Below are positions 1 through 64,000 of a DNA stretch of 64,000 bases, piece by piece. Origin of the DNA: Felis catus (lineage: Eukaryota). Position numbers and translations under genes: made by a program. Positions within the stretch are counted from its first letter, which is position 1; each line of letters opens with the position of its first letter. The stretch is taken from the NCBI RefSeq assembly GCF_018350175.1, contig NC_058368.1, forward strand, positions 97,900,001 to 97,964,000. Direction: 5' to 3'. The notes beneath the pieces were generated by a model. The model searched no databases. It was not told where the DNA came from and was given only the letters and a program-made list of their open reading frames with translations.

Positions 1-161
1 ATGTGTTCCACCTCACCATGGCTCAGTTGACGGGCATCGTGGAACCTGAGTGCACCCAGGAGGAGGAGGATGAGAACGAGGAGGAGGGGGAAGAGAAGCA
101 GGAAGAAAAGAACAAGAAGGAGCAGCCCGCGCAGGAGGACCCTCGTGTGAAGCGACCCTGA
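1..161 (+). CDS. FAM170A: FAM170A (ZNFD) 3' part of large coding exon, 5'-partial; ends at in-frame TGA 159-161
   Basis: Frame from base 3 reads VFHLTMAQLTGIVEPECTQEEEDENEEEGEEKQEEKNKKEQPAQEDPRVKRP*SQCPGCVFHSPKDN. This matches my recollection of the human FAM170A C-terminus (HVFHLTMAQLTG, acidic tract, WSQCPGCVFHSPKDRNS). It is not in the ORF track. Confidence 0.85.
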   Translation, partial: VFHLTMAQLTGIVEPECTQEEEDENEEEGEEKQEEKNKKEQPAQEDPRVKRP

Positions 162-205
162 AGCCAGTGCCCAGGCTGTGTGTTTCATTCTCCAAAGGAC
201 AACAA
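162..205 (+). other. FAM170A: Rest of the FAM170A exon after the premature TGA (formerly coding SQCPGCVFHSPKDN), ending at a splice donor
   Basis: The same frame still encodes the conserved tail; donor AA|GTGAGC at 205/206. Confidence 0.75.
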
Positions 206-514
206 GTGAGCTGGGGCTGAGCGTGTGAGGGCTCTGTGCCTTCTCCACAACACTCCTGTCTCTCCCATCCAGGCTCACGCCTCCAGAATGGAGAGTGGGG
301 GGTTTTGACAGCTCAGGGGACACCTTAAGGAGGGGGGGTGGGTGAGCGGGCCCCTTGCTTCTTGTCCAGGCATTTGATACAGTTATGACTGTCAGTGGGG
401 ATTTATCCCGAGCTTTTCAGCTCCCGCAGGAAGTCCTGCAAATTTCTGAGGGCTAACCGAGCACCTTTCCTCTTGAACCAAGAAGCGTCTTTCTCTGTTC
501 TGGTTTCCACACAG

Positions 515-573
515 CAGTTGAGATCCATGAGCCATAAATTCCTGGAAGACGGTGTGGCCTTCTTTTGGGAGAA
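515..573 (+). other. FAM170A: FAM170A penultimate exon carrying the ancestral stop codon (TGA 519-521)
   Basis: Polypyrimidine tract and acceptor ttccacacag|C. Splicing 205 to 515 gives AA|C AGT TGA (N-S-stop), like the recalled human ...RNS* end. Donor GAA|GTAAGT at 573/574. Confidence 0.75.
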
Positions 574-765
574 GTAAGTAAGGCCTGAGGTTGGTGTGGT
601 CTGAGCTGATGTCAGGGGGTCCCAGGGGAATCTAGGGGAAGGAATTACATGGCCACACTGGGTTACCTTGTGGCTCCGCAGTGGCATCAGCTTGTGTCAT
701 ACTCAGTGCGTCCAGGAAATTGATCTCCATTTCCTTAAGTGAGAAAGAATTGAAAAAAAATATCA

Positions 766-977
766 TTTTAGTTTGTAAAATTTATTTTGAAAGAGAGAGG
801 AGGTGGGAAGAGGCAGAGAGAGAAGGAGAGAGAGAGAGAGAGAGAGAAAATCACAAGCAGGCTCCTCACCATCAGCACAGAGCCTGACACGGGGCTTGAA
901 CTCACAAACCGTGAGAGCGTGACTTGAGCCAGAACCAAGAGTCGGATGCTCAACTGATGTAGCTGCCCAGGTGCCCT
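766..977 (-). mobile_element. Can-SINE (SINEC) in the last FAM170A intron
   Basis: Reverse complement of the tRNA-derived head (GGGCACCTGGG), (CT)n body and A-rich tail. Confidence 0.9.
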
Positions 978-1424
978 GAGAAAGTGAGAGTTTTGATTGG
1001 CATTTATTTCATTGACTGCATGACTGACCTGAGCTCTAAGAGCAAATACTGCCAGCAGCCCTTCTGGGATGAGAGCTCATTGCAACTTCAAGGGCTAGGA
1101 GTGGTCTGGAGAGAGGACATGGGGCCTAGCAGGACCAGAGGTTTGAGGTGTGAGAAACTTCGGCCAAAACCAGCAGAGGGCCCATGGATGTAGCCCTCTG
1201 GAAGAAAGCAGAGTGTGGAGGGAGAGAAACAAGGAAGTGAGCCCCCAAGAGATCTGGGAATATTCCAGAACCTTCCGTTTGCTATAGTAGGTCTGGAAAT
1301 AAACTCAGTGTGGTGTGTGTGGCTCTGAGCTTTAAGGCAAAGGTGAAGGGTCACCCTGGCTCACGGAGCTCACGTTCACTTCTTGTCTCTTCCTGTTCTG
1401 CCTTATGTGTTTAATCAATTCCAG

Positions 1425-1560
1425 GGAGAAGAAAGGATCCTGGGGATAGGAGCAGATAAAATGCCAATGATGTGAAGAAAGATGAAGGAACCGGCATTCA
1501 ATCTGGCATCACATGAAAATATAAATACCATATGCAATAAAGGCTGTTTTCCAAACCTTA
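1425..1560 (+). other. FAM170A: Probable FAM170A terminal non-coding (3' UTR) exon
   Basis: Pyrimidine-rich tract from 1375 ending ttccag|G at 1424/1425; AATAAA at 1536-1541. The 3' end is estimated. Confidence 0.6.
1536..1541 (+). terminator. Polyadenylation signal AATAAA of FAM170A
   Basis: Canonical hexamer about 110 nt into the putative last exon, followed by T/GT-rich sequence. Confidence 0.55.
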
Positions 1561-1585
1561 CCTGGATATGTTCTTTAAGTGAAGT

Positions 1586-1636
1586 TATCTATCTATCTAT
1601 CTATCTATCTGTCTGTCTGTCTGTCTGTCTATCTAC
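1586..1636. repeat. (TATC)n(TGTC)n compound microsatellite
   Basis: Seen directly. Confidence 0.9.
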
Positions 1637-2549
1637 CATCTACATCTTTCCCTCTAGTGGCTCATGAACCAGGTCTCCTATAAGCACCAAAGACGCCCAC
1701 AATCCTTTTCCCGCAGCAACAGTACTGAAGCACTCGGGATTGATTAGGCTTTTGTGTGACTGTTTTCACAAGGCTGGATTCCACAAATGACAAACTACAC
1801 TGGCTTCAGAAGAGGTCGTCGGTAAGTAGCGGGTGCTGTAAAAACTGTGTCCCGTGGGTCGTGTTTGAAAGCAGTGTGAAGGCAGTCTTCAGAAGGCTGC
1901 TGGCTGGTGTGCATATCTCCCCAGGTCTGGCCTGGATGAGGGCTTATGAGTTGTGGCTTCACAAGGAAACACCAGGACAGAGGAGAAATTTCTGAGTTTT
2001 GAAGCTGTCCATGGAACAGGTGCCTCTTGCATGGGTGAGACTTTGTCACAGTGCTCAGAAGAGGCCGTCTAACCACAACCACCCGTTGTGTTTGCAGAGA
2101 TAGTTGTAGCAAGAGTTTAAGCCAATAAGCTCTGATATTTTCAGTTCTGACATGAAATTTCCATTTCTAAATAAATTCTTCCTCTAGCCTCTCGAGTTTT
2201 TGACCTTTGCATCCCTGAACTTAATCTTCAACACGGCTACCACCCCCTGGAACTAAAGACGTCTAGGAGGCCCTGAAGACTCATTTCGATGCATGAGGTT
2301 GTCCCTGGACTGCAGGTGAGGGGGTAGTTAGGTGTCTTTCTAATCTGAGTAGGGGGGCAATGCCAGGCTTTAGAGAACTGATGGAATTAGAAGGAAATAA
2401 TTCAAAGTTCAGAGATTCTGTCCATTTAAGCAGGATAAGGTCTAATTCCAAAGTCCTGTGGATTTTTTTCGGAATGTGAAATGTGATTTCTATGGGGCTT
2501 TATTGAATCAACCATGGTTTCTGTGATCTGGTGTTGTCATCTTTATTTG

Positions 2550-2589
2550 AATAATAATGATAATGACAATGATAATAATAATAATAATA
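2550..2589. repeat. (AAT)n-like microsatellite
   Basis: Seen directly. Confidence 0.8.
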
Positions 2590-3293
2590 AACCAGCTTAC
2601 CGGTTTCATGTTTCTCAGCTTGTCCAATGGGGATGTCGTCTGCATATTCACATGTTTTGCCTCAAGATGCCCTGTTTCCCCTTTGACTGCCATTCCAGGA
2701 ATTCAGAATTGGAGGCTCATCCTACCCTTCCGTACTCACACCACCGTCTGGGGGATTCCACTCCCTCTCTGACAGCGTCTTTGTGCTCTGTAACCTTCCC
2801 CTTTGTCTTGTTCCTTTGTCCCTTGAGCCCATCAGGAACATTCCCTTTCCACACCCCACACCTCCAGTCTTCCTGGGTCTTCATCATTTTCTTCTCCTTT
2901 TCTTGGAATGTTTTTTTGACTTCTCTCTTCCACTGACTGTTTCAAACACTGAGAGCTTATTTCACATAACTCGGTGGGATGCTGTTGACACAATGAGAGT
3001 TCTGGCTGCCATTCCTGTTCAGAGAGAGGCTTCCCTGAAAGCACAGAGCAGAGCAACACAAGGGCCTGTGGGTCCAAGTTAGGTGTTGCAGGAAGAGGTT
3101 ATTGCGAAGTGTGGAGACACTTGCTGGATTTTTAAATTTGTTAATCTTGTATCCACCTGCCTTATTAAACCTGTCTTATTCTTACTAGTTTATCTGTGTG
3201 TTCTCCTGGGCTTCCTGGATAAATGTTGATGTTAAATGTAAATCGAATGCTTTGTGGATAACTTGAGTTCATTATAATTCATTTGATAGATAC

Positions 3294-3346
3294 TTTTTTA
3301 ATGTTTACTTATTTGCTTTGAGAGAAATAGCACAAGTCAGGGAGGA

Positions 3347-3399
<53 letters not shown>

Positions 3400-3524
3400 C
3401 CCAAGCAGGCTTCATACTGTCAGCTCAGAGCCTGATGTGGGGCTTGATCTCATGAACCATGAGATCATGACCTGAGCTGAAATCAAGAGTCGGTCACTTA
3501 ACTGACTGAGCCACCCATGTGCCC
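3294..3524 (-). mobile_element. Can-SINE with long (GA)n
   Basis: SINEC head, body and tail in reverse complement. Confidence 0.9.
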
Positions 3525-4188
3525 ACCATTACAGTGAATTTGTAACTTGATAATCCTGTTTCTCATTCTTTTCTTATCACCTTCTAATAATTGTATCTGC
3601 TTTATGCCACAGTCTTCACACATCAATAATCCTCCTTAATTCTGTTGAAGCAGATGAATCCATTAAGAATCTTGTCTTTTTCTCTTTATTCTTTGCATTT
3701 CCTTTCTAACTTTTAAGATCCTTTTCTTGCCTCTTTACTATCCTGACTCTTTTTTCCCCCTATTTCAGTAAACTTTCAGTCTCCTTCCCTAATTTCCTCC
3801 CAAACATTTGGAGTTTATTCCTCACAAATTAGAGGATGTTTGATTGTTGAAAAGTGATAACTTCACTGGTCTTGCAATGGTGGAAGCTTCCCTGTCTGGC
3901 AGCCCACAAAGGCTGGCCCCTGGAGACCTGCAGTTGCATTCCAAACCCTTCTAAAAACAAAATGCATAGCAAGAATACCTCCCAGCAAATTAGAGTCCCT
4001 AGACAACTGCTCAAATCTCAGCTTTGAATTACCATCCAGTTAAGATGATTTGGGTGGGAGTCATGGGGTAAATGTGTCCCCAGATCTATGTAAATAGAAA
4101 ACCAAAGAAACTGTGAAACAAAAATTGGAAGGAAATCACACGTGAAACAAATTAGGGAGTGGTTTTAATCTGTGCCAAGATGTGCGTG

Positions 4189-4189
<1 letters not shown>

Positions 4190-4236
<47 letters not shown>
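4190..4236. repeat. (TG)n microsatellite
   Basis: Seen directly. Confidence 0.95.
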
Positions 4237-4237
<1 letters not shown>

Positions 4238-5085
4238 TTTGGTATGTTGGAGGTGGAGATGGAGGTAAAGGGTAAAGGGTACTATGAGCTCTAATTACTT
4301 ACCCAGACAAGTTCAGTGGAGAGGCCCATTTGCCCTGTAACAGGTGCATCAAACCTGAAAGGTCCTTCCTGTTTCTGTGTTGCACCTGTAAGTGCAGAGG
4401 CCCAAGGTTCCCTGTGTAAGTTTCTCAGACAATACTCCAATCTGAGATTTTCTAGCCTCATCCAAGAATCTGACCTGAGTTCCCTTCTGCTCTGGGCCCC
4501 TGGAATCCTCTCTTCTTCTGATTCCTGGGGAATATTTTTTCTAGTCTCTTAGCCAAGTTCTTTCCTCTCGGAGACATTCCATTTGTTTTCCCTCAAGACT
4601 TGAACAGTACACATTTTGACAGCTTAGTGAACCTAGAGTCAGGTTAAGCTGAGAATGTGGTGAGAGGCAGGATTGTCAATAGAAAAACTAGTTCCCCTTT
4701 TCTGAGGGGACTTGAGAGTTTGATCTTTAAACCACTCTGGTAAGGAGGGGAAACAGAATAATAAAATTAGCAAGTAATGAGAAAGTACCACAAACCAGGT
4801 ATTCTTGTATTTGTGTGGGTTAATTAGTCTAGAGAATGACTCTGTGAGGCCCATGCCATTATCATATTGTGGGATGAGCCTTACCTGGTCTAAGGGATTG
4901 TGGGCACAGCTCCTGGAACCATCTGGGAACTTTGTTCTTTTTCTAGATTGCACTAGCCTGGGGCATATGAGGGGCTAGATGAAGAATTTATTCATGCCTA
5001 AGGTTACTGTATACTGTAGTCCTATCAGGTGCTAAGAAATTCCAAGATTAATGAGGTCCACCTGGCCCAGATAGCCAGAGTGGTT

Positions 5086-5147
5086 TGTGTGTGTGTCTGT
5101 GTCTGTGTGTGTGTGTGTCTTTGTGTGTGTGTGTGTGTGTGTGTGTG
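5086..5147. repeat. Interrupted (TG)n microsatellite
   Basis: Seen directly. Confidence 0.9.
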
Positions 5148-5789
5148 CACGCATGTGCAGAAAACTTCTGGCCTAAGAGAGTTCTGAGCCGGTTCTGTTT
5201 GATCTCATCAAGTGCAGGCAGAGGTCACCTCTCCACATCACCACTGCCACCACCTTCCTAGGTTCTGGGCCATGCCATAACTGCTACCACGTTCCTGGAT
5301 GTCTGGACCATGCCATAACTCAAGGGTTTATGAATGGCCTGGCAGAGTGAATGCAGAGTAAGTTGGATGGGTTCCACCCGAATACCTCTCTTGCTGGGGA
5401 GTCAGGCTGATGTCTGGAGACAAGTAGAGTGTTCTCAGACTGTGTGTGTGTGTTGCCTTCTGGTTGGTTCTCTCGGTCAGGCACTCCAAGACTTCATCCA
5501 CTCTCAGCCCAAGAGATCCTTTTCATCGCAAGGGTAGGACGTTTGCCTCATTTGCCATCATATCCTTTCCCGAAAGTACAGTTATTACGAGATGTTCCCA
5601 CTTCCCAGACTCCTTTCCTCTCACTTGATTTCTGTTCTGTTACCTCTTCCCTCCAGGACGGTGTGTTGACCCAATGGGCATAGATCCAAAGACTGCAGGA
5701 AATGCCAACAATTCCAAAATAACAATACAGGCACATCAGGAAAACTTCAAACCATTTATCCTGATACATTTGTTAAAATTTCACAAACA

Positions 5790-6005
5790 GAGGTGCCTGG
5801 GTGGTTCATTCATTTGAGTGTTTGACTCTTGAGTTTGGCTCAGGTCTTGACCCCAGGGTTGTGGAATCAAGCCCTGCCTCGGGCTCTGTGCTAACTGTGG
5901 TGCCTGCTTGGAATTCTCTCTCTCCCTCTCTCTATCTCTGCCCCTCTCCCCAACTTGTGTGTGCTCTCTCTTTTTGAAAATAAAATAAAATGAAAAAAAA
6001 AACCT
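5790..6005 (+). mobile_element. Can-SINE
   Basis: SINEC structure; target site duplication (TSD) resembling aaat(t)tcacaaaca. Confidence 0.9.
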
Positions 6006-6286
6006 AAATTCACAAACAATATATTAAGAGTATAAAAACTCAGAGGATAAATTGAGTAAAATGTAATTTTTCTTTATTCTTTTCCCACTATATTCATTCC
6101 AATCCTCAAAGTTAACATGATTAACCATTTGATATGCAAATTTTCAGACATTTTTCTACACATACACACTTTTTCACGTAGAGTATGAACTAAGTCCCCT
6201 CTAACTTGCTATGATTCTGTGATTTGCTCTCTCCCGTTGAGTCATCTGCTGATAAAGAAGTCCTTTCCATGGACAAATTTTCCAGT

Positions 6287-6550
6287 AGCTAATAGTTAAC
6301 ATCTGCTGAGTGCTTACTCTGTGTCAGGTACACTTCTCACTGCTTATATATAATTCTTACACACAGTTTCATTACATTCCCATCGAACAGGTACAGTTAT
6401 AAACCCTCTGTAACAGATAAGGGCAGATGAGGCATGAATAACTTCTTCATCTACTTCTTTTTCTTTCATTTGCTCCAGAACTTACACAGGGGCCAGACAA
6501 CTTGGCTGAGACTTTGGAGCAAGTCAAAATCCATTCCTTTAATCATTTTG
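6287..6550 (-). mobile_element. MIR (ancient SINE)
   Basis: gagtgcttactctgtgtcagg ... taacagataagggcagatgaggc resembles the MIR core. Confidence 0.6.
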
Positions 6551-6663
6551 CTTTATTGTCTCTATTTGGAAGAGTGGATGGTTTTGCCACTAAAACCTTT
6601 AAATATGTTACCTTGTTACATCTCTAGCATGCATGGGTTTGTTACATGGGGTAAGTAAACTGA

Positions 6664-6876
6664 CTTTTTAAAAAATGTTTATTTGTTTTTGAGAGAGAGA
6701 CAGCCAGAGCATGAGTGGGGGAGGGGAAGAGAGAAAGGGAGACATAGAATCTGAAGCAGGCTCCAGGCTTCACGCTGTCAGCACAGAGACTGATGAGGGG
6801 CTCGAACCCACGAACCATGAGATCATGACCTGAGCCAAAGTTGGATGCTTAACCCACTGAACCACCCATGTGCTCC
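6664..6876 (-). mobile_element. Can-SINE
   Basis: SINEC structure; TSD taaac(t/c)gact. Confidence 0.9.
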
Positions 6877-7676
6877 TAAACCGACTCTTTATAAAAACCC
6901 TTATTCAGCTGAATGAAGGTAAGCCAGGGACTAGAATGTATATATTTAAGACTGACTACCAAATTTTAAAAATGGTTTCTTGAATATAATTTATGTAATG
7001 TCAAGTCTAGTATGCTGTCTAAATAGTAACAGACAAGTGAAGTTGGGTAAAACGGTACTTCAAGTTGACAAGTACCAGGAGTGTGGTAACACTGGGGCCA
7101 GTGCAGAGACCCACAGAAAAACTTGCTGTTTCCCTCCAGGCCTTTGGAAGGGCTCCATCAACTGCCAGTGTCCCCGTAGCAGCTACTCAGCTCACTTCTT
7201 AGTATACAAGCATCTTCAATTTGATAGACTTAAGGAAGGCTTAAATGTGGTTAGCAGCCCTGCATTCTTGATGCAATCACATCTTCAGAGTGTGGGAGAA
7301 TATCAAGCTATGAAAATGTCCTTGGAAGGACTCACTTATTTAATTTGGCTTTTTCAATCTTCCTAATACTTTTTCACCAAACACCAGGCAGTTCCCTTAA
7401 TTTTTTAGATTCATGTTGTTTTTCCTTTGTCTAATGAACGTTCAAATATTTCCTGAGGAGCTATTAAGGTTAAGGGGAAAAAAATAAACATCTCCAAAAC
7501 AAAAAAGATAATGACAAGTAGAAAAAGCCCTGAAACTAAGGATATACTTCATTATAGCTTATTAATTGGAGTGGGAAGTTTACGCTCACTGCTTAGGGTG
7601 GATAAATAAAAGTCAAGGATTCTCTGAGGCTTCTCTGGGATCCTTATGAGTCTCCACCATTTCCGATGAGTACGAT

Positions 7677-7866
7677 ATGACAGATAAAGTATAGGATGTG
7701 TAATTAAATTTGAATGTCAGAAAAACAATGAAAACATTTTTAGTATTAATATGCCCTACATAGCACATAGGATATACTTATACAAAACATAAGTATTTAT
7801 GATTTATGTAAAGTTCCAGTTTAACTGGGTGTCCTGTATTTTTTATCGATTAAGTCTGATGACAGT
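7677..7866. mobile_element. MER53-like palindromic hAT MITE
   Basis: cagataaa..aggatg..aattaaatttgaatgtcagaaaaacaa ... gatatacttataca ... tttaactgggtgtcctgtattttt resembles the MER53 palindrome. Confidence 0.7.
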
Positions 7867-8969
7867 ACTGACGAGCTATGGTGGAGGCAGCTAAGGGGTG
7901 TGGCACAAAATGGCTCTTGGGTAGTTACAAGTTGCTTGAGGTCGTCTAGGTATGGTGTAAAATCCTTCATGAACATAGCTGAAAAGCCACAGCCAGTATT
8001 TGACTGGAATTACTTCCTTGGGCTTCTCTTAGGTGGGATGAACCTTTCTCTTAATGACTTTTGGTAAATCTGGAAGCCCATATCTAAGGGGGAGCCCCAA
8101 AGCGAAATTGCATCCTTACAAACACATTTCCAATTCAAAATGGAATCTTTCTAGAACTGGTTGCATATGAATAATAAGAGATGAGAAGTTTGTGAAACTT
8201 GGGATTAATATACCTTTTACCCTTTATGAGTACAGTTTTGCTGTCCTGAGAGATTTAACATGAGTCATGTGAAAAACCCCATGTTCCTAGACAGACAGAA
8301 ATAGTCCTGTTATACTTCTGGATGCATGGCCAGGCTCTCGTGTTTCAGACAGTGACTATCTGGTCTTAGAAAGACAGACCCAGGCCTGCATCTTTCTGAG
8401 GACCAGGCAAAGACCAGAGTTTCAGGTTTAAGTCTTATGGCTTACAGAGACAACAGTGAACTTCATGTTATTTCCACAAGGCAAGTCATGGAGCCAGACT
8501 TGAGCTAAATCCACTGTGCAGGTTCCATCCAAACTGTATGTCAGCGTAGAGCTTGTTTAAAACTATAGAGGTCCAGAAAATTCTCTGATATGCTCTTTGG
8601 GCCCTCACTGTCAGAGAGGAAGTAGGGCTGATACTATTGTGGTGCCATGAATTTTCTGGGCTTACGTTGGCATTTCCCAGGCCCCAAAGACTTGGTGTTG
8701 CTTCTTGAAGTGTGCAGAGATTTTTCTCTCTTTTGTGGCCTCTAATAGCATTGTGAAAGGAAGGTTTTGCACCTGGCTCAGAAGAAGGCTGGGCAGGTTT
8801 AGGCTGGGCAGGTTAGGGGTGTCTGGGGTGGGAAGGATATTGCTGGAATTTCACAAATGCTGCAGGACCAGGGAAGGCCACCAGAAGAACTGGGCTGTGA
8901 TTTAGGTTGCAGGTAAGGGAGTGAGGAATGGAACAGGGACTGACCTTATACAAGTGGCCAGCTTGTCAT

Positions 8970-9645
8970 GCATTCATTTGTAAAAATTCATTCATTCATT
9001 CATTCATTCACTCATTCATCAATTGGATTGCTATCAGGTATCAGGTATTGTGTCAGGTTTTGAGATACAGTAGTGAAGGAAACAAGTTCTCAGTCTTTCA
9101 GGAGCTTATAGTTCAGAGGGACTGATAAATAAATAGGCATAGGAATGAATTAATTAATTGGCATAGGAAATAAGTTGCCCAATAGAGGAAGTAGAGTCTC
9201 TGTGGGTTCAAACAGGAGTGTCAATGAACTGAGCCCAGTGGTAGGTGTAGGGAACGGGGGACCAGAGAGGGTTCTCAAAGGAAGTGATAGTGGAGATCTG
9301 CAGGATGAGCAGATATTTTCCAGGACCCTCCCAGATGGAGGGAATGAGGGAAAGATGGAGGGAAGGAGTAAAATTTCAGGAAGAGAGACCAGTCTGTTAT
9401 GAATCCTTAGGATGAGAAAAAAAAAATGTATGTTCTTTAGTACGTTGGGGGCATGAAATCTGAGGGAGAAAAGTGACAGGGATGTGCCTGGAAAGGGAGG
9501 CAGGGTTTCATAGGCCATGTTCACAAGTTTAAACTTTGTTCTTTGGGCAAAGGGGATTCACTAGAGGTACTAGGCAGAGAAGTAACTATGTCATATGTGT
9601 GTTTCAGAAAAGTCAGTTAGATGACTGTGTGTAGGGCGGATTTAT
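8970..9645 (-). mobile_element. L2 (LINE2) 3' fragment
   Basis: (CATT)n terminus followed by typical antisense L2 3' sequence (tgtcaggt...gagatacagtagtgaa...ggagcttatagt). Confidence 0.7.
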
Positions 9646-10070
9646 CTGGGCATCGACAAGGACAGAAAGCTCAAATTCTTCTGTGTGTGGGCCAGGGTCA
9701 TACACGGGACTACCCAGGGCACTGGAGTTAAGTGAGGCAGTGAGTGGGGTGGGTGGAGGACGTCATACCTTCATTCTGTTAAGAGCAACATGGAATCAGT
9801 GACACCTCCTAAGATTATACAAGGCAGAGCTTTCTTTGTATTTTAAAAAGTTACCTCACGACCTGAAAGGGTCATCACTGTAGAAAGGGAGTCTGGCACC
9901 TGCAATAGCTGAAAGGAAATAGCAGCTGATGGGGAAAAGCAGAATATGAGGGGTTCTGGAGCGGAATGCTGGAAGCAAGTAGCAGCTAAGGGCCTTTCCA
10001 ACCCCTGGGCCTCTCTACCTTCTCCTCTTCCTGTCCCCCAACCTCGTGAGGATGAAAAGGGTCTCCTAGA

Positions 10071-10282
10071 GGGTCACCTGGTGGCTCATTTAAGGGTCCG
10101 ACTCTTGATCTTGGCTCAGATCATGATCTCACGGTTCATGAGGTCCAGCCCTGCACTGGGATCTGTGCTAGTAGCATGGAGCCTGCTTGGGATTCTCTCT
10201 CTCTCCTTCTCTCTCTCTGCCCCTCCCCTGCTCATGCTCTTCCCGGCCCCCCTCAAAATAAATAAACTTAAAAAAAAGAAAG
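10071..10282 (+). mobile_element. Can-SINE
   Basis: SINEC structure; TSD gaaaagggt..ctaga. Confidence 0.9.
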
Positions 10283-10804
10283 AAAAGGGTATTCTAGAGA
10301 CCTTTGGCCAAATTCCCTTGTATGGAGGCTTCCCATACAATTCCTAGCTTCTTTCTTTATCTTGAGAAAAAGATGAAGTTAACAGCCATGATAAAGTGAG
10401 GAGTGCCACCTGAAATGTATGTATGCCACAGGTTGTCAGAGATGGAACATGCGCTAACTTGGAAATTTCTTCAGCGACCTCTCTCTGGGCCACACCTGTG
10501 CCAGCCCCGTATGCAGTGCTGTTCCCCTGGAACAGACAGGGCCCTGCTTTTTGGGCTTGCCTCAAATGAGGTGATGGACCTTGCCACAGGGAACCTTTTT
10601 TACTTCAGAAGAGGTTGTAAGAAAAGTCAGAACATCTCTCCTTAAAAGTGGTTGCCGAATTCCTTATTTATCCAGGACCCTCTGTCCTACCAAAGTGTGC
10701 GCGCGTGTGTGTGATCTAGATCTGCTGAGACATTTAAGAAATAGTCTTAAAATCACAACGATGGATTCAGTATCTGTGAATTAAGTTCAGCTCATTTTTA
10801 TGTT

Positions 10805-10997
10805 TGTTTTTTATTTTTTTATTTAAAAAAATTTATTTTTTCAATATATGAAGTTTATTGTCAAATTGGTTTCCATACAACACCCAGTGCTCATCCCAAA
10901 AGGTGCCCTCCTCAGTACCCATCACCCACCCTCCCCTCCCTCCCACCCCCCATCAACCCTCAGTTTGTTCTCAGTTTTTAAGAGTCTCTTATGCTTT
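10805..10997 (-). mobile_element. Young felid L1, 3'-terminal fragment
   Basis: Near-identical (reverse complement) to the L1 3' UTR at 45330-45500; T-rich tail. Confidence 0.85.
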
Positions 10998-11297
10998 GTG
11001 TTTGTTTGTTTGTTTGTTTGTGTCTAGTCTGGTCTGTCTCTTCGTGTTGTAAAATATTCACCCTACTGATTATTTTGAAAGAAGAAAACTGATGCCTGCC
11101 TCAGGGAAGAGAGCCACTCCTAAAAGTCTCCTTAGCTTCCCTTTTGAGGAAGGGAAGATACTTCTGTGGAAATAGTTTTAGGATGTGAAGGAAGCCTCTA
11201 GTCACATTGATGAAAAACCTGTGATTTTTCAGAGCACAGACCCAATGACACCCAATGTGTGTGTCTATGTTAACATTCAGGTTGGCAATTATGTGTT

Positions 11298-12260
11298 ACA
11301 AGCACCTATCTGATAAAGGGTTAGTATTCAAAATATGTACAGTACTTAGGAACTTCAACACCCCAAAAATGAATAAGCCAATTAAAAATGGGCAGGAGAC
11401 TTGAGTAGACATTTTTCCAAAGAAGACATACAGATGGCCAACAGACATGCGAAAAGATGCTCAATGACATCGGTCATTATCAGGAAAATGCACGTCAAAA
11501 CTACAGTGATTTAGCACTTCACACCTGTAAGAATGGCTAAAGTCAACAACTCAAGAAACAACAGGTGTTGCCAAGGATGCAGCAAAAGGGGAGCTCTCTT
11601 GCCCTGCTGGTGGGAATGCAAACTGGTGCAGCTACTCTGGAAAACAGTATGGAGGTTCCTGAAAAAGTTAAAAATGGGACTACCCTACGATCCAGCACTC
11701 ACACTACTAGGTAGTGTATTCTTACCCAAAGAATACAAAGATACTAATTTGAAGGGATAAATGCACCCTGATGTTTATAGCAGCATTGTCTACAGTAGCC
11801 TCATCATGGAAACAGTGCAAGCATCCGTTGACTGATGAATGGATAAAGAATATGTGGTGTATTTATGCAATAGAATATTATCCAGCCATAAAAAAAGAAT
11901 GAAATCTTACTATTTGCAAAGACATGGATGGAGCTAGAGAGTATTATGCTAAGCCAAGTACTTCAGTCAAAGACAAATACCATATGACTCACTCGTGGAA
12001 TTTGAAGAAACAAAACAAATGAGCAAAGGGGAAAAAAAAGAGAGGCAAACCAAGAAATAGGCTCTTAACTGTAGAGAACAAATTATGGTTACCCGAGGGG
12101 AGGTGAGTTGGAGAGATGGGTTAAATAGGTGATAGGGATTAAGGAGTGCACTTGTGATGAGCACCAGGTGTTGTATGGAATCAGTGAATCCCTAACTTGT
12201 ACACTGAAACCAATATTATACTGTATATTACTAAGTGGAATTTAAATAAAAACTTTTAAA
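11298..12260 (+). mobile_element. Older carnivore L1, ORF2 C-terminus remnant plus 3' UTR
   Basis: Translation [31 protein letters not shown] is the L1 ORF2 C-terminus with frameshifts; ends in an aataaa/A-rich tail. Confidence 0.9.
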
Positions 12261-13292
12261 ATATGTGTAACAACCAGAGTGCAAAAAGTACTCCTAATCA
12301 TGGCACCACCCCCAATATCCTGTGGTTTGAAAGTAACGGAATTCCCCGAGTAGGGATATGCTGTTTATCTTCATTATTCATCACCGGATGGATATCATTT
12401 GTAATTTCCAAATAGCTACTGTTTTTAGAGCCTTCTTACTTTCCGTTTCTGAAGGTCCCTCATTACCAATTCCTTTGATCTTGGGAATCTTCTACAAACC
12501 ACCTATTACCACAAAATGTTACTATAACAAAACATAATAGTATTCTCCATGGGATTTGTTGTCCCAGGATGTGACCTTCATTGCCTTTCCTTGCTTGTGG
12601 CTTAGGAAGCGCAAGTGGACGCACTGTCTTCCTAGCTTGTGGCTTAACTGAACTCAAATTTCCTCCTGCTGATCACCTCAAAGCTTTTGTCTAGAAATTA
12701 AGCTGGTGAAGTAACGGAAGCCTTTCCCCCATGATAGGCCTTTCCTTCGATACAAACTGAAAATGAGCTAAGATAACGTTAGAAGACTTGAAGTTTGCAG
12801 GTTTTAAGAATGATTTGGAGAATCAGGAGTAAAAAGGGATTCCTACATGAGAATATGAAATGTGATTTCTCCCCAGATACCATGTAACAGGGATTAGAAT
12901 TTAGGTTTACTCTATGGGAGAGCACAGTTGTACTTGACCACTTTGAAGTTCTAACACTCAGATGCTCTTTGGAAATCTATTTTAAAGTTCTAGCTGAATA
13001 TCTGAGAATAAAATTGCCACTTGGTGGAATGTAGAATGTGAAGGGGTAAAACAAAAGTCAGGCTGGGATGATCCTGCCGAACAGAAACTGCCCCCTCCGT
13101 GATCGGGCAGCGTGAATGGAAGTCAGACTGGGAAAGGACATAGAAGCAGAGGTGGTTTCATAGTGTCAACCACAAAGGGTCAGGTGCTAAAATAAGAGCT
13201 TCTCGTGAAAGCCCACACTGTAGGAATGGCGGGGCCACCAGTGTGGGAAGTCTCTTCGTTTCTCGTACACGGGCTGGAATTATGAAGATATT

Positions 13293-13504
13293 AAAAAAAA
13301 TTTTTTTTAATCTTTATTTCTGAGAGAGAAAGAGACAGCATATGAGCAGGAGAAGAGCAGAGAGAGGAGACACAGAATCTGAAGCAGGCTCCAGGCTCTG
13401 AGCCATCAGCACAGAGCCCGACACGGGGCTCGAACTCGCAAACTGTGAGATCATGACCTGAGCTGAAGTCGGATGCTCAACTGACTGAGCCACCCAGGTG
13501 CCCC
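13293..13504 (-). mobile_element. Can-SINE
   Basis: SINEC structure; TSD tggaattatga(a/c)gatatt. Confidence 0.92.
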
Positions 13505-13674
13505 TGGAATTATGACGATATTACGACATAGGTTTTTCTCGGAAGGAGGTGGACTATGAAATTCTTTAAATAGCATTTCCAGAGCTGATTACATATTCAT
13601 GCTAACAAAGCCATATCCGTTCATCTAGGGAACTTTGAAAACAATAGAAGAATGTATGTGCTGGTATCTGTCAG

Positions 13675-13885
13675 ACCTGGGTTGGTATCTATTACTTCAG
13701 TAAATTACTTAACCCATATTATTTAATCTTAAGTAATAAGTAATTATTTAATGTCCTCATCTGGGAATTAGAGATGATAATAATAGGACTGGTGTGAATA
13801 ATAAATGTGATCATGGATGTTGGCCCCTCTGGGCAGTACCTGGCAAACAGGAGGTGTCAAATAAATAGTAATCAGCAACCATTAT
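13675..13885 (+). mobile_element. MIR
   Basis: cctcatctgg...gagatgataataat...cagtacctggca...caaataaat is MIR core and tail. Confidence 0.6.
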
Positions 13886-14009
13886 TCAAATTATGAAGAA
13901 CAGTGAGTCTCGGGCTTTTGGGGAGAGACATTTCTTATTATCTTTACTCACCTGCTAAGATCACTTGTGAAACCTTCAGGATTTGCTTTTTGCTACTTGT
14001 CTCCCTGGT

Positions 14010-14690
14010 AATTTGTGCAGTGCCCTTCCCATACCTTTTACACGTTACCATTTTGTGCACTTGGCAGACTTCCAACTTGCCAGTGTCTGCCATTTTCTAG
14101 TCCAAGAGTTTCTCCTGACACTGTAGAAGTCTGCTCTGCTTGTCCAGATGGCAGGAGGAAATGAGGGGAATTAATAATTCCTCAGGAGCAGCCCTCTACC
14201 AGTGATTGGTACATAAATGTCCCAGCTCCCTTGCCCTTTTGGTAGGACCATTGCATTTCTCAGAGTTTTTTCCATGGATTAGCCCTACTTTCCTACACTG
14301 TCACCTGGCTAATAACACACTTTTCAGTGCTGGCCTTCTCTTCCCTATCTCTCTTTCTTACTTCCTTACTGGGATTTCTTCCATTTCTTAAATTAACTGT
14401 TGGAACCAGAATATTTTTTTTTAAGTTTATTTATTTATTTTGAGGCAGATGGAGACAGCAAAAGGGGGAAAAGGACAGAGAGAGAGGGAGACAGAGAATC
14501 CCAAGCAGTCTCTGCACTGTTAGCACAGAGCCTGATGTGGGGCTCGAACTCATGAAACTGTGAGTTCAGGACCTGAGCTGAAACCAAGAGTCAGACACTT
14601 AACCAACAGAGCCACCCAGGCACCCCACCCCCCCAAGGAACCAGATTGTTTATTACTGGGTTTGGTTCTGGAGGAACCCATCCAAAGTCA
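14010..14690 (+). mobile_element. LTR16-like (ERVL) solo LTR interrupted by a SINE
   Basis: ggagcagccctctaccagtgattgg ... gggtttggttctggaggaacccatccaaagtca resembles the LTR16 3' end. Confidence 0.55.
14413..14626 (-). mobile_element. Can-SINE
   Basis: SINEC structure; ggaaccaga repeated on both flanks. Confidence 0.9.
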
Positions 14691-15270
14691 TTTTCTTGAG
14701 ATGAAAAGTTATCAAGTTGTCTTCTAGCAGAAGATATTAACTAAGAGAGAAACTGAAGTTTTCTTTATGGTTAACTCATAATTCGCTACACACGTTATTT
14801 GCTTACAGTATTGTTTAAATAATTATATAATATAGGAGTGATACAAAAAGCACAAGGACACAACTGATCTTATAATTGAATGCATTTACTTGAAGCATCT
14901 ACGAATAGGCTTCAGTTATACAAAATGCTAAGGGAAAAGTAATCTAAAATAAAACAGTTTATGACTTAGGAATAATTAAAATATCGTTTGCAGTCACTGA
15001 GTCCTGCTGAATCTTTTGAGTGCACACAATAGTGGTTGGTGTCATGGGGAAACTAAATTAAGTTGAGAGTTATTGACTAAATTTAAAAGAATGGATATGG
15101 TTGGGGAATGGGTGGTCCTTCATATTTTTTTAGTTCTTATTTACAAAAAAATATATAATAAAAAGTGCTAATATCCGCTCTTTCCACATTGTTCTCTTTT
15201 TTTGAGGAATGAAAGAGAAAAATGGAAACAAAGTGGAAGCTCTTTCTTAAAGTCATTTTATTGATATTCC

Positions 15271-15474
15271 TTTTTTTAATGCTTATTTATTTATCTTGAG
15301 AGAGAGCCAGAGAGTGTGAGTGGAGGAGGGACAGAGACAGACATGGAATCTGAAGCAGACTCTAGGCTCTGAGCTGTCAGCACAGAGCCCGATGCGGGGC
15401 TTGAGCTCACGAATCCCGAGATATGAGCTGAGCCGAAGTCGGACACTTAACCAACTGAGCCACCCAGGTGCACC
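15271..15474 (-). mobile_element. Can-SINE
   Basis: SINEC structure; TSD tttattgatattc. Confidence 0.9.
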
Positions 15475-15689
15475 ACTTTATTGATATTCTTAAAGACAAG
15501 TTTAACTGAGGAGTAATTATTGTATAACTTACAGGAGTAGCTTTATTTTGAATTTGGAACATAGCTTTATAAGGTAAATAAATAGAGGCAAAAGGAAGAG
15601 ATTGAATAGGGCAGGAAGGCTAAGGGCAGAGCTGAAAGTCATGTAGTCATGTATGATCACAACTCAACATTGAACAGCTACTTTAATTC

Positions 15690-15883
15690 TTTTTTTTAAA
15701 TGTTTATTTATTTTGAGAGAGAGGAGGGGAGGAGCAGAGAGAGGGAGAGAGAGAATCTTGAGCAGGCTCCGTGCTGTCACTGCAGAGTCAGATGCAGGGC
15801 TTGATCTCATGAGTCGTGAGATCATGACCTGAGCGGAAATCAAGAGTTGGATGCTTTAACCTATTGAGTCACCCAGGCTCCCC
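15690..15883 (-). mobile_element. Can-SINE
   Basis: SINEC structure; TSD ctactttaattctt. Confidence 0.9.
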
Positions 15884-16294
15884 GCAACTACTTTAATTCT
15901 TTATCAGAAATACAAAATCCAGGCCAGAAGCACACAGTATTTATGATAAATGCTGATAACATGATATTATTATTATCAGACCTGTTTGCATTCTTTCTGA
16001 TACAGATGATGTCTCAATTTCATTTTGCCTGAAACTTACTTTTCTAGTTTTATACATTGACTACATATTTGATTTTGAAAAGCTGTTCCAGCTGTGTTTC
16101 AGGCTGGCATGATGTGAAAAGTGTCCTTCTCTTACTAGTGACGCTTACTCACTTACTCACGCTTACTCACACTTACTCAATGAAAAATGATAACTTTTCA
16201 TTTTGTATTGGGCAAAATACAGCTTGGATGACACAGTTGATTTTTGACTCTACTGACCAGGATGATTCGAAAATATCAGTGGTTATAGAGTAGC

Positions 16295-16296
<2 letters not shown>

Positions 16297-16330
<34 letters not shown>
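16297..16330. repeat. Poly(T) tract
   Basis: Seen directly. Confidence 0.9.
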
Positions 16331-16332
<2 letters not shown>

Positions 16333-16517
16333 CTTGTGAGTCCTATTTTCTGATAGAATATTGTGTAGAACTCTGTACTCTATTATGGGAATCCTGAGTC
16401 AATGTACAGGTAGTTGAAAATGTAACAGAGTATGCTCTCAGGACACTCTATAATTATTATCTATCCAGAAGGTATAGTGGGAAAATTTCTTTTCAAATTT
16501 GTACCACCAACAATATC

Positions 16518-16518
<1 letters not shown>

Positions 16519-16551
<33 letters not shown>

Positions 16552-16760
16552 TTTTTTCAACATTTATTTATTTTTGGGACAGAGAGAGACAGAGCATGAA
16601 CAGGGGAGGGGCAGAGAGAGAGGGAGACACAGAATCAGAAACAGGCTCCAGGCTCTGAGCCATCAGCCCAGAGCCTGACGCGGGGCTCGAACTCATGGAC
16701 TGCGAGATCGTGACCTAGCTGAAGTCGGACGCTTAACCGACTGCGCCACCCAGGCGCCCC
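16519..16760 (-). mobile_element. Young felid SINEC_Fc
   Basis: Many CpGs retained, long tail, perfect 19-bp TSD TGTACCACCAACAATATCT (16500-16518 and 16761-16779). Confidence 0.95.
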
Positions 16761-17497
16761 TGTACCACCAACAATATCTAACTACTGCTTGTCTTTCTTA
16801 TAAACATCAAAGACAAGAAGGACACAAAATCTTTAATAAATACAAAATTTATTAAAATATTTATTTTAATAAAATAAATGTGATTTGTCAATCACATTTC
16901 CAGTGTTATCTGTTGGAAATTAATGTATCATGGAACAGTTGACTAATATGTGATAAGCTTGTGTTCCAGGCAGATGAATCTGAATCTTACATGGTTTATA
17001 AATGGGAGGAGCACAGTATTATAGAAACTGGGTTATTGGTTTGAGAGAACTGAGTTCTCTCACCATATCAACCTTATGGAAGGTATAGTTTACTGTGATA
17101 AGGTCAAAGGCCATGCACATGGCAGATTAAGCCAGGAGATGTCAGGCCAGGGGATGTTTGAGGAACGACTACTCTCCATTGTCCTCTGTTCTGTCTGAGA
17201 TCCTGTATGATTTTGTGATCTCCCAACATGATTGCAAAATCTGCCATTAACCAACCAGGCTTGTAAACTGGCTTTAATAATTTCTTCTTATACTGTCTCA
17301 CTGCACTGCCCACAAGCTACTGAATGAGACCATGTGTCATACATGTCCAATAGGGATGGCTTAGCACACAGGCCTTTCATGGACATGAGGCCCTTGTTAT
17401 ACATCTCTAGATATAAATGTAAGCCAGATACTAGCTTAAAAAAAAAAAAAAAGACCAGGGCCATTTGATACCCTTACTAATATATAACATAGTTAAA

Positions 17498-17522
17498 TTT
17501 TTTTAAATTATTATTTATTTTT

Positions 17523-17554
<32 letters not shown>

Positions 17555-17721
17555 ACCCAAGCCGGGGAGGGGTAGGGAGAGAGGCAGACACAGAATCTGA
17601 AGCAGGCTCCAGGCTCTAAGCTGTCAGCACAGAGCCCGATCAGGGCTCGAAGTCATGAAAGGTGTGATCATGACCTAAGCTGAAGTCAGATGCTTAACCA
17701 ACTGAGACATCCAGGTGCCCC
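17498..17721 (-). mobile_element. Can-SINE
   Basis: SINEC structure. Confidence 0.9.
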
Positions 17722-19477
17722 AATAAATATTTAAAGAAAATTCATTTGTATGCACAGATTTGGTAGGAATAGCTTTAAACTGAGGTTTGCACACAAGAAT
17801 GAGTCAACCAGGCAGTATCTTGGAAGGGAATTCACCAAAATGTGTTCAAATTTGATACATAGCGCCTATGAGTTAGTGATTCCTAGTATAGTCTTACAGT
17901 GTTAAAAATATACATTAAAAATTAAAAAAAATTGGACCAAATATCTGTACCTAACACCTGTAACATCTAGGCAGAATTTTAGGGCTTCTAGAAACCCTTT
18001 TTAGATGCTTTAACGTAAATCCTAAAATGAGGTTTGGAGAACCTTGGAGAATTTGGATTATTGCCATTTTACATATGGAGAATAACAAACCAAACAAAAT
18101 GAGCTAGGCCTCATTACATTGTAACTTAATGGCCGGACTGAAAAGCGGAGCTTAGGGTTTATGTGGTGAAGTTAAGAAATCTAATGAGTTAAACTTCAGG
18201 TAAGTACCGTTTAGCTCTGAATTTCCAGACTGGAGCTGTATTATTGAATTTGGTGTAAAAATTCATTTCATTCAAGTGGGAACTATTAGTTGCTCAAAAA
18301 TCACAGTGGAATATAATTTCCTATTTGACTTTGCTCCAAATCCATGTCTGATGGCTTGGCAATGATAAAAAATTAAAGTGTAAAGATATGTGCAGGAATA
18401 ATAATTAGTCTGTGAGGACAGAACTAGTAACAGGTAGGAATTGTAGGCTACTGTCTTAGGCTATGAAGTCATCCGTAATCATCTTGCTAACAGTTTTGGA
18501 GCCATGATGTTGTGCTGAATGTCAAGTATTAACCGACTCAGTTTGTAGGTTGTGAAGTCTCTGTAGGAAGCAAAGTGTTGTTTGCTTTTCCCCTGAATTG
18601 TTGCTGAAGTACATTCCCAAAAGATTATCATTTTAAATGATCATCATTAAAAAAAGTCTTTTTCCTCTGAGAATAAAATTTGGAACATTCTACTCTAGAC
18701 TGAAGGTTTGGGTGGCTTCCTGTATGTAAGCTCATGGTCATGGGCAATTTTGAACTTTCCCCTCTCCTCATCACGGGAAGTCGGGAGGAGCCCAGACAAG
18801 GTGCTCGTGGTGGAAATGCATGAGAAAGATTGGATAGTAGAAGAAAACATAGGAGTAGGTATTCACTAAAACCATTTAATGTGCTCATTCAGAAGATAAA
18901 TCTGAAGGATGTGAAAAGATCTAGAAATGGAAGACAACGCCAAAAGTAGAACTGGGGCAATATACATTCAGGTGCGCACGGAGCATGGAAGGGTCTGTTT
19001 TTGTATTTATTGGTTTTTGAGTGTGTGGCTTACTTGTTGTGGAGAGCAGGTGTGAACATAAGCTTTGTGTATGTGCAATACTCTTGTTTCCTCTTGCTGC
19101 AAATCCCTGGCCTCGGGTAGGATTAAATTCAGTAATGGTTAGTGGGTGTGACTCAACAAAGGAGCAGATCTCAAGAAGCAGTTCAGTTAAAGAACTTTAT
19201 TCAGTAACTAATAATTGCATGAGAAGATAAGGCATGTTTTCAGCTGACACATACAAACAATGGAAACATTTTACACGAAAAACAGGCCATCTCTGCTACA
19301 CATGTTTGCGCTCACTGGGATAACAATCCCAGGAGAAATAAAGTATTTTTCAGTTAGTTGGGTTGTTATCAAGTTCCTACCACTGTACTCCTGAAAGTGC
19401 TTTTTTTTCCCCCCGTATGAATACTTGCAGACTTTGTAGAGTAGATACAATGAGCTGGACCACGTATTCCCTGTAGG

Positions 19478-19569
19478 TAAAATAAATAAAATAAATAAAA
19501 TAAAATAAAATAAAATAAAATAAAATAAAATAAAATAAAATAAAATAAAATAAAATAAAATAAATAAAA
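19478..19569. repeat. (TAAAA)n pentanucleotide array
   Basis: Seen directly; flanked by direct repeat CCCTGTAGGTAAAA. Confidence 0.95.
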
Positions 19570-20791
19570 GTTTTACCCTGTAGGTAAAACTAGGACCCAA
19601 GTGCATTGTGAATGACCAAGCATTCGTTTTATTCCAAGGAGGGTGTTGGGTAAGTGCTTCTGGTTGTGGGCCAGATGTTGTTTGACAACCCAAGGTAGTG
19701 GCCACAGAGACCGGCCGTGTCACCTCAGAAAGGGTGTGTTTGCCAACACCGTCACTCCTTCTGGGGGCCATCTTTCTCATCATTTGCCACACGTCTCCCA
19801 CAAAGTTGTTTTAGATGACAGATGCTTCTCGCACGGAAGCTTTGAGTTAACTACCTTTCTAGAGATTCTTTTCCAGCTCAAGCTGGGATTACTGGAGCCG
19901 TTCGGCAAATGAGCATGGACTGGACCAGCTGTTCCATTTCTCACACGCTGAGACCCTTCAACTTGTTGGATGCCTGGTACTATTTGTCAGCACAGGTGCT
20001 GCAGGTGGAAAGCTATTAAACTGTCATTTATGCTGCATTTATCTAGAGGCATGCAAGTCTCCCGGAGCTGGAAAGGGTTATGCTCTTAAGTGAGAGGATT
20101 CAAAGGAAGTTTACATCTTGGGGTGAGAAGCAGACGTGTAGGCAAAGACCCTGTTTGCTGATAACGCCTCCTTGGTTTCTGGGCTCCTTCAGTGCTTTGT
20201 CCCCCCGCTGCCCCTCCAGATGCCGCTGTGCTGGATTCATTAGCGGATTAACCCTCCTTTTCATTTTCATGCGAGTAATAAACACTGGTCTCATTGGTGT
20301 GCTGCTGACTTTGCACTTGTTTTGAATTTGCTAGCTGGCTGCAGTTTATCCTTTAAGGCACATCTGAAATTATCTTTTTTTTTTTTTGATGCAGTGTGAA
20401 GAAAAGTGATTAGAGATGGTCTGAAAGACTAGACCACTACACGAATGGATGACTCCCCCCCCCCAAAAAAAAAAAAACAAAACAAAACAAACCAAAAACA
20501 ACATCTGGAAGAGAAGCAGGTGGGATAAATACTTCCTGGCAGGGTAGGGCAGGTCTATTGTGGGTGTGCTTGGGAGACAAATATGGAAATCCTTTAGCCT
20601 TCCTATTAGAGACTGGGAGGTAAAAGGACATCTTTCAAGTTCTGTTAATTTGTTTAAGAAATGACCTCATCCTTGCATCTGAATGTGTCTGGATGCAAGT
20701 CCCAGTTGAATGGAACCCGTTGGACTCCTGATGTTATGGTGGAGCACTGCTATACCTCCTTAGTGAGATGCCTGAATAAGGTGGGTCTTTT

Positions 20792-20924
20792 TCTTTTTTT
20801 TTTTTTTTTTAATTTATGTATTTATTTTGAGAGAGAGAGAGAATGAGAGAGAGTGAGAGACAGAGAGAATGTGCTCATGAGCAGGGGAAGGGCAGAGGGA
20901 GAGAAAGAGAATCCCAGGTGGCCC
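20792..20924 (-). mobile_element. Internally deleted Can-SINE
   Basis: Tail and (GA)n body join the extreme 5' head directly (gaatcccag|gtggccc); TSD aagg(tg/ca)ggtctttt. Confidence 0.8.
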
Positions 20925-21114
20925 AAGGCAGGTCTTTTAAATTACTCTGTTTCCTTTGGAAAGGAGGTTAAAAGAGTAGCTTTGTATCTTAGGGAATCTA
21001 TGGCATGTCAGTGCATCTTGCAGTGATATTCCTTCTACTCTATTTTTTTCCCTACCACCTCCTTCTCAGAATATACAGAAGACAGAGGTTTCCTAGTCTC
21101 CTTTTACCGTTGGC

Positions 21115-21159
21115 TTTTTTTTTTTTTAGTTTATTTTTTGAGAGAGAGAGACAGAGCAG

Positions 21160-21193
<34 letters not shown>

Positions 21194-21336
21194 CCCAAGT
21201 AGATTCTGTACTGTCAGCGTGGAGCCCGAGATAAGGCAGAGTCCAGCATGAGGCTGGAACCCACCAACTGTGGGATCATGACCTGAGCCAAAATCAAGAG
21301 TCTGACGCTTAACCAACTGAACCACCCAGGCACCCC
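21115..21336 (-). mobile_element. Can-SINE
   Basis: SINEC structure. Confidence 0.9.
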
Positions 21337-21616
21337 ACCACTGGGTTTTAAAACACCGTGTCCCTTGCCCTATGCCAAGCATGCAGCCTTCATTACCTCT
21401 TGTAATACCCCAATAAGCAGCAGAGGTAAACATTGTCAACATTGTGTTACAGACAGAAAACTGAGGTGTAGAGGGGTAAAAAAAAAAAACTCAGGCCATG
21501 TAAATAGAAAGTGATACAGACCCATGCCTCATTACAAAAGCCAGAAGCCACCCGTCCACCACTTGACTGATCTGCATTAATGCTGAATCCAGGCTTTCTT
21601 TAAAGAGGTTTGGAGA

Positions 21617-21773
21617 GGGCTGCCTGGGTGGCTCACTTGGTTAAATGTCAGACTCTTGACCTGGGCTCAGGTCATGATCTCATGGTTTGTGGGTTTGAGT
21701 CCTGTATTGGGCTCTGTGTTGACAATGAGAAGCTTGCTTGGGATCCTCTCTCTCCCTCTCTCTGCCATGCTCA

Positions 21774-21819
<46 letters not shown>

Positions 21820-21848
21820 ATAAGTATATAAACTTCATTTAAAAAAAA
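21617..21848 (+). mobile_element. Can-SINE
   Basis: SINEC structure; TSD ending gtttggaga. Confidence 0.9.
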
Positions 21849-23154
21849 GTTTGGAGAAAGAGAGACCAAGTCCTTGACTTGTGTTGAAAAGGAATTACAC
21901 AGACCTGAATCTCAAAATACTTTTAGATTAATAAAACAAGAAACAATGAGAAGTCCACGTATTTTCAGGGCTCAGAATAGTTGCTATTCCCCTTGTCTTG
22001 TATCCATTTTATCAAGTATGAATTGATTACATTTCAATTAAAAAAAAAAAAAGAACCACTGAAACATAAAGTGGGACAATTTAAAGTCATCTTTTTGAGA
22101 TTTGACAGTCAGCATTTTACTTCCCTTTGTTGCTATGTCATAAGGCCAAATATAGATCTGATTACAAAATGTGGTTTTATTCCTCTCCATATTCTAGACA
22201 GACAGTGTGTTAAGCTGTAGTGACCTCTACTCAAAAGAGACGTGGTTGGCGAGTCACAGAATGTGGGCAATTACTCACCCAACAAGCACTGCTTCTGTGG
22301 ATTGATAGACATCTTTAGCTAAAACATAGTAGTCATCTAGGAGAACTTAGCAAGGTTGAATGTTGAGAAACAATAGTTGCGTGGGTCTTGTGGGTTGTTG
22401 TCGTGAAGTCAGTCATCATTATGCAGGTCGGAGTTTGTCAAAACCTCAAACACAGAAATGGCGCCATAACTTTCTGAACTGGAATGTGGCTTTGAGAGAG
22501 TGAATGTTCAGCAACTGGAGGCCAAGAAGAGTTCCATTTTAAAGAGGAAAAACCCATAGGTCAATTACATATTGCCCACCTGGCCAGGTCTTTGCCTCTG
22601 ATGCTTGGCATGTTTTTGGACTCAGTACCCCCTTTTGGCGTGTGCTTCAAGCATGTGGGCAGGTGTTTGGGTACCACTCATCAAGGGGGGTCTGCTGTTG
22701 GCTGCTGGCACTGACCAGCACCTCCTCGTGTATCTTCCTGCCCTTCTTACCCTGCATGAGAGATCACAGCTCTATTTTCTTCCTTCACTGCTAACTTCAG
22801 TCATGGTTGGGGGTTGTATCCTCTGTTGCCACCATTAATTTGGGAGCTTTGCATCTTCTTTTGAAGCTGGTTGTTTCAAGATTTGAGAATGTATATACTT
22901 AAACCTTGCCAAAAGCTTACTTGGCACAATGGTTCTTGCAAATTCTTCTTCACGTTTGAAACCAAAAAAAAAAAAAAAAAAAAAAAAAATTCTGAGTCAG
23001 TTCTGTCTTATTTTGTTGTGATTTTCTCTTACATTTTGTGAATTTCCTATTAATTCTCAATTCATTCAAGTATCAAATTTGGTATGTCCTGTATCCACTG
23101 TTCGTTTTACATTCCTCATTATCCACTGATATTTAAATTCCTGTAAGCATGTTT

Positions 23155-23348
23155 TTTTTTTAATTAATTTTTTTGAAGTTTATTTATTTATTTTGAGGGA
23201 GAGAGAGAGAGAGCACATGCATGAACATGGCAGAGAGAGGGAGAGAGAGGATCCCAAGCAGGCTCCACACTGTCAGTGAGCCCAACGCAGGGCTTGAACT
23301 CATGAGCCCAAATTGGACCCCTAACAAACTGAGCCACCCAGGCGCCGC
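23155..23348 (-). mobile_element. Can-SINE
   Basis: SINEC structure; TSD TCCTGTAAGCATGTTT. Confidence 0.9.
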
Positions 23349-24069
23349 TCCTGTAAGCATGTTTAATGGTGGTGCTGGCCCATGCCCTGCAAGTGTGAAG
23401 TTCTCTGAGACCTGTGAAGCAGGGGATGTGAAAAATTCAATCAGTATTTTTGCTTTTTCAGAAGAGGTGGGGCCAGAACTTCCAAGAGTCTGAAACTTGT
23501 AAAATCATTGCTATCCACAGCTGCAAGGTTGTTAAGCATCCATGAGGCATTTCAGGAGGAGATCCTTTAATTTTTCTGGTATCACATTCTGTGTCTGATA
23601 AACAATCCCTAGTGCTTACACAGTTGTCCTGTCAAGAGTCTGAAGATGTCATTTTGACATACTACACCAGTTGACTTTATCTTTCCTGTTACAATAAGTA
23701 GTCTGGAGTCCATGATAAGTAGCCTGGCACATCATGTTCAAGAATCATCAGGTTCACTAAGACCCTTTTGGCCTGAAATGTTTTCACTAGTTCCACTCAC
23801 CTCATTGTGCTCAACCAGCCCTTTTAAGTTTTATTTCTTGTTTCCACTGATTGCCCTCTTAAGTCAGAGGCCCTATGACTGGCCGTTTCAGAGCAGATGC
23901 TCTCAGAGTTCACCTTGATGGATCACGGATTTGTATGTCTACCAAATGAAGTGGGAAGATACTGTGAAAAGGAAATATGTTAAGTCTATCTGTCTGACAT
24001 ATCATGAGACTCACTTGGCATATGGGCCAATATGCGTTCATGATTCTCATTGCCTTGTCTTTAAAGAAA

Positions 24070-25230
24070 TATTTTTAAATTGTGGTAAAATTTACATAAG
24101 ATTGTTGACAGTTTTAACCATTTTCTAAATAAGTATATAGTTCAGTGGTATTCATATTGTTGTGCAATGTGGAATTGTTGCAATATGGAAACCCTGTTCC
24201 CATCAGTCCTTGGCAATGACCATTCTACTTTCTGTCTCTATGAATTTGAGAACTTTAGGTATCTCATATAAGTGGACTCATACAACATTAGTTGTTTGAT
24301 TATGTCTTATTTGCTTAATGTCTTCAAGATTCATCCATAGCATGGGTCAAAATTTCCTTCTTTCTTAAGACTGCATAATATTCCATGGTATGTATATACC
24401 ACATTGTGTTTGTCCATTCATCCATTGATGGACACCTGGTTGCTTCTACCTTTTGAGCAAAGCTGCCTATGAATGGGGGAGGGCAGATACTTTTTCAAGT
24501 CCTTGCACTCAATTCTTTTAGGTGTGTATCCCAAAATTAAATTGTTGGATCTTATGATAATTCTATTTCTAATTTTTTGATGGACTGCCATACTGTTTTC
24601 CTCAGTGGCTGCAACATTTTACATCCCACCAGCAGTGTTTAAGAGTTCCAGTTTATCCACATCTTTACCAACACTTATTTTTTGTGTTTTTTAAAATGTT
24701 TCTGTATTCATTTTGAGAGAGGTTGGGGGAGGGACAGCGAAAAGGGGAGAGAGAGAATCCCAGGCAGGCTCTGCGCTGACATCGTGGGGCTCGAACTCAC
24801 CACTGTGGGATCATGACCTGAATCACTATCAAGAGTCAGACGCTTAACCAACTGAGTCACCCAGGTGCCCCCCCTTTTTTAAATTTTTTATAACAACCAC
24901 TCTAATACATATAAAATAGTATCTTGTGGTTTTGATCTGCATATTTCTAACACTTAGTGATATTGAATCTCTTTTCATGTACTTATTGACTATTAGTGTA
25001 CTTTCTTTGGAGAAATGTCTGTTCAAGACTTTCACTCACTTTTTCATTGGGCTTTTTGTTGTTGTTGTTGTTGAGTTAAGGAGTTATTTATATATTCTGG
25101 ATATTAACCACTTCTCATATGTACAAATTACATATATTTTCTTCCATTCCATGGGTTACCTTTTCACTCTCTTGATAGTGTCCTTTGATGCTCTAGTCTT
25201 TAATTTTGCTATTGTCCAAGTTATCTATGT
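24070..25230 (-). mobile_element. Old L1 (L1MB-like) 3' UTR and ORF2 remnant, SINE-interrupted
   Basis: Antisense L1 signatures; the minus frame gives LNRHFSKE...MQIKTT (ORF2). Confidence 0.85.
24687..24871 (-). mobile_element. Can-SINE inside L1
   Basis: SINEC structure. Confidence 0.88.
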
Positions 25231-25892
25231 TTGGCTGCCTCTCCAGTCTTTGTATTTTTAGATTAAATTTCTTCACAGTGTTCTTATCTTGATGGAGTAA
25301 TGTTGGTTACTTTATTCTTTCCACAAGCTTCCTGTTATTAGACCTTTAATTAACCTCCCTGCTAAATGTGCTTCGCACTCCCACAGACATGAAAGTCCAG
25401 CCTGGAATATTCCTCCATAGGGAGGGTCAGCAAACAGGCTATGAGGCTAAGGAGTCTTATAGCTCCATGCTGACTTTTACTATGCTTTCCCACAAATTGG
25501 AATTCTGTTCTAAACAACATTTTATTTGGTTTGCTTGATACCCTCAGAATTCCATCTCCCTTTCCACCGCTTTCTTCACTTTTCGTTGGTGCTTATATTT
25601 TCTATTTGTGCAGTTTTATCTCTGTTGCTGTCATCTAAAAAATTAATGAGCATACTAGATACCCTTATCTAGGTCAGGGTTGTTTTCAACTTCCTTCCTG
25701 AAAGCAATTGACCCCCTTTGCAAACAAAACCTTATGTGGATTCTCAGCACAGCCGATAGGAGCAGAGCTGCTCTGTTTGGAGCAGGGGATAAAGAGGTTT
25801 GGTTTGATGCTTTTCCCCCTCCAGCTCCTGAAGCTTTTCTCTGAACCTAGATGGAAGCTCTGTGGAGTCTACTCAAGAAAGGAAAGCTTGCT

Positions 25893-26117
25893 AGGGTGCC
25901 TGGGTGGCTCAGTTGGTTGAGCTGCCGACTTCAGCTCAGGTCACGATCTCGCGGTCCCTGAGTTCGAGCCCCGCGTCAGGCTCTGTGCTGACAGCTCGGA
26001 GCCTGGAGCCTGTTTCGGATTCTGTGTCTCCCTCTCTCTGACCCTCCCCCGTTCATGCTCTGTCTCTCTCTGTCTCAAAAATAAATAAACGTTAAAAAAA
26101 ATTAAAAAAAAAAGAAA
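25893..26117 (+). mobile_element. Young SINEC_Fc-type SINE
   Basis: CpG-rich; perfect 18-bp TSD AAGAAAGGAAAGCTTGCT (25875-25892 and 26118-26135). Confidence 0.95.
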
Positions 26118-26820
26118 AAGAAAGGAAAGCTTGCTGATGGAACAGGAAATACAACATGATCATTTTCGCCCCTCTTCCCTAATCCTTCTTACATCAAAGC
26201 AATTCAGCTCTTGTATGTTAAGTGTATTTAGGAGTTCATGACATGTTCAACTTAAGCATCAGGGTTCTTTGCCTGAAATGGCTATTGAGAGATCCCCAGT
26301 CCAGCTTACTGGCCAGGTGATAAGCCGCGTGGAGCTGAGGACTTGTAACCATGATACGTCTCTTGTGGATACTGACCCAGTTTATTGCTGACTACTTCCC
26401 ATAGGAAAGATTTGAAAGAGAGTCACCTGGTAAGGAGGGTAGCTACTGAGATACAGGAAACTTAATTTTGATCCACAGAAACTTTAAACTGGAAAGGAGC
26501 TCAGAGATCACTAGCCCACAGGCTAGTGTTTGGTTTGCATAGCATTTAAAAAATTAATTGCCAATGTTAAAACATGAGAAACATTTGTATAAAAATTTCG
26601 ATTCTAGCTTCTCTTGGAAAAAATGTAAGATCTGGCAGCACTGGGCCCATGGTCCTATACGCAGTAATGAACAACTAGGAGGGCTTTTAAAAAATTCCCA
26701 GTATCCGCTCTGCATCCTAGGCAGATTAAATGATATTCTCTGAGGTTAATATCCAGATATAAGCATATGTTTAAAAAATTGTGATAAAACCACATGATTT
26801 TAAAGTTACCACCTTATTCA

Positions 26821-26948
26821 TTTTTTTGAAGTAGGCTTCACACCCAGCACAGAGCCCAACACGGGGCTTGAACTCACAACTCTGTGATTAAGATCTGAGC
26901 TAAGATCAAGAGTTGGATGCTTAACTGGCTGAGCCACCAGATGTCCCC
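26821..26948 (-). mobile_element. Short Can-SINE lacking the (CT)n segment
   Basis: SINE head and body; TSD resembling cttattcatttt. Confidence 0.8.
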
Positions 26949-27751
26949 CCCCCCCACCACCCCGACATCTTATTCATTTTCAAGTGTACAGTTCACTGTT
27001 GTTGAATGTATCACTTTGTCGTGTAACAGATCTCTGGAACTTCTTTGTGTTTCAAAACTGAAACTCTATACACATGTAATAGGATTTTCTTATCTTTTTT
27101 TAAGGCTGTTTAAGATTTCTTTGTATGTATGTACTGCATTTCTTTACACATTCATCTGTCAGTGGATATTCATTCAATGGGTTGCTTGTATTCTGGGTTA
27201 TTGTGAACAATGCCACTATGAACATGGGTGTACAAATACCTCTTTGAGATCCTAGTTTGAACTCTTTTAGATATCATATGGTGATTTTAATTTTTTTTTT
27301 TAAAGGACCCTACACGGTGTTTTCCATAATGGCTGCACCATTTTATATTCCCACCAAGAACGCATGAGCATTGCAGATTCTCAGTGTCTTGGCCAATATT
27401 TACTGTTTAGTGTTCTTTTGGTAGTAGCCAACCCAATGGGCGTGAAATGATATCTCACTGTGGTCTTGATTTGCATTTCTTCTGCGGTTAGGGATGTTGA
27501 GCATCTTTTCAGACTTGTTAGCCATTTGTATATCTTTTTTGGAGAATTGTCTCTTCAATTCCTTTGCCCATTTTTTAACTGGTTATTTTTCTCTTTGTTG
27601 TTGCATTATAGAAGTTGCCTTTTCTTTGGCTGTACAGAAATTTTTAAGTTTGATGTAGTTTAATTTCTCTATTTTTGGGTGTTGTCTGCATTTTTGGTGC
27701 CATATCCAAGAAATGTCAATTTTGCAAAGCTTTTCAAAAAAATCAAGGCCA

Positions 27752-27972
27752 GGGGTGCCTGGATGGCTCAGTTCATTAAGTATCTGACTTTGACTCAGGT
27801 CATGAATCGTGGTTGGTGAGTTCAAGCCCCATGTGGGGCTCTGTGCTGACAACTCAGAGCCTGGAGCCTGCTTCGGATCCTGTGTCTCCCTTTCTTTCTA
27901 TGCCCCTCCTCCGCTCATGCTCTATCTCTCTCTGTCTCTCAAAAAGGAATAAACATTAAAAAAATTTTTTTT
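27752..27972 (+). mobile_element. Can-SINE
   Basis: SINEC structure. Confidence 0.9.
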
Positions 27973-28149
27973 AAGGAAAGCAAGATTTACTTTTGTTGTT
28001 GTTGTTGTTGTTTATTCCTATTGTTTTCCTGGTTTCTACTTTGTTCATCTCTAATATTTCTTATTTCTTTCCTTCTGCTCGCTTGTGGCTTAATTTATTT
28101 TACTTTTTCCAGTTCCTTGGGGGTATAAAGTTAGGTTGCTTGACATACA

Positions 28150-28367
28150 TTTTTTTCTTATTTTTAAAAAATGTTTATTTATTTTTGAAGGAGAGAGAGC
28201 ATGTGAATGGAGAAGGGAAGAGAGAGAGGGAGACACTGAATGTGAAGCAAGCTTCAGGCTCTGAGCTGTCAGCACAGAGCCTGACATGGGGCTTGAACTC
28301 ACCAGCATTGAGATCATGACCTGAGCCAAGGTCAGACGTTTAACCCACTGAACCACCCAGGCACCCC
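28150..28367 (-). mobile_element. Can-SINE
   Basis: SINEC structure. Confidence 0.9.
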
Positions 28368-29741
28368 TTTCTTTTTTTAATGTAAATGTTCCCTGCTCTA
28401 TACTTCCTTCTTAGTATTGCTTTCATTGTGTTATATAAGTTCATTGTGTTTGCATTTGTCTCCAGATACTCTCTGAATTCCCTTGTGATTTCTTCTTTGA
28501 CCTATTGGTTATTTAAGAGTGGGTGGTCCAATTTCCATATATATTTGATATATTTTCATTTTCCTGTTTTCCCTCTACCTTAGATTTCTACTTTTGTTCC
28601 ATTCCGGTCAGAAAAGATGCTTCGTATGGTTTCAGTTTTCCTAAATGTGTTAAAACTTGTTTTGTGACCTAACATGTCATTTATCCTGGAGAATGTTACA
28701 TGAACACTTGATAAGAATGTGCCTTTGACTGTTGCTGAATTTAGTGTTCTGTATGTGCTTGTACAGTGTTGTCCTCCAGTATTGTTCAACCCTTCTATTT
28801 CCTTATCGATCTACTATCTTGTTGAAAATGATGTATTGAAGTCTTCAATTAATGTGTGGCTATCCATTTTTCCCTTCTGTTCTGTCAATGTCTGCTTCAT
28901 GTATTTCTTTCCTCCTACCATCCCCTCCCTCCTTTCTTCCTTCCTTCCTTCGAGAGAGAGGGGTGAAACACAGCAAGAACACTGATTTTTAGCTCTGCGG
29001 TGTGGCTGAAGCGATAAATGTCTTCCTAACTTAGATGATGTTTTGAAAGTGGACTCAGCCTCTTTCAACTATCCCCTTTGAAAAGCGCATGGAAGTTGGG
29101 ATTCCTGCCGTAGGGCTGTAGAGCATCACTAATTTTCTGACTTCAAAGACTGTCTGCTAGTATTGGGCAGATTGTAGGCAGATCATCTGCACTGACATCC
29201 GTCCATGTCAATTCATTAGGAGGGATCTAGGTTAGCCAATATTTATTTTTCCTGGCTAGCTCAAGAGCCTTCTGTAACAGAAGACCAGAGACCCCTCAGA
29301 CAAGCAAACCGAAGTTGGGTTTATTATAAGACTACATATTATAAGAATGAGAAAGATATTTGAGTTCTAGAACATCTTTAGGGACCGGCTGCTCTTCATG
29401 GCCAAGTGGGCAGGACTGATTTTCTCAGATAAGGACAGAAGGGAGAGGTATAGTGGATGAGCTGCAGGATGCTTCAAGACTTATCCAGTCCAGATTTACA
29501 TGGAAGCAAATCAGATGTTTTTAGCATTTCAACAAAACTGTGTCAGTTTCTTTTTTGTTTCAATGTTGTTTAAAAACTTGTTTTAGCCTCTATTTTGCAT
29601 TGTTGACATTATATAATCATCTCACTTTGCAACAAACTATGTCTTTTAAAACCCTTTAATGAGTTTTTTTTTATAATGAGATAAAATATAAAATTAACTG
29701 GGATATGAGAAATAGTTGATGATTAAGAAGAAAAAGTTCCA

Positions 29742-29939
29742 GGGGTGCCTGGGTGGCTCAGTTGGTTGAGGGTCTGGCTCTGGCTCAGGTCAAGATCTTA
29801 CGGTTTGTGAGTTCGAGCCCTATGTCGGGCTCTGAGCCTGTTTCGGATTCTGTGTCTCCCTCTCTCTCTGCTCCTCCCCTGCTCGTGCTCTGTGTCTCTC
29901 TCTCAAAAATAAATAAACATTAAAAAAATTTAAAAAAAG
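29742..29939 (+). mobile_element. Can-SINE
   Basis: SINEC structure; TSD AAGAAGAAAAAGTTCCA. Confidence 0.92.
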
Positions 29940-30117
29940 AAGAAGAAAAAGTTCCATTGCTAAAATTTATGACGTTATTTAGTGTGATTATTTATTATAA
30001 AAAAATGAATATGACTTTAGGATTTAGTGTTAACTATGCCTGTTAACTTAAAAATTATTACAAATTCAGTAAATTATTTAATGTAGTAAATTGCATCAGC
30101 CATTAGAATGATTTCTC

Positions 30118-30328
30118 GGGTGTCTGGGTGGCTCAGTTTGTTAAGCATCTGACTTCGGCTCAGGTCATGATCTCACAGTTTGTGAGTTTGAGCCCCGTGC
30201 CGGGTTCTGTACTGACAGCTCAGAGCCTGGAGCCTGCTTCTGATTCTGTCTCCCTCTCTCTCTACCCCTGCCCTGTTGATGCTCTGTCTCTCTTTCTCTC
30301 TCAAAAATAAATAAACATTTTAAAAAAA
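30118..30328 (+). mobile_element. Can-SINE
   Basis: SINEC structure; TSD agaat(g/t)atttct. Confidence 0.9.
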
Positions 30329-30730
30329 GAATTATTTCTTAGACATTCTTGTAAAAATTAAAGTTGGGTATTGTAAGTGAAAATAGAAATTATTTTTATG
30401 ATATCTATACACATGTATCCTGGAGTGAGGCTTGGAAATCCTTCCAAAAAGGGCCATATTTTGTACTTTCAATGAACTTTTGTGGTATCATGTCTACTTG
30501 TGTAATTTAAAATCAGGTTCAGGTTTGGGTATTTTTATATATATATCTGTGAAATCTATTGTTTTTCATGTGAGACTTCATAACTATATTCGATGAGTAT
30601 ATTTCTTTTAATGCTCAATTTTGCATGTGTATTTGCCTTTATATACCTATTTCACAATTGTAAAAATCAAGTCACCTCCTTAGGTTGGAATATTCTGTGT
30701 AGTCATATGGATTGCTTTAAATTAGTTTTA

Positions 30731-31086
30731 GGGGTGCCTGGGTGGCTCAGTTGGTTAAGTGGGCTCTGTGCTGACAGCTCAGAGCCTGGAGCCTGTTTCT
30801 GATTCTGTGTCTCCCTCTCTCTTCCCCTCCCCCATTTGTACTCTGTCTGTTTCTCTCTCTCAAAAATAAATAAACATTAAAAAAATGAAGAAGAGGTTTT
30901 GGGGCACCTGGGTGGCTCAGTTGGTTAGGTGTCTGATTTCGGCTCAGGTAATGATCTCACGGTTCGTGGCTTGGAGCCCCACATCAGGCTTTGTGCCGAC
31001 AGCTCAGAGCCTGGAACCTGTTTCAGATTCTGTGTCTCCTTCCCTCTCTGCCTCTCTCCTCCCCTCCTCTCAAAAATAAATGAACA
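30731..31086 (+). mobile_element. Head-to-tail Can-SINE dimer (30731-30885 and 30901-31086)
   Basis: Two SINE heads; the whole unit is flanked by TTTAAATTAGTTTTAG. Confidence 0.88.
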
Positions 31087-31897
31087 TTTAAATTAGTTTT
31101 AGCAATCAAAGGGATATTTTGAGTTTTCATTCAATGCCTTCACTTCTTCCCTGTGATACATACTTTTAAAAATTTCTCCTCTATCTATTGTGAAACTCCT
31201 GAAATAGTAGGCAAGAAGATGGACAAAGCAAGTTTTAAGGTATTGTTTTCCTTCACCTCAGTTTTGGCCCACACTGTTCTCTCAACTCTGATTATTCATG
31301 AATTTGTTAATGGGTGTGTTTTGAATTTTCTCTAGCTTTCTCTTGGTATTCTGTTTGCCATCTTCCTTTGGCCTTTGTAATCCTTTAGTTCTTCAGGAAC
31401 CATGGAATTGTCTCTTCTGCCTGTCTTGCTCACAGCTGACTCTGCTGTAACAATCAGTCAGAGCATGCGTGGTTTAGTGTTCTTTTTCTTCTGCGCCCAG
31501 CTTTGTGATCTGATGTGACAGAACTGGCCTTCTAGGGCTCCATTAGGTAGGGTACACTGACCACACAAGTGATGCTTTTTAAATACTGAGTGTGTCACCC
31601 ACATGAGGTTATTAGTGGCCTGAGGGAGTTTTCTTACTATGTCATTTTATGCACTTGGGGCACCTGCACTCCGGGGAGAACTTTATCCCAATGGATCAGC
31701 ACTTGTTTACAAGATTATGGTGATGATGACCATAAGTAATACAAATTAGGAAAAAGTTAGTCTGCTGTCCTTTCTTCCCATGCCTGTTCCCCCAATCCAG
31801 TGGGGTTTGGCTCATGACGGTGCTTCGTCAAGGTCTATCTTTTCCTCATACCCATCTTCTGGACACCAGGGCAGTTCTGGGACTCCTAGTCACTCTC

Positions 31898-32096
31898 TTT
31901 TTTTTTTTTAATGTTTGTTTATTCTTGAGAGAGAGAGCAGGGGAGGGGCAGAGAGAGATGGGGACAGAGGATCCAAATCAAGCCCTAGGCTCTAAACTTC
32001 AACACAGAGCATGATGTGGGGCTTGAACTCATGAACCGTGACATCATGACCTAACCAGACGTCAGATGCTTACCTGTCTGAGCCATCCATGCACCC
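31898..32096 (-). mobile_element. Can-SINE
   Basis: SINEC structure. Confidence 0.88.
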
Positions 32097-32614
32097 ACCC
32101 CCACCTCCAGTCACTTCTGATCCATAGTTCTTAAACTTTTTAAGGTTATTAACCCCATTGAGAATCTAAAGAAAGATGTGGATTCTGTCTCAGGGAAGTA
32201 AAAAGTACATAGAACACTTTAGAAATAATTAGTGTCTTCATAGATGTCCTTGAAGTTCATCTTAGGGTTCTCTAAGGAGATCTGACCTTTGGTGTTTGAT
32301 TACCATACTGAGCATTATGGGAAGCACGATACCTGAGTCATCTTAATTAATGCCTGCAATGACCTGTTGAGACTTAAGATGAGGAAATGGAATCCTAGAA
32401 AGACTGCATAGCTAGGTTACACAGGAGGTAGGGAGAGGAGCCTAGAACCTGGGACTAGAACCTAGCAGTTTGATGCAGAGCTGGAGATCCAGGGACTCCG
32501 TTTGGAGAACCCTTGCTTTGAAGAATGTGGTTTAGTTCTAGGCTGGATTTTAATCTGAGGAAGCTTCAGGAATTTTGGACAGTTATGAGTGTTCTGAGTT
32601 AGTAAGGTATTCAA

Positions 32615-32760
32615 GGGTGTGCTCCATAGGTTAGCACTTTTGATAGCACCCAGGAGTTTGTTAGAAATACAAAATGTCAGATCTCACCCAAGAACTACAG
32701 AGTTTTAATAAGATCCTCTAGGAGATTTGTATGCACATTAAGATTTGAGAAGCATTGGCT
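32615..32760. mobile_element. MER5-like hAT-Charlie fragment
   Basis: ggagtttgttagaaatacaaa...tttgtatgcacattaagatttgagaagcattg. Confidence 0.6.
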
Positions 32761-35654
32761 TAGATCGCTCAGCATTAGCAACTTAGACACCCTGTGAAAC
32801 CATTTTGATCTTAAAATTGAACATTTGGTAGTTTAGTAACAGAGCTGATGGTCCCTAATGGTATGAATGGGAGTGATGGTGGTGTTGGGGAGAAGGTGAT
32901 ATAGAGAGAAACATGAAGTCAGCGTGAAATGTATACCTGTGAGAACAATGTGTTGGTGCCTAGTAGGAACCCCTGCTCTGATGTAACTGTATGGTCTATT
33001 AAGAATGTTCCTTTAAAATGATAGCATTCTAGAATTGAGACACAGATTTCCGAAAATGCCTTTCTCACTTGTTAGTCGCATGCCTTCCAGCAGCACAGGA
33101 TGATTTTGGGTAGTACTTGGCTGTGGATAGCCATATAAGTTTCAGAAAGGAAAGCTTTAATCTCCCCTGAAATTTCCTGCTATGGTAGGTCTTGACAAGA
33201 CAGTGGGAATGTGTCACACTTGGTGAGTGGTGTCCTCTGAGTGGATTGCCTGCTGCGTCCGTTCCTTGCTTTACGACCTGATCTCTGACCTCCAGATGTC
33301 AGCTATTCTTTTAGATTCCCATTTAGCTTGGATGCCAAGTGCCTTTCCCTGTACTCCATTTCCCTCTTGAATTGTTAGCATCTTTACCTGGGTTTTGCAA
33401 ATAACCCCTTTCTTGTTTTTGAACTGTAGTAAATTGGGCTGCCCATGGCTACGTGATGGTATACCCTAAGCTGGGGCTTTTACTAAGCAGTAGTTCTTTT
33501 CCCTCAGCTGTCTTTTCATTTAGGCAGGACCGTCTTTTGTCATCGAGAACAGTCATGATGAAATCACAGGATCACACACAAAAAAAAGGACCTTTAAAAT
33601 CCTTTTAGGTACATTCTGGAATGTAAAACATTCTGTAGCAGAGAGGGATAAAATGAGTTAAAAGGCCCTCACAGACATGCTATTTCCATGAGAATAGCAG
33701 AGGTTTTGTAGCTAATTTAATAGGTTCCAGGATAGGTATTGGACTTTGGTGATGATGAGTGGAGACGTTGTTATTTGAATGTTAAGAGAGCTACGTGTGC
33801 TTTTCCATCTCTGAGCGGGGAGCATGAAATCTATTTAAAGATGTAACCATCAGCCAAAATTGAAGAGTCTTTTAAAACAAGCAAAAAAGGCACTGCTAAT
33901 AATTTTGGTTCCTGCACCAAGAGTGCTCTATAAACGTGGTGCTAAAAATTCCCCTCTTAAAAAAAAAATCTTATTTCATTATACTTTAAAGGACGGTTCA
34001 ACTTCTTCAAATGATAAAGGACAAACTGTTTCAGAATGTTTAATATGGGAATCTATATTTGAGTTAACTAAAATAACCATGCGAGATTGAAATTATAGAC
34101 ATTTATAGGATTACCCCTGAGACATATTGGTATTTAGCAAGAGAAGAGTATCACCCAAGATGCAGAGAAACGCACATCTTTAACTTTAGACAAATGCATA
34201 TACCATTTAATAATCTGGCTGCTACCAGCCCTGAGAATTTTGCTTTTCCCTTAATCACTCATTTGAAACAAGTGGATGAATGACTGAAGAGTAAACAATA
34301 TGCAAACTCTTGAGCTGGAGGAATATTTCAGAGTGACGTGTAGATACCATTCACGTGTAGATTAATTTTTTATCAACCATTGTCCAAAAGTCAGAGTAAG
34401 AAGCTGCTTGCCTTAGGAATAGAGCAATTACTGCCAACCTTGGAAGGGTCGCTCTGACAACCACTTTGAAAAGATCGCTCAGTGCAAGAGTCTGAATTGT
34501 AAGTTTACCGACTATACCTGGGAATGTTTCTTCATAGGGACGTACCTTACCTACCTAATTCAACAGAATTAAATTCATTCATACTCTGTGGAGTTCCAAA
34601 GAAGACTCAAGAGCCAGTGGGGATCTAGCCACGATAGATACTACTTTCCTAAAATTGAAGATAATCCAAAGTTGCCTCAAGAGACGAAGGCATCAGTTAG
34701 TGGGCTCATCTGTTTGTCCTCTGCGGACATTTTACTAGTGATCACCCAAATCGTTCAGATTTCAATAAGCAGTGTTCTTCTTCCACAAGGCGAAAGGAGT
34801 CCAGACAGTGGTTCAACATTTCTTGGCACTTGTGAAAAATGTAGTAATCAGAGTAATTGTCAAGGGCCTTAATTACGGCTCCCGGCGTGACTTTTTTGCA
34901 TATGCATTTTATTCTCAGTGGTATAATTTGTAAGGAAAGATTAGAGTAAGTGGATTAGCATTTGGACTATTAATTAAAAAGAAAGAGAAGATCTTGCCAG
35001 TGAATCAAATAAAGTGTTTATTTAGTTTATTTGCTCTTTTTTGCTTGTCGCTTAGGCTATGGGCAGCACACCCACCCCCAGGATATCCTTTTTATCCATC
35101 CCTTTAGATCCCTGAGAAGCCTCTACTGATGGAGGATCTGATAAATACTGATTGTGTCTCTGCATGCATTTCGGGGTACTTTGTTGCAAAGACCACAAAA
35201 ACCATTTTTGCTGGTGACATTCTGAAGGGAATGTCATGAAAATAAAATATCTCTGATGTTGCTCATGTTGATCTGTCAGTGGCCTTGAAATTGGGAAAAA
35301 TGAGGCTTGAAAGGAAGAAATAGGAGAAGTTGGGGGAAGGTGACTGGGGAAGGTGACAAGGGAAACATAAAACATCACCAAGGCAGAGGGAAGGAAGGGC
35401 AGTAACATTTTAATGGAAGACCGTCAGAGAAAAGAAGAAATTACAGAAACCAAGATAAATGGACAGAAAAGGAATGCTTGTTAATCTTTTTCATTAGGAT
35501 TCAGTCTTCCTTTTTCTTTTCTTGTTAAGCTAAAACGTGGAAGCATTTCCTGTGCACCCAGTGCTGTACTAAATGCCATATATTTTTATTTTATTATTAC
35601 ATTTTAATATTATAACCCTCTGAGGAAACAGTAAAGCTAATAAATAGTGCTTAC

Positions 35655-35900
35655 ATGTATTAGCCCTGGGGCTTGATTGTCTGAGGTTGGAATCCCTAAT
35701 GTACCGCTTACTTGCTCTGTGATATCGGGCATAGTAGCCTTTCTGTACCCATTTCTTCATCTGTAAACTGGTGATAATTCCAGTATTTATCTCGGTATTC
35801 ATCGGTTATGGTGCCAATTTGTAGGTTAATACCCGTAAAACATTTAGAACAAAGTCTACGCATAGCAATACTTAACAAAGATTGGCCCTTCCTATTATTT
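35655..35900 (+). mobile_element. MIR
   Basis: ggttggaatccc...ctgtgat...tttcttcatctgtaaactggtgataat is MIR core. Confidence 0.65.
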
Positions 35901-36119
35901 TCATTACATTCCGATTTCATAGTTGAGGCTCAGAAAAATCAAGGCAGTATCTCAAGATATCTTAGCTAGTTTCTAATGCGGGTGAATCTACTTGAAAACA
36001 CATGCTTTTAATCCATATCCCATAAAAAGATACAAGACCTAGATCTAGGTCTGACAGATATTCTAGACTCCAAACATAAGTGACTTTTTTAAAAAAATTA
36101 AGTTACTTAAACTCTTAGA

Positions 36120-36760
36120 TTCTGCTTAGATTCTCTCCCCAAAGCAGCACCTATGACAAGGGCTTGATGAGTGGTTCCCCAGGAATACGACTTTTTTTGA
36201 TGTATTTATTAACTCTTAATAAACTCCTGCAACCAAATACAATAAAGCAAAATAGGTATGACGCCTGGGAAAGAGCAGAGCAGAGAAGGAGGCCAATGCA
36301 AAGATGCTTTTTTTAAAAATGTAAAAAAAAAAAAAGTTTATTTTGAGAGAGAGAGCGTGCGCAAGCATCGGCGCGCAAGCGGGGGAGGGGCAGAGAGAGG
36401 GAGAGAAAGAATCCAAAGCAGGTTATATGCTGCCAGTGAGGAGCCTGACGTGGGGCTGGGACCCATGAACCATGAGATCATAACCTCAGCTGAAATCGAC
36501 AGTCTGATGCTTAACCAACTGAGCCACCCAAGTGCCTCCAAAGATGCTTTTTAAAGATGGCTGGCAGTAGCTGGGGCTCAGTGATACCAGGGCTCCACCA
36601 GCATTATCTAGAATGTACCCCAGAATCATCCACCAAGGATGGGGAAAGAGGAGTCCTTATTTACCACTTCCTACCCCCTGTTGATTAAATATTGTTCCAG
36701 TGGTGTTGACCCCCTTGCACTCCCAGCTTTGCATGACCTGGGAAAACCCAGAATCCCAGT
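36120..36760 (-). mobile_element. LTR16-like (ERVL) LTR remnant, interrupted
   Basis: ccccaaagcagcacctatgacaaggg ... gaaggaggccaat ... gttgacccccttgcactcccagc resembles antisense LTR16. Confidence 0.5.
36315..36538 (-). mobile_element. Can-SINE
   Basis: SINEC structure; TSD caaagatgcttttt. Confidence 0.9.
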
Positions 36761-36833
36761 GGACAGAAAGCAAGTGTAAGGGATCACCACTAAGGGGAGG
36801 GTGGGGGGCGGTCATTTGTCAAAGGTAATGTCT

Positions 36834-36852
36834 GTGGCGCCCCCTGCTGGCA
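36834..36852 (-). promoter_or_regulatory. Strong CTCF-binding motif
   Basis: Minus strand TGCCAGCAGGGGGCGCCAC contains the canonical core CCAGCAGGGGGCGC. Confidence 0.6.
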
Positions 36853-37509
36853 TAGCCATCCAAGTAAAGTCTGCCAAGGGATTGGAAAAGGTATTTGCCA
36901 CCCTCCCCTTCTTCAGTAGACATGTGGATTACCTGAGATCCTTGCTCCATGTTTGTGTAAGTAAATTTTATGTCGTTAGCACTGGGTTGATAAGAAGATT
37001 GAGATGTGTGTAAAAATGATCTGATATACAAATCATGTGGAACGTGACAATGTATGTGTTCTAACATTGAGAGCTCCAAAGTTGAAGGTCAAACAGTGGT
37101 TGAATAATTATTTTTAACCCACCATTGTGGCTCCCTTTGAAATCAATGCCTCTATCATTTTACTGTATAACTGTGTCTGGGCTTTAGCAGGGGAAAATAG
37201 CCTTGGGAACCCAACAGGGCATGCATAGCTGAATTCCAAATTGATTGTTGATGTAGCCCTTTGGATTGGGAAAGTCCAAACCATTCGTCTGCCTAATGTG
37301 TAGTCATTTGGTTACTTGCTGCCTTGGATGTTGTTCCCCTAATATTCTGAGGTAAAATGAAATAGCGCAGAATAAAAGTTTTGTTCTCACTAGTTTAAAA
37401 TCTGAGCCAGTTTGGCACTTCCTATATTGGGTGGAAATCAATCTGTGCTCCACTTTCAGAACTAAAATATGGCTTTGCGATGTTTAATGTTCAATGTTGT
37501 CTTCCTGCT

Positions 37510-37730
37510 CTGTGTTTGAATCCTTTTTCCCTTCATTTACTCATGGTGTGATGTTGGTCACGTTATTTAATTTCTCTGGGATTCAATTTCCTCACTGAAA
37601 AATTGGGGTAATATTAACATTTAATCTAATGAACTATGATGATGATGACTGTAATGTGTTTGGAAGAGTTCCTGGAACATAAATTCATGCAATATGTGTT
37701 AGCTGCTATTATTATTGTTGTTAGCATTAT
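37510..37730 (+). mobile_element. MIR
   Basis: gtttgaatcct...tgtgatgttggtcacgttatttaatttctctgg...tttcctcactgaaaaattgggg. Confidence 0.6.
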
Positions 37731-37846
37731 CTGTCTTGACACAGATCTGTAGCATTATTTTCTGAGTGTTTAATGTAACAGTATTTCTGTTAATCCAGTT
37801 TAATGATGAGCTGCTCGAATATCACATTTTTTAAACATTATTTCAG

Positions 37847-38060
37847 TTTTTATTTATTTATTTTTATTTTTTAGTTGAGAGAGAGTGCAGAGAGAGAAAG
37901 AGCAAGCAGGGGAGAGGGGTGGGAGGGGGGAGAATGTTAAGCAGGTTCCATGCTCAGCATGGAGCCTGATGCAGGGCTCAATCCTACTACCATGGGATCA
38001 TGACCTGAGCTGAAATAAAGAGTCGGATACTCATCTGACTGAGCCAGCCAGGTGAGCCTC
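37847..38060 (-). mobile_element. Can-SINE
   Basis: SINEC structure. Confidence 0.88.
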
Positions 38061-38205
38061 TAATCTAACATTTTATATGAAATATAAAGGCCCTAAGAAT
38101 AGTCTGCATGACCTGGCTGAGAGATAAGTTAAAATGTTTTGACCCTCTTAGGAGCTCTGACATCACTAAAGCCCAGAGCCTTTCTAAAGTTGATGTTCTT
38201 TGTTG

Positions 38206-38438
38206 TTTTTTTTTAATGAAAAAAATTTTTTTAATGTTTATTTATTTTTTGAGAGAGAGAGAGAGATAGAGTGCGTGCAGAGGAGGGGCAGAGAGAGAGG
38301 GAGACACAGAATCTGAAGCAGGCTCCAGGCTCTGAGCTATCAGCACAGAGCCTGATGCGGGGCTCGAACTCATGACCTGACAGATCATGACCTGAGCCAA
38401 AGTCGGAGGCTTGACCCACTGAGCCACCCAGGTGCCCC
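38206..38438 (-). mobile_element. Can-SINE
   Basis: SINEC structure; TSD ctaaagttga. Confidence 0.92.
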
Positions 38439-38699
38439 TAAAGTTGACTTTCTAAAAAGAAAATTGATATCCCTATCCATATCTGATTTGAAAACCATTT
38501 GGAAATATTAAGGACCTTAGTAAGGAATAACGATTTTGGTGATAATGCTGTGGACTTAGAGAGGTTGTTCTACCTCAAGAGCTAGAGGTACCTTATGTTC
38601 TTATTCCACATACTTCCCATGTACCCTGCACAGGAGTTTTGCACACAGATAGTATTGATGTAACAGATCTCTATCTCCTAGATTTATAGAAGAGCCTGT

Positions 38700-39121
38700 A
38701 AATATAATCCAGTATGATAAGGACTCTGGCTCTGTTTTTTGATGTTTGATTGCCAAAATCTTAAGCTTCCCCTCCCTCCCCCTCTGCCTCACTTCTGGAC
38801 TAGCTGCTTAGAAACTCTGGATCCTCCTTCCTTGATACTGCTGGGAAATTCAAACCACACAATACCCTGCCTGTGCCCATGAGTCCTCATGTCAGCCTTC
38901 CCCTCTGACTACTGTAAAAACCCACGGCAGTCTCCTTTTCCTGTCTTGCAAAGCGTTTTCAGACCAGCTTGCAAAGCCTTCCCTGCTTTCCCAGAAAGCC
39001 TCATTATGTAAGTAATAACCCTTTTGATACCCTCTTGCTATGAGTCATCAGTCTGGACCTTCCAACCAAATTTTGGGTGGTGGGGCAGGGTCTATCCTGT
39101 TTCTTCAGAGTGGCGACAACA
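38700..39121 (+). mobile_element. Old ERV LTR (MER54/MER74-like, family uncertain)
   Basis: cagaaagcctcattatgtaagtaataacc...ccaaattttgggtgg...gacaaca resembles an LTR R/U5 end. Confidence 0.4.
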
Positions 39122-39914
39122 CACAGATAGTAGCTTGAACTGAAAAGAACTAAGGTTTTTGTGTAGAAATGGCCGAGTCCAGGTCTAGGCAAGAAAAATA
39201 CAAGATAAGTCTGGGCTATTTTTGTTATGCCCTAAAGCAAGGAAGTGTTCGAAGACTAATGGGCTCATGTCAAAAGAATTAACAGAAGCCAGGATGAAGG
39301 GGCTTCCACTTGCCAAAATGGGGGCAATTTGAGCACTGAAAAGAATAATGATGGTAATGGATTATATCACATCAAATATAAATCTATAATGATACAGAGA
39401 AAGAAGAGGGGAAAGAGAGCGAGGGAGAGAGAGAGAGGAAATAAAAGGCAGAAGCTCTTCTTTATAAAAAATTATTAAGATTTTTAGAAGTCACCATTTT
39501 GCAGCCAAACGTAATTCAAGCAAAGATCATAAAATAATACGAAAACTTTTGAATAAAGTGTTGTTGAGATATTTGCATGGACTCAATGTATTATCCCAAA
39601 GATTATGTGTTTTAATTGCCAAGGAAAATTAAGCCCTGTGATAGATACATGATAACAGTAGGAGGTATACAGCATCACATGTAGTGGGTAGTACTTAGGA
39701 CAAAATAATTAACATGAACCTAATGGTGAAGAAGAATTAAATATAGAATGTGGGGTATGGTAGAAGGCAACTATCCTGAATTTTTCAATGTCATCAAAAC
39801 GAAAACGAAAAGCTGAGTGCTCTTCTAAAAGAGATTAAAGGTATTAAAGAGACATAGCCACATGTCATGTGTGAACCTTGATTTGATTCTAGAATGAAGA
39901 AGTAAAGTAATCTT

Positions 39915-40136
39915 TTTTTTTTTTAATTTTTTTTTTTCAACGTTTATTTATTTTTGGGACAGAGACAGAGCATGAACGGGGGAGGGGCAGAGAGAGAGGG
40001 AGACACAGAATCGGAAACAGGCTCCAGGCTCTGAGCCATCAGCCCAGAGCCCGACGCGGGGCTCGAACTCATGGACCGCGAGATCGTGACCTGGCTGAAG
40101 TCGGCCGCTTAACCGACTGCGCCACCCAGGCGCCCC
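39915..40136 (-). mobile_element. Very young SINEC_Fc
   Basis: Near-consensus with CpGs intact; perfect 18-bp TSD AAGAAGTAAAGTAATCTT (39897-39914 and 40137-40154). Confidence 0.96.
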
Positions 40137-40359
40137 AAGAAGTAAAGTAATCTTAAAAGTTATTTTCCATCAGTTGGGGAAATTTTAATGTGGATAAATG
40201 AAAGGGATGGTGTGGTTATGTAGGACACTCATTCTTAGCAGATATGTGATATTTAGGGATGAACTGACACAGTGTCTGTAACTTATTCTCAAATGTTTCA
40301 GCAAAAAAGTATATATATATTTTTATGTCAAAGAATAGAAGATTATCCCACATAAAAAA

Positions 40360-40488
40360 AGGAAGAAAAGAAAGAAGGAAGGAAGGAAGGAAGAATGGGA
40401 GGGAGGGAGGAAGGAAGGGAGGAAGGAAGGAAGGAAGGAAGGAAGGAAGGAAGGAAGGAAGAATGGGAGGGAGGAAGGATTGGAGGAA
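40360..40488. repeat. (GGAA)n/(GGGA)n polypurine microsatellite
   Basis: Seen directly. Confidence 0.9.
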
Positions 40489-41869
40489 ACAGAAATTAAA
40501 GCAAGTGTGACAGAATGTTAACATTTTGATGCATTGAGATGGATGGTATTTATTGTTCTCTTCCTTCAAGTTTTTTTCTGGGTTTTAAATTTCTTACATA
40601 AAAAGAAATTAAGGCTCAAAGCCCAAAATGAAATAGAAACAATAAAAGAGCTCCACAGGAGTGCCGATGCCCTCCAAATGCCCGTGTTACCTCCTCTGAA
40701 CACTTAACAGACTTGAACAGAATGTAATATTTGCACTTGAAAATTATTCTTAATGTAGAAAATAAACTGCAATTATTATGATGTCAAAAGACCTACCGCA
40801 CAGCAGCACACGTTCATGAATCAATGTTATCTGCCTCTGTCTCTGGCATCTATTTGGATTGCTTTGCCCTGAAAGCTGTATAAATATGTGCTCTCTGCCA
40901 ACAAGGACAAATAGACAACTGGCTTGGAAATCAAAAGATTTATGGTTGCTGTAAGTCTCCTTATTGTGGTACCTCGTTAATACCAGATTTGATTTGGGAG
41001 CGTCTTGCTCGAACTGCAAACGAGCCTTGACTTGCCTGGTTGGAGAGCCACTGGCAAGACTCACCTGTGATTAACATCTCTTTGCTCAAATAAGAACGAC
41101 TCCTCCAGGATGACATTTCTGACTTGTTCAGCTTGTGTTATTACATCTGAAAACAGCAGTAATTCCTCGTCCTGCTCCTGTGCCCTGAGACAATAATTGG
41201 CGGGCTCATTATCTTTTAAGACCCCGGAGGAATTTATCCTATTAAGACCGTGGACAAATGAGTACTTACCGAGATCTCTTTGACTTTGCAGTGCCTTTCC
41301 GCAACTTGTTATCATGCCTAATCTTTTTTCTCCATTCTGTGGTACTTTTTTTTTTTTTTTAAGATGACAACTTATTTTTCTTTTCCTCTTCTGAAAGGCT
41401 CTCTGTATGAAGAAGGATTGCCAGTCAGTGCGGTTTTATGAATTCAGGGTAAAATGTAATTGTAAGGGAATTCTCTGGCCTTACATACTCCATCCTCTGC
41501 CTGTGAGAGATGCGACTATTACCATCATATTCCGTGTCTGTTCCCATCTACTACATAACAATTTTTTGGTTCTTTCTTGTTTGTTTTTTGTGAATGTTCT
41601 TTGGATCCCAGTCTTCATTTTACTACCAATAATTTCTCCATGGCAGGAGCACAGCCTGCTCTACATGAAAATGAAAACCTGTAAGCCAGATAATAGACTC
41701 GGTGAATTTAAGGAACACGAGTTTTGGTGAGACTTCCTTATGCAAGGATTATTTGTTCCTGAAAACTGGAAAATTCCTGTGGAAGGAACACATACTTTCA
41801 AAGTGAAACCAAACTGGTGTCTCAATATCATATGAGTGTTTCCAGATAGCTAAAAGAAAGAAGCATAAA

Positions 41870-42085
41870 TCAGATTCACAGGACACAGGTTTGAATCCTG
41901 ACTTTTTGCCAGTTGTGTGTCACCTTTGAACAAACTGCCAGGCCTCTCTGAACCACAATTCCATGAAATAAATATAATAATCCCCACCACACAGGGACAT
42001 TGTAAAAGGGTTAGATTATGATGATGTCTATCAGTGAGTCCAGAAGTGTTAGGCTTTCAGTACATGTTGGTTGAAGGTGGATCTC
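41870..42085 (+). mobile_element. MIR
   Basis: ggtttgaatcctgact...tgtcacctttgaacaa...ctctctgaaccacaattcc. Confidence 0.55.
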
Positions 42086-42376
42086 TTGAGAATCTCTAAT
42101 ATCTGAATACTTAGCATGGAAAGGAAATTCACACCCTGACAAGCTAGCTAAACAAGTAGATTTATCTTTACTTAATACAAAGTCAAGGTAGATGCTGTGG
42201 TTCTTGGTCCAGGGGTTTATTGTCAACAGGGTTGGGTGGCTTCTCTGTCGATCATCTGGTCTTTCCTTAGAAGTCATCACAAAATGAGGGCTATGTCTCC
42301 TATCACAAGATCTGTGATCTTGGCAGAAAGAGGAGGAGAAGAGCAGTGACTCATATTTGTCCCCCCCCCCCCAACC

Positions 42377-42562
42377 TTTTAAAAATTATTTGAGAGAGAG
42401 AGCGAGCATGGGGGAAGGGCAGAGGGAGAGAGAGAGAATCTTAAGTAGACTCTATACTAAGCACGGATCCTGATTCAGGACTTGATCTCACAACCATGGG
42501 ATCATGACCTGAGCCACAATCAAGAATTGGTCACTGAACTGACTCAGCCACCCAGGCACCCC
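42377..42562 (-). mobile_element. Can-SINE
   Basis: SINEC structure. Confidence 0.88.
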
Positions 42563-42817
42563 TCAGATCTGTCCCTTTGATCCTAAAAACAGAGATTTTC
42601 CAGAAGCTCCAGTCCACTGCTCCTTATATTTCTCTTGCCATAACTGTGTCACATGGTCTGCTCTGGCTGCGATGGAAGCTGGAAATGGAGTGGTTGGCTT
42701 TCCCAGTCTCTGCTATGGAGGGTGGCAGAGGAGAAGAGGTTGGGAATGGGATTGGGTGTACCTGCCACACAGGGTTATCTGAGGAGGTAGGGAGGTGGTA
42801 TAAGAGCATGGACTTTA

Positions 42818-42990
42818 GGGGCACCTAGGTGGCTCAGGTCGTGATTTCGGCTCTGGTCATATATATTAATTATATATATACTATACATATGTATATACAC
42901 ATGATATACATATATATACACACACATATATATACATAATTTATACTTATATACATATGATATACTTATATATACCTATGATATATACAT
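42818..42990 (+). repeat. Can-SINE head fragment fused to a degenerate (TA)n tract
   Basis: ggggcacctaggtggctcag...ggtcat runs directly into TA/CA-rich low-complexity sequence. Confidence 0.75.
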
Positions 42991-43699
42991 AATTTCCATT
43001 ATCTGGTACATGGAAACTTTAATAAATTATAATTACTGATGAAATATTTTTAAAAGTTGTATTTTTGTTGTGATAGTCACTTGGCAATGAAATAGTAATA
43101 ATGAGTTAACCTATTAGAGATTTAAATGCATTCAATGTATAAAATTAAACAACAATATTACAAGGAGTGGAGAAAAACTTCCTAAGGGAGACAGAAAATT
43201 CTAACGTTTTGGAGAAAAGATAAACATTTGGCAACTGTCATGAGGTAATATTGGAAGGTTCCCATTTGGCTGATGTGCTCCCAACAGCAGTCTTCGTGAA
43301 GGTTCCTTCAAGGGAAGGTGTCTTCATTAACAGGTTTGATAATAGTGATGAATTGTTTTGAAGTAGTGATTTGAATCATGGCTTAGTGAGAGCTAGTTTC
43401 AATTGAATTGATTTAAGAGAGTTCATATTGTAAAGGGTTGAATTTTCGGCAGAATTAAATGTTTGAAGCTTTTTAAAATTATACTGATGGTAAAAGGTAA
43501 TTGAAATAAAAGTTTTGATTCTTTTACATCTCCTAGAACAACACATATCAATCTTCTGAAAAAATATCTTTCAATAAAAGATAAAGTACGGGTTGTATAC
43601 CTTTTGGAATAGGGACATTATAACACTAGAAATTTCTGCAAATGGGGCCACTAGATTCTTGGCAAATGAACTTTCATCTCAAGCTAGCTAGACTGCTGG

Positions 43700-43852
43700 A
43701 ATTGCAGGTAAACAATGGGTTCCTTTTTATTACAAGCATGTCCTAAATATTGCATGGGGAATGCTTATACTAAAATAATATCTATTGTTTTAACAAAAAT
43801 TCAAATTTAATTGGGCATCCTATATATTTAGTTGCCAAATCTGTCCAACCTA
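43700..43852. mobile_element. MER53-like MITE (partial)
   Basis: aagcatgtcctaaatattgcatggggaatgcttatactaaaa...ttcaaatttaattgggcatcc. Confidence 0.7.
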
Positions 43853-44378
43853 CCACAAGCGAATCTTAAAATCTGCCCAAGTCGTTTGTTACAGGAGCCT
43901 GGTTATGTCTTCCAGACTCTGAAGAGGAAGCAAGACTTTTGATGAGTGGCCATCATTTTGTTTTTCCCACTTTTCCACAATAACTAATCGGTCTTCCTTT
44001 CTAGATCTGAGGAAGGAGGGCAAAAATAAAACCTTGTGTGAATGCATTTCCCCTCTTAGCTGTTGAACACTTCCTTGCTATGATCAAGTCTATTTTTGGT
44101 GAACTTGTAAAACGACCTGGAGAGTAGAGGTAGAGGGACACGGAAAACTATCTGCTGTAACAATTGCCCCTGATTCCAAGGCATGAGACCTGGATATTGA
44201 TGAGGATCCACCACAGGTAGGGCTTTGACTTTTCACAATGCACTTACCTTTATGTATTTATTTACTTCAGTGTATAATGAACCTCATTTACCTCATAGGA
44301 TCTAACTTTATATCAAATGAGGTCATTTATGTGAAAGCACACCATAAATAAGCATTTTTATTAAGAGTCCGAAGTTAA

Positions 44379-44519
44379 GGGGCGCCTGGGTGGCTCCATC
44401 AGTTAAGTGTCCAACTCCTAGTTTCGACTCAGGTCATGATCTCATGGTTTGTGAGTTCCCTCTCTCTCTGCCTCTCCTCTGATCTCTCTATTTCTCTCTC
44501 AAAATAAATACACAAACTT
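44379..44519 (+). mobile_element. Internally deleted Can-SINE
   Basis: Head joined to (CT)n and tail. Confidence 0.85.
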
Positions 44520-44532
44520 AAGAAAAGAGTCT

Positions 44533-44750
44533 GGGGGTGCCTGGGTGGCTCAGTCGGTTTAAAGTCTGGCTTCGGCTCAGGTCATGATCTCGCGGTTACT
44601 GAGTTCAAGCCCCGCAAAGTGCTCTGTGCTGACAGCTCAGAGCTTAGAGCTCGCTTCAGATTCTGTGTTTCCCTCTGTCTGCCCCTCCTCTGCTTGCACT
44701 GTCTCTTGCTCTGTCTCAAAAATAAATAAACATTAAAAATAAATAAAAAT
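44533..44750 (+). mobile_element. Can-SINE inserted in the tail/TSD of the preceding SINE
   Basis: TSD AAGAAAAGAGTC (44520-44531 and 44751-44762). Confidence 0.9.
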
Positions 44751-44875
44751 AAGAAAAGAGTCACAGATTAAAACTAGGATCAAATCAAGATAAATGTGTG
44801 TAAAATTAGGGTTAATTTTGGTATTTAGTAATTTTCTAGGAATTTATTTATTTTATCTACTTTTAAAAATTTGTG

Positions 44876-45501
44876 CAAATTGGTGCAGCTGCTCTGGAAA
44901 GCAGTGTGGAGGTTCCTCAGAAAATTAAAAATAGACCTACCCTATGACCCAGCAATAGCACTGCTAGGAATTTATCCAAGGGATACAGGAGTACTGATGC
45001 ATAGGGCCACTTGTACCCCAATGTTCATAGCAGCACTCTCAACAATAGCCAAATTATGGAAAGAGCCTAAATGTCCATCAACTGATGAATGGATAAAGAA
45101 ATTGTGGTTTATATACACAATGGAATACTACGTGGCAATGAGAAAAAATGAAATATGGCCTTTTGTAGCAACGTGGGTGGAACTGGAGAGTGTGATGCTA
45201 AGTGAAATAAGCCATACAGAGAAAGACAGATACCATATGGTTTCACTCTTATGTGGATCCTGAGAAACTTAACAGGAACCCATGGGGGAGGGGAAGGAAA
45301 AAAAAAAAAAAGAGGTTAGAGTGGGAGAGAGCCAAAGCATAAGAGACTGTTAAAAACTGAGAACAAACTGAGGGTTGATGGGGGGTGGGAGGGAGGAGAG
45401 GGTGGGTGATGGGTATTGAAGAGGGCACCTTTTGGGATGAGCACTGGGTGTTGTATGGAAACCAGTTTGACAATAAATTTCATATATAAAAAAAATTAAA
45501 A
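44876..45501 (+). mobile_element. Young 5'-truncated felid L1 with open ORF2 C-terminus
   Basis: Uninterrupted ORF 44871-45263 ([34 protein letters not shown]...), G-rich 3' UTR, A-tail, TSD AAAAATTTGTG (44865-44875 and 45502-45512). Confidence 0.95.
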
Positions 45502-45785
45502 AAAAATTTGTGTATAGTATCTAACTGTTCATTAATTGCTGTTATTATGATTGTCTGCCTGAAAGAACTAATAAGATTCAGAGAGAAACTATTAAAACCA
45601 ATATAAGAGTTTATCAAGGTTGCTGCATACAACATCAACCTTCAAAAATAAGAAACTATTTCTCTATACCAGCAGTAATCAATTAGAAGTCTCCATAAAA
45701 CTATTATTCCATTCATAATTTAAATAAAATTATGCAGTATCCAGGACCTTTATGGAGAAAGGTACCAAAATGAAATCTTCAAATT

Positions 45786-46231
45786 TGTCTATATGTAAAT
45801 TGTCTATATGTAAATAGACAATGAACATGTGTCAAAGATTTTAAAGTCATTAATTAATGAGCAAACCACTCATGTCATGGTCAGTTCAAAGAGCACTTGA
45901 GAAGCCAGGGATTTATAGGCACTTTAACAGAGAAATATTAAGATACAAGGGCTGAATTGGTTATAAAACAAATGTCCCACAGACCTTGGATGTTTGGAGT
46001 TTTCTGTTTCATCAGACACAAAATTATTTGCATCTACTGGGTGCAATTTTAGAAATTAACATGTAACCTCACTAGGTCTGAGACATTTTATTAATAGTAA
46101 ACAGTGAAATAAACCAAGTGCATTCCATAGCAATTCTTTCCATTTGTGGTCTTCATCACAGAGTGATAGTGTAAGGATATTCTATGCATCTTTTTGGCCT
46201 TATTTCCAAGTTTCACATAAATTTCCTGACA
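45786..46231 (-). mobile_element. Solo-LTR-like insertion in the old L1
   Basis: TGTC...GACA termini; interrupts collinear L1; TATA-like TATAAAT on the minus strand. Confidence 0.45.
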
Positions 46232-46973
46232 CTTCAAAATTCTGGTGAAGGATATAAAAGATGATCTAAATAAATGGAGTGACATTTCATGCTCCTGGAA
46301 TGGGATGAATTCATATTCCTAAGATGTGGATTTTCTTCAATTCAGTATATAAATGAAATGCAATTTCAATCCAAATTCCAGTTAAGTATTTTAGAGGAAC
46401 TATTAAACTTTCAGTAAAAATTGTAGAGAGGAATAAAAGTCCATGGCTGCCTGTTGGTTAAAGGGAAGTCATAAAGATAGAGAGCTTGCCTGTCACGTAT
46501 TAAGACATACTACGAGGCCAAAGTGATAAAAGCAATGTGCTACTCATATTAAGATCAGATAAACGGGTAAGTGGAAGGAAATAATACACTCAGAAGAGAC
46601 TCATGTATCCACGGGAACTTAATAAACTTTAAAGGAGTTACCACAAATCAATGAAAATTGTTTAGTTGAAGTATTTGGGGAAAACTGGCTCACCATATGC
46701 AGAAAAATTAAAGTGGATCCCTACCTAACCCCCCAAAAAGGATGGATTCCAGATAGACTAAATATCTAAATTGAAAAGGGAAAACCATACAGCTGATAGA
46801 AGAGAATATATGAGATAATCCTTACAATCTAGGAATGGTGAAACCCTTCAAAAACTTCAAAAAGAAAATAAATGATTGATAACCATAATTGTATCAGAAC
46901 TAAAGCTTTCTGTTCATGAAGAATACCAGGGGCCAAATTAATAACACGAGTAACTGGAAGAAGGTGTTTTCAA

Positions 46974-47182
46974 ATTTTATTTTATTTTTTAAAATTATTT
47001 TTGAGAGAGAGAGAGAGCAAACAGGGGAGGGGCAGAGAGGGAGGGAGAGAGAATCCCAAGCAGGCTCAATGCTGTCAGCACAGAGCCTGACATGGGGCTT
47101 GATACCATGAAGCATGAGATCATGACCTGAAGGCTAAGATCAAGGGTCCTATGCTAAACCAACAGAGCTACCCACACACCCC
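46974..47182 (-). mobile_element. Can-SINE
   Basis: SINEC structure; 16-bp TSD AAGAAGGTGTTTTCAA. Confidence 0.92.
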
Positions 47183-47500
47183 AAGAAGGTGTTTTCAATA
47201 TCTAAAAGGGGCAAGGGAGTAATTAGTGAAAAGTTTCTGTATATTGACAAGTCAATTACTATAGTAGGGAAACAAAGAACATGAGCAAGTAATTTAAGGG
47301 AAAGAAAATTCTGAAAACCAACATGTGCCCAAAGCCATGCTGAAGATAATTGGAAGAATGCAGTTAAATTAACAATAGTAAAGTGGCAAAAATAAGAAAG
47401 CTGGGCAATTCTAAGCATTGTCAGGGAAGCAGGTATGCAGGAAGCTTCATGGGAGAGTAGACTGGTATAAGCATTCTGCACAGTCTGGCATGATGGATAC

Positions 47501-47504
<4 letters not shown>

Positions 47505-47539
<35 letters not shown>
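47505..47539. repeat. (TA)n microsatellite
   Basis: Seen directly. Confidence 0.95.
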
Positions 47540-47541
<2 letters not shown>

Positions 47542-48469
47542 CCTGGCAATTCTTCTCCTGAGACTTTATCTAAAAAAATTTTCAATCATATTTATAGCAT
47601 GAAATATATAAAGGTATTTACTGCAGTGTTGTTTACAATGGTGGGAGTTGGGGGCAGTTTGGGTAGACAGATGTGGAGAATACCTCCATAGGTTATTAAG
47701 GAAGCATTAGAAGGAGCACATCTGATGTATACATAGAAATTAGATCGGATCTTAAAAAGAAAAAAAAAAAAGCTTCATCCAAAAAAGTAGAAGCTGAATG
47801 AGATCTATAAGGATTTTCATAGTTTAACACAAATGCCAAGGAAATCACACATCACGTTTTTTAAGCACTTAATAATAAAAAGAATAAACCACAATAGAAT
47901 GGTTACTTTGGAGATTGGGATAAAATGTAATAAATAAATAATAAAACTGAAGAACCTCATATGGATCAGTGATAATAATGTGCCTTGAACTGAGGCGCAT
48001 TGTTAATATCTGGTGAATAAATAAAAAATAAAACGAAACATAACGATGCGCTGGAGGACCCTAAGCATTCATCACGATGGAAGAGTTACGACTTGCTAAA
48101 TTTACCAGCATGGTTGCCTTCAGGGGGATAGCCCACCTGGGAGGCGGCTGTAGGCTGATTCAGGGCTTTCACGTGCTCTGAGGTCAGAGACCAGCAAGAG
48201 ACATTCAGAAAGAAGGAGCACATTCGCCATCAAAACAGTTGTAGTCCCTTTTGTGCATATTGTTAAAATGCTGCAAATAGTTTTGGGTATCGGTCTTTGC
48301 CAGCAAGAACCCCACTGTTTCTTCATTTCTTCCCCTGTGTATTTAGCAGATTGTCTTCGTGGTTATTAACAACTCATGCTACTGTAGTTTTCCAGTATGC
48401 GAACCGCTTTGCTGAAACATGCTTTTGTTTCGTCTTTGCTACAGCTCCTCTGGAGGCCCTATCCTGCTA

Positions 48470-48600
48470 CTTTCACAGTTGAGAAGGCAAAGGCTGAGCG
48501 AGACAGATAACGCGCACGATGTCAGGTATCTGGGAAGTGATGGAAATGGAACTTGATGTCACGTCTTCTGGCTCGAAACCCCACGTTTTTCATCTAATGC
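48470..48600 (-). mobile_element. MIR fragment
   Basis: tttcacagttgagaaggcaaaggctgag...gtgatggaaatggaacttga. Confidence 0.5.
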
Positions 48601-48844
48601 TTCAGGCTGCTTTCATGCAAAGAAATATTTAGTCCTAACTGAAATTCAAGTGATTGAAGAAATGAAATTAATGAAATTTTTATATAGGTTTCTATTGCTG
48701 TCTTTGCAGAAATTAACTAAGAATCGGTAAAGAGCTAGTAGATATCTCAACCAGGGTAAGGCACTTTTTGGGTGGAAGTCTGAAAAACAGTGATAAATAA
48801 TGTAATTCCTTGGTCATTCACTACTGTTTGGAAACTATAATTCA

Positions 48845-49051
48845 TTTTTTTTAACGTTTATTTATTTTTGAGACAGAGAGAGAGCATGAATGGGGGAGGG
48901 TCAGAGAGAGAGGGAGACACAGAATCTGAAACAGGCTCCAGGCTCTGAGCTGTTAGCACAGAGCCTGATGTGGGGCTCAAACTCATGGACCGTGAGATCA
49001 TGACCTGAGCCAAAGTCGGACGCTTAACCGACTGAGCCACCCAGGCGCCCC
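48845..49051 (-). mobile_element. Can-SINE
   Basis: SINEC structure; TSD ctataatt(c/t)attt. Confidence 0.92.
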
Positions 49052-49599
49052 TATAATTTATTTCATAATAAATTCTGAATTTCAAGGAATTTCAATTTGT
49101 CCAAATGCATGAGGCTATGAGTTACAGATATTCTATTACGTCATCCCAGATGCAGTTTCCAAAAAGAGGAATACTTATGATATTAAACTTGACAAAATCA
49201 GAAAAAATTTTAGGCATGTATGTAATACAATCTTACAAAATAACAGATATGGGAAAACTGATTAAAATAAAACATAAATGTTGAAGTAAAAGCTACAACA
49301 GTTTACTGTCAAGTGGCCTATGGGCTTTCTCCATGTGTCTTGTACAAGGCAAGACTATGGTCACTTCTCTCTAGAACCATTCAATGTCCACAGTCTCCAG
49401 GTCCTCATTTGCCACACAACAATCAGGGTGATCTGATTATTTTAGGGTTCTCCTGCATAGTTCATCCATATTTGCTTTCATAATAAAGAAAGAAATATGA
49501 CTTCATCTAGCTTCATCTACCTTCTCCTAACCTTACTTTCAACACACTCCTCTCCCCCATAAACCTTAACCAAGAATAAGTACATGGTCCTTCCACCTC

Positions 49600-49985
49600 T
49601 TCAGACTTTCTGTGTTCCTTCTCACCACAGGCCTTCTGCATATGTGCTTCCCTTCACTGGAATGTTCTGGAAGGTTCTTCAACTACTTCCATCTGTTTAA
49701 ATCGTTCCTTCCTCAGATTCAGTTTAGAAATCATCTCCTCAAGAAGTCTTGTGATCCCTAGTCCCATTTGGGTCCCACCTATATCAGTGGGATATAGATC
49801 TCTGTCCTTTGTATCACTTATGTGGTTTATAATTGTATCTTTATTAATGTGGTTATTTGCTTAATTTTTGTTCTGTCTTCCCCAACAAACTACAGATTCC
49901 ACACAAACCTGTTGCTTAACATATTTTTATTTTTCCTCATCATTTCCTCAGTTTGTATCTAGTGCCCTCTGCTTGTTGGGGGCAT
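49600..49985 (+). mobile_element. L2 fragment
   Basis: caggccttctgcatatgtgcttcccttcactggaatgttct...ctcagattcagtttagaaatcatctcctc. Confidence 0.55.
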
Positions 49986-51244
49986 CGGTCTTTTATTTTG
50001 ACTCTTTGGGACCTCTGCACACCACATCTTTCCTGTGATTGAGGAATACTTCACCTTGTGAGCCCATTGCTAACAGCGGAAAGGCCCAGAAACTTACTTC
50101 CCTAGGCATCATACTTTGTAGCTGAGCACAGACCTCTGACCCAGGCAATGACATCCAGCTTTACAGAGGTGTAGTCTGGAAGATTCCAGGAGGTGTCTTC
50201 AGTCCCTGGAATAAACAGTGCAATCCACGGGATTGTGCCTGGTGGTCGCCCTGGGGCTGGCACCATTTTGCATCTTACTTTGAAAATTGTTCCTGGAAGA
50301 ATGGCCATCAAGCCTGCTTCTGTGACTTTCCCAGAAATTCTGAGACTTCCATCCTTAATAAAGCATTTTTATCTGCTTTAACGAGCTAGAACAGTTTCTT
50401 TGGTTTGCAACTAAGAACCTTGAAGTGAATGAATGAATAATGGAGTCTCTTTGCTGCCAACACAAATTGGATGTTTTGATGTCTATGCTGTTCTAGGAAG
50501 TTATTGCAAAAGAGATTCAAATTACAGAAGTGATCTGAGTGTTGTCTAGAGGCTTGATTATGGCCCAGCATATTTCAACTGTAGGAGGCTACAAAATGTT
50601 CTTAGATTCATGTAAATATATGCATTGTCTTCCTAATATCTATTGCTTAAAATCTTCTGACAAGTAGTTTGGAGTTCTGTGTAAGTAATTTCAGAATAAT
50701 TCAGCTCTTAATGCTCTCTCTGTGTTGTTTTATTGTGTACTGCTAAGCTGAAAGAAAAATATTAGATACTTTTGTGTCAGGATTTATAAGTACTTTATCC
50801 TTTGTTCTATACTAAAGGGAGATATTTCAAATTAAACAAATAAATTGGAAAATAGTTGTATGTGTGCTGTGATTCCCTGAATCACGCCAGCCAAGATTCT
50901 GTGAATGTATGTGTCTTATAAGAAGAGAGCAATCATTAGTAACATATTCTTCTGGTAATGAACTTTGGCATCCTGGATGGAAGGCCTGGAAGAGCTGAAA
51001 TACACTATAGCCAGTTATTAAATGTGTCAACTGGGATAACAGCAGCAGTGACTTAAGAGTTTAATTGGCCTCTCCTTGAACCATCTACCACTGGACCCTG
51101 CCAGCACTCACTTAGATAGTAGAGGCTCTCAAGCTCATATGTCACCGAGACACAAAACTGTGAAACACAGCTGCTAAAAGACATTTAAGAGGGGTAGGGA
51201 CTATGAAGGACTAGAGTGTTTATGCTATTAAAAGCTAAGCTGAT

Positions 51245-51454
51245 GGGGCACCTGGGTGGCTAAGTTAAGCGTCTGACTTCAGCTCAGGTCATGATCTCAC
51301 GGTTCATGAGTTCGAGCCTCGTGTCAGGCTCTGAGCTGTCAGCACAGCTTCGGATTCTGTGTGTGTCTCTCTCTCTGCCCCTCCCCCTCTCATGCTCTGT
51401 CTGTGTGTCTGTCTCTCTCTCAAAAATAAATAATAAACATTAAAAAAATTTAAA
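51245..51454 (+). mobile_element. Can-SINE in ERV LTR
   Basis: SINEC structure. Confidence 0.9.
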
Positions 51455-51745
51455 CACATAAACTGAGGGATATTACAATTTTTAAGAGTTTATTTCAGCA
51501 AAAGTCTATTCAAATCAGGCAGCACCAATCCAGAAGTGGTTAGGAATGTTCCACTGACAGGAGTTGGTGAGAGGCTTTCACAGAGAAAAGGCCAAAGTAG
51601 GGAAATTCTTGAATGGCTTTAATTAAAGCCTGCTTGTTTGTGATTAGTTGTTGTTAGTGTCTTGATTTCATACTCTTGTGGCATTTATAGGCTTAGATAC
51701 TGGTTAGCCATGGCATGGGAGCGACATTGGTCTAATGGCCTCCTT

Positions 51746-51943
51746 TTTTAAATTTTAACATTTATTTTTTTGAGAGACAGAGACAGTGAGAGAGAGAAAG
51801 CGAACACAAGTAGGAGAGGGAAACAGGCTTGGTGATGTGAACACAGAGCCCAATGTGGGGGTCGAACCCATGAACCATGAGATCATGACCTGAGCCCAAA
51901 TCAAGAGTTGGCTGCTTAACCAACTGAGCCACCCAGGCACCCC
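51746..51943 (-). mobile_element. Can-SINE in ERV LTR
   Basis: SINEC structure; TSD ATGGCCTCCTT. Confidence 0.9.
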
Positions 51944-52772
51944 ATGGCCTCCTTGTTTAATTAATTTAACAATACCCTGCTTTTTTGGTCATTCTCTTGC
52001 TTTTGTCTCATGATGAAACCCATAAGTTATGATGTCAAATCCATTGGAAGAATTGTTTTTGCTATTTATTTCCTTGTTCTATAAGCAAGTTACCAGGAAG
52101 AGTTTTTCCAGCATTCCAATGTTTTCCAACGTTGGTAGTATGACCAATATTTCCGACCATGTCCTCTTACACGAAGAACCGATTTTTACTGAACCTGTAT
52201 GGATAACTGTATTCCCATGAAAATAAGATTGGAGTTTCTGAATTTTGGCAGCATCAGGTAGGAAGGAAAAGGTCAATGTTTCATCCTTGTTCATAAAGGT
52301 ATATTTTCCAAATGGCTAAGAGCTTAAGAGAAAAGAGCTAAAGATTTACTTACATCTGGAAAAATAAAGCATTAAAGACCCACACAGGTCATAAGCAAAA
52401 CTAAACAAGCAAAAGTCCTAAAAATGATAGTTATTCTCATCCATTCGTTGACTCCCATGTAATTAATTCTTAGTGATGTTGATCTTTTGTTAGCAGTTTT
52501 ATACAGTTATCACTTTTTCCATTAGAGTTCTGAAATTCTCATTCAGTTCGGGGGTATGATCTGAAAGCTAGCAGAAACTTGGACTAATCAGAATCCTTTC
52601 TGTGAGTCTCCTTGAAGATGAAGGACTTTGGCAAAAGCATCAGATTAAAATCATAACCGTCTGTAAATGACAAAAGACTTAAAAAATAGCCATGGTTAAA
52701 GATCTGAGGGGAGAGTTTATTTTAATGAAAATGACAAGAAAAATTGGTTATTTCTTTGGCATGCAATGTTTT

Positions 52773-52979
52773 CTAATTCTTTTTAAGTTTTACTTATTTA
52801 TTTTGAAAGAGACAGTGACAGCATGACTGGGGCAGGGGCAGAGAGAGAGAATCCCAAGTAGGCTCCACACTGCCAGCGCAGAGCCCAGTGCAGGGCTCAA
52901 ACCCACAAAACCATGAGATCATGACTGGAACTGAAACCAAGAGCTGGACGTTTAACTGACTGAGCCACCCAGGCGCCCC
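52773..52979 (-). mobile_element. Can-SINE
   Basis: SINEC structure; 16-bp TSD TGGCATGCAATGTTTT. Confidence 0.92.
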
Positions 52980-53344
52980 TGGCATGCAATGTTTTAAAAC
53001 GCTTACAGGAATTACAACTGGCAACACTATTATACTAGGATATCATGGATTTTCAGATATTTTATATAATTTCTGTAACACTTAATATTAGTAAAATGTA
53101 TCCATACATTATAACCTAAAGAAGGTTTAGCATCACTTCTTGATGGACAATATTTCCCCTGCAGTTTAATGTATGAAATAAGCCCAATTAATTTAACATG
53201 TGTCTTTTTATAAGAAGAGACAAAGAAATCTTTTGAGATGATTCAGGGACTGTTTGCAAACCTCAAAGTTAGTTCAAAGTTAAAAAAAAACACTTCATTT
53301 AGAATTTTATTTTTGGGAAGTGTGTTTAAGAAAATAAGCATTTA

Positions 53345-53562
53345 GGGGCACCTAGGTGGCTCAGTCGGTTCAGCGTCTGATTATGGCTCAGGTCATGATC
53401 TTGTAGTACACAAGTTTGAGCCCCATGTGGGGCTCTGTGATGACAGCTTAAAGCCTGGAGCCTGCTTTGGATTCTGTGTCTCCCTCTCTCTCTCTCTCTG
53501 CCTCTCCCTCGTTTGCACTCTCTCTCTCTCTCAAAAATAAACACTAAAAAAAATTTTTTTAA
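53345..53562 (+). mobile_element. Can-SINE
   Basis: SINEC structure. Confidence 0.9.
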
Positions 53563-53797
53563 ACATCCACTTAACCGAAGAAACCATTAAAGACTTCAAA
53601 GGCAAATGCAGAAAGTTACAGTTGTTAAGACCTTAGCTTTTTCAATATTGAGAAGACTGAGTTTTCTTAAGTAATCAAAGACCTGATAAAGACAACATGA
53701 AGCCCAAGAAATGATTTTGATGAAACACAGAATTTTTGCTTTCTAGACAGATGGCTTAAAAGTAAAACCCTTTTATAGTCTTATTAAGAGCAGACCA

Positions 53798-53900
53798 GGG
53801 GCACCTGGGTGGCTCAGTCGAGCCTCTCGCTCTTGATTTCAGCTCAGGTGATCTCACTGTCATGAGATCAAGCCTGGCCTGGGTGTGGAGCCTGCTTGGG

Positions 53901-53946
<46 letters not shown>

Positions 53947-53967
53947 TAAATAAACTTAAAAAAAAAA
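53798..53967 (+). mobile_element. Can-SINE
   Basis: SINEC structure; TSD agcagacca. Confidence 0.88.
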
Positions 53968-56198
53968 GCAGACCATTAGGTCAAGAGAACTTTGTCTGTT
54001 AAGCAGATGAAAGAAAAATGTTTAGTTTTACAGAAGTGCATATTTATTAAAGCTTATCTTATTACCTTATAATGAATCCATTGTGTTTTTAGCCAGCTTG
54101 ACTGCACAGGTAAAATTCTCTCTCTCTCTCTCTGCCCTGCTTTTCCTCCTCTTCTCTCTCTCTTCTCAGCTTTCTGTATCCAATTTGTTTGGTCTTTGTC
54201 CTCCTCTTTCCATTAAAAAAAAAAAAAAACACTTCTGCTTTAGGACACAATTACTTTGTTTTCCTTTAGCAAAAATGTGTCTCTATCATTGATACCTTTT
54301 CTTAGTCAAAACTCATCCTAGTTCCCTCACAAAGATTGTTTCTCTTATTTTTTCTCGTCATTTTAGTTATACAGATTAATTAGAATTTTTAACCCTTAGA
54401 AACCTTCCTTCCTAGTGAAAACTAACGGTTACTGTTAATTTTCTGTTTCTCTAGCTGGCCACTGCCGGTAGGACCCTAGTCACAAATGGAGTACAATCTA
54501 CCTTTTGGTACAGCCGGGTATTTGTTGCCTCCCAGTCTGACAGTTGCCAAGTCAAGTCCTCAGGACACAAAGTGTGACAAGTAAGAAGGCAATAGTTGTC
54601 TCTGGAAGAGAATGGATCAACAACAAATGGTACCCAAAAGCAAATTCACAAGTCAGAATTCAAAGATGTAATTCTTACCAATGTTTTTGTTTGCCAATCT
54701 GAATATGGAAAGAAATGGACAAAGTTAAAATTTCCCTTCCTCTCTTGGCCAGGTAACACTAACGGAGATCTGGCAGAGCTGACTTTGGTAAGAATTCTCA
54801 CCTTCTTCTGATTCCTGCCAATGTTCCCAGGATCCCGCCTATAGGCTCTAGAGGTAGCAGGGTGGCCTAGCAGGTCCCATTCTTATCCCTAGAAACTGTA
54901 GAGGAGGGAAAATAATTTTCCCTCTACCCTTTATGGTGAGCACCTGGCTAAGACCCCGTTATCTATATGGCTCCTCATAGATGGATAAACTTATGGAGGT
55001 TAAAATGCAATCCAAGATTATCTTTGGTAAATTAACCCGTGTTCAGCCTTAAGACAAAATTGCATTTACCTAAGTCCTCACACTGGACACAGTCTGGTTT
55101 CTAAGTCAGACTCAGTCTGGTTTCTAAATTGGACCCATTCTGAGCCTGGACCCAGTCCAGTTTTTAAGTCAGACCCAGTCTGGACAAAGGAATGTTCAAA
55201 TAAAGCTTGAAAGCTCATAATGCAAAAACTACAGAGCTTGGATCCAAAAGGGACCCACCTGCCCCCTCCAGCAGCAGTGAGGGAGCAGTGAGCTCAATGG
55301 GGGTCAGCAGGCACCTTCACCGGGACTTTAGCCTTCCCCTTTCTAGTCTTTCTGGGACACCCCACAGATTTATATTTGTGTCTCTGCTTCTGTCCGCGGT
55401 AGCTGCTGCTTCTTTTATTAACTCCCCAGGACATTGTGTAAAATATATCCTGTGACTGCTGTCTACACTGGCCTGCTGGGCCACCAGCAGGTAGCCCATT
55501 GAGTGGCTGTGACTCACTTTTGACCTCGCAAGCTCCTTGAGTCCTCTTCTCTCTACAAAGCCGGGACTATGAGCTCTTCATCATCTTTCCTGTGAATCTC
55601 ATATTCTCTCCTTTATCTGGCCAATAGGAAATAGTTATTCCTTGTCATGTTCTGCTTCTTATTTTCAGTGGTGGTAGTAGGAAAATCTACCACAGGATCC
55701 TTAATCCCTTAGTTACGGCTCTTTGTTAGGCTCCCTCACCCTCCCCTACAAGAGGGCTGGTTTGGATAAACTCAAGTGCAGTCTTCCATGCTGGACAGAC
55801 CTTCCCTCCATTCCAACACACAGGCCCTCAAGCTGAGTAGGGTCTCCCCAGGGAGGCCTGTGGGTAGGGTTGGACTTCTTGGTAAGTGAACTAATCCACC
55901 ACCGAATAGTATCGCCATCCCAGCAGGGTCTTCCTGTCTTCTGCTTGTTTCAATGTAATATTTAAGTAATGATAATAATACTCGAGTAGTAAGAATTAAC
56001 TGTAATACTCAAGACTACTGCATACACAGTATACAGAGCCAACCTGATGATAATAACCTGAGAACATAGTGTTATCACATACCGAGCTTTATTAAACCTT
56101 GTCCACAGCCAAGAGTAACTATTTTAGCAATCTAACGGGGAAAAAAATTACACAGCAACAGAAGCCATCCTGAGTTTTCCCTCTGCGCAGTACATTTC

Positions 56199-56269
56199 TT
56201 TTTTTCCCCCAAATGTTTGTTTCTTTTGAGAGACAGAGAGAGCACGTGCGTGAGTGCAAGCAGGTGAGG

Positions 56270-56317
<48 letters not shown>

Positions 56318-56442
56318 CCAAAGCAGGCTCCAAGTTGTCAGCCCAGAACCTGGTGTGAGGCTGGATCCCACCAGCCAGTTAGATCATGACCTGAGTCAAA
56401 ATTGAGTCAGATGCTTAACCAGCTGAGCCACCCAGGTGCCCC
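56199..56442 (-). mobile_element. Can-SINE
   Basis: SINEC structure. Confidence 0.9.
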
Positions 56443-57379
56443 TACCCACCCCCACCCCCCGCCCCCAACAATGAATTTCCACGTGACTTCTTTAACTTCC
56501 CAATGAGCGCATCAAGTCCATAAAGATTCTCCATACCAAAAGACTACCAGTGTATATTCTTGCTCCTTTTATTCTGATAACAGAGACTCACACAAGCTGT
56601 TAGGCAGCTTTCTTTGTGAGGTGTTAAGAGAAGAAAAAGAAAAGAAGATGAATTACTGCCCGTGGAAAACGATCACTTGAGTGGAGGGTACTGAGCCACT
56701 GCAGGCTTGGGGTAGAGGAGGAGAAGGAGTCACGGCCCTAGAGAAGCATGCCTTCAACTCCATCAGAGGAAGGACGTATGCCATCACACAGTAAGAAGCA
56801 ACCTCTTGCACCATGATAAAATGCTGTCGGTCCTCAAATCATGCGAAAAAAGGGGCTTTGCTTGTCCTAAGGGACTTCTCTTCCCAAAGCTGGAAGGGTC
56901 ATAAAACAACTGCTAATGTTTTTCTAACCTCTGTCCCCTTCAAGGCACAGGACTGGAGTTGGTTTGTTTTGAATCATAATAAAATATGACAACTTCTAGC
57001 TTCTCAGCCACTCTGTCATTTATGATGCCCAATATTTTCCAAGTTCTGGTCCTTTATCATGGTGAGCCTGACTTATGAGCCATATTGAAGCTAATGCTTT
57101 CCTTCTGAAAGCAGAAACAATTTATTGTAAATGGCTATGTTTGACTATTTTTTGATGACTTCTTACTTTTGTCTCAGGAAAAATGATATTTACCGTAAAT
57201 GTCTGTTTCGTGCCTGTTGAAACATCTTTGTTCTTTTACAAGAAAAAAAAAATCTGAGGTTTGCTTGGCTTTTAACATTGCACTTTTGTTATGAGAGCAG
57301 AAGTATAGAACGAATGGCTATAATTTCTGAATTTAAATATTTTAAACCTCCTTGTTCATATATATACACATATATTCAC

Positions 57380-57596
57380 TGTGATGGTTTCTTTCTTTTC
57401 TTTTTTTTTTTTGAAGTGTCTGCTGGGCTAAGCTACATCTCCACTCATTCAAACACTAATCTGTGCGTTGTTGTGAAGGGAATTTGCAGATGGAATTGAA
57501 ATCCTTATCCAGTTGGCTTTAACTATAGGAGATTATCCTGGATAATCTAGGATCTGATTAAAGCAGTTGAAGAGCCTTAGAAGCAGGGCTGGGGAC
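57380..57596 (+). mobile_element. MLT2-like (ERVL) LTR 5' fragment
   Basis: tgtgatggtt...ggctaagctac...caaacactaatctg...gttgtgaaggg...ggagattatcctggataatct. Confidence 0.7.
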
Positions 57597-57600
57597 TGTG

Positions 57601-57603
<3 letters not shown>

Positions 57604-57666
<63 letters not shown>
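57604..57666. repeat. (TG)n(GA)n compound microsatellite
   Basis: Seen directly. Confidence 0.95.
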
Positions 57667-57669
<3 letters not shown>

Positions 57670-57679
57670 TATCCTTGTG

Positions 57680-57925
57680 TTTTAAAATTTTTTTCTAGCT
57701 TATGTATAATTGACATATTACATTGTGTGTTGAAGACATAGGACATGATGATTTGATATAAGTATACATTTCAAAATGATTACCACAATAACATTAGTTA
57801 ACACATCCAACACCTCACATAGTTAACTTTAAAAAAAAATTTTTTTTTGGCGGTGAAACCTATTCAGATTTACTTTCTTAGCAACTTTCCTGTATACAAT
57901 ATGGTGTTGCTAACTACATATAGTA
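57680..57925 (-). mobile_element. L1MA-like 3' end fragment
   Basis: tataattgacatattacattgtg...aatgattaccacaat...catccaacacctcacatagtt. Confidence 0.7.
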
Positions 57926-58646
57926 TATTTCAGAGTCTTTCATCTCCTTGGATAAATTTGGGCAAGACCACTACTCATGCTCTGAGGTCAAGGGTATCAC
58001 TGTTGGTTGGGCTCCACGTTCAAGTGGGGCTGTTGGGTCGGCTCCGGAGTCTGGAAGGGCAGCTAACTGTGTGCTGCTGTCAGGTGGGGCCACTAGCTGG
58101 CTTCTGCAATCACCTCAGGTGCGGTGGGGGCATGAACTGTGTTTCCTGGTATGGTGGTGCCAATGGCTGGATGTAGTGATTGGACAGGGATACAGTCTGT
58201 GTTTTGCAATCTGTCCAAGTTGAATGGGAACTCAGTCCTGACTCTTCCATCACCTGGTGCCACTAGCTGGAATCTGTGTCAGGTGGGGCCACAGGCAGGG
58301 CAGGAGTTGGTACAGGGGGTCAGAATATGTTGTGTGATCAGGTTAGGCCCTGAACTTGGGCATGGCCACAGCCTGGGCTTCACAGTAGGCTGTTGGCTAT
58401 GCTCAGCTGTTGGGGCGATAGTTGTTGTAATTTGTGTGGTGGGGCTATACAAATATTGTTTCTTACCAAACTCATCCCCTACCCGTGCTAGCCAAGACTA
58501 ACCCATTGGTAAGTCTTACCTCAATGTATTTTATCATAATAATTGCATGTGATTTTCTAGTGATTTTCTGAGTGGATCTTTCCAGATTTATTAGTTGCAT
58601 TCTACAGTCTATCAATCATCTATTTATGATCAGATGGACTCATGGT

Positions 58647-58868
58647 GGGGGGCGCCTGGGTGGCTCAGTTGGCTAAGCGTCTGACTTCAGCTCAGGCCAT
58701 GATTCAGCTGAGGTTGTGATCTCGCGGTTCTTGAATTGGAGCCCCCAGTTGGACTCTGTGCTGACACCTCAGAGACTGGAGCCTGCTTGGATTCTGTGTC
58801 TACCTTTCTCTCTGACCCTCCCTTGCTCATACTCTGTCTCTCTCTCTCAAAAATAAATATTTTAAAAA
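58647..58868 (+). mobile_element. Can-SINE with short internal duplication
   Basis: SINEC structure; TSD atggactca; ttcagctcaggccatgat / tcagctgaggttgtgat duplicated. Confidence 0.9.
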
Positions 58869-58874
58869 ATAAAG

Positions 58875-59400
58875 TAAATATGGACTCACGGATTTTTCTT
58901 TTATTCAATGGGTTATTATAGTTCTTATTTATTTTAATGCTCACATTGTCTCTGACTTGTCCAGTGGGAATCCCTTTGACCTGGCTCCATGTGTTCTTTT
59001 GGCACATGCTCATGTTTTTGGTTCATTTTATATGTTTTTTTTTCCTTTTTCCTTTTTCTTCTTTCTTTTTTTCTTTTCCTTTCTTTTCTTTTCTTTCTTT
59101 CTTCTTTCTTTCTTTCTTTCTTTCTTTCTTTTTTTCTTTCTTCTTTTTTCTTTCTTTTCTTTTCTTTTTTTTCTTTTCTTTTCTTTTTTTTTAGCTGTTT
59201 CTTACTTTCTGGCACAAAATGTTCAGGTTGCTCTTGTACTTTTCCTGCCCCAGTCCTGGAACCTGCTGTTTCACCAAAGACACCTGAATTTTTAAAATAG
59301 AGAATGGTATTTAGAAATAAAGATCTGAGTGTCAGGTGTGCTAATTACGCCTGGGGTGTAATGGTTCTGGGCTTTCAGACCCTTTCAGTGAGGAGAAGAA
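58875..59400 (-). mobile_element. L1MC-like 3' UTR fragment containing a T/C low-complexity expansion (59035-59192)
   Basis: gacttgtccagtgggaatccctttgacctggctcc...ctggcacaaaatgttcagg, the antisense of the 39160-39350 motif. Confidence 0.65.
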
Positions 59401-61875
59401 ATCTAAATGGCTACCTCTTAAACCTGAATACTAAGTCTCACTTTAGAACCCAGCTACATTTAACCTTTATAAGCATGCTTTACACTTGATTGTTTCCTTG
59501 TTCTGTCACATAAACCTTCCAAGTAGTTCCATTTCGATGCCTGGTTCTTCTTTCTCATTTATTAGCACTTTATTTCCTAGAATTTTCTTAGCCTTCTAGA
59601 ATCCAGTGAAAGTTTTAAATTCTATTTTCAGAGTCAATCTTCAAAGACTTCTGTGGTTTCCCTGTTATGCAACAAGTCCCAGGTTCAAGTGTCTATTCCC
59701 TGGGCTTTGGTTTACCCTTTAAAGTCCACACAAAGTTGATTAGTATGTAACAGACACTAATATTTGAGTAGAGACTTGGGGGGTTGGCAGAATAGATGAT
59801 AGTAGACGATGTTTTCATCATGTGGATTCTTTTTCCAAAGTCTGGTGCCAGTAGATTTGTCTAATGAGTTTATCTTGTGATTTAATTTCCTATAACACTG
59901 GCCTTCTCCAGAGGAATTCTTCTCTGAAACAACCAGCAGTGGGCGTGTTGTGGGTAGTTACTTTTGGAACCTTAAGTCTTAATCTGAGCTATGGCTTCTT
60001 TGGTAAGCTCAACCACATTTGAAAGTATTTTTAAAATCTTGCAAAGGATTATGGACAAAGTGCTTCAGCTAACTTTTTGTTTATAGGGTTAAAATGCTTT
60101 TGCAAGAAGACTAAAAGCCATTAGGGCCAGGACATTAGAGTTGCTTGTGGTTTTGATTCATCTGCGGTATTTTTGCCTTATAACATCAAGGGAGAAATCT
60201 GATACTGTACCCAAGAGCAAGTTCCAAAAGCAAATGGAAAATTCTTCTCTGGTACTTCTAAACCCTGGGAAAATACAACCCAATTTTTATTTATTATACT
60301 TGGATCTATAATAGCGGGGAAAATGCTATAATTTATACTCCTGAAGGTTTCTTCTTGCCTTGGATTTATTTGTGTTATACAAGCCCTTAAATATCTTAGC
60401 CCTTAAATATCTTTCTACATGAGTTACCTCTCTTTAGATACTATGTCCAAGCTGTACGTGGGAAATCCCATTCAAAGATGGCCAGAACATTAGAGGCAAA
60501 AAAAGCCCTGCTTCTCTTCTAGGGTTGTCTTTCCAGTTCAGCCCCAATCCACTCTTATCAGGAAAGAATTATGAGAGCTTGGGAATAGCAACTACCGATA
60601 TATAAAGAATTACCAAGCCATTTATACCCAAAGGAGGTTTAAAAATGTTTTTTATTTTTAAAATTTGTAAATTATTATTATAACTTGAGGACACCAAAGA
60701 ACAGGTTTGTTTAAGAGGAGAAAAAAAAATTTTCTTTTAAGGGAGAACAAGTATATCTCAGTATCTACATATCACATCAAGGGAGAGATAGATATCTCCT
60801 AACTAGAACCTACACACACACACACACACACACGAACTCATTGTCACAATATAGCCATGAATACATAAGACTATTTTTGGTGGTTAATAACAAAGAGAAA
60901 TTTTTATCTAGGAAGTTAGCTATACATTTCAGAGGTGGTTCCCAAGATTCCAGAGTACATTTCTAAATCACTGTATAATATGTCAGACTCTGTTTACCAG
61001 ACTATGATCTCCTTAAGGATGGGTATTAGGATGTTCATCTTAGTAGGTACTCAATAAACAAGTGTGACACATTGTCATCAAGAAAAGAAACTGTGAGGTG
61101 TAAAAATAGGAAAGTCATGCTGATGCCTCTGACCTTCAGATGAAGTGGCAGAGCAGGACTGCTTCTGTAAAAATAAAGCCCTGAAGGCCAAATCTGGTCT
61201 TCCTGGGTGGCCACCACAGGGATAACTTACCCCAGAGCTCCAGAGACAAATCTGTAGATGAACATGACAAGACTGGTTTATCTCACACAAATAAAAGAAA
61301 TAACAGAGCCTTGTGCCAAGTTTTGACAATTAATTTCTTTATTTGGAAAGAGAAAACCACATCACTTTAGCCATTTACTGGAACATGCAGGACGCCTACA
61401 TGGGGGTGCTCTCTCGGTTGATCAAAGATAAACAACATAGCTCACCATAATACACAGCTTCCTGCCAAGGGCTGGCAGCCCAGGGGGCATGGATATGAAG
61501 AAAAAGCTTTATATTTCATCTTCAAAGCTGAGGGTGAAATGTGATGATATTCAAGCCAAAGCTTTAGGTGGCAATGCATATGCTCTGGGGGAAGAAAATC
61601 AGGAGTTATCAGCACAATTACAGTTAGTTTCTTTCGTAACTACAAACTAGTATAGGCATTGAGCAAGGACTCTATAAAGACTCTAAATGATAGAAATTGA
61701 AAATGTTCATTTGCATATGATTTGATCATAAATCTAAAAAGAAAGTGTTTGCTCTCAGTATCTTTTCACCAAGAGAAACATGAAGTTGGCTGGAGGGTAA
61801 GTCCTTCTATGGATATTCCGCTCTTTGGAGAAAGGAGAACAATGGATTTTTGAATGTATTAAAAGTTGTAATGGA

Positions 61876-62096
61876 GGGGCACCTGGGTGGCTCCGTCAGT
61901 TGGGCATCTGACTCTTGGTTTCTGCTCAGGTAATGATCTCGGGGTTTCGTGATTTTAAACCCCATGTCAGGGCTCCACGCTGATGGTGCAGACTCTGCTT
62001 GGGATTCTCTGTCTCCCTCTCTCTCTGCCCCTCCCCCATTCATGCTGTCTCTGTCTCTCTCAAAATAAATAAACTTAAAAAAATGTTTAATAAAAA
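61876..62096 (+). mobile_element. Can-SINE
   Basis: SINEC structure; TSD aaaag(t/c)tgtaa(t/g)gga. Confidence 0.9.
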
Positions 62097-62109
62097 AAAG
62101 CTGTAAGGG

Positions 62110-62600
62110 ATACCTGCTCTTTTTGCTTGTCCTGCATCCATCCCCCTACTACTGGAAAAAGTACCCCAGTTTTCCTTTGGGGAACTAGATTCCCCATTTT
62201 CTGGCCAAGTGTCCAGGTGGGACTCTACATCATGGAGAATGTGACCCTGATTTTCCACGATATCATGTTTGTTTTAGGGAAAGACATCTGACTAAGGAGG
62301 CCAAGCAAAGTGAATTCTGTGGGTTGTGAGTTGAGCTTTCTATAAAACGTGCTCTTTATTTCCTGTTAGACTTGAACACGAAAGGTGTGGATCAGCTATC
62401 TTTGTGGAAGCTGGGAATAAGCCATTGCATTAGGGAACAGGGCAAAGAGAAGGGGAGGGCTAGTTTTGCTGACATAGTTTGAGCCCTGGGTTCAGGTCAT
62501 CTATACATTTTCAATTCATGTGATCCAGTAAATTCCGTTATTTGCTAAATCAGCATGGGTAAGATGTCTATTACGCAACAAAAAGTGATTTAACACATTA
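62110..62600 (+). mobile_element. MLT1-like (MaLR) LTR
   Basis: ttttcaattcatgtgatccagtaaattcc...ctattacgcaacaaaaag resembles an MLT1 3' end. Confidence 0.55.
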
Positions 62601-62630
62601 ATATGGTGATTGAATTCCAAGCAGGTTTTT

Positions 62631-62852
62631 GGGGCACCTGGGTGTCTCAGTCAGTTAAGCGTCTGACTTTGGCTTGGGTCATGATCTCCTGGTTCATGAG
62701 TTCAAGCCCCACATCAGGCTCCACACTGACAGCATAGATCTGCCTTGGGATTCTGTCTCTCCCTCTCTCTCTGCCCCTCCCCTAGTTTCATGCTATCTCT
62801 CTCTCTCTCTCTCTCTCTCAAAAAAAAAAATTAATTAGAAAAAAAAAAAAAA
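62631..62852 (+). mobile_element. Can-SINE
   Basis: SINEC structure. Confidence 0.9.
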
Positions 62853-63291
62853 CAACAGGCTTTTCTTCTCTTGCCCCCTTGGAACACCACCTAAGTGTTT
62901 TTATGTAAAATGTAAAAGAAACATTATTGGATTATTAGGACTCAGAAACTAAAAACTCCACACAAATATATGATTGTATTGAATGTTGGTGCTAGCAGAA
63001 ATGAAAGTAAAAGATCTAAGGAGGGAACTGACAGGTATTTATGGGCTATTGCTCTCATAAAACAAGTTTGGTAAAAGACAACTTCATGCATATATTCATT
63101 CTTCCCCAAGTCCTTTGGGGAGCTAGACTGCGATTAACATCTGTTGGAGCTCTAGTGTCCTAAATACTGACCTTTGCAGTGTAAGCCCAATATCGTTCAG
63201 CAATAATAGATTAGTCTTACACATCTTGCTCTGCACGTCTGCACTGACCATATTCCTGTAATATACCTAATCTAAGATAGGGACAGAGGCA

Positions 63292-63318
63292 GTGTGTGTG
63301 TGTGTGTGTGTGTGTGTG
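63292..63318. repeat. (GT)n microsatellite
   Basis: Seen directly. Confidence 0.9.
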
Positions 63319-64000
63319 CAGATATCTGAACTGGAGATGCATCATACTCCCTGTCCATAAGCGGCAGATAAGTAGCACATTATTTGGAGACACAAAGCTT
63401 CTACTCTTCGTATGTTAGAAACAACATGAAAATTGGATAGCAATAGGGTGACAAGAAAGAGAAATCACAAGGAGGGGTTATTTGTCAAATGACAGAAGAG
63501 TGTTTGTGTTCGGAAGCTGGGCGGATCTTCCTCTGGCTGATGTGGAACAGAAACCTCTCATAGGGCAGTTGGGCTTGTGTGAAGCTTTGATGAATGGATA
63601 GATGTAAAATTATTTAAATTCGAGAGTGATGTGTCAAAGACTGTCTTGTGTTTATGAAATCCAATTTTCGAATCCATTTGTACCCTATCTTGGGCACATG
63701 GCTGACTGTATTTCTGAGTTAGGTGGGGCCATGAAATGTTGGTAGAAGTTATGGTATGCAATATTTGTCTTGGTCCTTAAAACACCAGTCACATGATGCT
63801 GTACATTCTCTCCCTTCCCTGGTCTGTGGTCAGGCCTTGCTTTCTTTCTGTTCCTGTCCAACTTGACATGCTTAGAAATATCCAGGTGCTACTCTTTTCT
63901 TTATTCACTGGACTTGTAGTTTCAGGCCATCTCCTGGCTTCCATACAACACTGCCCCTAGGACACGGCCTGACCCAAATTAAATCAGAAGTGGTTGCAAA

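Follow-up and report, generated by a model that had tools for sequence, protein, structure and literature searches.

In the domestic cat, the gene FAM170A, which encodes a sperm-chromatin protein, likely carries an old and tolerated truncation, produced by one ancestral TGG-to-TGA change, and its product, cut to 310 residues, is probably still made and functional. The window (the whole 64,000-nucleotide stretch of Felis catus DNA that we analysed) opens within the large coding exon of this gene. The frame at 3..158 (+) translates to an end ...DPRVKRP and then reaches TGA at 159-161. Behind this codon, the same frame spells SQCPGCVFHSPKDN before the GT donor at 206; the acceptor AG lies at 513-514, and the joined letters AA|C-AGT-TGA read N-S-stop, which places the old stop at 519-521. 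The TGA thus cuts off 17 codons, the Trp position included. Human FAM170A (NP_877438.2; P0197) has Trp at the position of the stop codon, then the same tail and the end ...KDRN, just as the first-pass annotation had stated. The meerkat and two hyena species also keep Trp at this position with the same tail, which bears out the proposed Trp-to-stop change with loss of 17 residues. Directly 3′ of the TGA is a 13-residue exact match to the tail of mammalian FAM170A, which is not chance.

Bases 1..158 hold the last 52 codons of the 310-aa felid FAM170A, which code for the last part of the zinc-finger helix and for the acidic tract; by analogy with mouse, the exon ending at 205 would be exon 3, and it begins upstream of the window. 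The 3′ end of the gene is laid out in Table 1. Window positions 511-521 contain a tandem acceptor, ACAG CAG (AG at 513-514 and 516-517), which would explain the one-residue end variants found among mammalian models (...RN versus ...RNS). By eye, the last intron also holds a SINE-like insertion with a GA repeat (770-980), and a TATC/TGTC microsatellite follows just beyond the poly(A) signal (1588-1630).

Table 1. Layout of the 3′ end of FAM170A in the window.
Feature	Position	Strand	Evidence and remarks
FAM170A large coding exon, 3′ part	1..158	+	translation equals the C-terminus of P0007
TGA stop; Trp site of other mammals, end of the felid protein	159..161	+	unchanged in the spliced X18 and unspliced X16 contigs
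Part of the 3′ UTR that was once the coding tail (SQCPGCVFHSPKDN and two more bases)	162..205	+	translation; CpG absent
Intron, GT..AG	206..514	+	X18 contig (depth 23.9) joins 205>515
59-nt exon with the ancestral stop (519-521)	515..573	+	ancestral stop 52 nt upstream of the last junction
Last intron, GTAAGT..CAG, within the 3′ UTR	574..1424	+	loose end of the X18 contig past 574 matches 1426 onward
Last exon, non-coding, AATAAA at 1536-1541	1425..1560	+	110 loose X18 letters reach ~1535; exon end approximate

The identification of the gene as FAM170A stands, since the window protein clusters with named felid FAM170A. With mammalian FAM170A (ZNFD; human NP_877438.2, mouse Fam170a), the cat protein shares an N-terminal NLS, a central hairpin block, the PF17734 finger and an acidic tract, all within a spliced multi-exon gene, and felid proteins are 84-86% identical to that of the meerkat. 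Unlike other mammalian FAM170A, the cat protein ends at the Trp codon, its last 17 residues gone, and its stop lies two junctions before the end of the mRNA rather than one.

The short end is common to the felids. Among felid FAM170A records, 20/21 end at the stop codon and none has Trp: KRP is the end of 14 of the 15 members listed for the main cluster (20 members in all) and of 6/6 members of a second cluster. In one record of 326 aa (P0001), KRP runs straight into SQC without the Trp; we read this as a gene model that bridges the stop, giving a protein that the DNA would not encode. The records derive from 13 assemblies, in which Lynx rufus, Leopardus geoffroyi and Prionailurus viverrinus are the named species, with no big cat by name. 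In a tree of 14 felid and nine other carnivore proteins, the felids form one clade (100/99) whose inner order is mostly open; its stem measures 0.06 changes per site and its tips are short (up to ~0.02). This clade is sister to hyena plus meerkat, and by relationship to the named proteins the FAM170A of the window is the orthologue. The cat radiation is dated to ~10 million years, the linsang split to ~35 and the feliform sample to ~44 (PMC4084570). Given these dates, and because Trp is found in hyenas and the meerkat while the stop is found across felids, the stop likely predates the cat radiation and is some 10-40 million years old; the TGG-to-TGA change likely arose once, in the cat ancestor. 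The 310-aa short form is already in public annotation, and a literature search, whose coverage largely excludes subscription journals, found no paper discussing it in felids.

To describe the lost piece, 70 chosen proteins were aligned, of which 10 (3 felids, fox, 4 tail-less bats, porcupine and one corrected bat model) were dropped before counting, leaving 60 hand-picked tail-bearers. Mean column conservation was 0.914 over the 14 residues from Trp, a value inflated by the choice of tail-bearers, compared with 0.895 in the zinc finger and 0.675 in the acidic tract (n = 60). The best-kept tail residues are Ser, Pro, Phe and Ser (58-60/60), with the second Cys at 46 and the His at 50. The first-pass annotation placed a CxxC-xx-H motif in a conserved Cys/His tail, a description that the alignment does not support: the motif is intact in 35/60 tail-bearers versus 60/60 for the true zinc-finger ligands, Tyr, Phe or Trp often replaces the second Cys, and the His becomes Asp in muroid rodents. 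A zinc-binding Cys/His site was rejected on this lack of invariance, and by its residues the tail is hardly a metal site. A predicted complex of tail and zinc finger scored 0.01, which speaks for neither view.

The AlphaFold model of meerkat FAM170A is of low overall quality (mean pLDDT 48) and stays below 50 in the tail, with order only in the hairpin (129-141) and the finger. Two database proteins carry the tail in the +1 frame, and compared by hand they differ from the cat mostly at third positions; one of them (P0137) has five synonymous differences and one amino-acid difference. Because these off-frame reads imply mostly third-position changes, the constraint on the tail would act on the protein, and constraint at the nucleotide level was judged unlikely, on two sequences only. 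The best reading of the tail is a short linear motif under protein-level constraint: the tail would be disordered and the conserved short motif that cats lost in it is probably a partner-docking site, not a zinc site, and one that they can presumably do without. An ESM Atlas search with the tail gave no usable feature match (all TM <0.4), and a metagenome scan for mammalian DNA of relatives gave 44 pattern matches, 0 of them confirmed. Elsewhere in the protein, P0007 has the conserved stretches EYFSCVS (residues ~56-62) and SYKTCVS (~110-116), which we take to resemble FFAT-like VAP-binding motifs; a literature search for FAM170A with FFAT found 0 papers.

Most mammals keep the tail, as the first-pass annotation had assumed: of the 114 records with the finger motif among the best 120 of 276 matches, 87 have it (P0001 included) and 27 lack it. 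The larger tail-less groups are yangochiropteran bats (10), beaked whales (4), foxes (2) and Canis (2); the rest are one record each of felid, porcupine, tree-shrew, galago and a human splice isoform, two paralogue-like records and two unnamed ones. Models from beaked whales (marked 'partial'), tree-shrew and galago were not counted as losses, being possible annotation artefacts. FAM170A of Vulpes ends in ...DLGST while the raccoon dog keeps the tail; that of yangochiropteran bats ends in ...PTG or PTGN, with the tail kept in Rhinolophus; and that of Erethizon ends in ...KKPRS, with the tail kept in chinchilla. In each of these, as in the cat, the frame is open through the finger and acidic tract and ends within about ten codons of the Trp. 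Because the end codons differ and close relatives keep the tail, the losses in fox, bat, porcupine and cat would be separate events, as far as annotation models for Vulpes, yangochiropteran bats and Erethizon can be trusted.

Two Myotis brandtii models from one assembly (P0155 and P0161) end in PTG and PTGN; judged from these proteins, the mutation behind the bat stop may also have created a splice donor that joins to the next exon. In Canis and Lycaon models (P0127, P0128, P0132, P0173-P0180), the zinc finger is skipped or broken and the frame is left in the acidic tract, with the raccoon dog intact; FAM170A may be disabled in dogs, a point of note, if true, in view of what its knockout does in mouse. 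Many FAM170A-like copies occur in Blainville's beaked whale (P0096, P0098, P0100, P0116, P0181-P0184), five of them listed on one contig, a pattern that suggests amplification. Dolphin and porpoise records (P0090, P0095, P0106, P0111) have an eroded tail, with the Trp gone and Tyr in place of the second Cys.

In the proteins that retain it, the tail matches the zinc finger in conservation, which argues for a function in most mammals, so that its loss need not be neutral. If the loss matters, a needed partner-binding tail is gone and histone-to-protamine exchange is altered in all cats, which would either raise the baseline of abnormal sperm in the whole family or stem from an adaptive change. 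Conservation equal to that of the zinc finger, off-frame reads pointing to constraint on the protein, and the abnormal sperm heads of mouse Fam170a knockouts (PMC7401401, PMC11760970) all favor this account. Still, we consider it unlikely. The tail has been lost separately in foxes, many bats and the porcupine, and neither knockout paper, in the text accessible to us, tests the tail. Moreover, the stop is in all felid records, yet the available literature describes domestic cats of either kind, normospermic as well as teratospermic. The suggested link to teratospermia lacks support on the same point, because a family-wide stop cannot explain a difference between normospermic and teratospermic cats; an effect on the baseline of the whole family is conceivable.

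The tail behind the felid stop looks undecayed. Against an inferred feliform ancestor, 2/16 tail residues have changed in the cat, compared with 21/303 in the body (Fisher p 0.32) and 14/133 in its weakly constrained parts (p 0.68), an estimate made at the protein level and from a single genome. Both tail changes fall in the variable last three residues. The core is unchanged (0/13), an outcome with a chance of 0.07-0.24 at these rates, which speaks to some extent against a simply tolerated truncation. CpG is absent from the 47 bases of stop and tail. The undecayed tail fits neutral drift, in which 16 CpG-free codons would change slowly over 10-40 million years. Because its changes do not differ significantly from those of the body and it has no CpG, the tail as it stands is a poor guide to how recent the stop is. 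In two bat models whose frame continues beyond the stop, 3/30 tail sites versus 67/220 weak sites differ from the consensus (p 0.018), although the bat counts are not independent and a tail that no longer aligned would give no model of this kind; a direct bat-to-bat test gave 3/15 versus 51/132 (p 0.26). Well-kept bat tails behind a stop likewise run against a tolerated truncation.

Both observations, an unchanged core of 13 codons in frame to the old stop and well-kept bat tails, would also follow if the stop were bypassed in testis by read-through, by A-to-I editing that turns UGA into UGI and so yields Trp, or by selenocysteine, leaving some full-length protein. This is very improbable. The majority FAM170A transcript, the X18 contig, is unedited at the stop, with A at 161, although contigs drop rare variants. 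CUAG is a read-through context and a 5′ G disfavors ADAR, whereas the sequence here is TGA-AGC, in which a G stands 5′ of the A at 161. Region 100-600 shows no better folding than shuffled versions of it (z 1.07), and Rfam gave 0 matches in the unspliced window, SECIS included. A selenoprotein was rejected on this absence of SECIS and because the homologous residue is Trp (52/60), not Cys.

Apart from the lost tail, felid FAM170A still looks under selection and functional. Among felids, 4/119 conserved columns vary compared with 22/191 other columns (p 0.011, computed without correction for codon mutability), where a conserved column is at least 90% conserved in other mammals and the felid set is 12 full 310-aa models together with what matches in two others. 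All five Cys/His of the zinc finger are kept in 16/16 felid records, and the NLS MKQRQKRK, encoded upstream of the window, is present in 12/12 full 310-aa models. The Pfam Spt46 match (PF17734) covers residues 218-264, well before the stop; the finger, largely encoded upstream of base 1, was checked on database proteins that share the C-terminus of the window. A second lesion is absent in 14/14 felid models. A spliced transcript is present in one run (X18, tissue unrecorded). With introns spliced, further lesions absent and conserved sites spared by variation, a pseudogene, processed or unitary, was rejected. The PF17734 match corresponds to the zinc finger described in PMC7401401. The one mapped element is the N-terminal NLS, to which USP7 nuclear import was assigned (PMC11760970). 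In the accessible text of PMC11760970, there is no test of the FAM170A C-terminus ('C-termin', 0 matches), and the C-terminal mentions found in that of PMC7401401 concern a FLAG tag.

The distance to the last exon junction is 103 nt from the felid stop and 52 nt from the ancestral one. From distance alone, felid FAM170A is predicted to fall under EJC-dependent NMD (stop >50 nt before the last junction). The source of the 50-nt rule consulted here describes junction-dependent, EJC-stimulated decay as rare or absent after meiosis (PMC5803779), and frameshifted mouse Fam170a mRNA was upregulated, not lost (PMC7401401). The FAM170A mRNA would survive if, as these papers suggest, junction-dependent NMD is weak in post-meiotic germ cells, which is likely why a spliced transcript assembles.

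We give very little credence to felid FAM170A being a dying gene, its mRNA decayed, or a dead duplicate with an intact copy elsewhere. The distance of the stop, past the 50-nt rule, and the apparently more broken FAM170A of wolf-like canids are what such an account can draw on. As to synteny, we take HSD17B4 and PRR16 to be the neighbors of FAM170A; no neighboring gene was found in the window, which has ten stop-to-stop ORFs of at least 130 aa. (A spotted-hyena FAM170A record, P0142, is named 'DHB4 enzyme', probably the label of the neighboring HSD17B4.) Against a dying gene are the full-length spliced transcript (depth 23.9), the lack of a second lesion, and variation that avoids conserved sites; against a dead duplicate, neither the best 120 of 276 matches nor the listed cluster members include a felid copy with Trp.

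The TGA is also supported by sequencing runs. In 14 runs from 5 studies, every one of the 64 words sampled from bases 1-620 was present, with a chance of ~3%, if word sampling is random, that no sampled word covers base 161. Four runs were aligned to bases 1-760, and two (X18 and X16) cover the stop. X18 gave a 1374-nt spliced contig (depth 23.9) that retains TGA, has 0 other letters over 1-205 and 515-574, joins 205>515 as GT..AG, and has room for the whole coding sequence plus a leader of ~227 nt. X16 gave an unspliced contig, also with TGA and with one difference, at window position 133, where A-to-G (Gln to Arg) is a polymorphism or marks a close relative. Raw RNA runs X21 and X24 contributed 1 read and 8 reads, respectively, each a low-complexity match within 53-104 and none reaching the stop. 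The first-pass annotation had offered a recent mutation, a polymorphism or a base-call error, explanations at odds with a stop that the felid records of 13 assemblies share and that a spliced transcript carries. A base-call error or a recent polymorphism of one individual or species has almost no probability left: its one support is the intact-looking tail, and although contigs show presence only, so that a rare TGG allele is compatible with runs and contigs, the same protein end recurs across the 13 assemblies and three named genera and the same stop in the words of 14 runs and two contigs.

Lineage-fixed shifts of stops near gene ends are a known kind of change. The cheetah offers a likeness, with premature stops in fertility genes and so nonsense in felid sperm genes (bioRxiv 10.1101/2024.04.26.591110; PMC13478778). 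Those stops are described as species-specific and tied to bottlenecks, whereas the FAM170A stop is common across cat lineages; 'FAM170' has 0 matches in the main text of both papers. The FAM170A stop is the normal felid allele and is not to be scored as deleterious in cat or cheetah fertility studies. On a broader reading, which we think unlikely, the tail is a so far undescribed docking motif by which histone-to-protamine exchange is tuned; its convergent loss in cats, foxes, yangochiropteran bats and the porcupine would have come about through stops in the same ten-codon window, wolves would have gone further through a disrupted zinc finger, and the felid mRNA would be under NMD outside spermatids. 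If the docking reading is true, the tail-less lineages are natural deletion experiments on sperm-head packaging. Repeated loss of one motif marks a part of the protein worth a second look, and a tail so strongly conserved yet repeatedly lost, in a gene needed for mouse sperm-head shaping, makes a cheap structure-function test.
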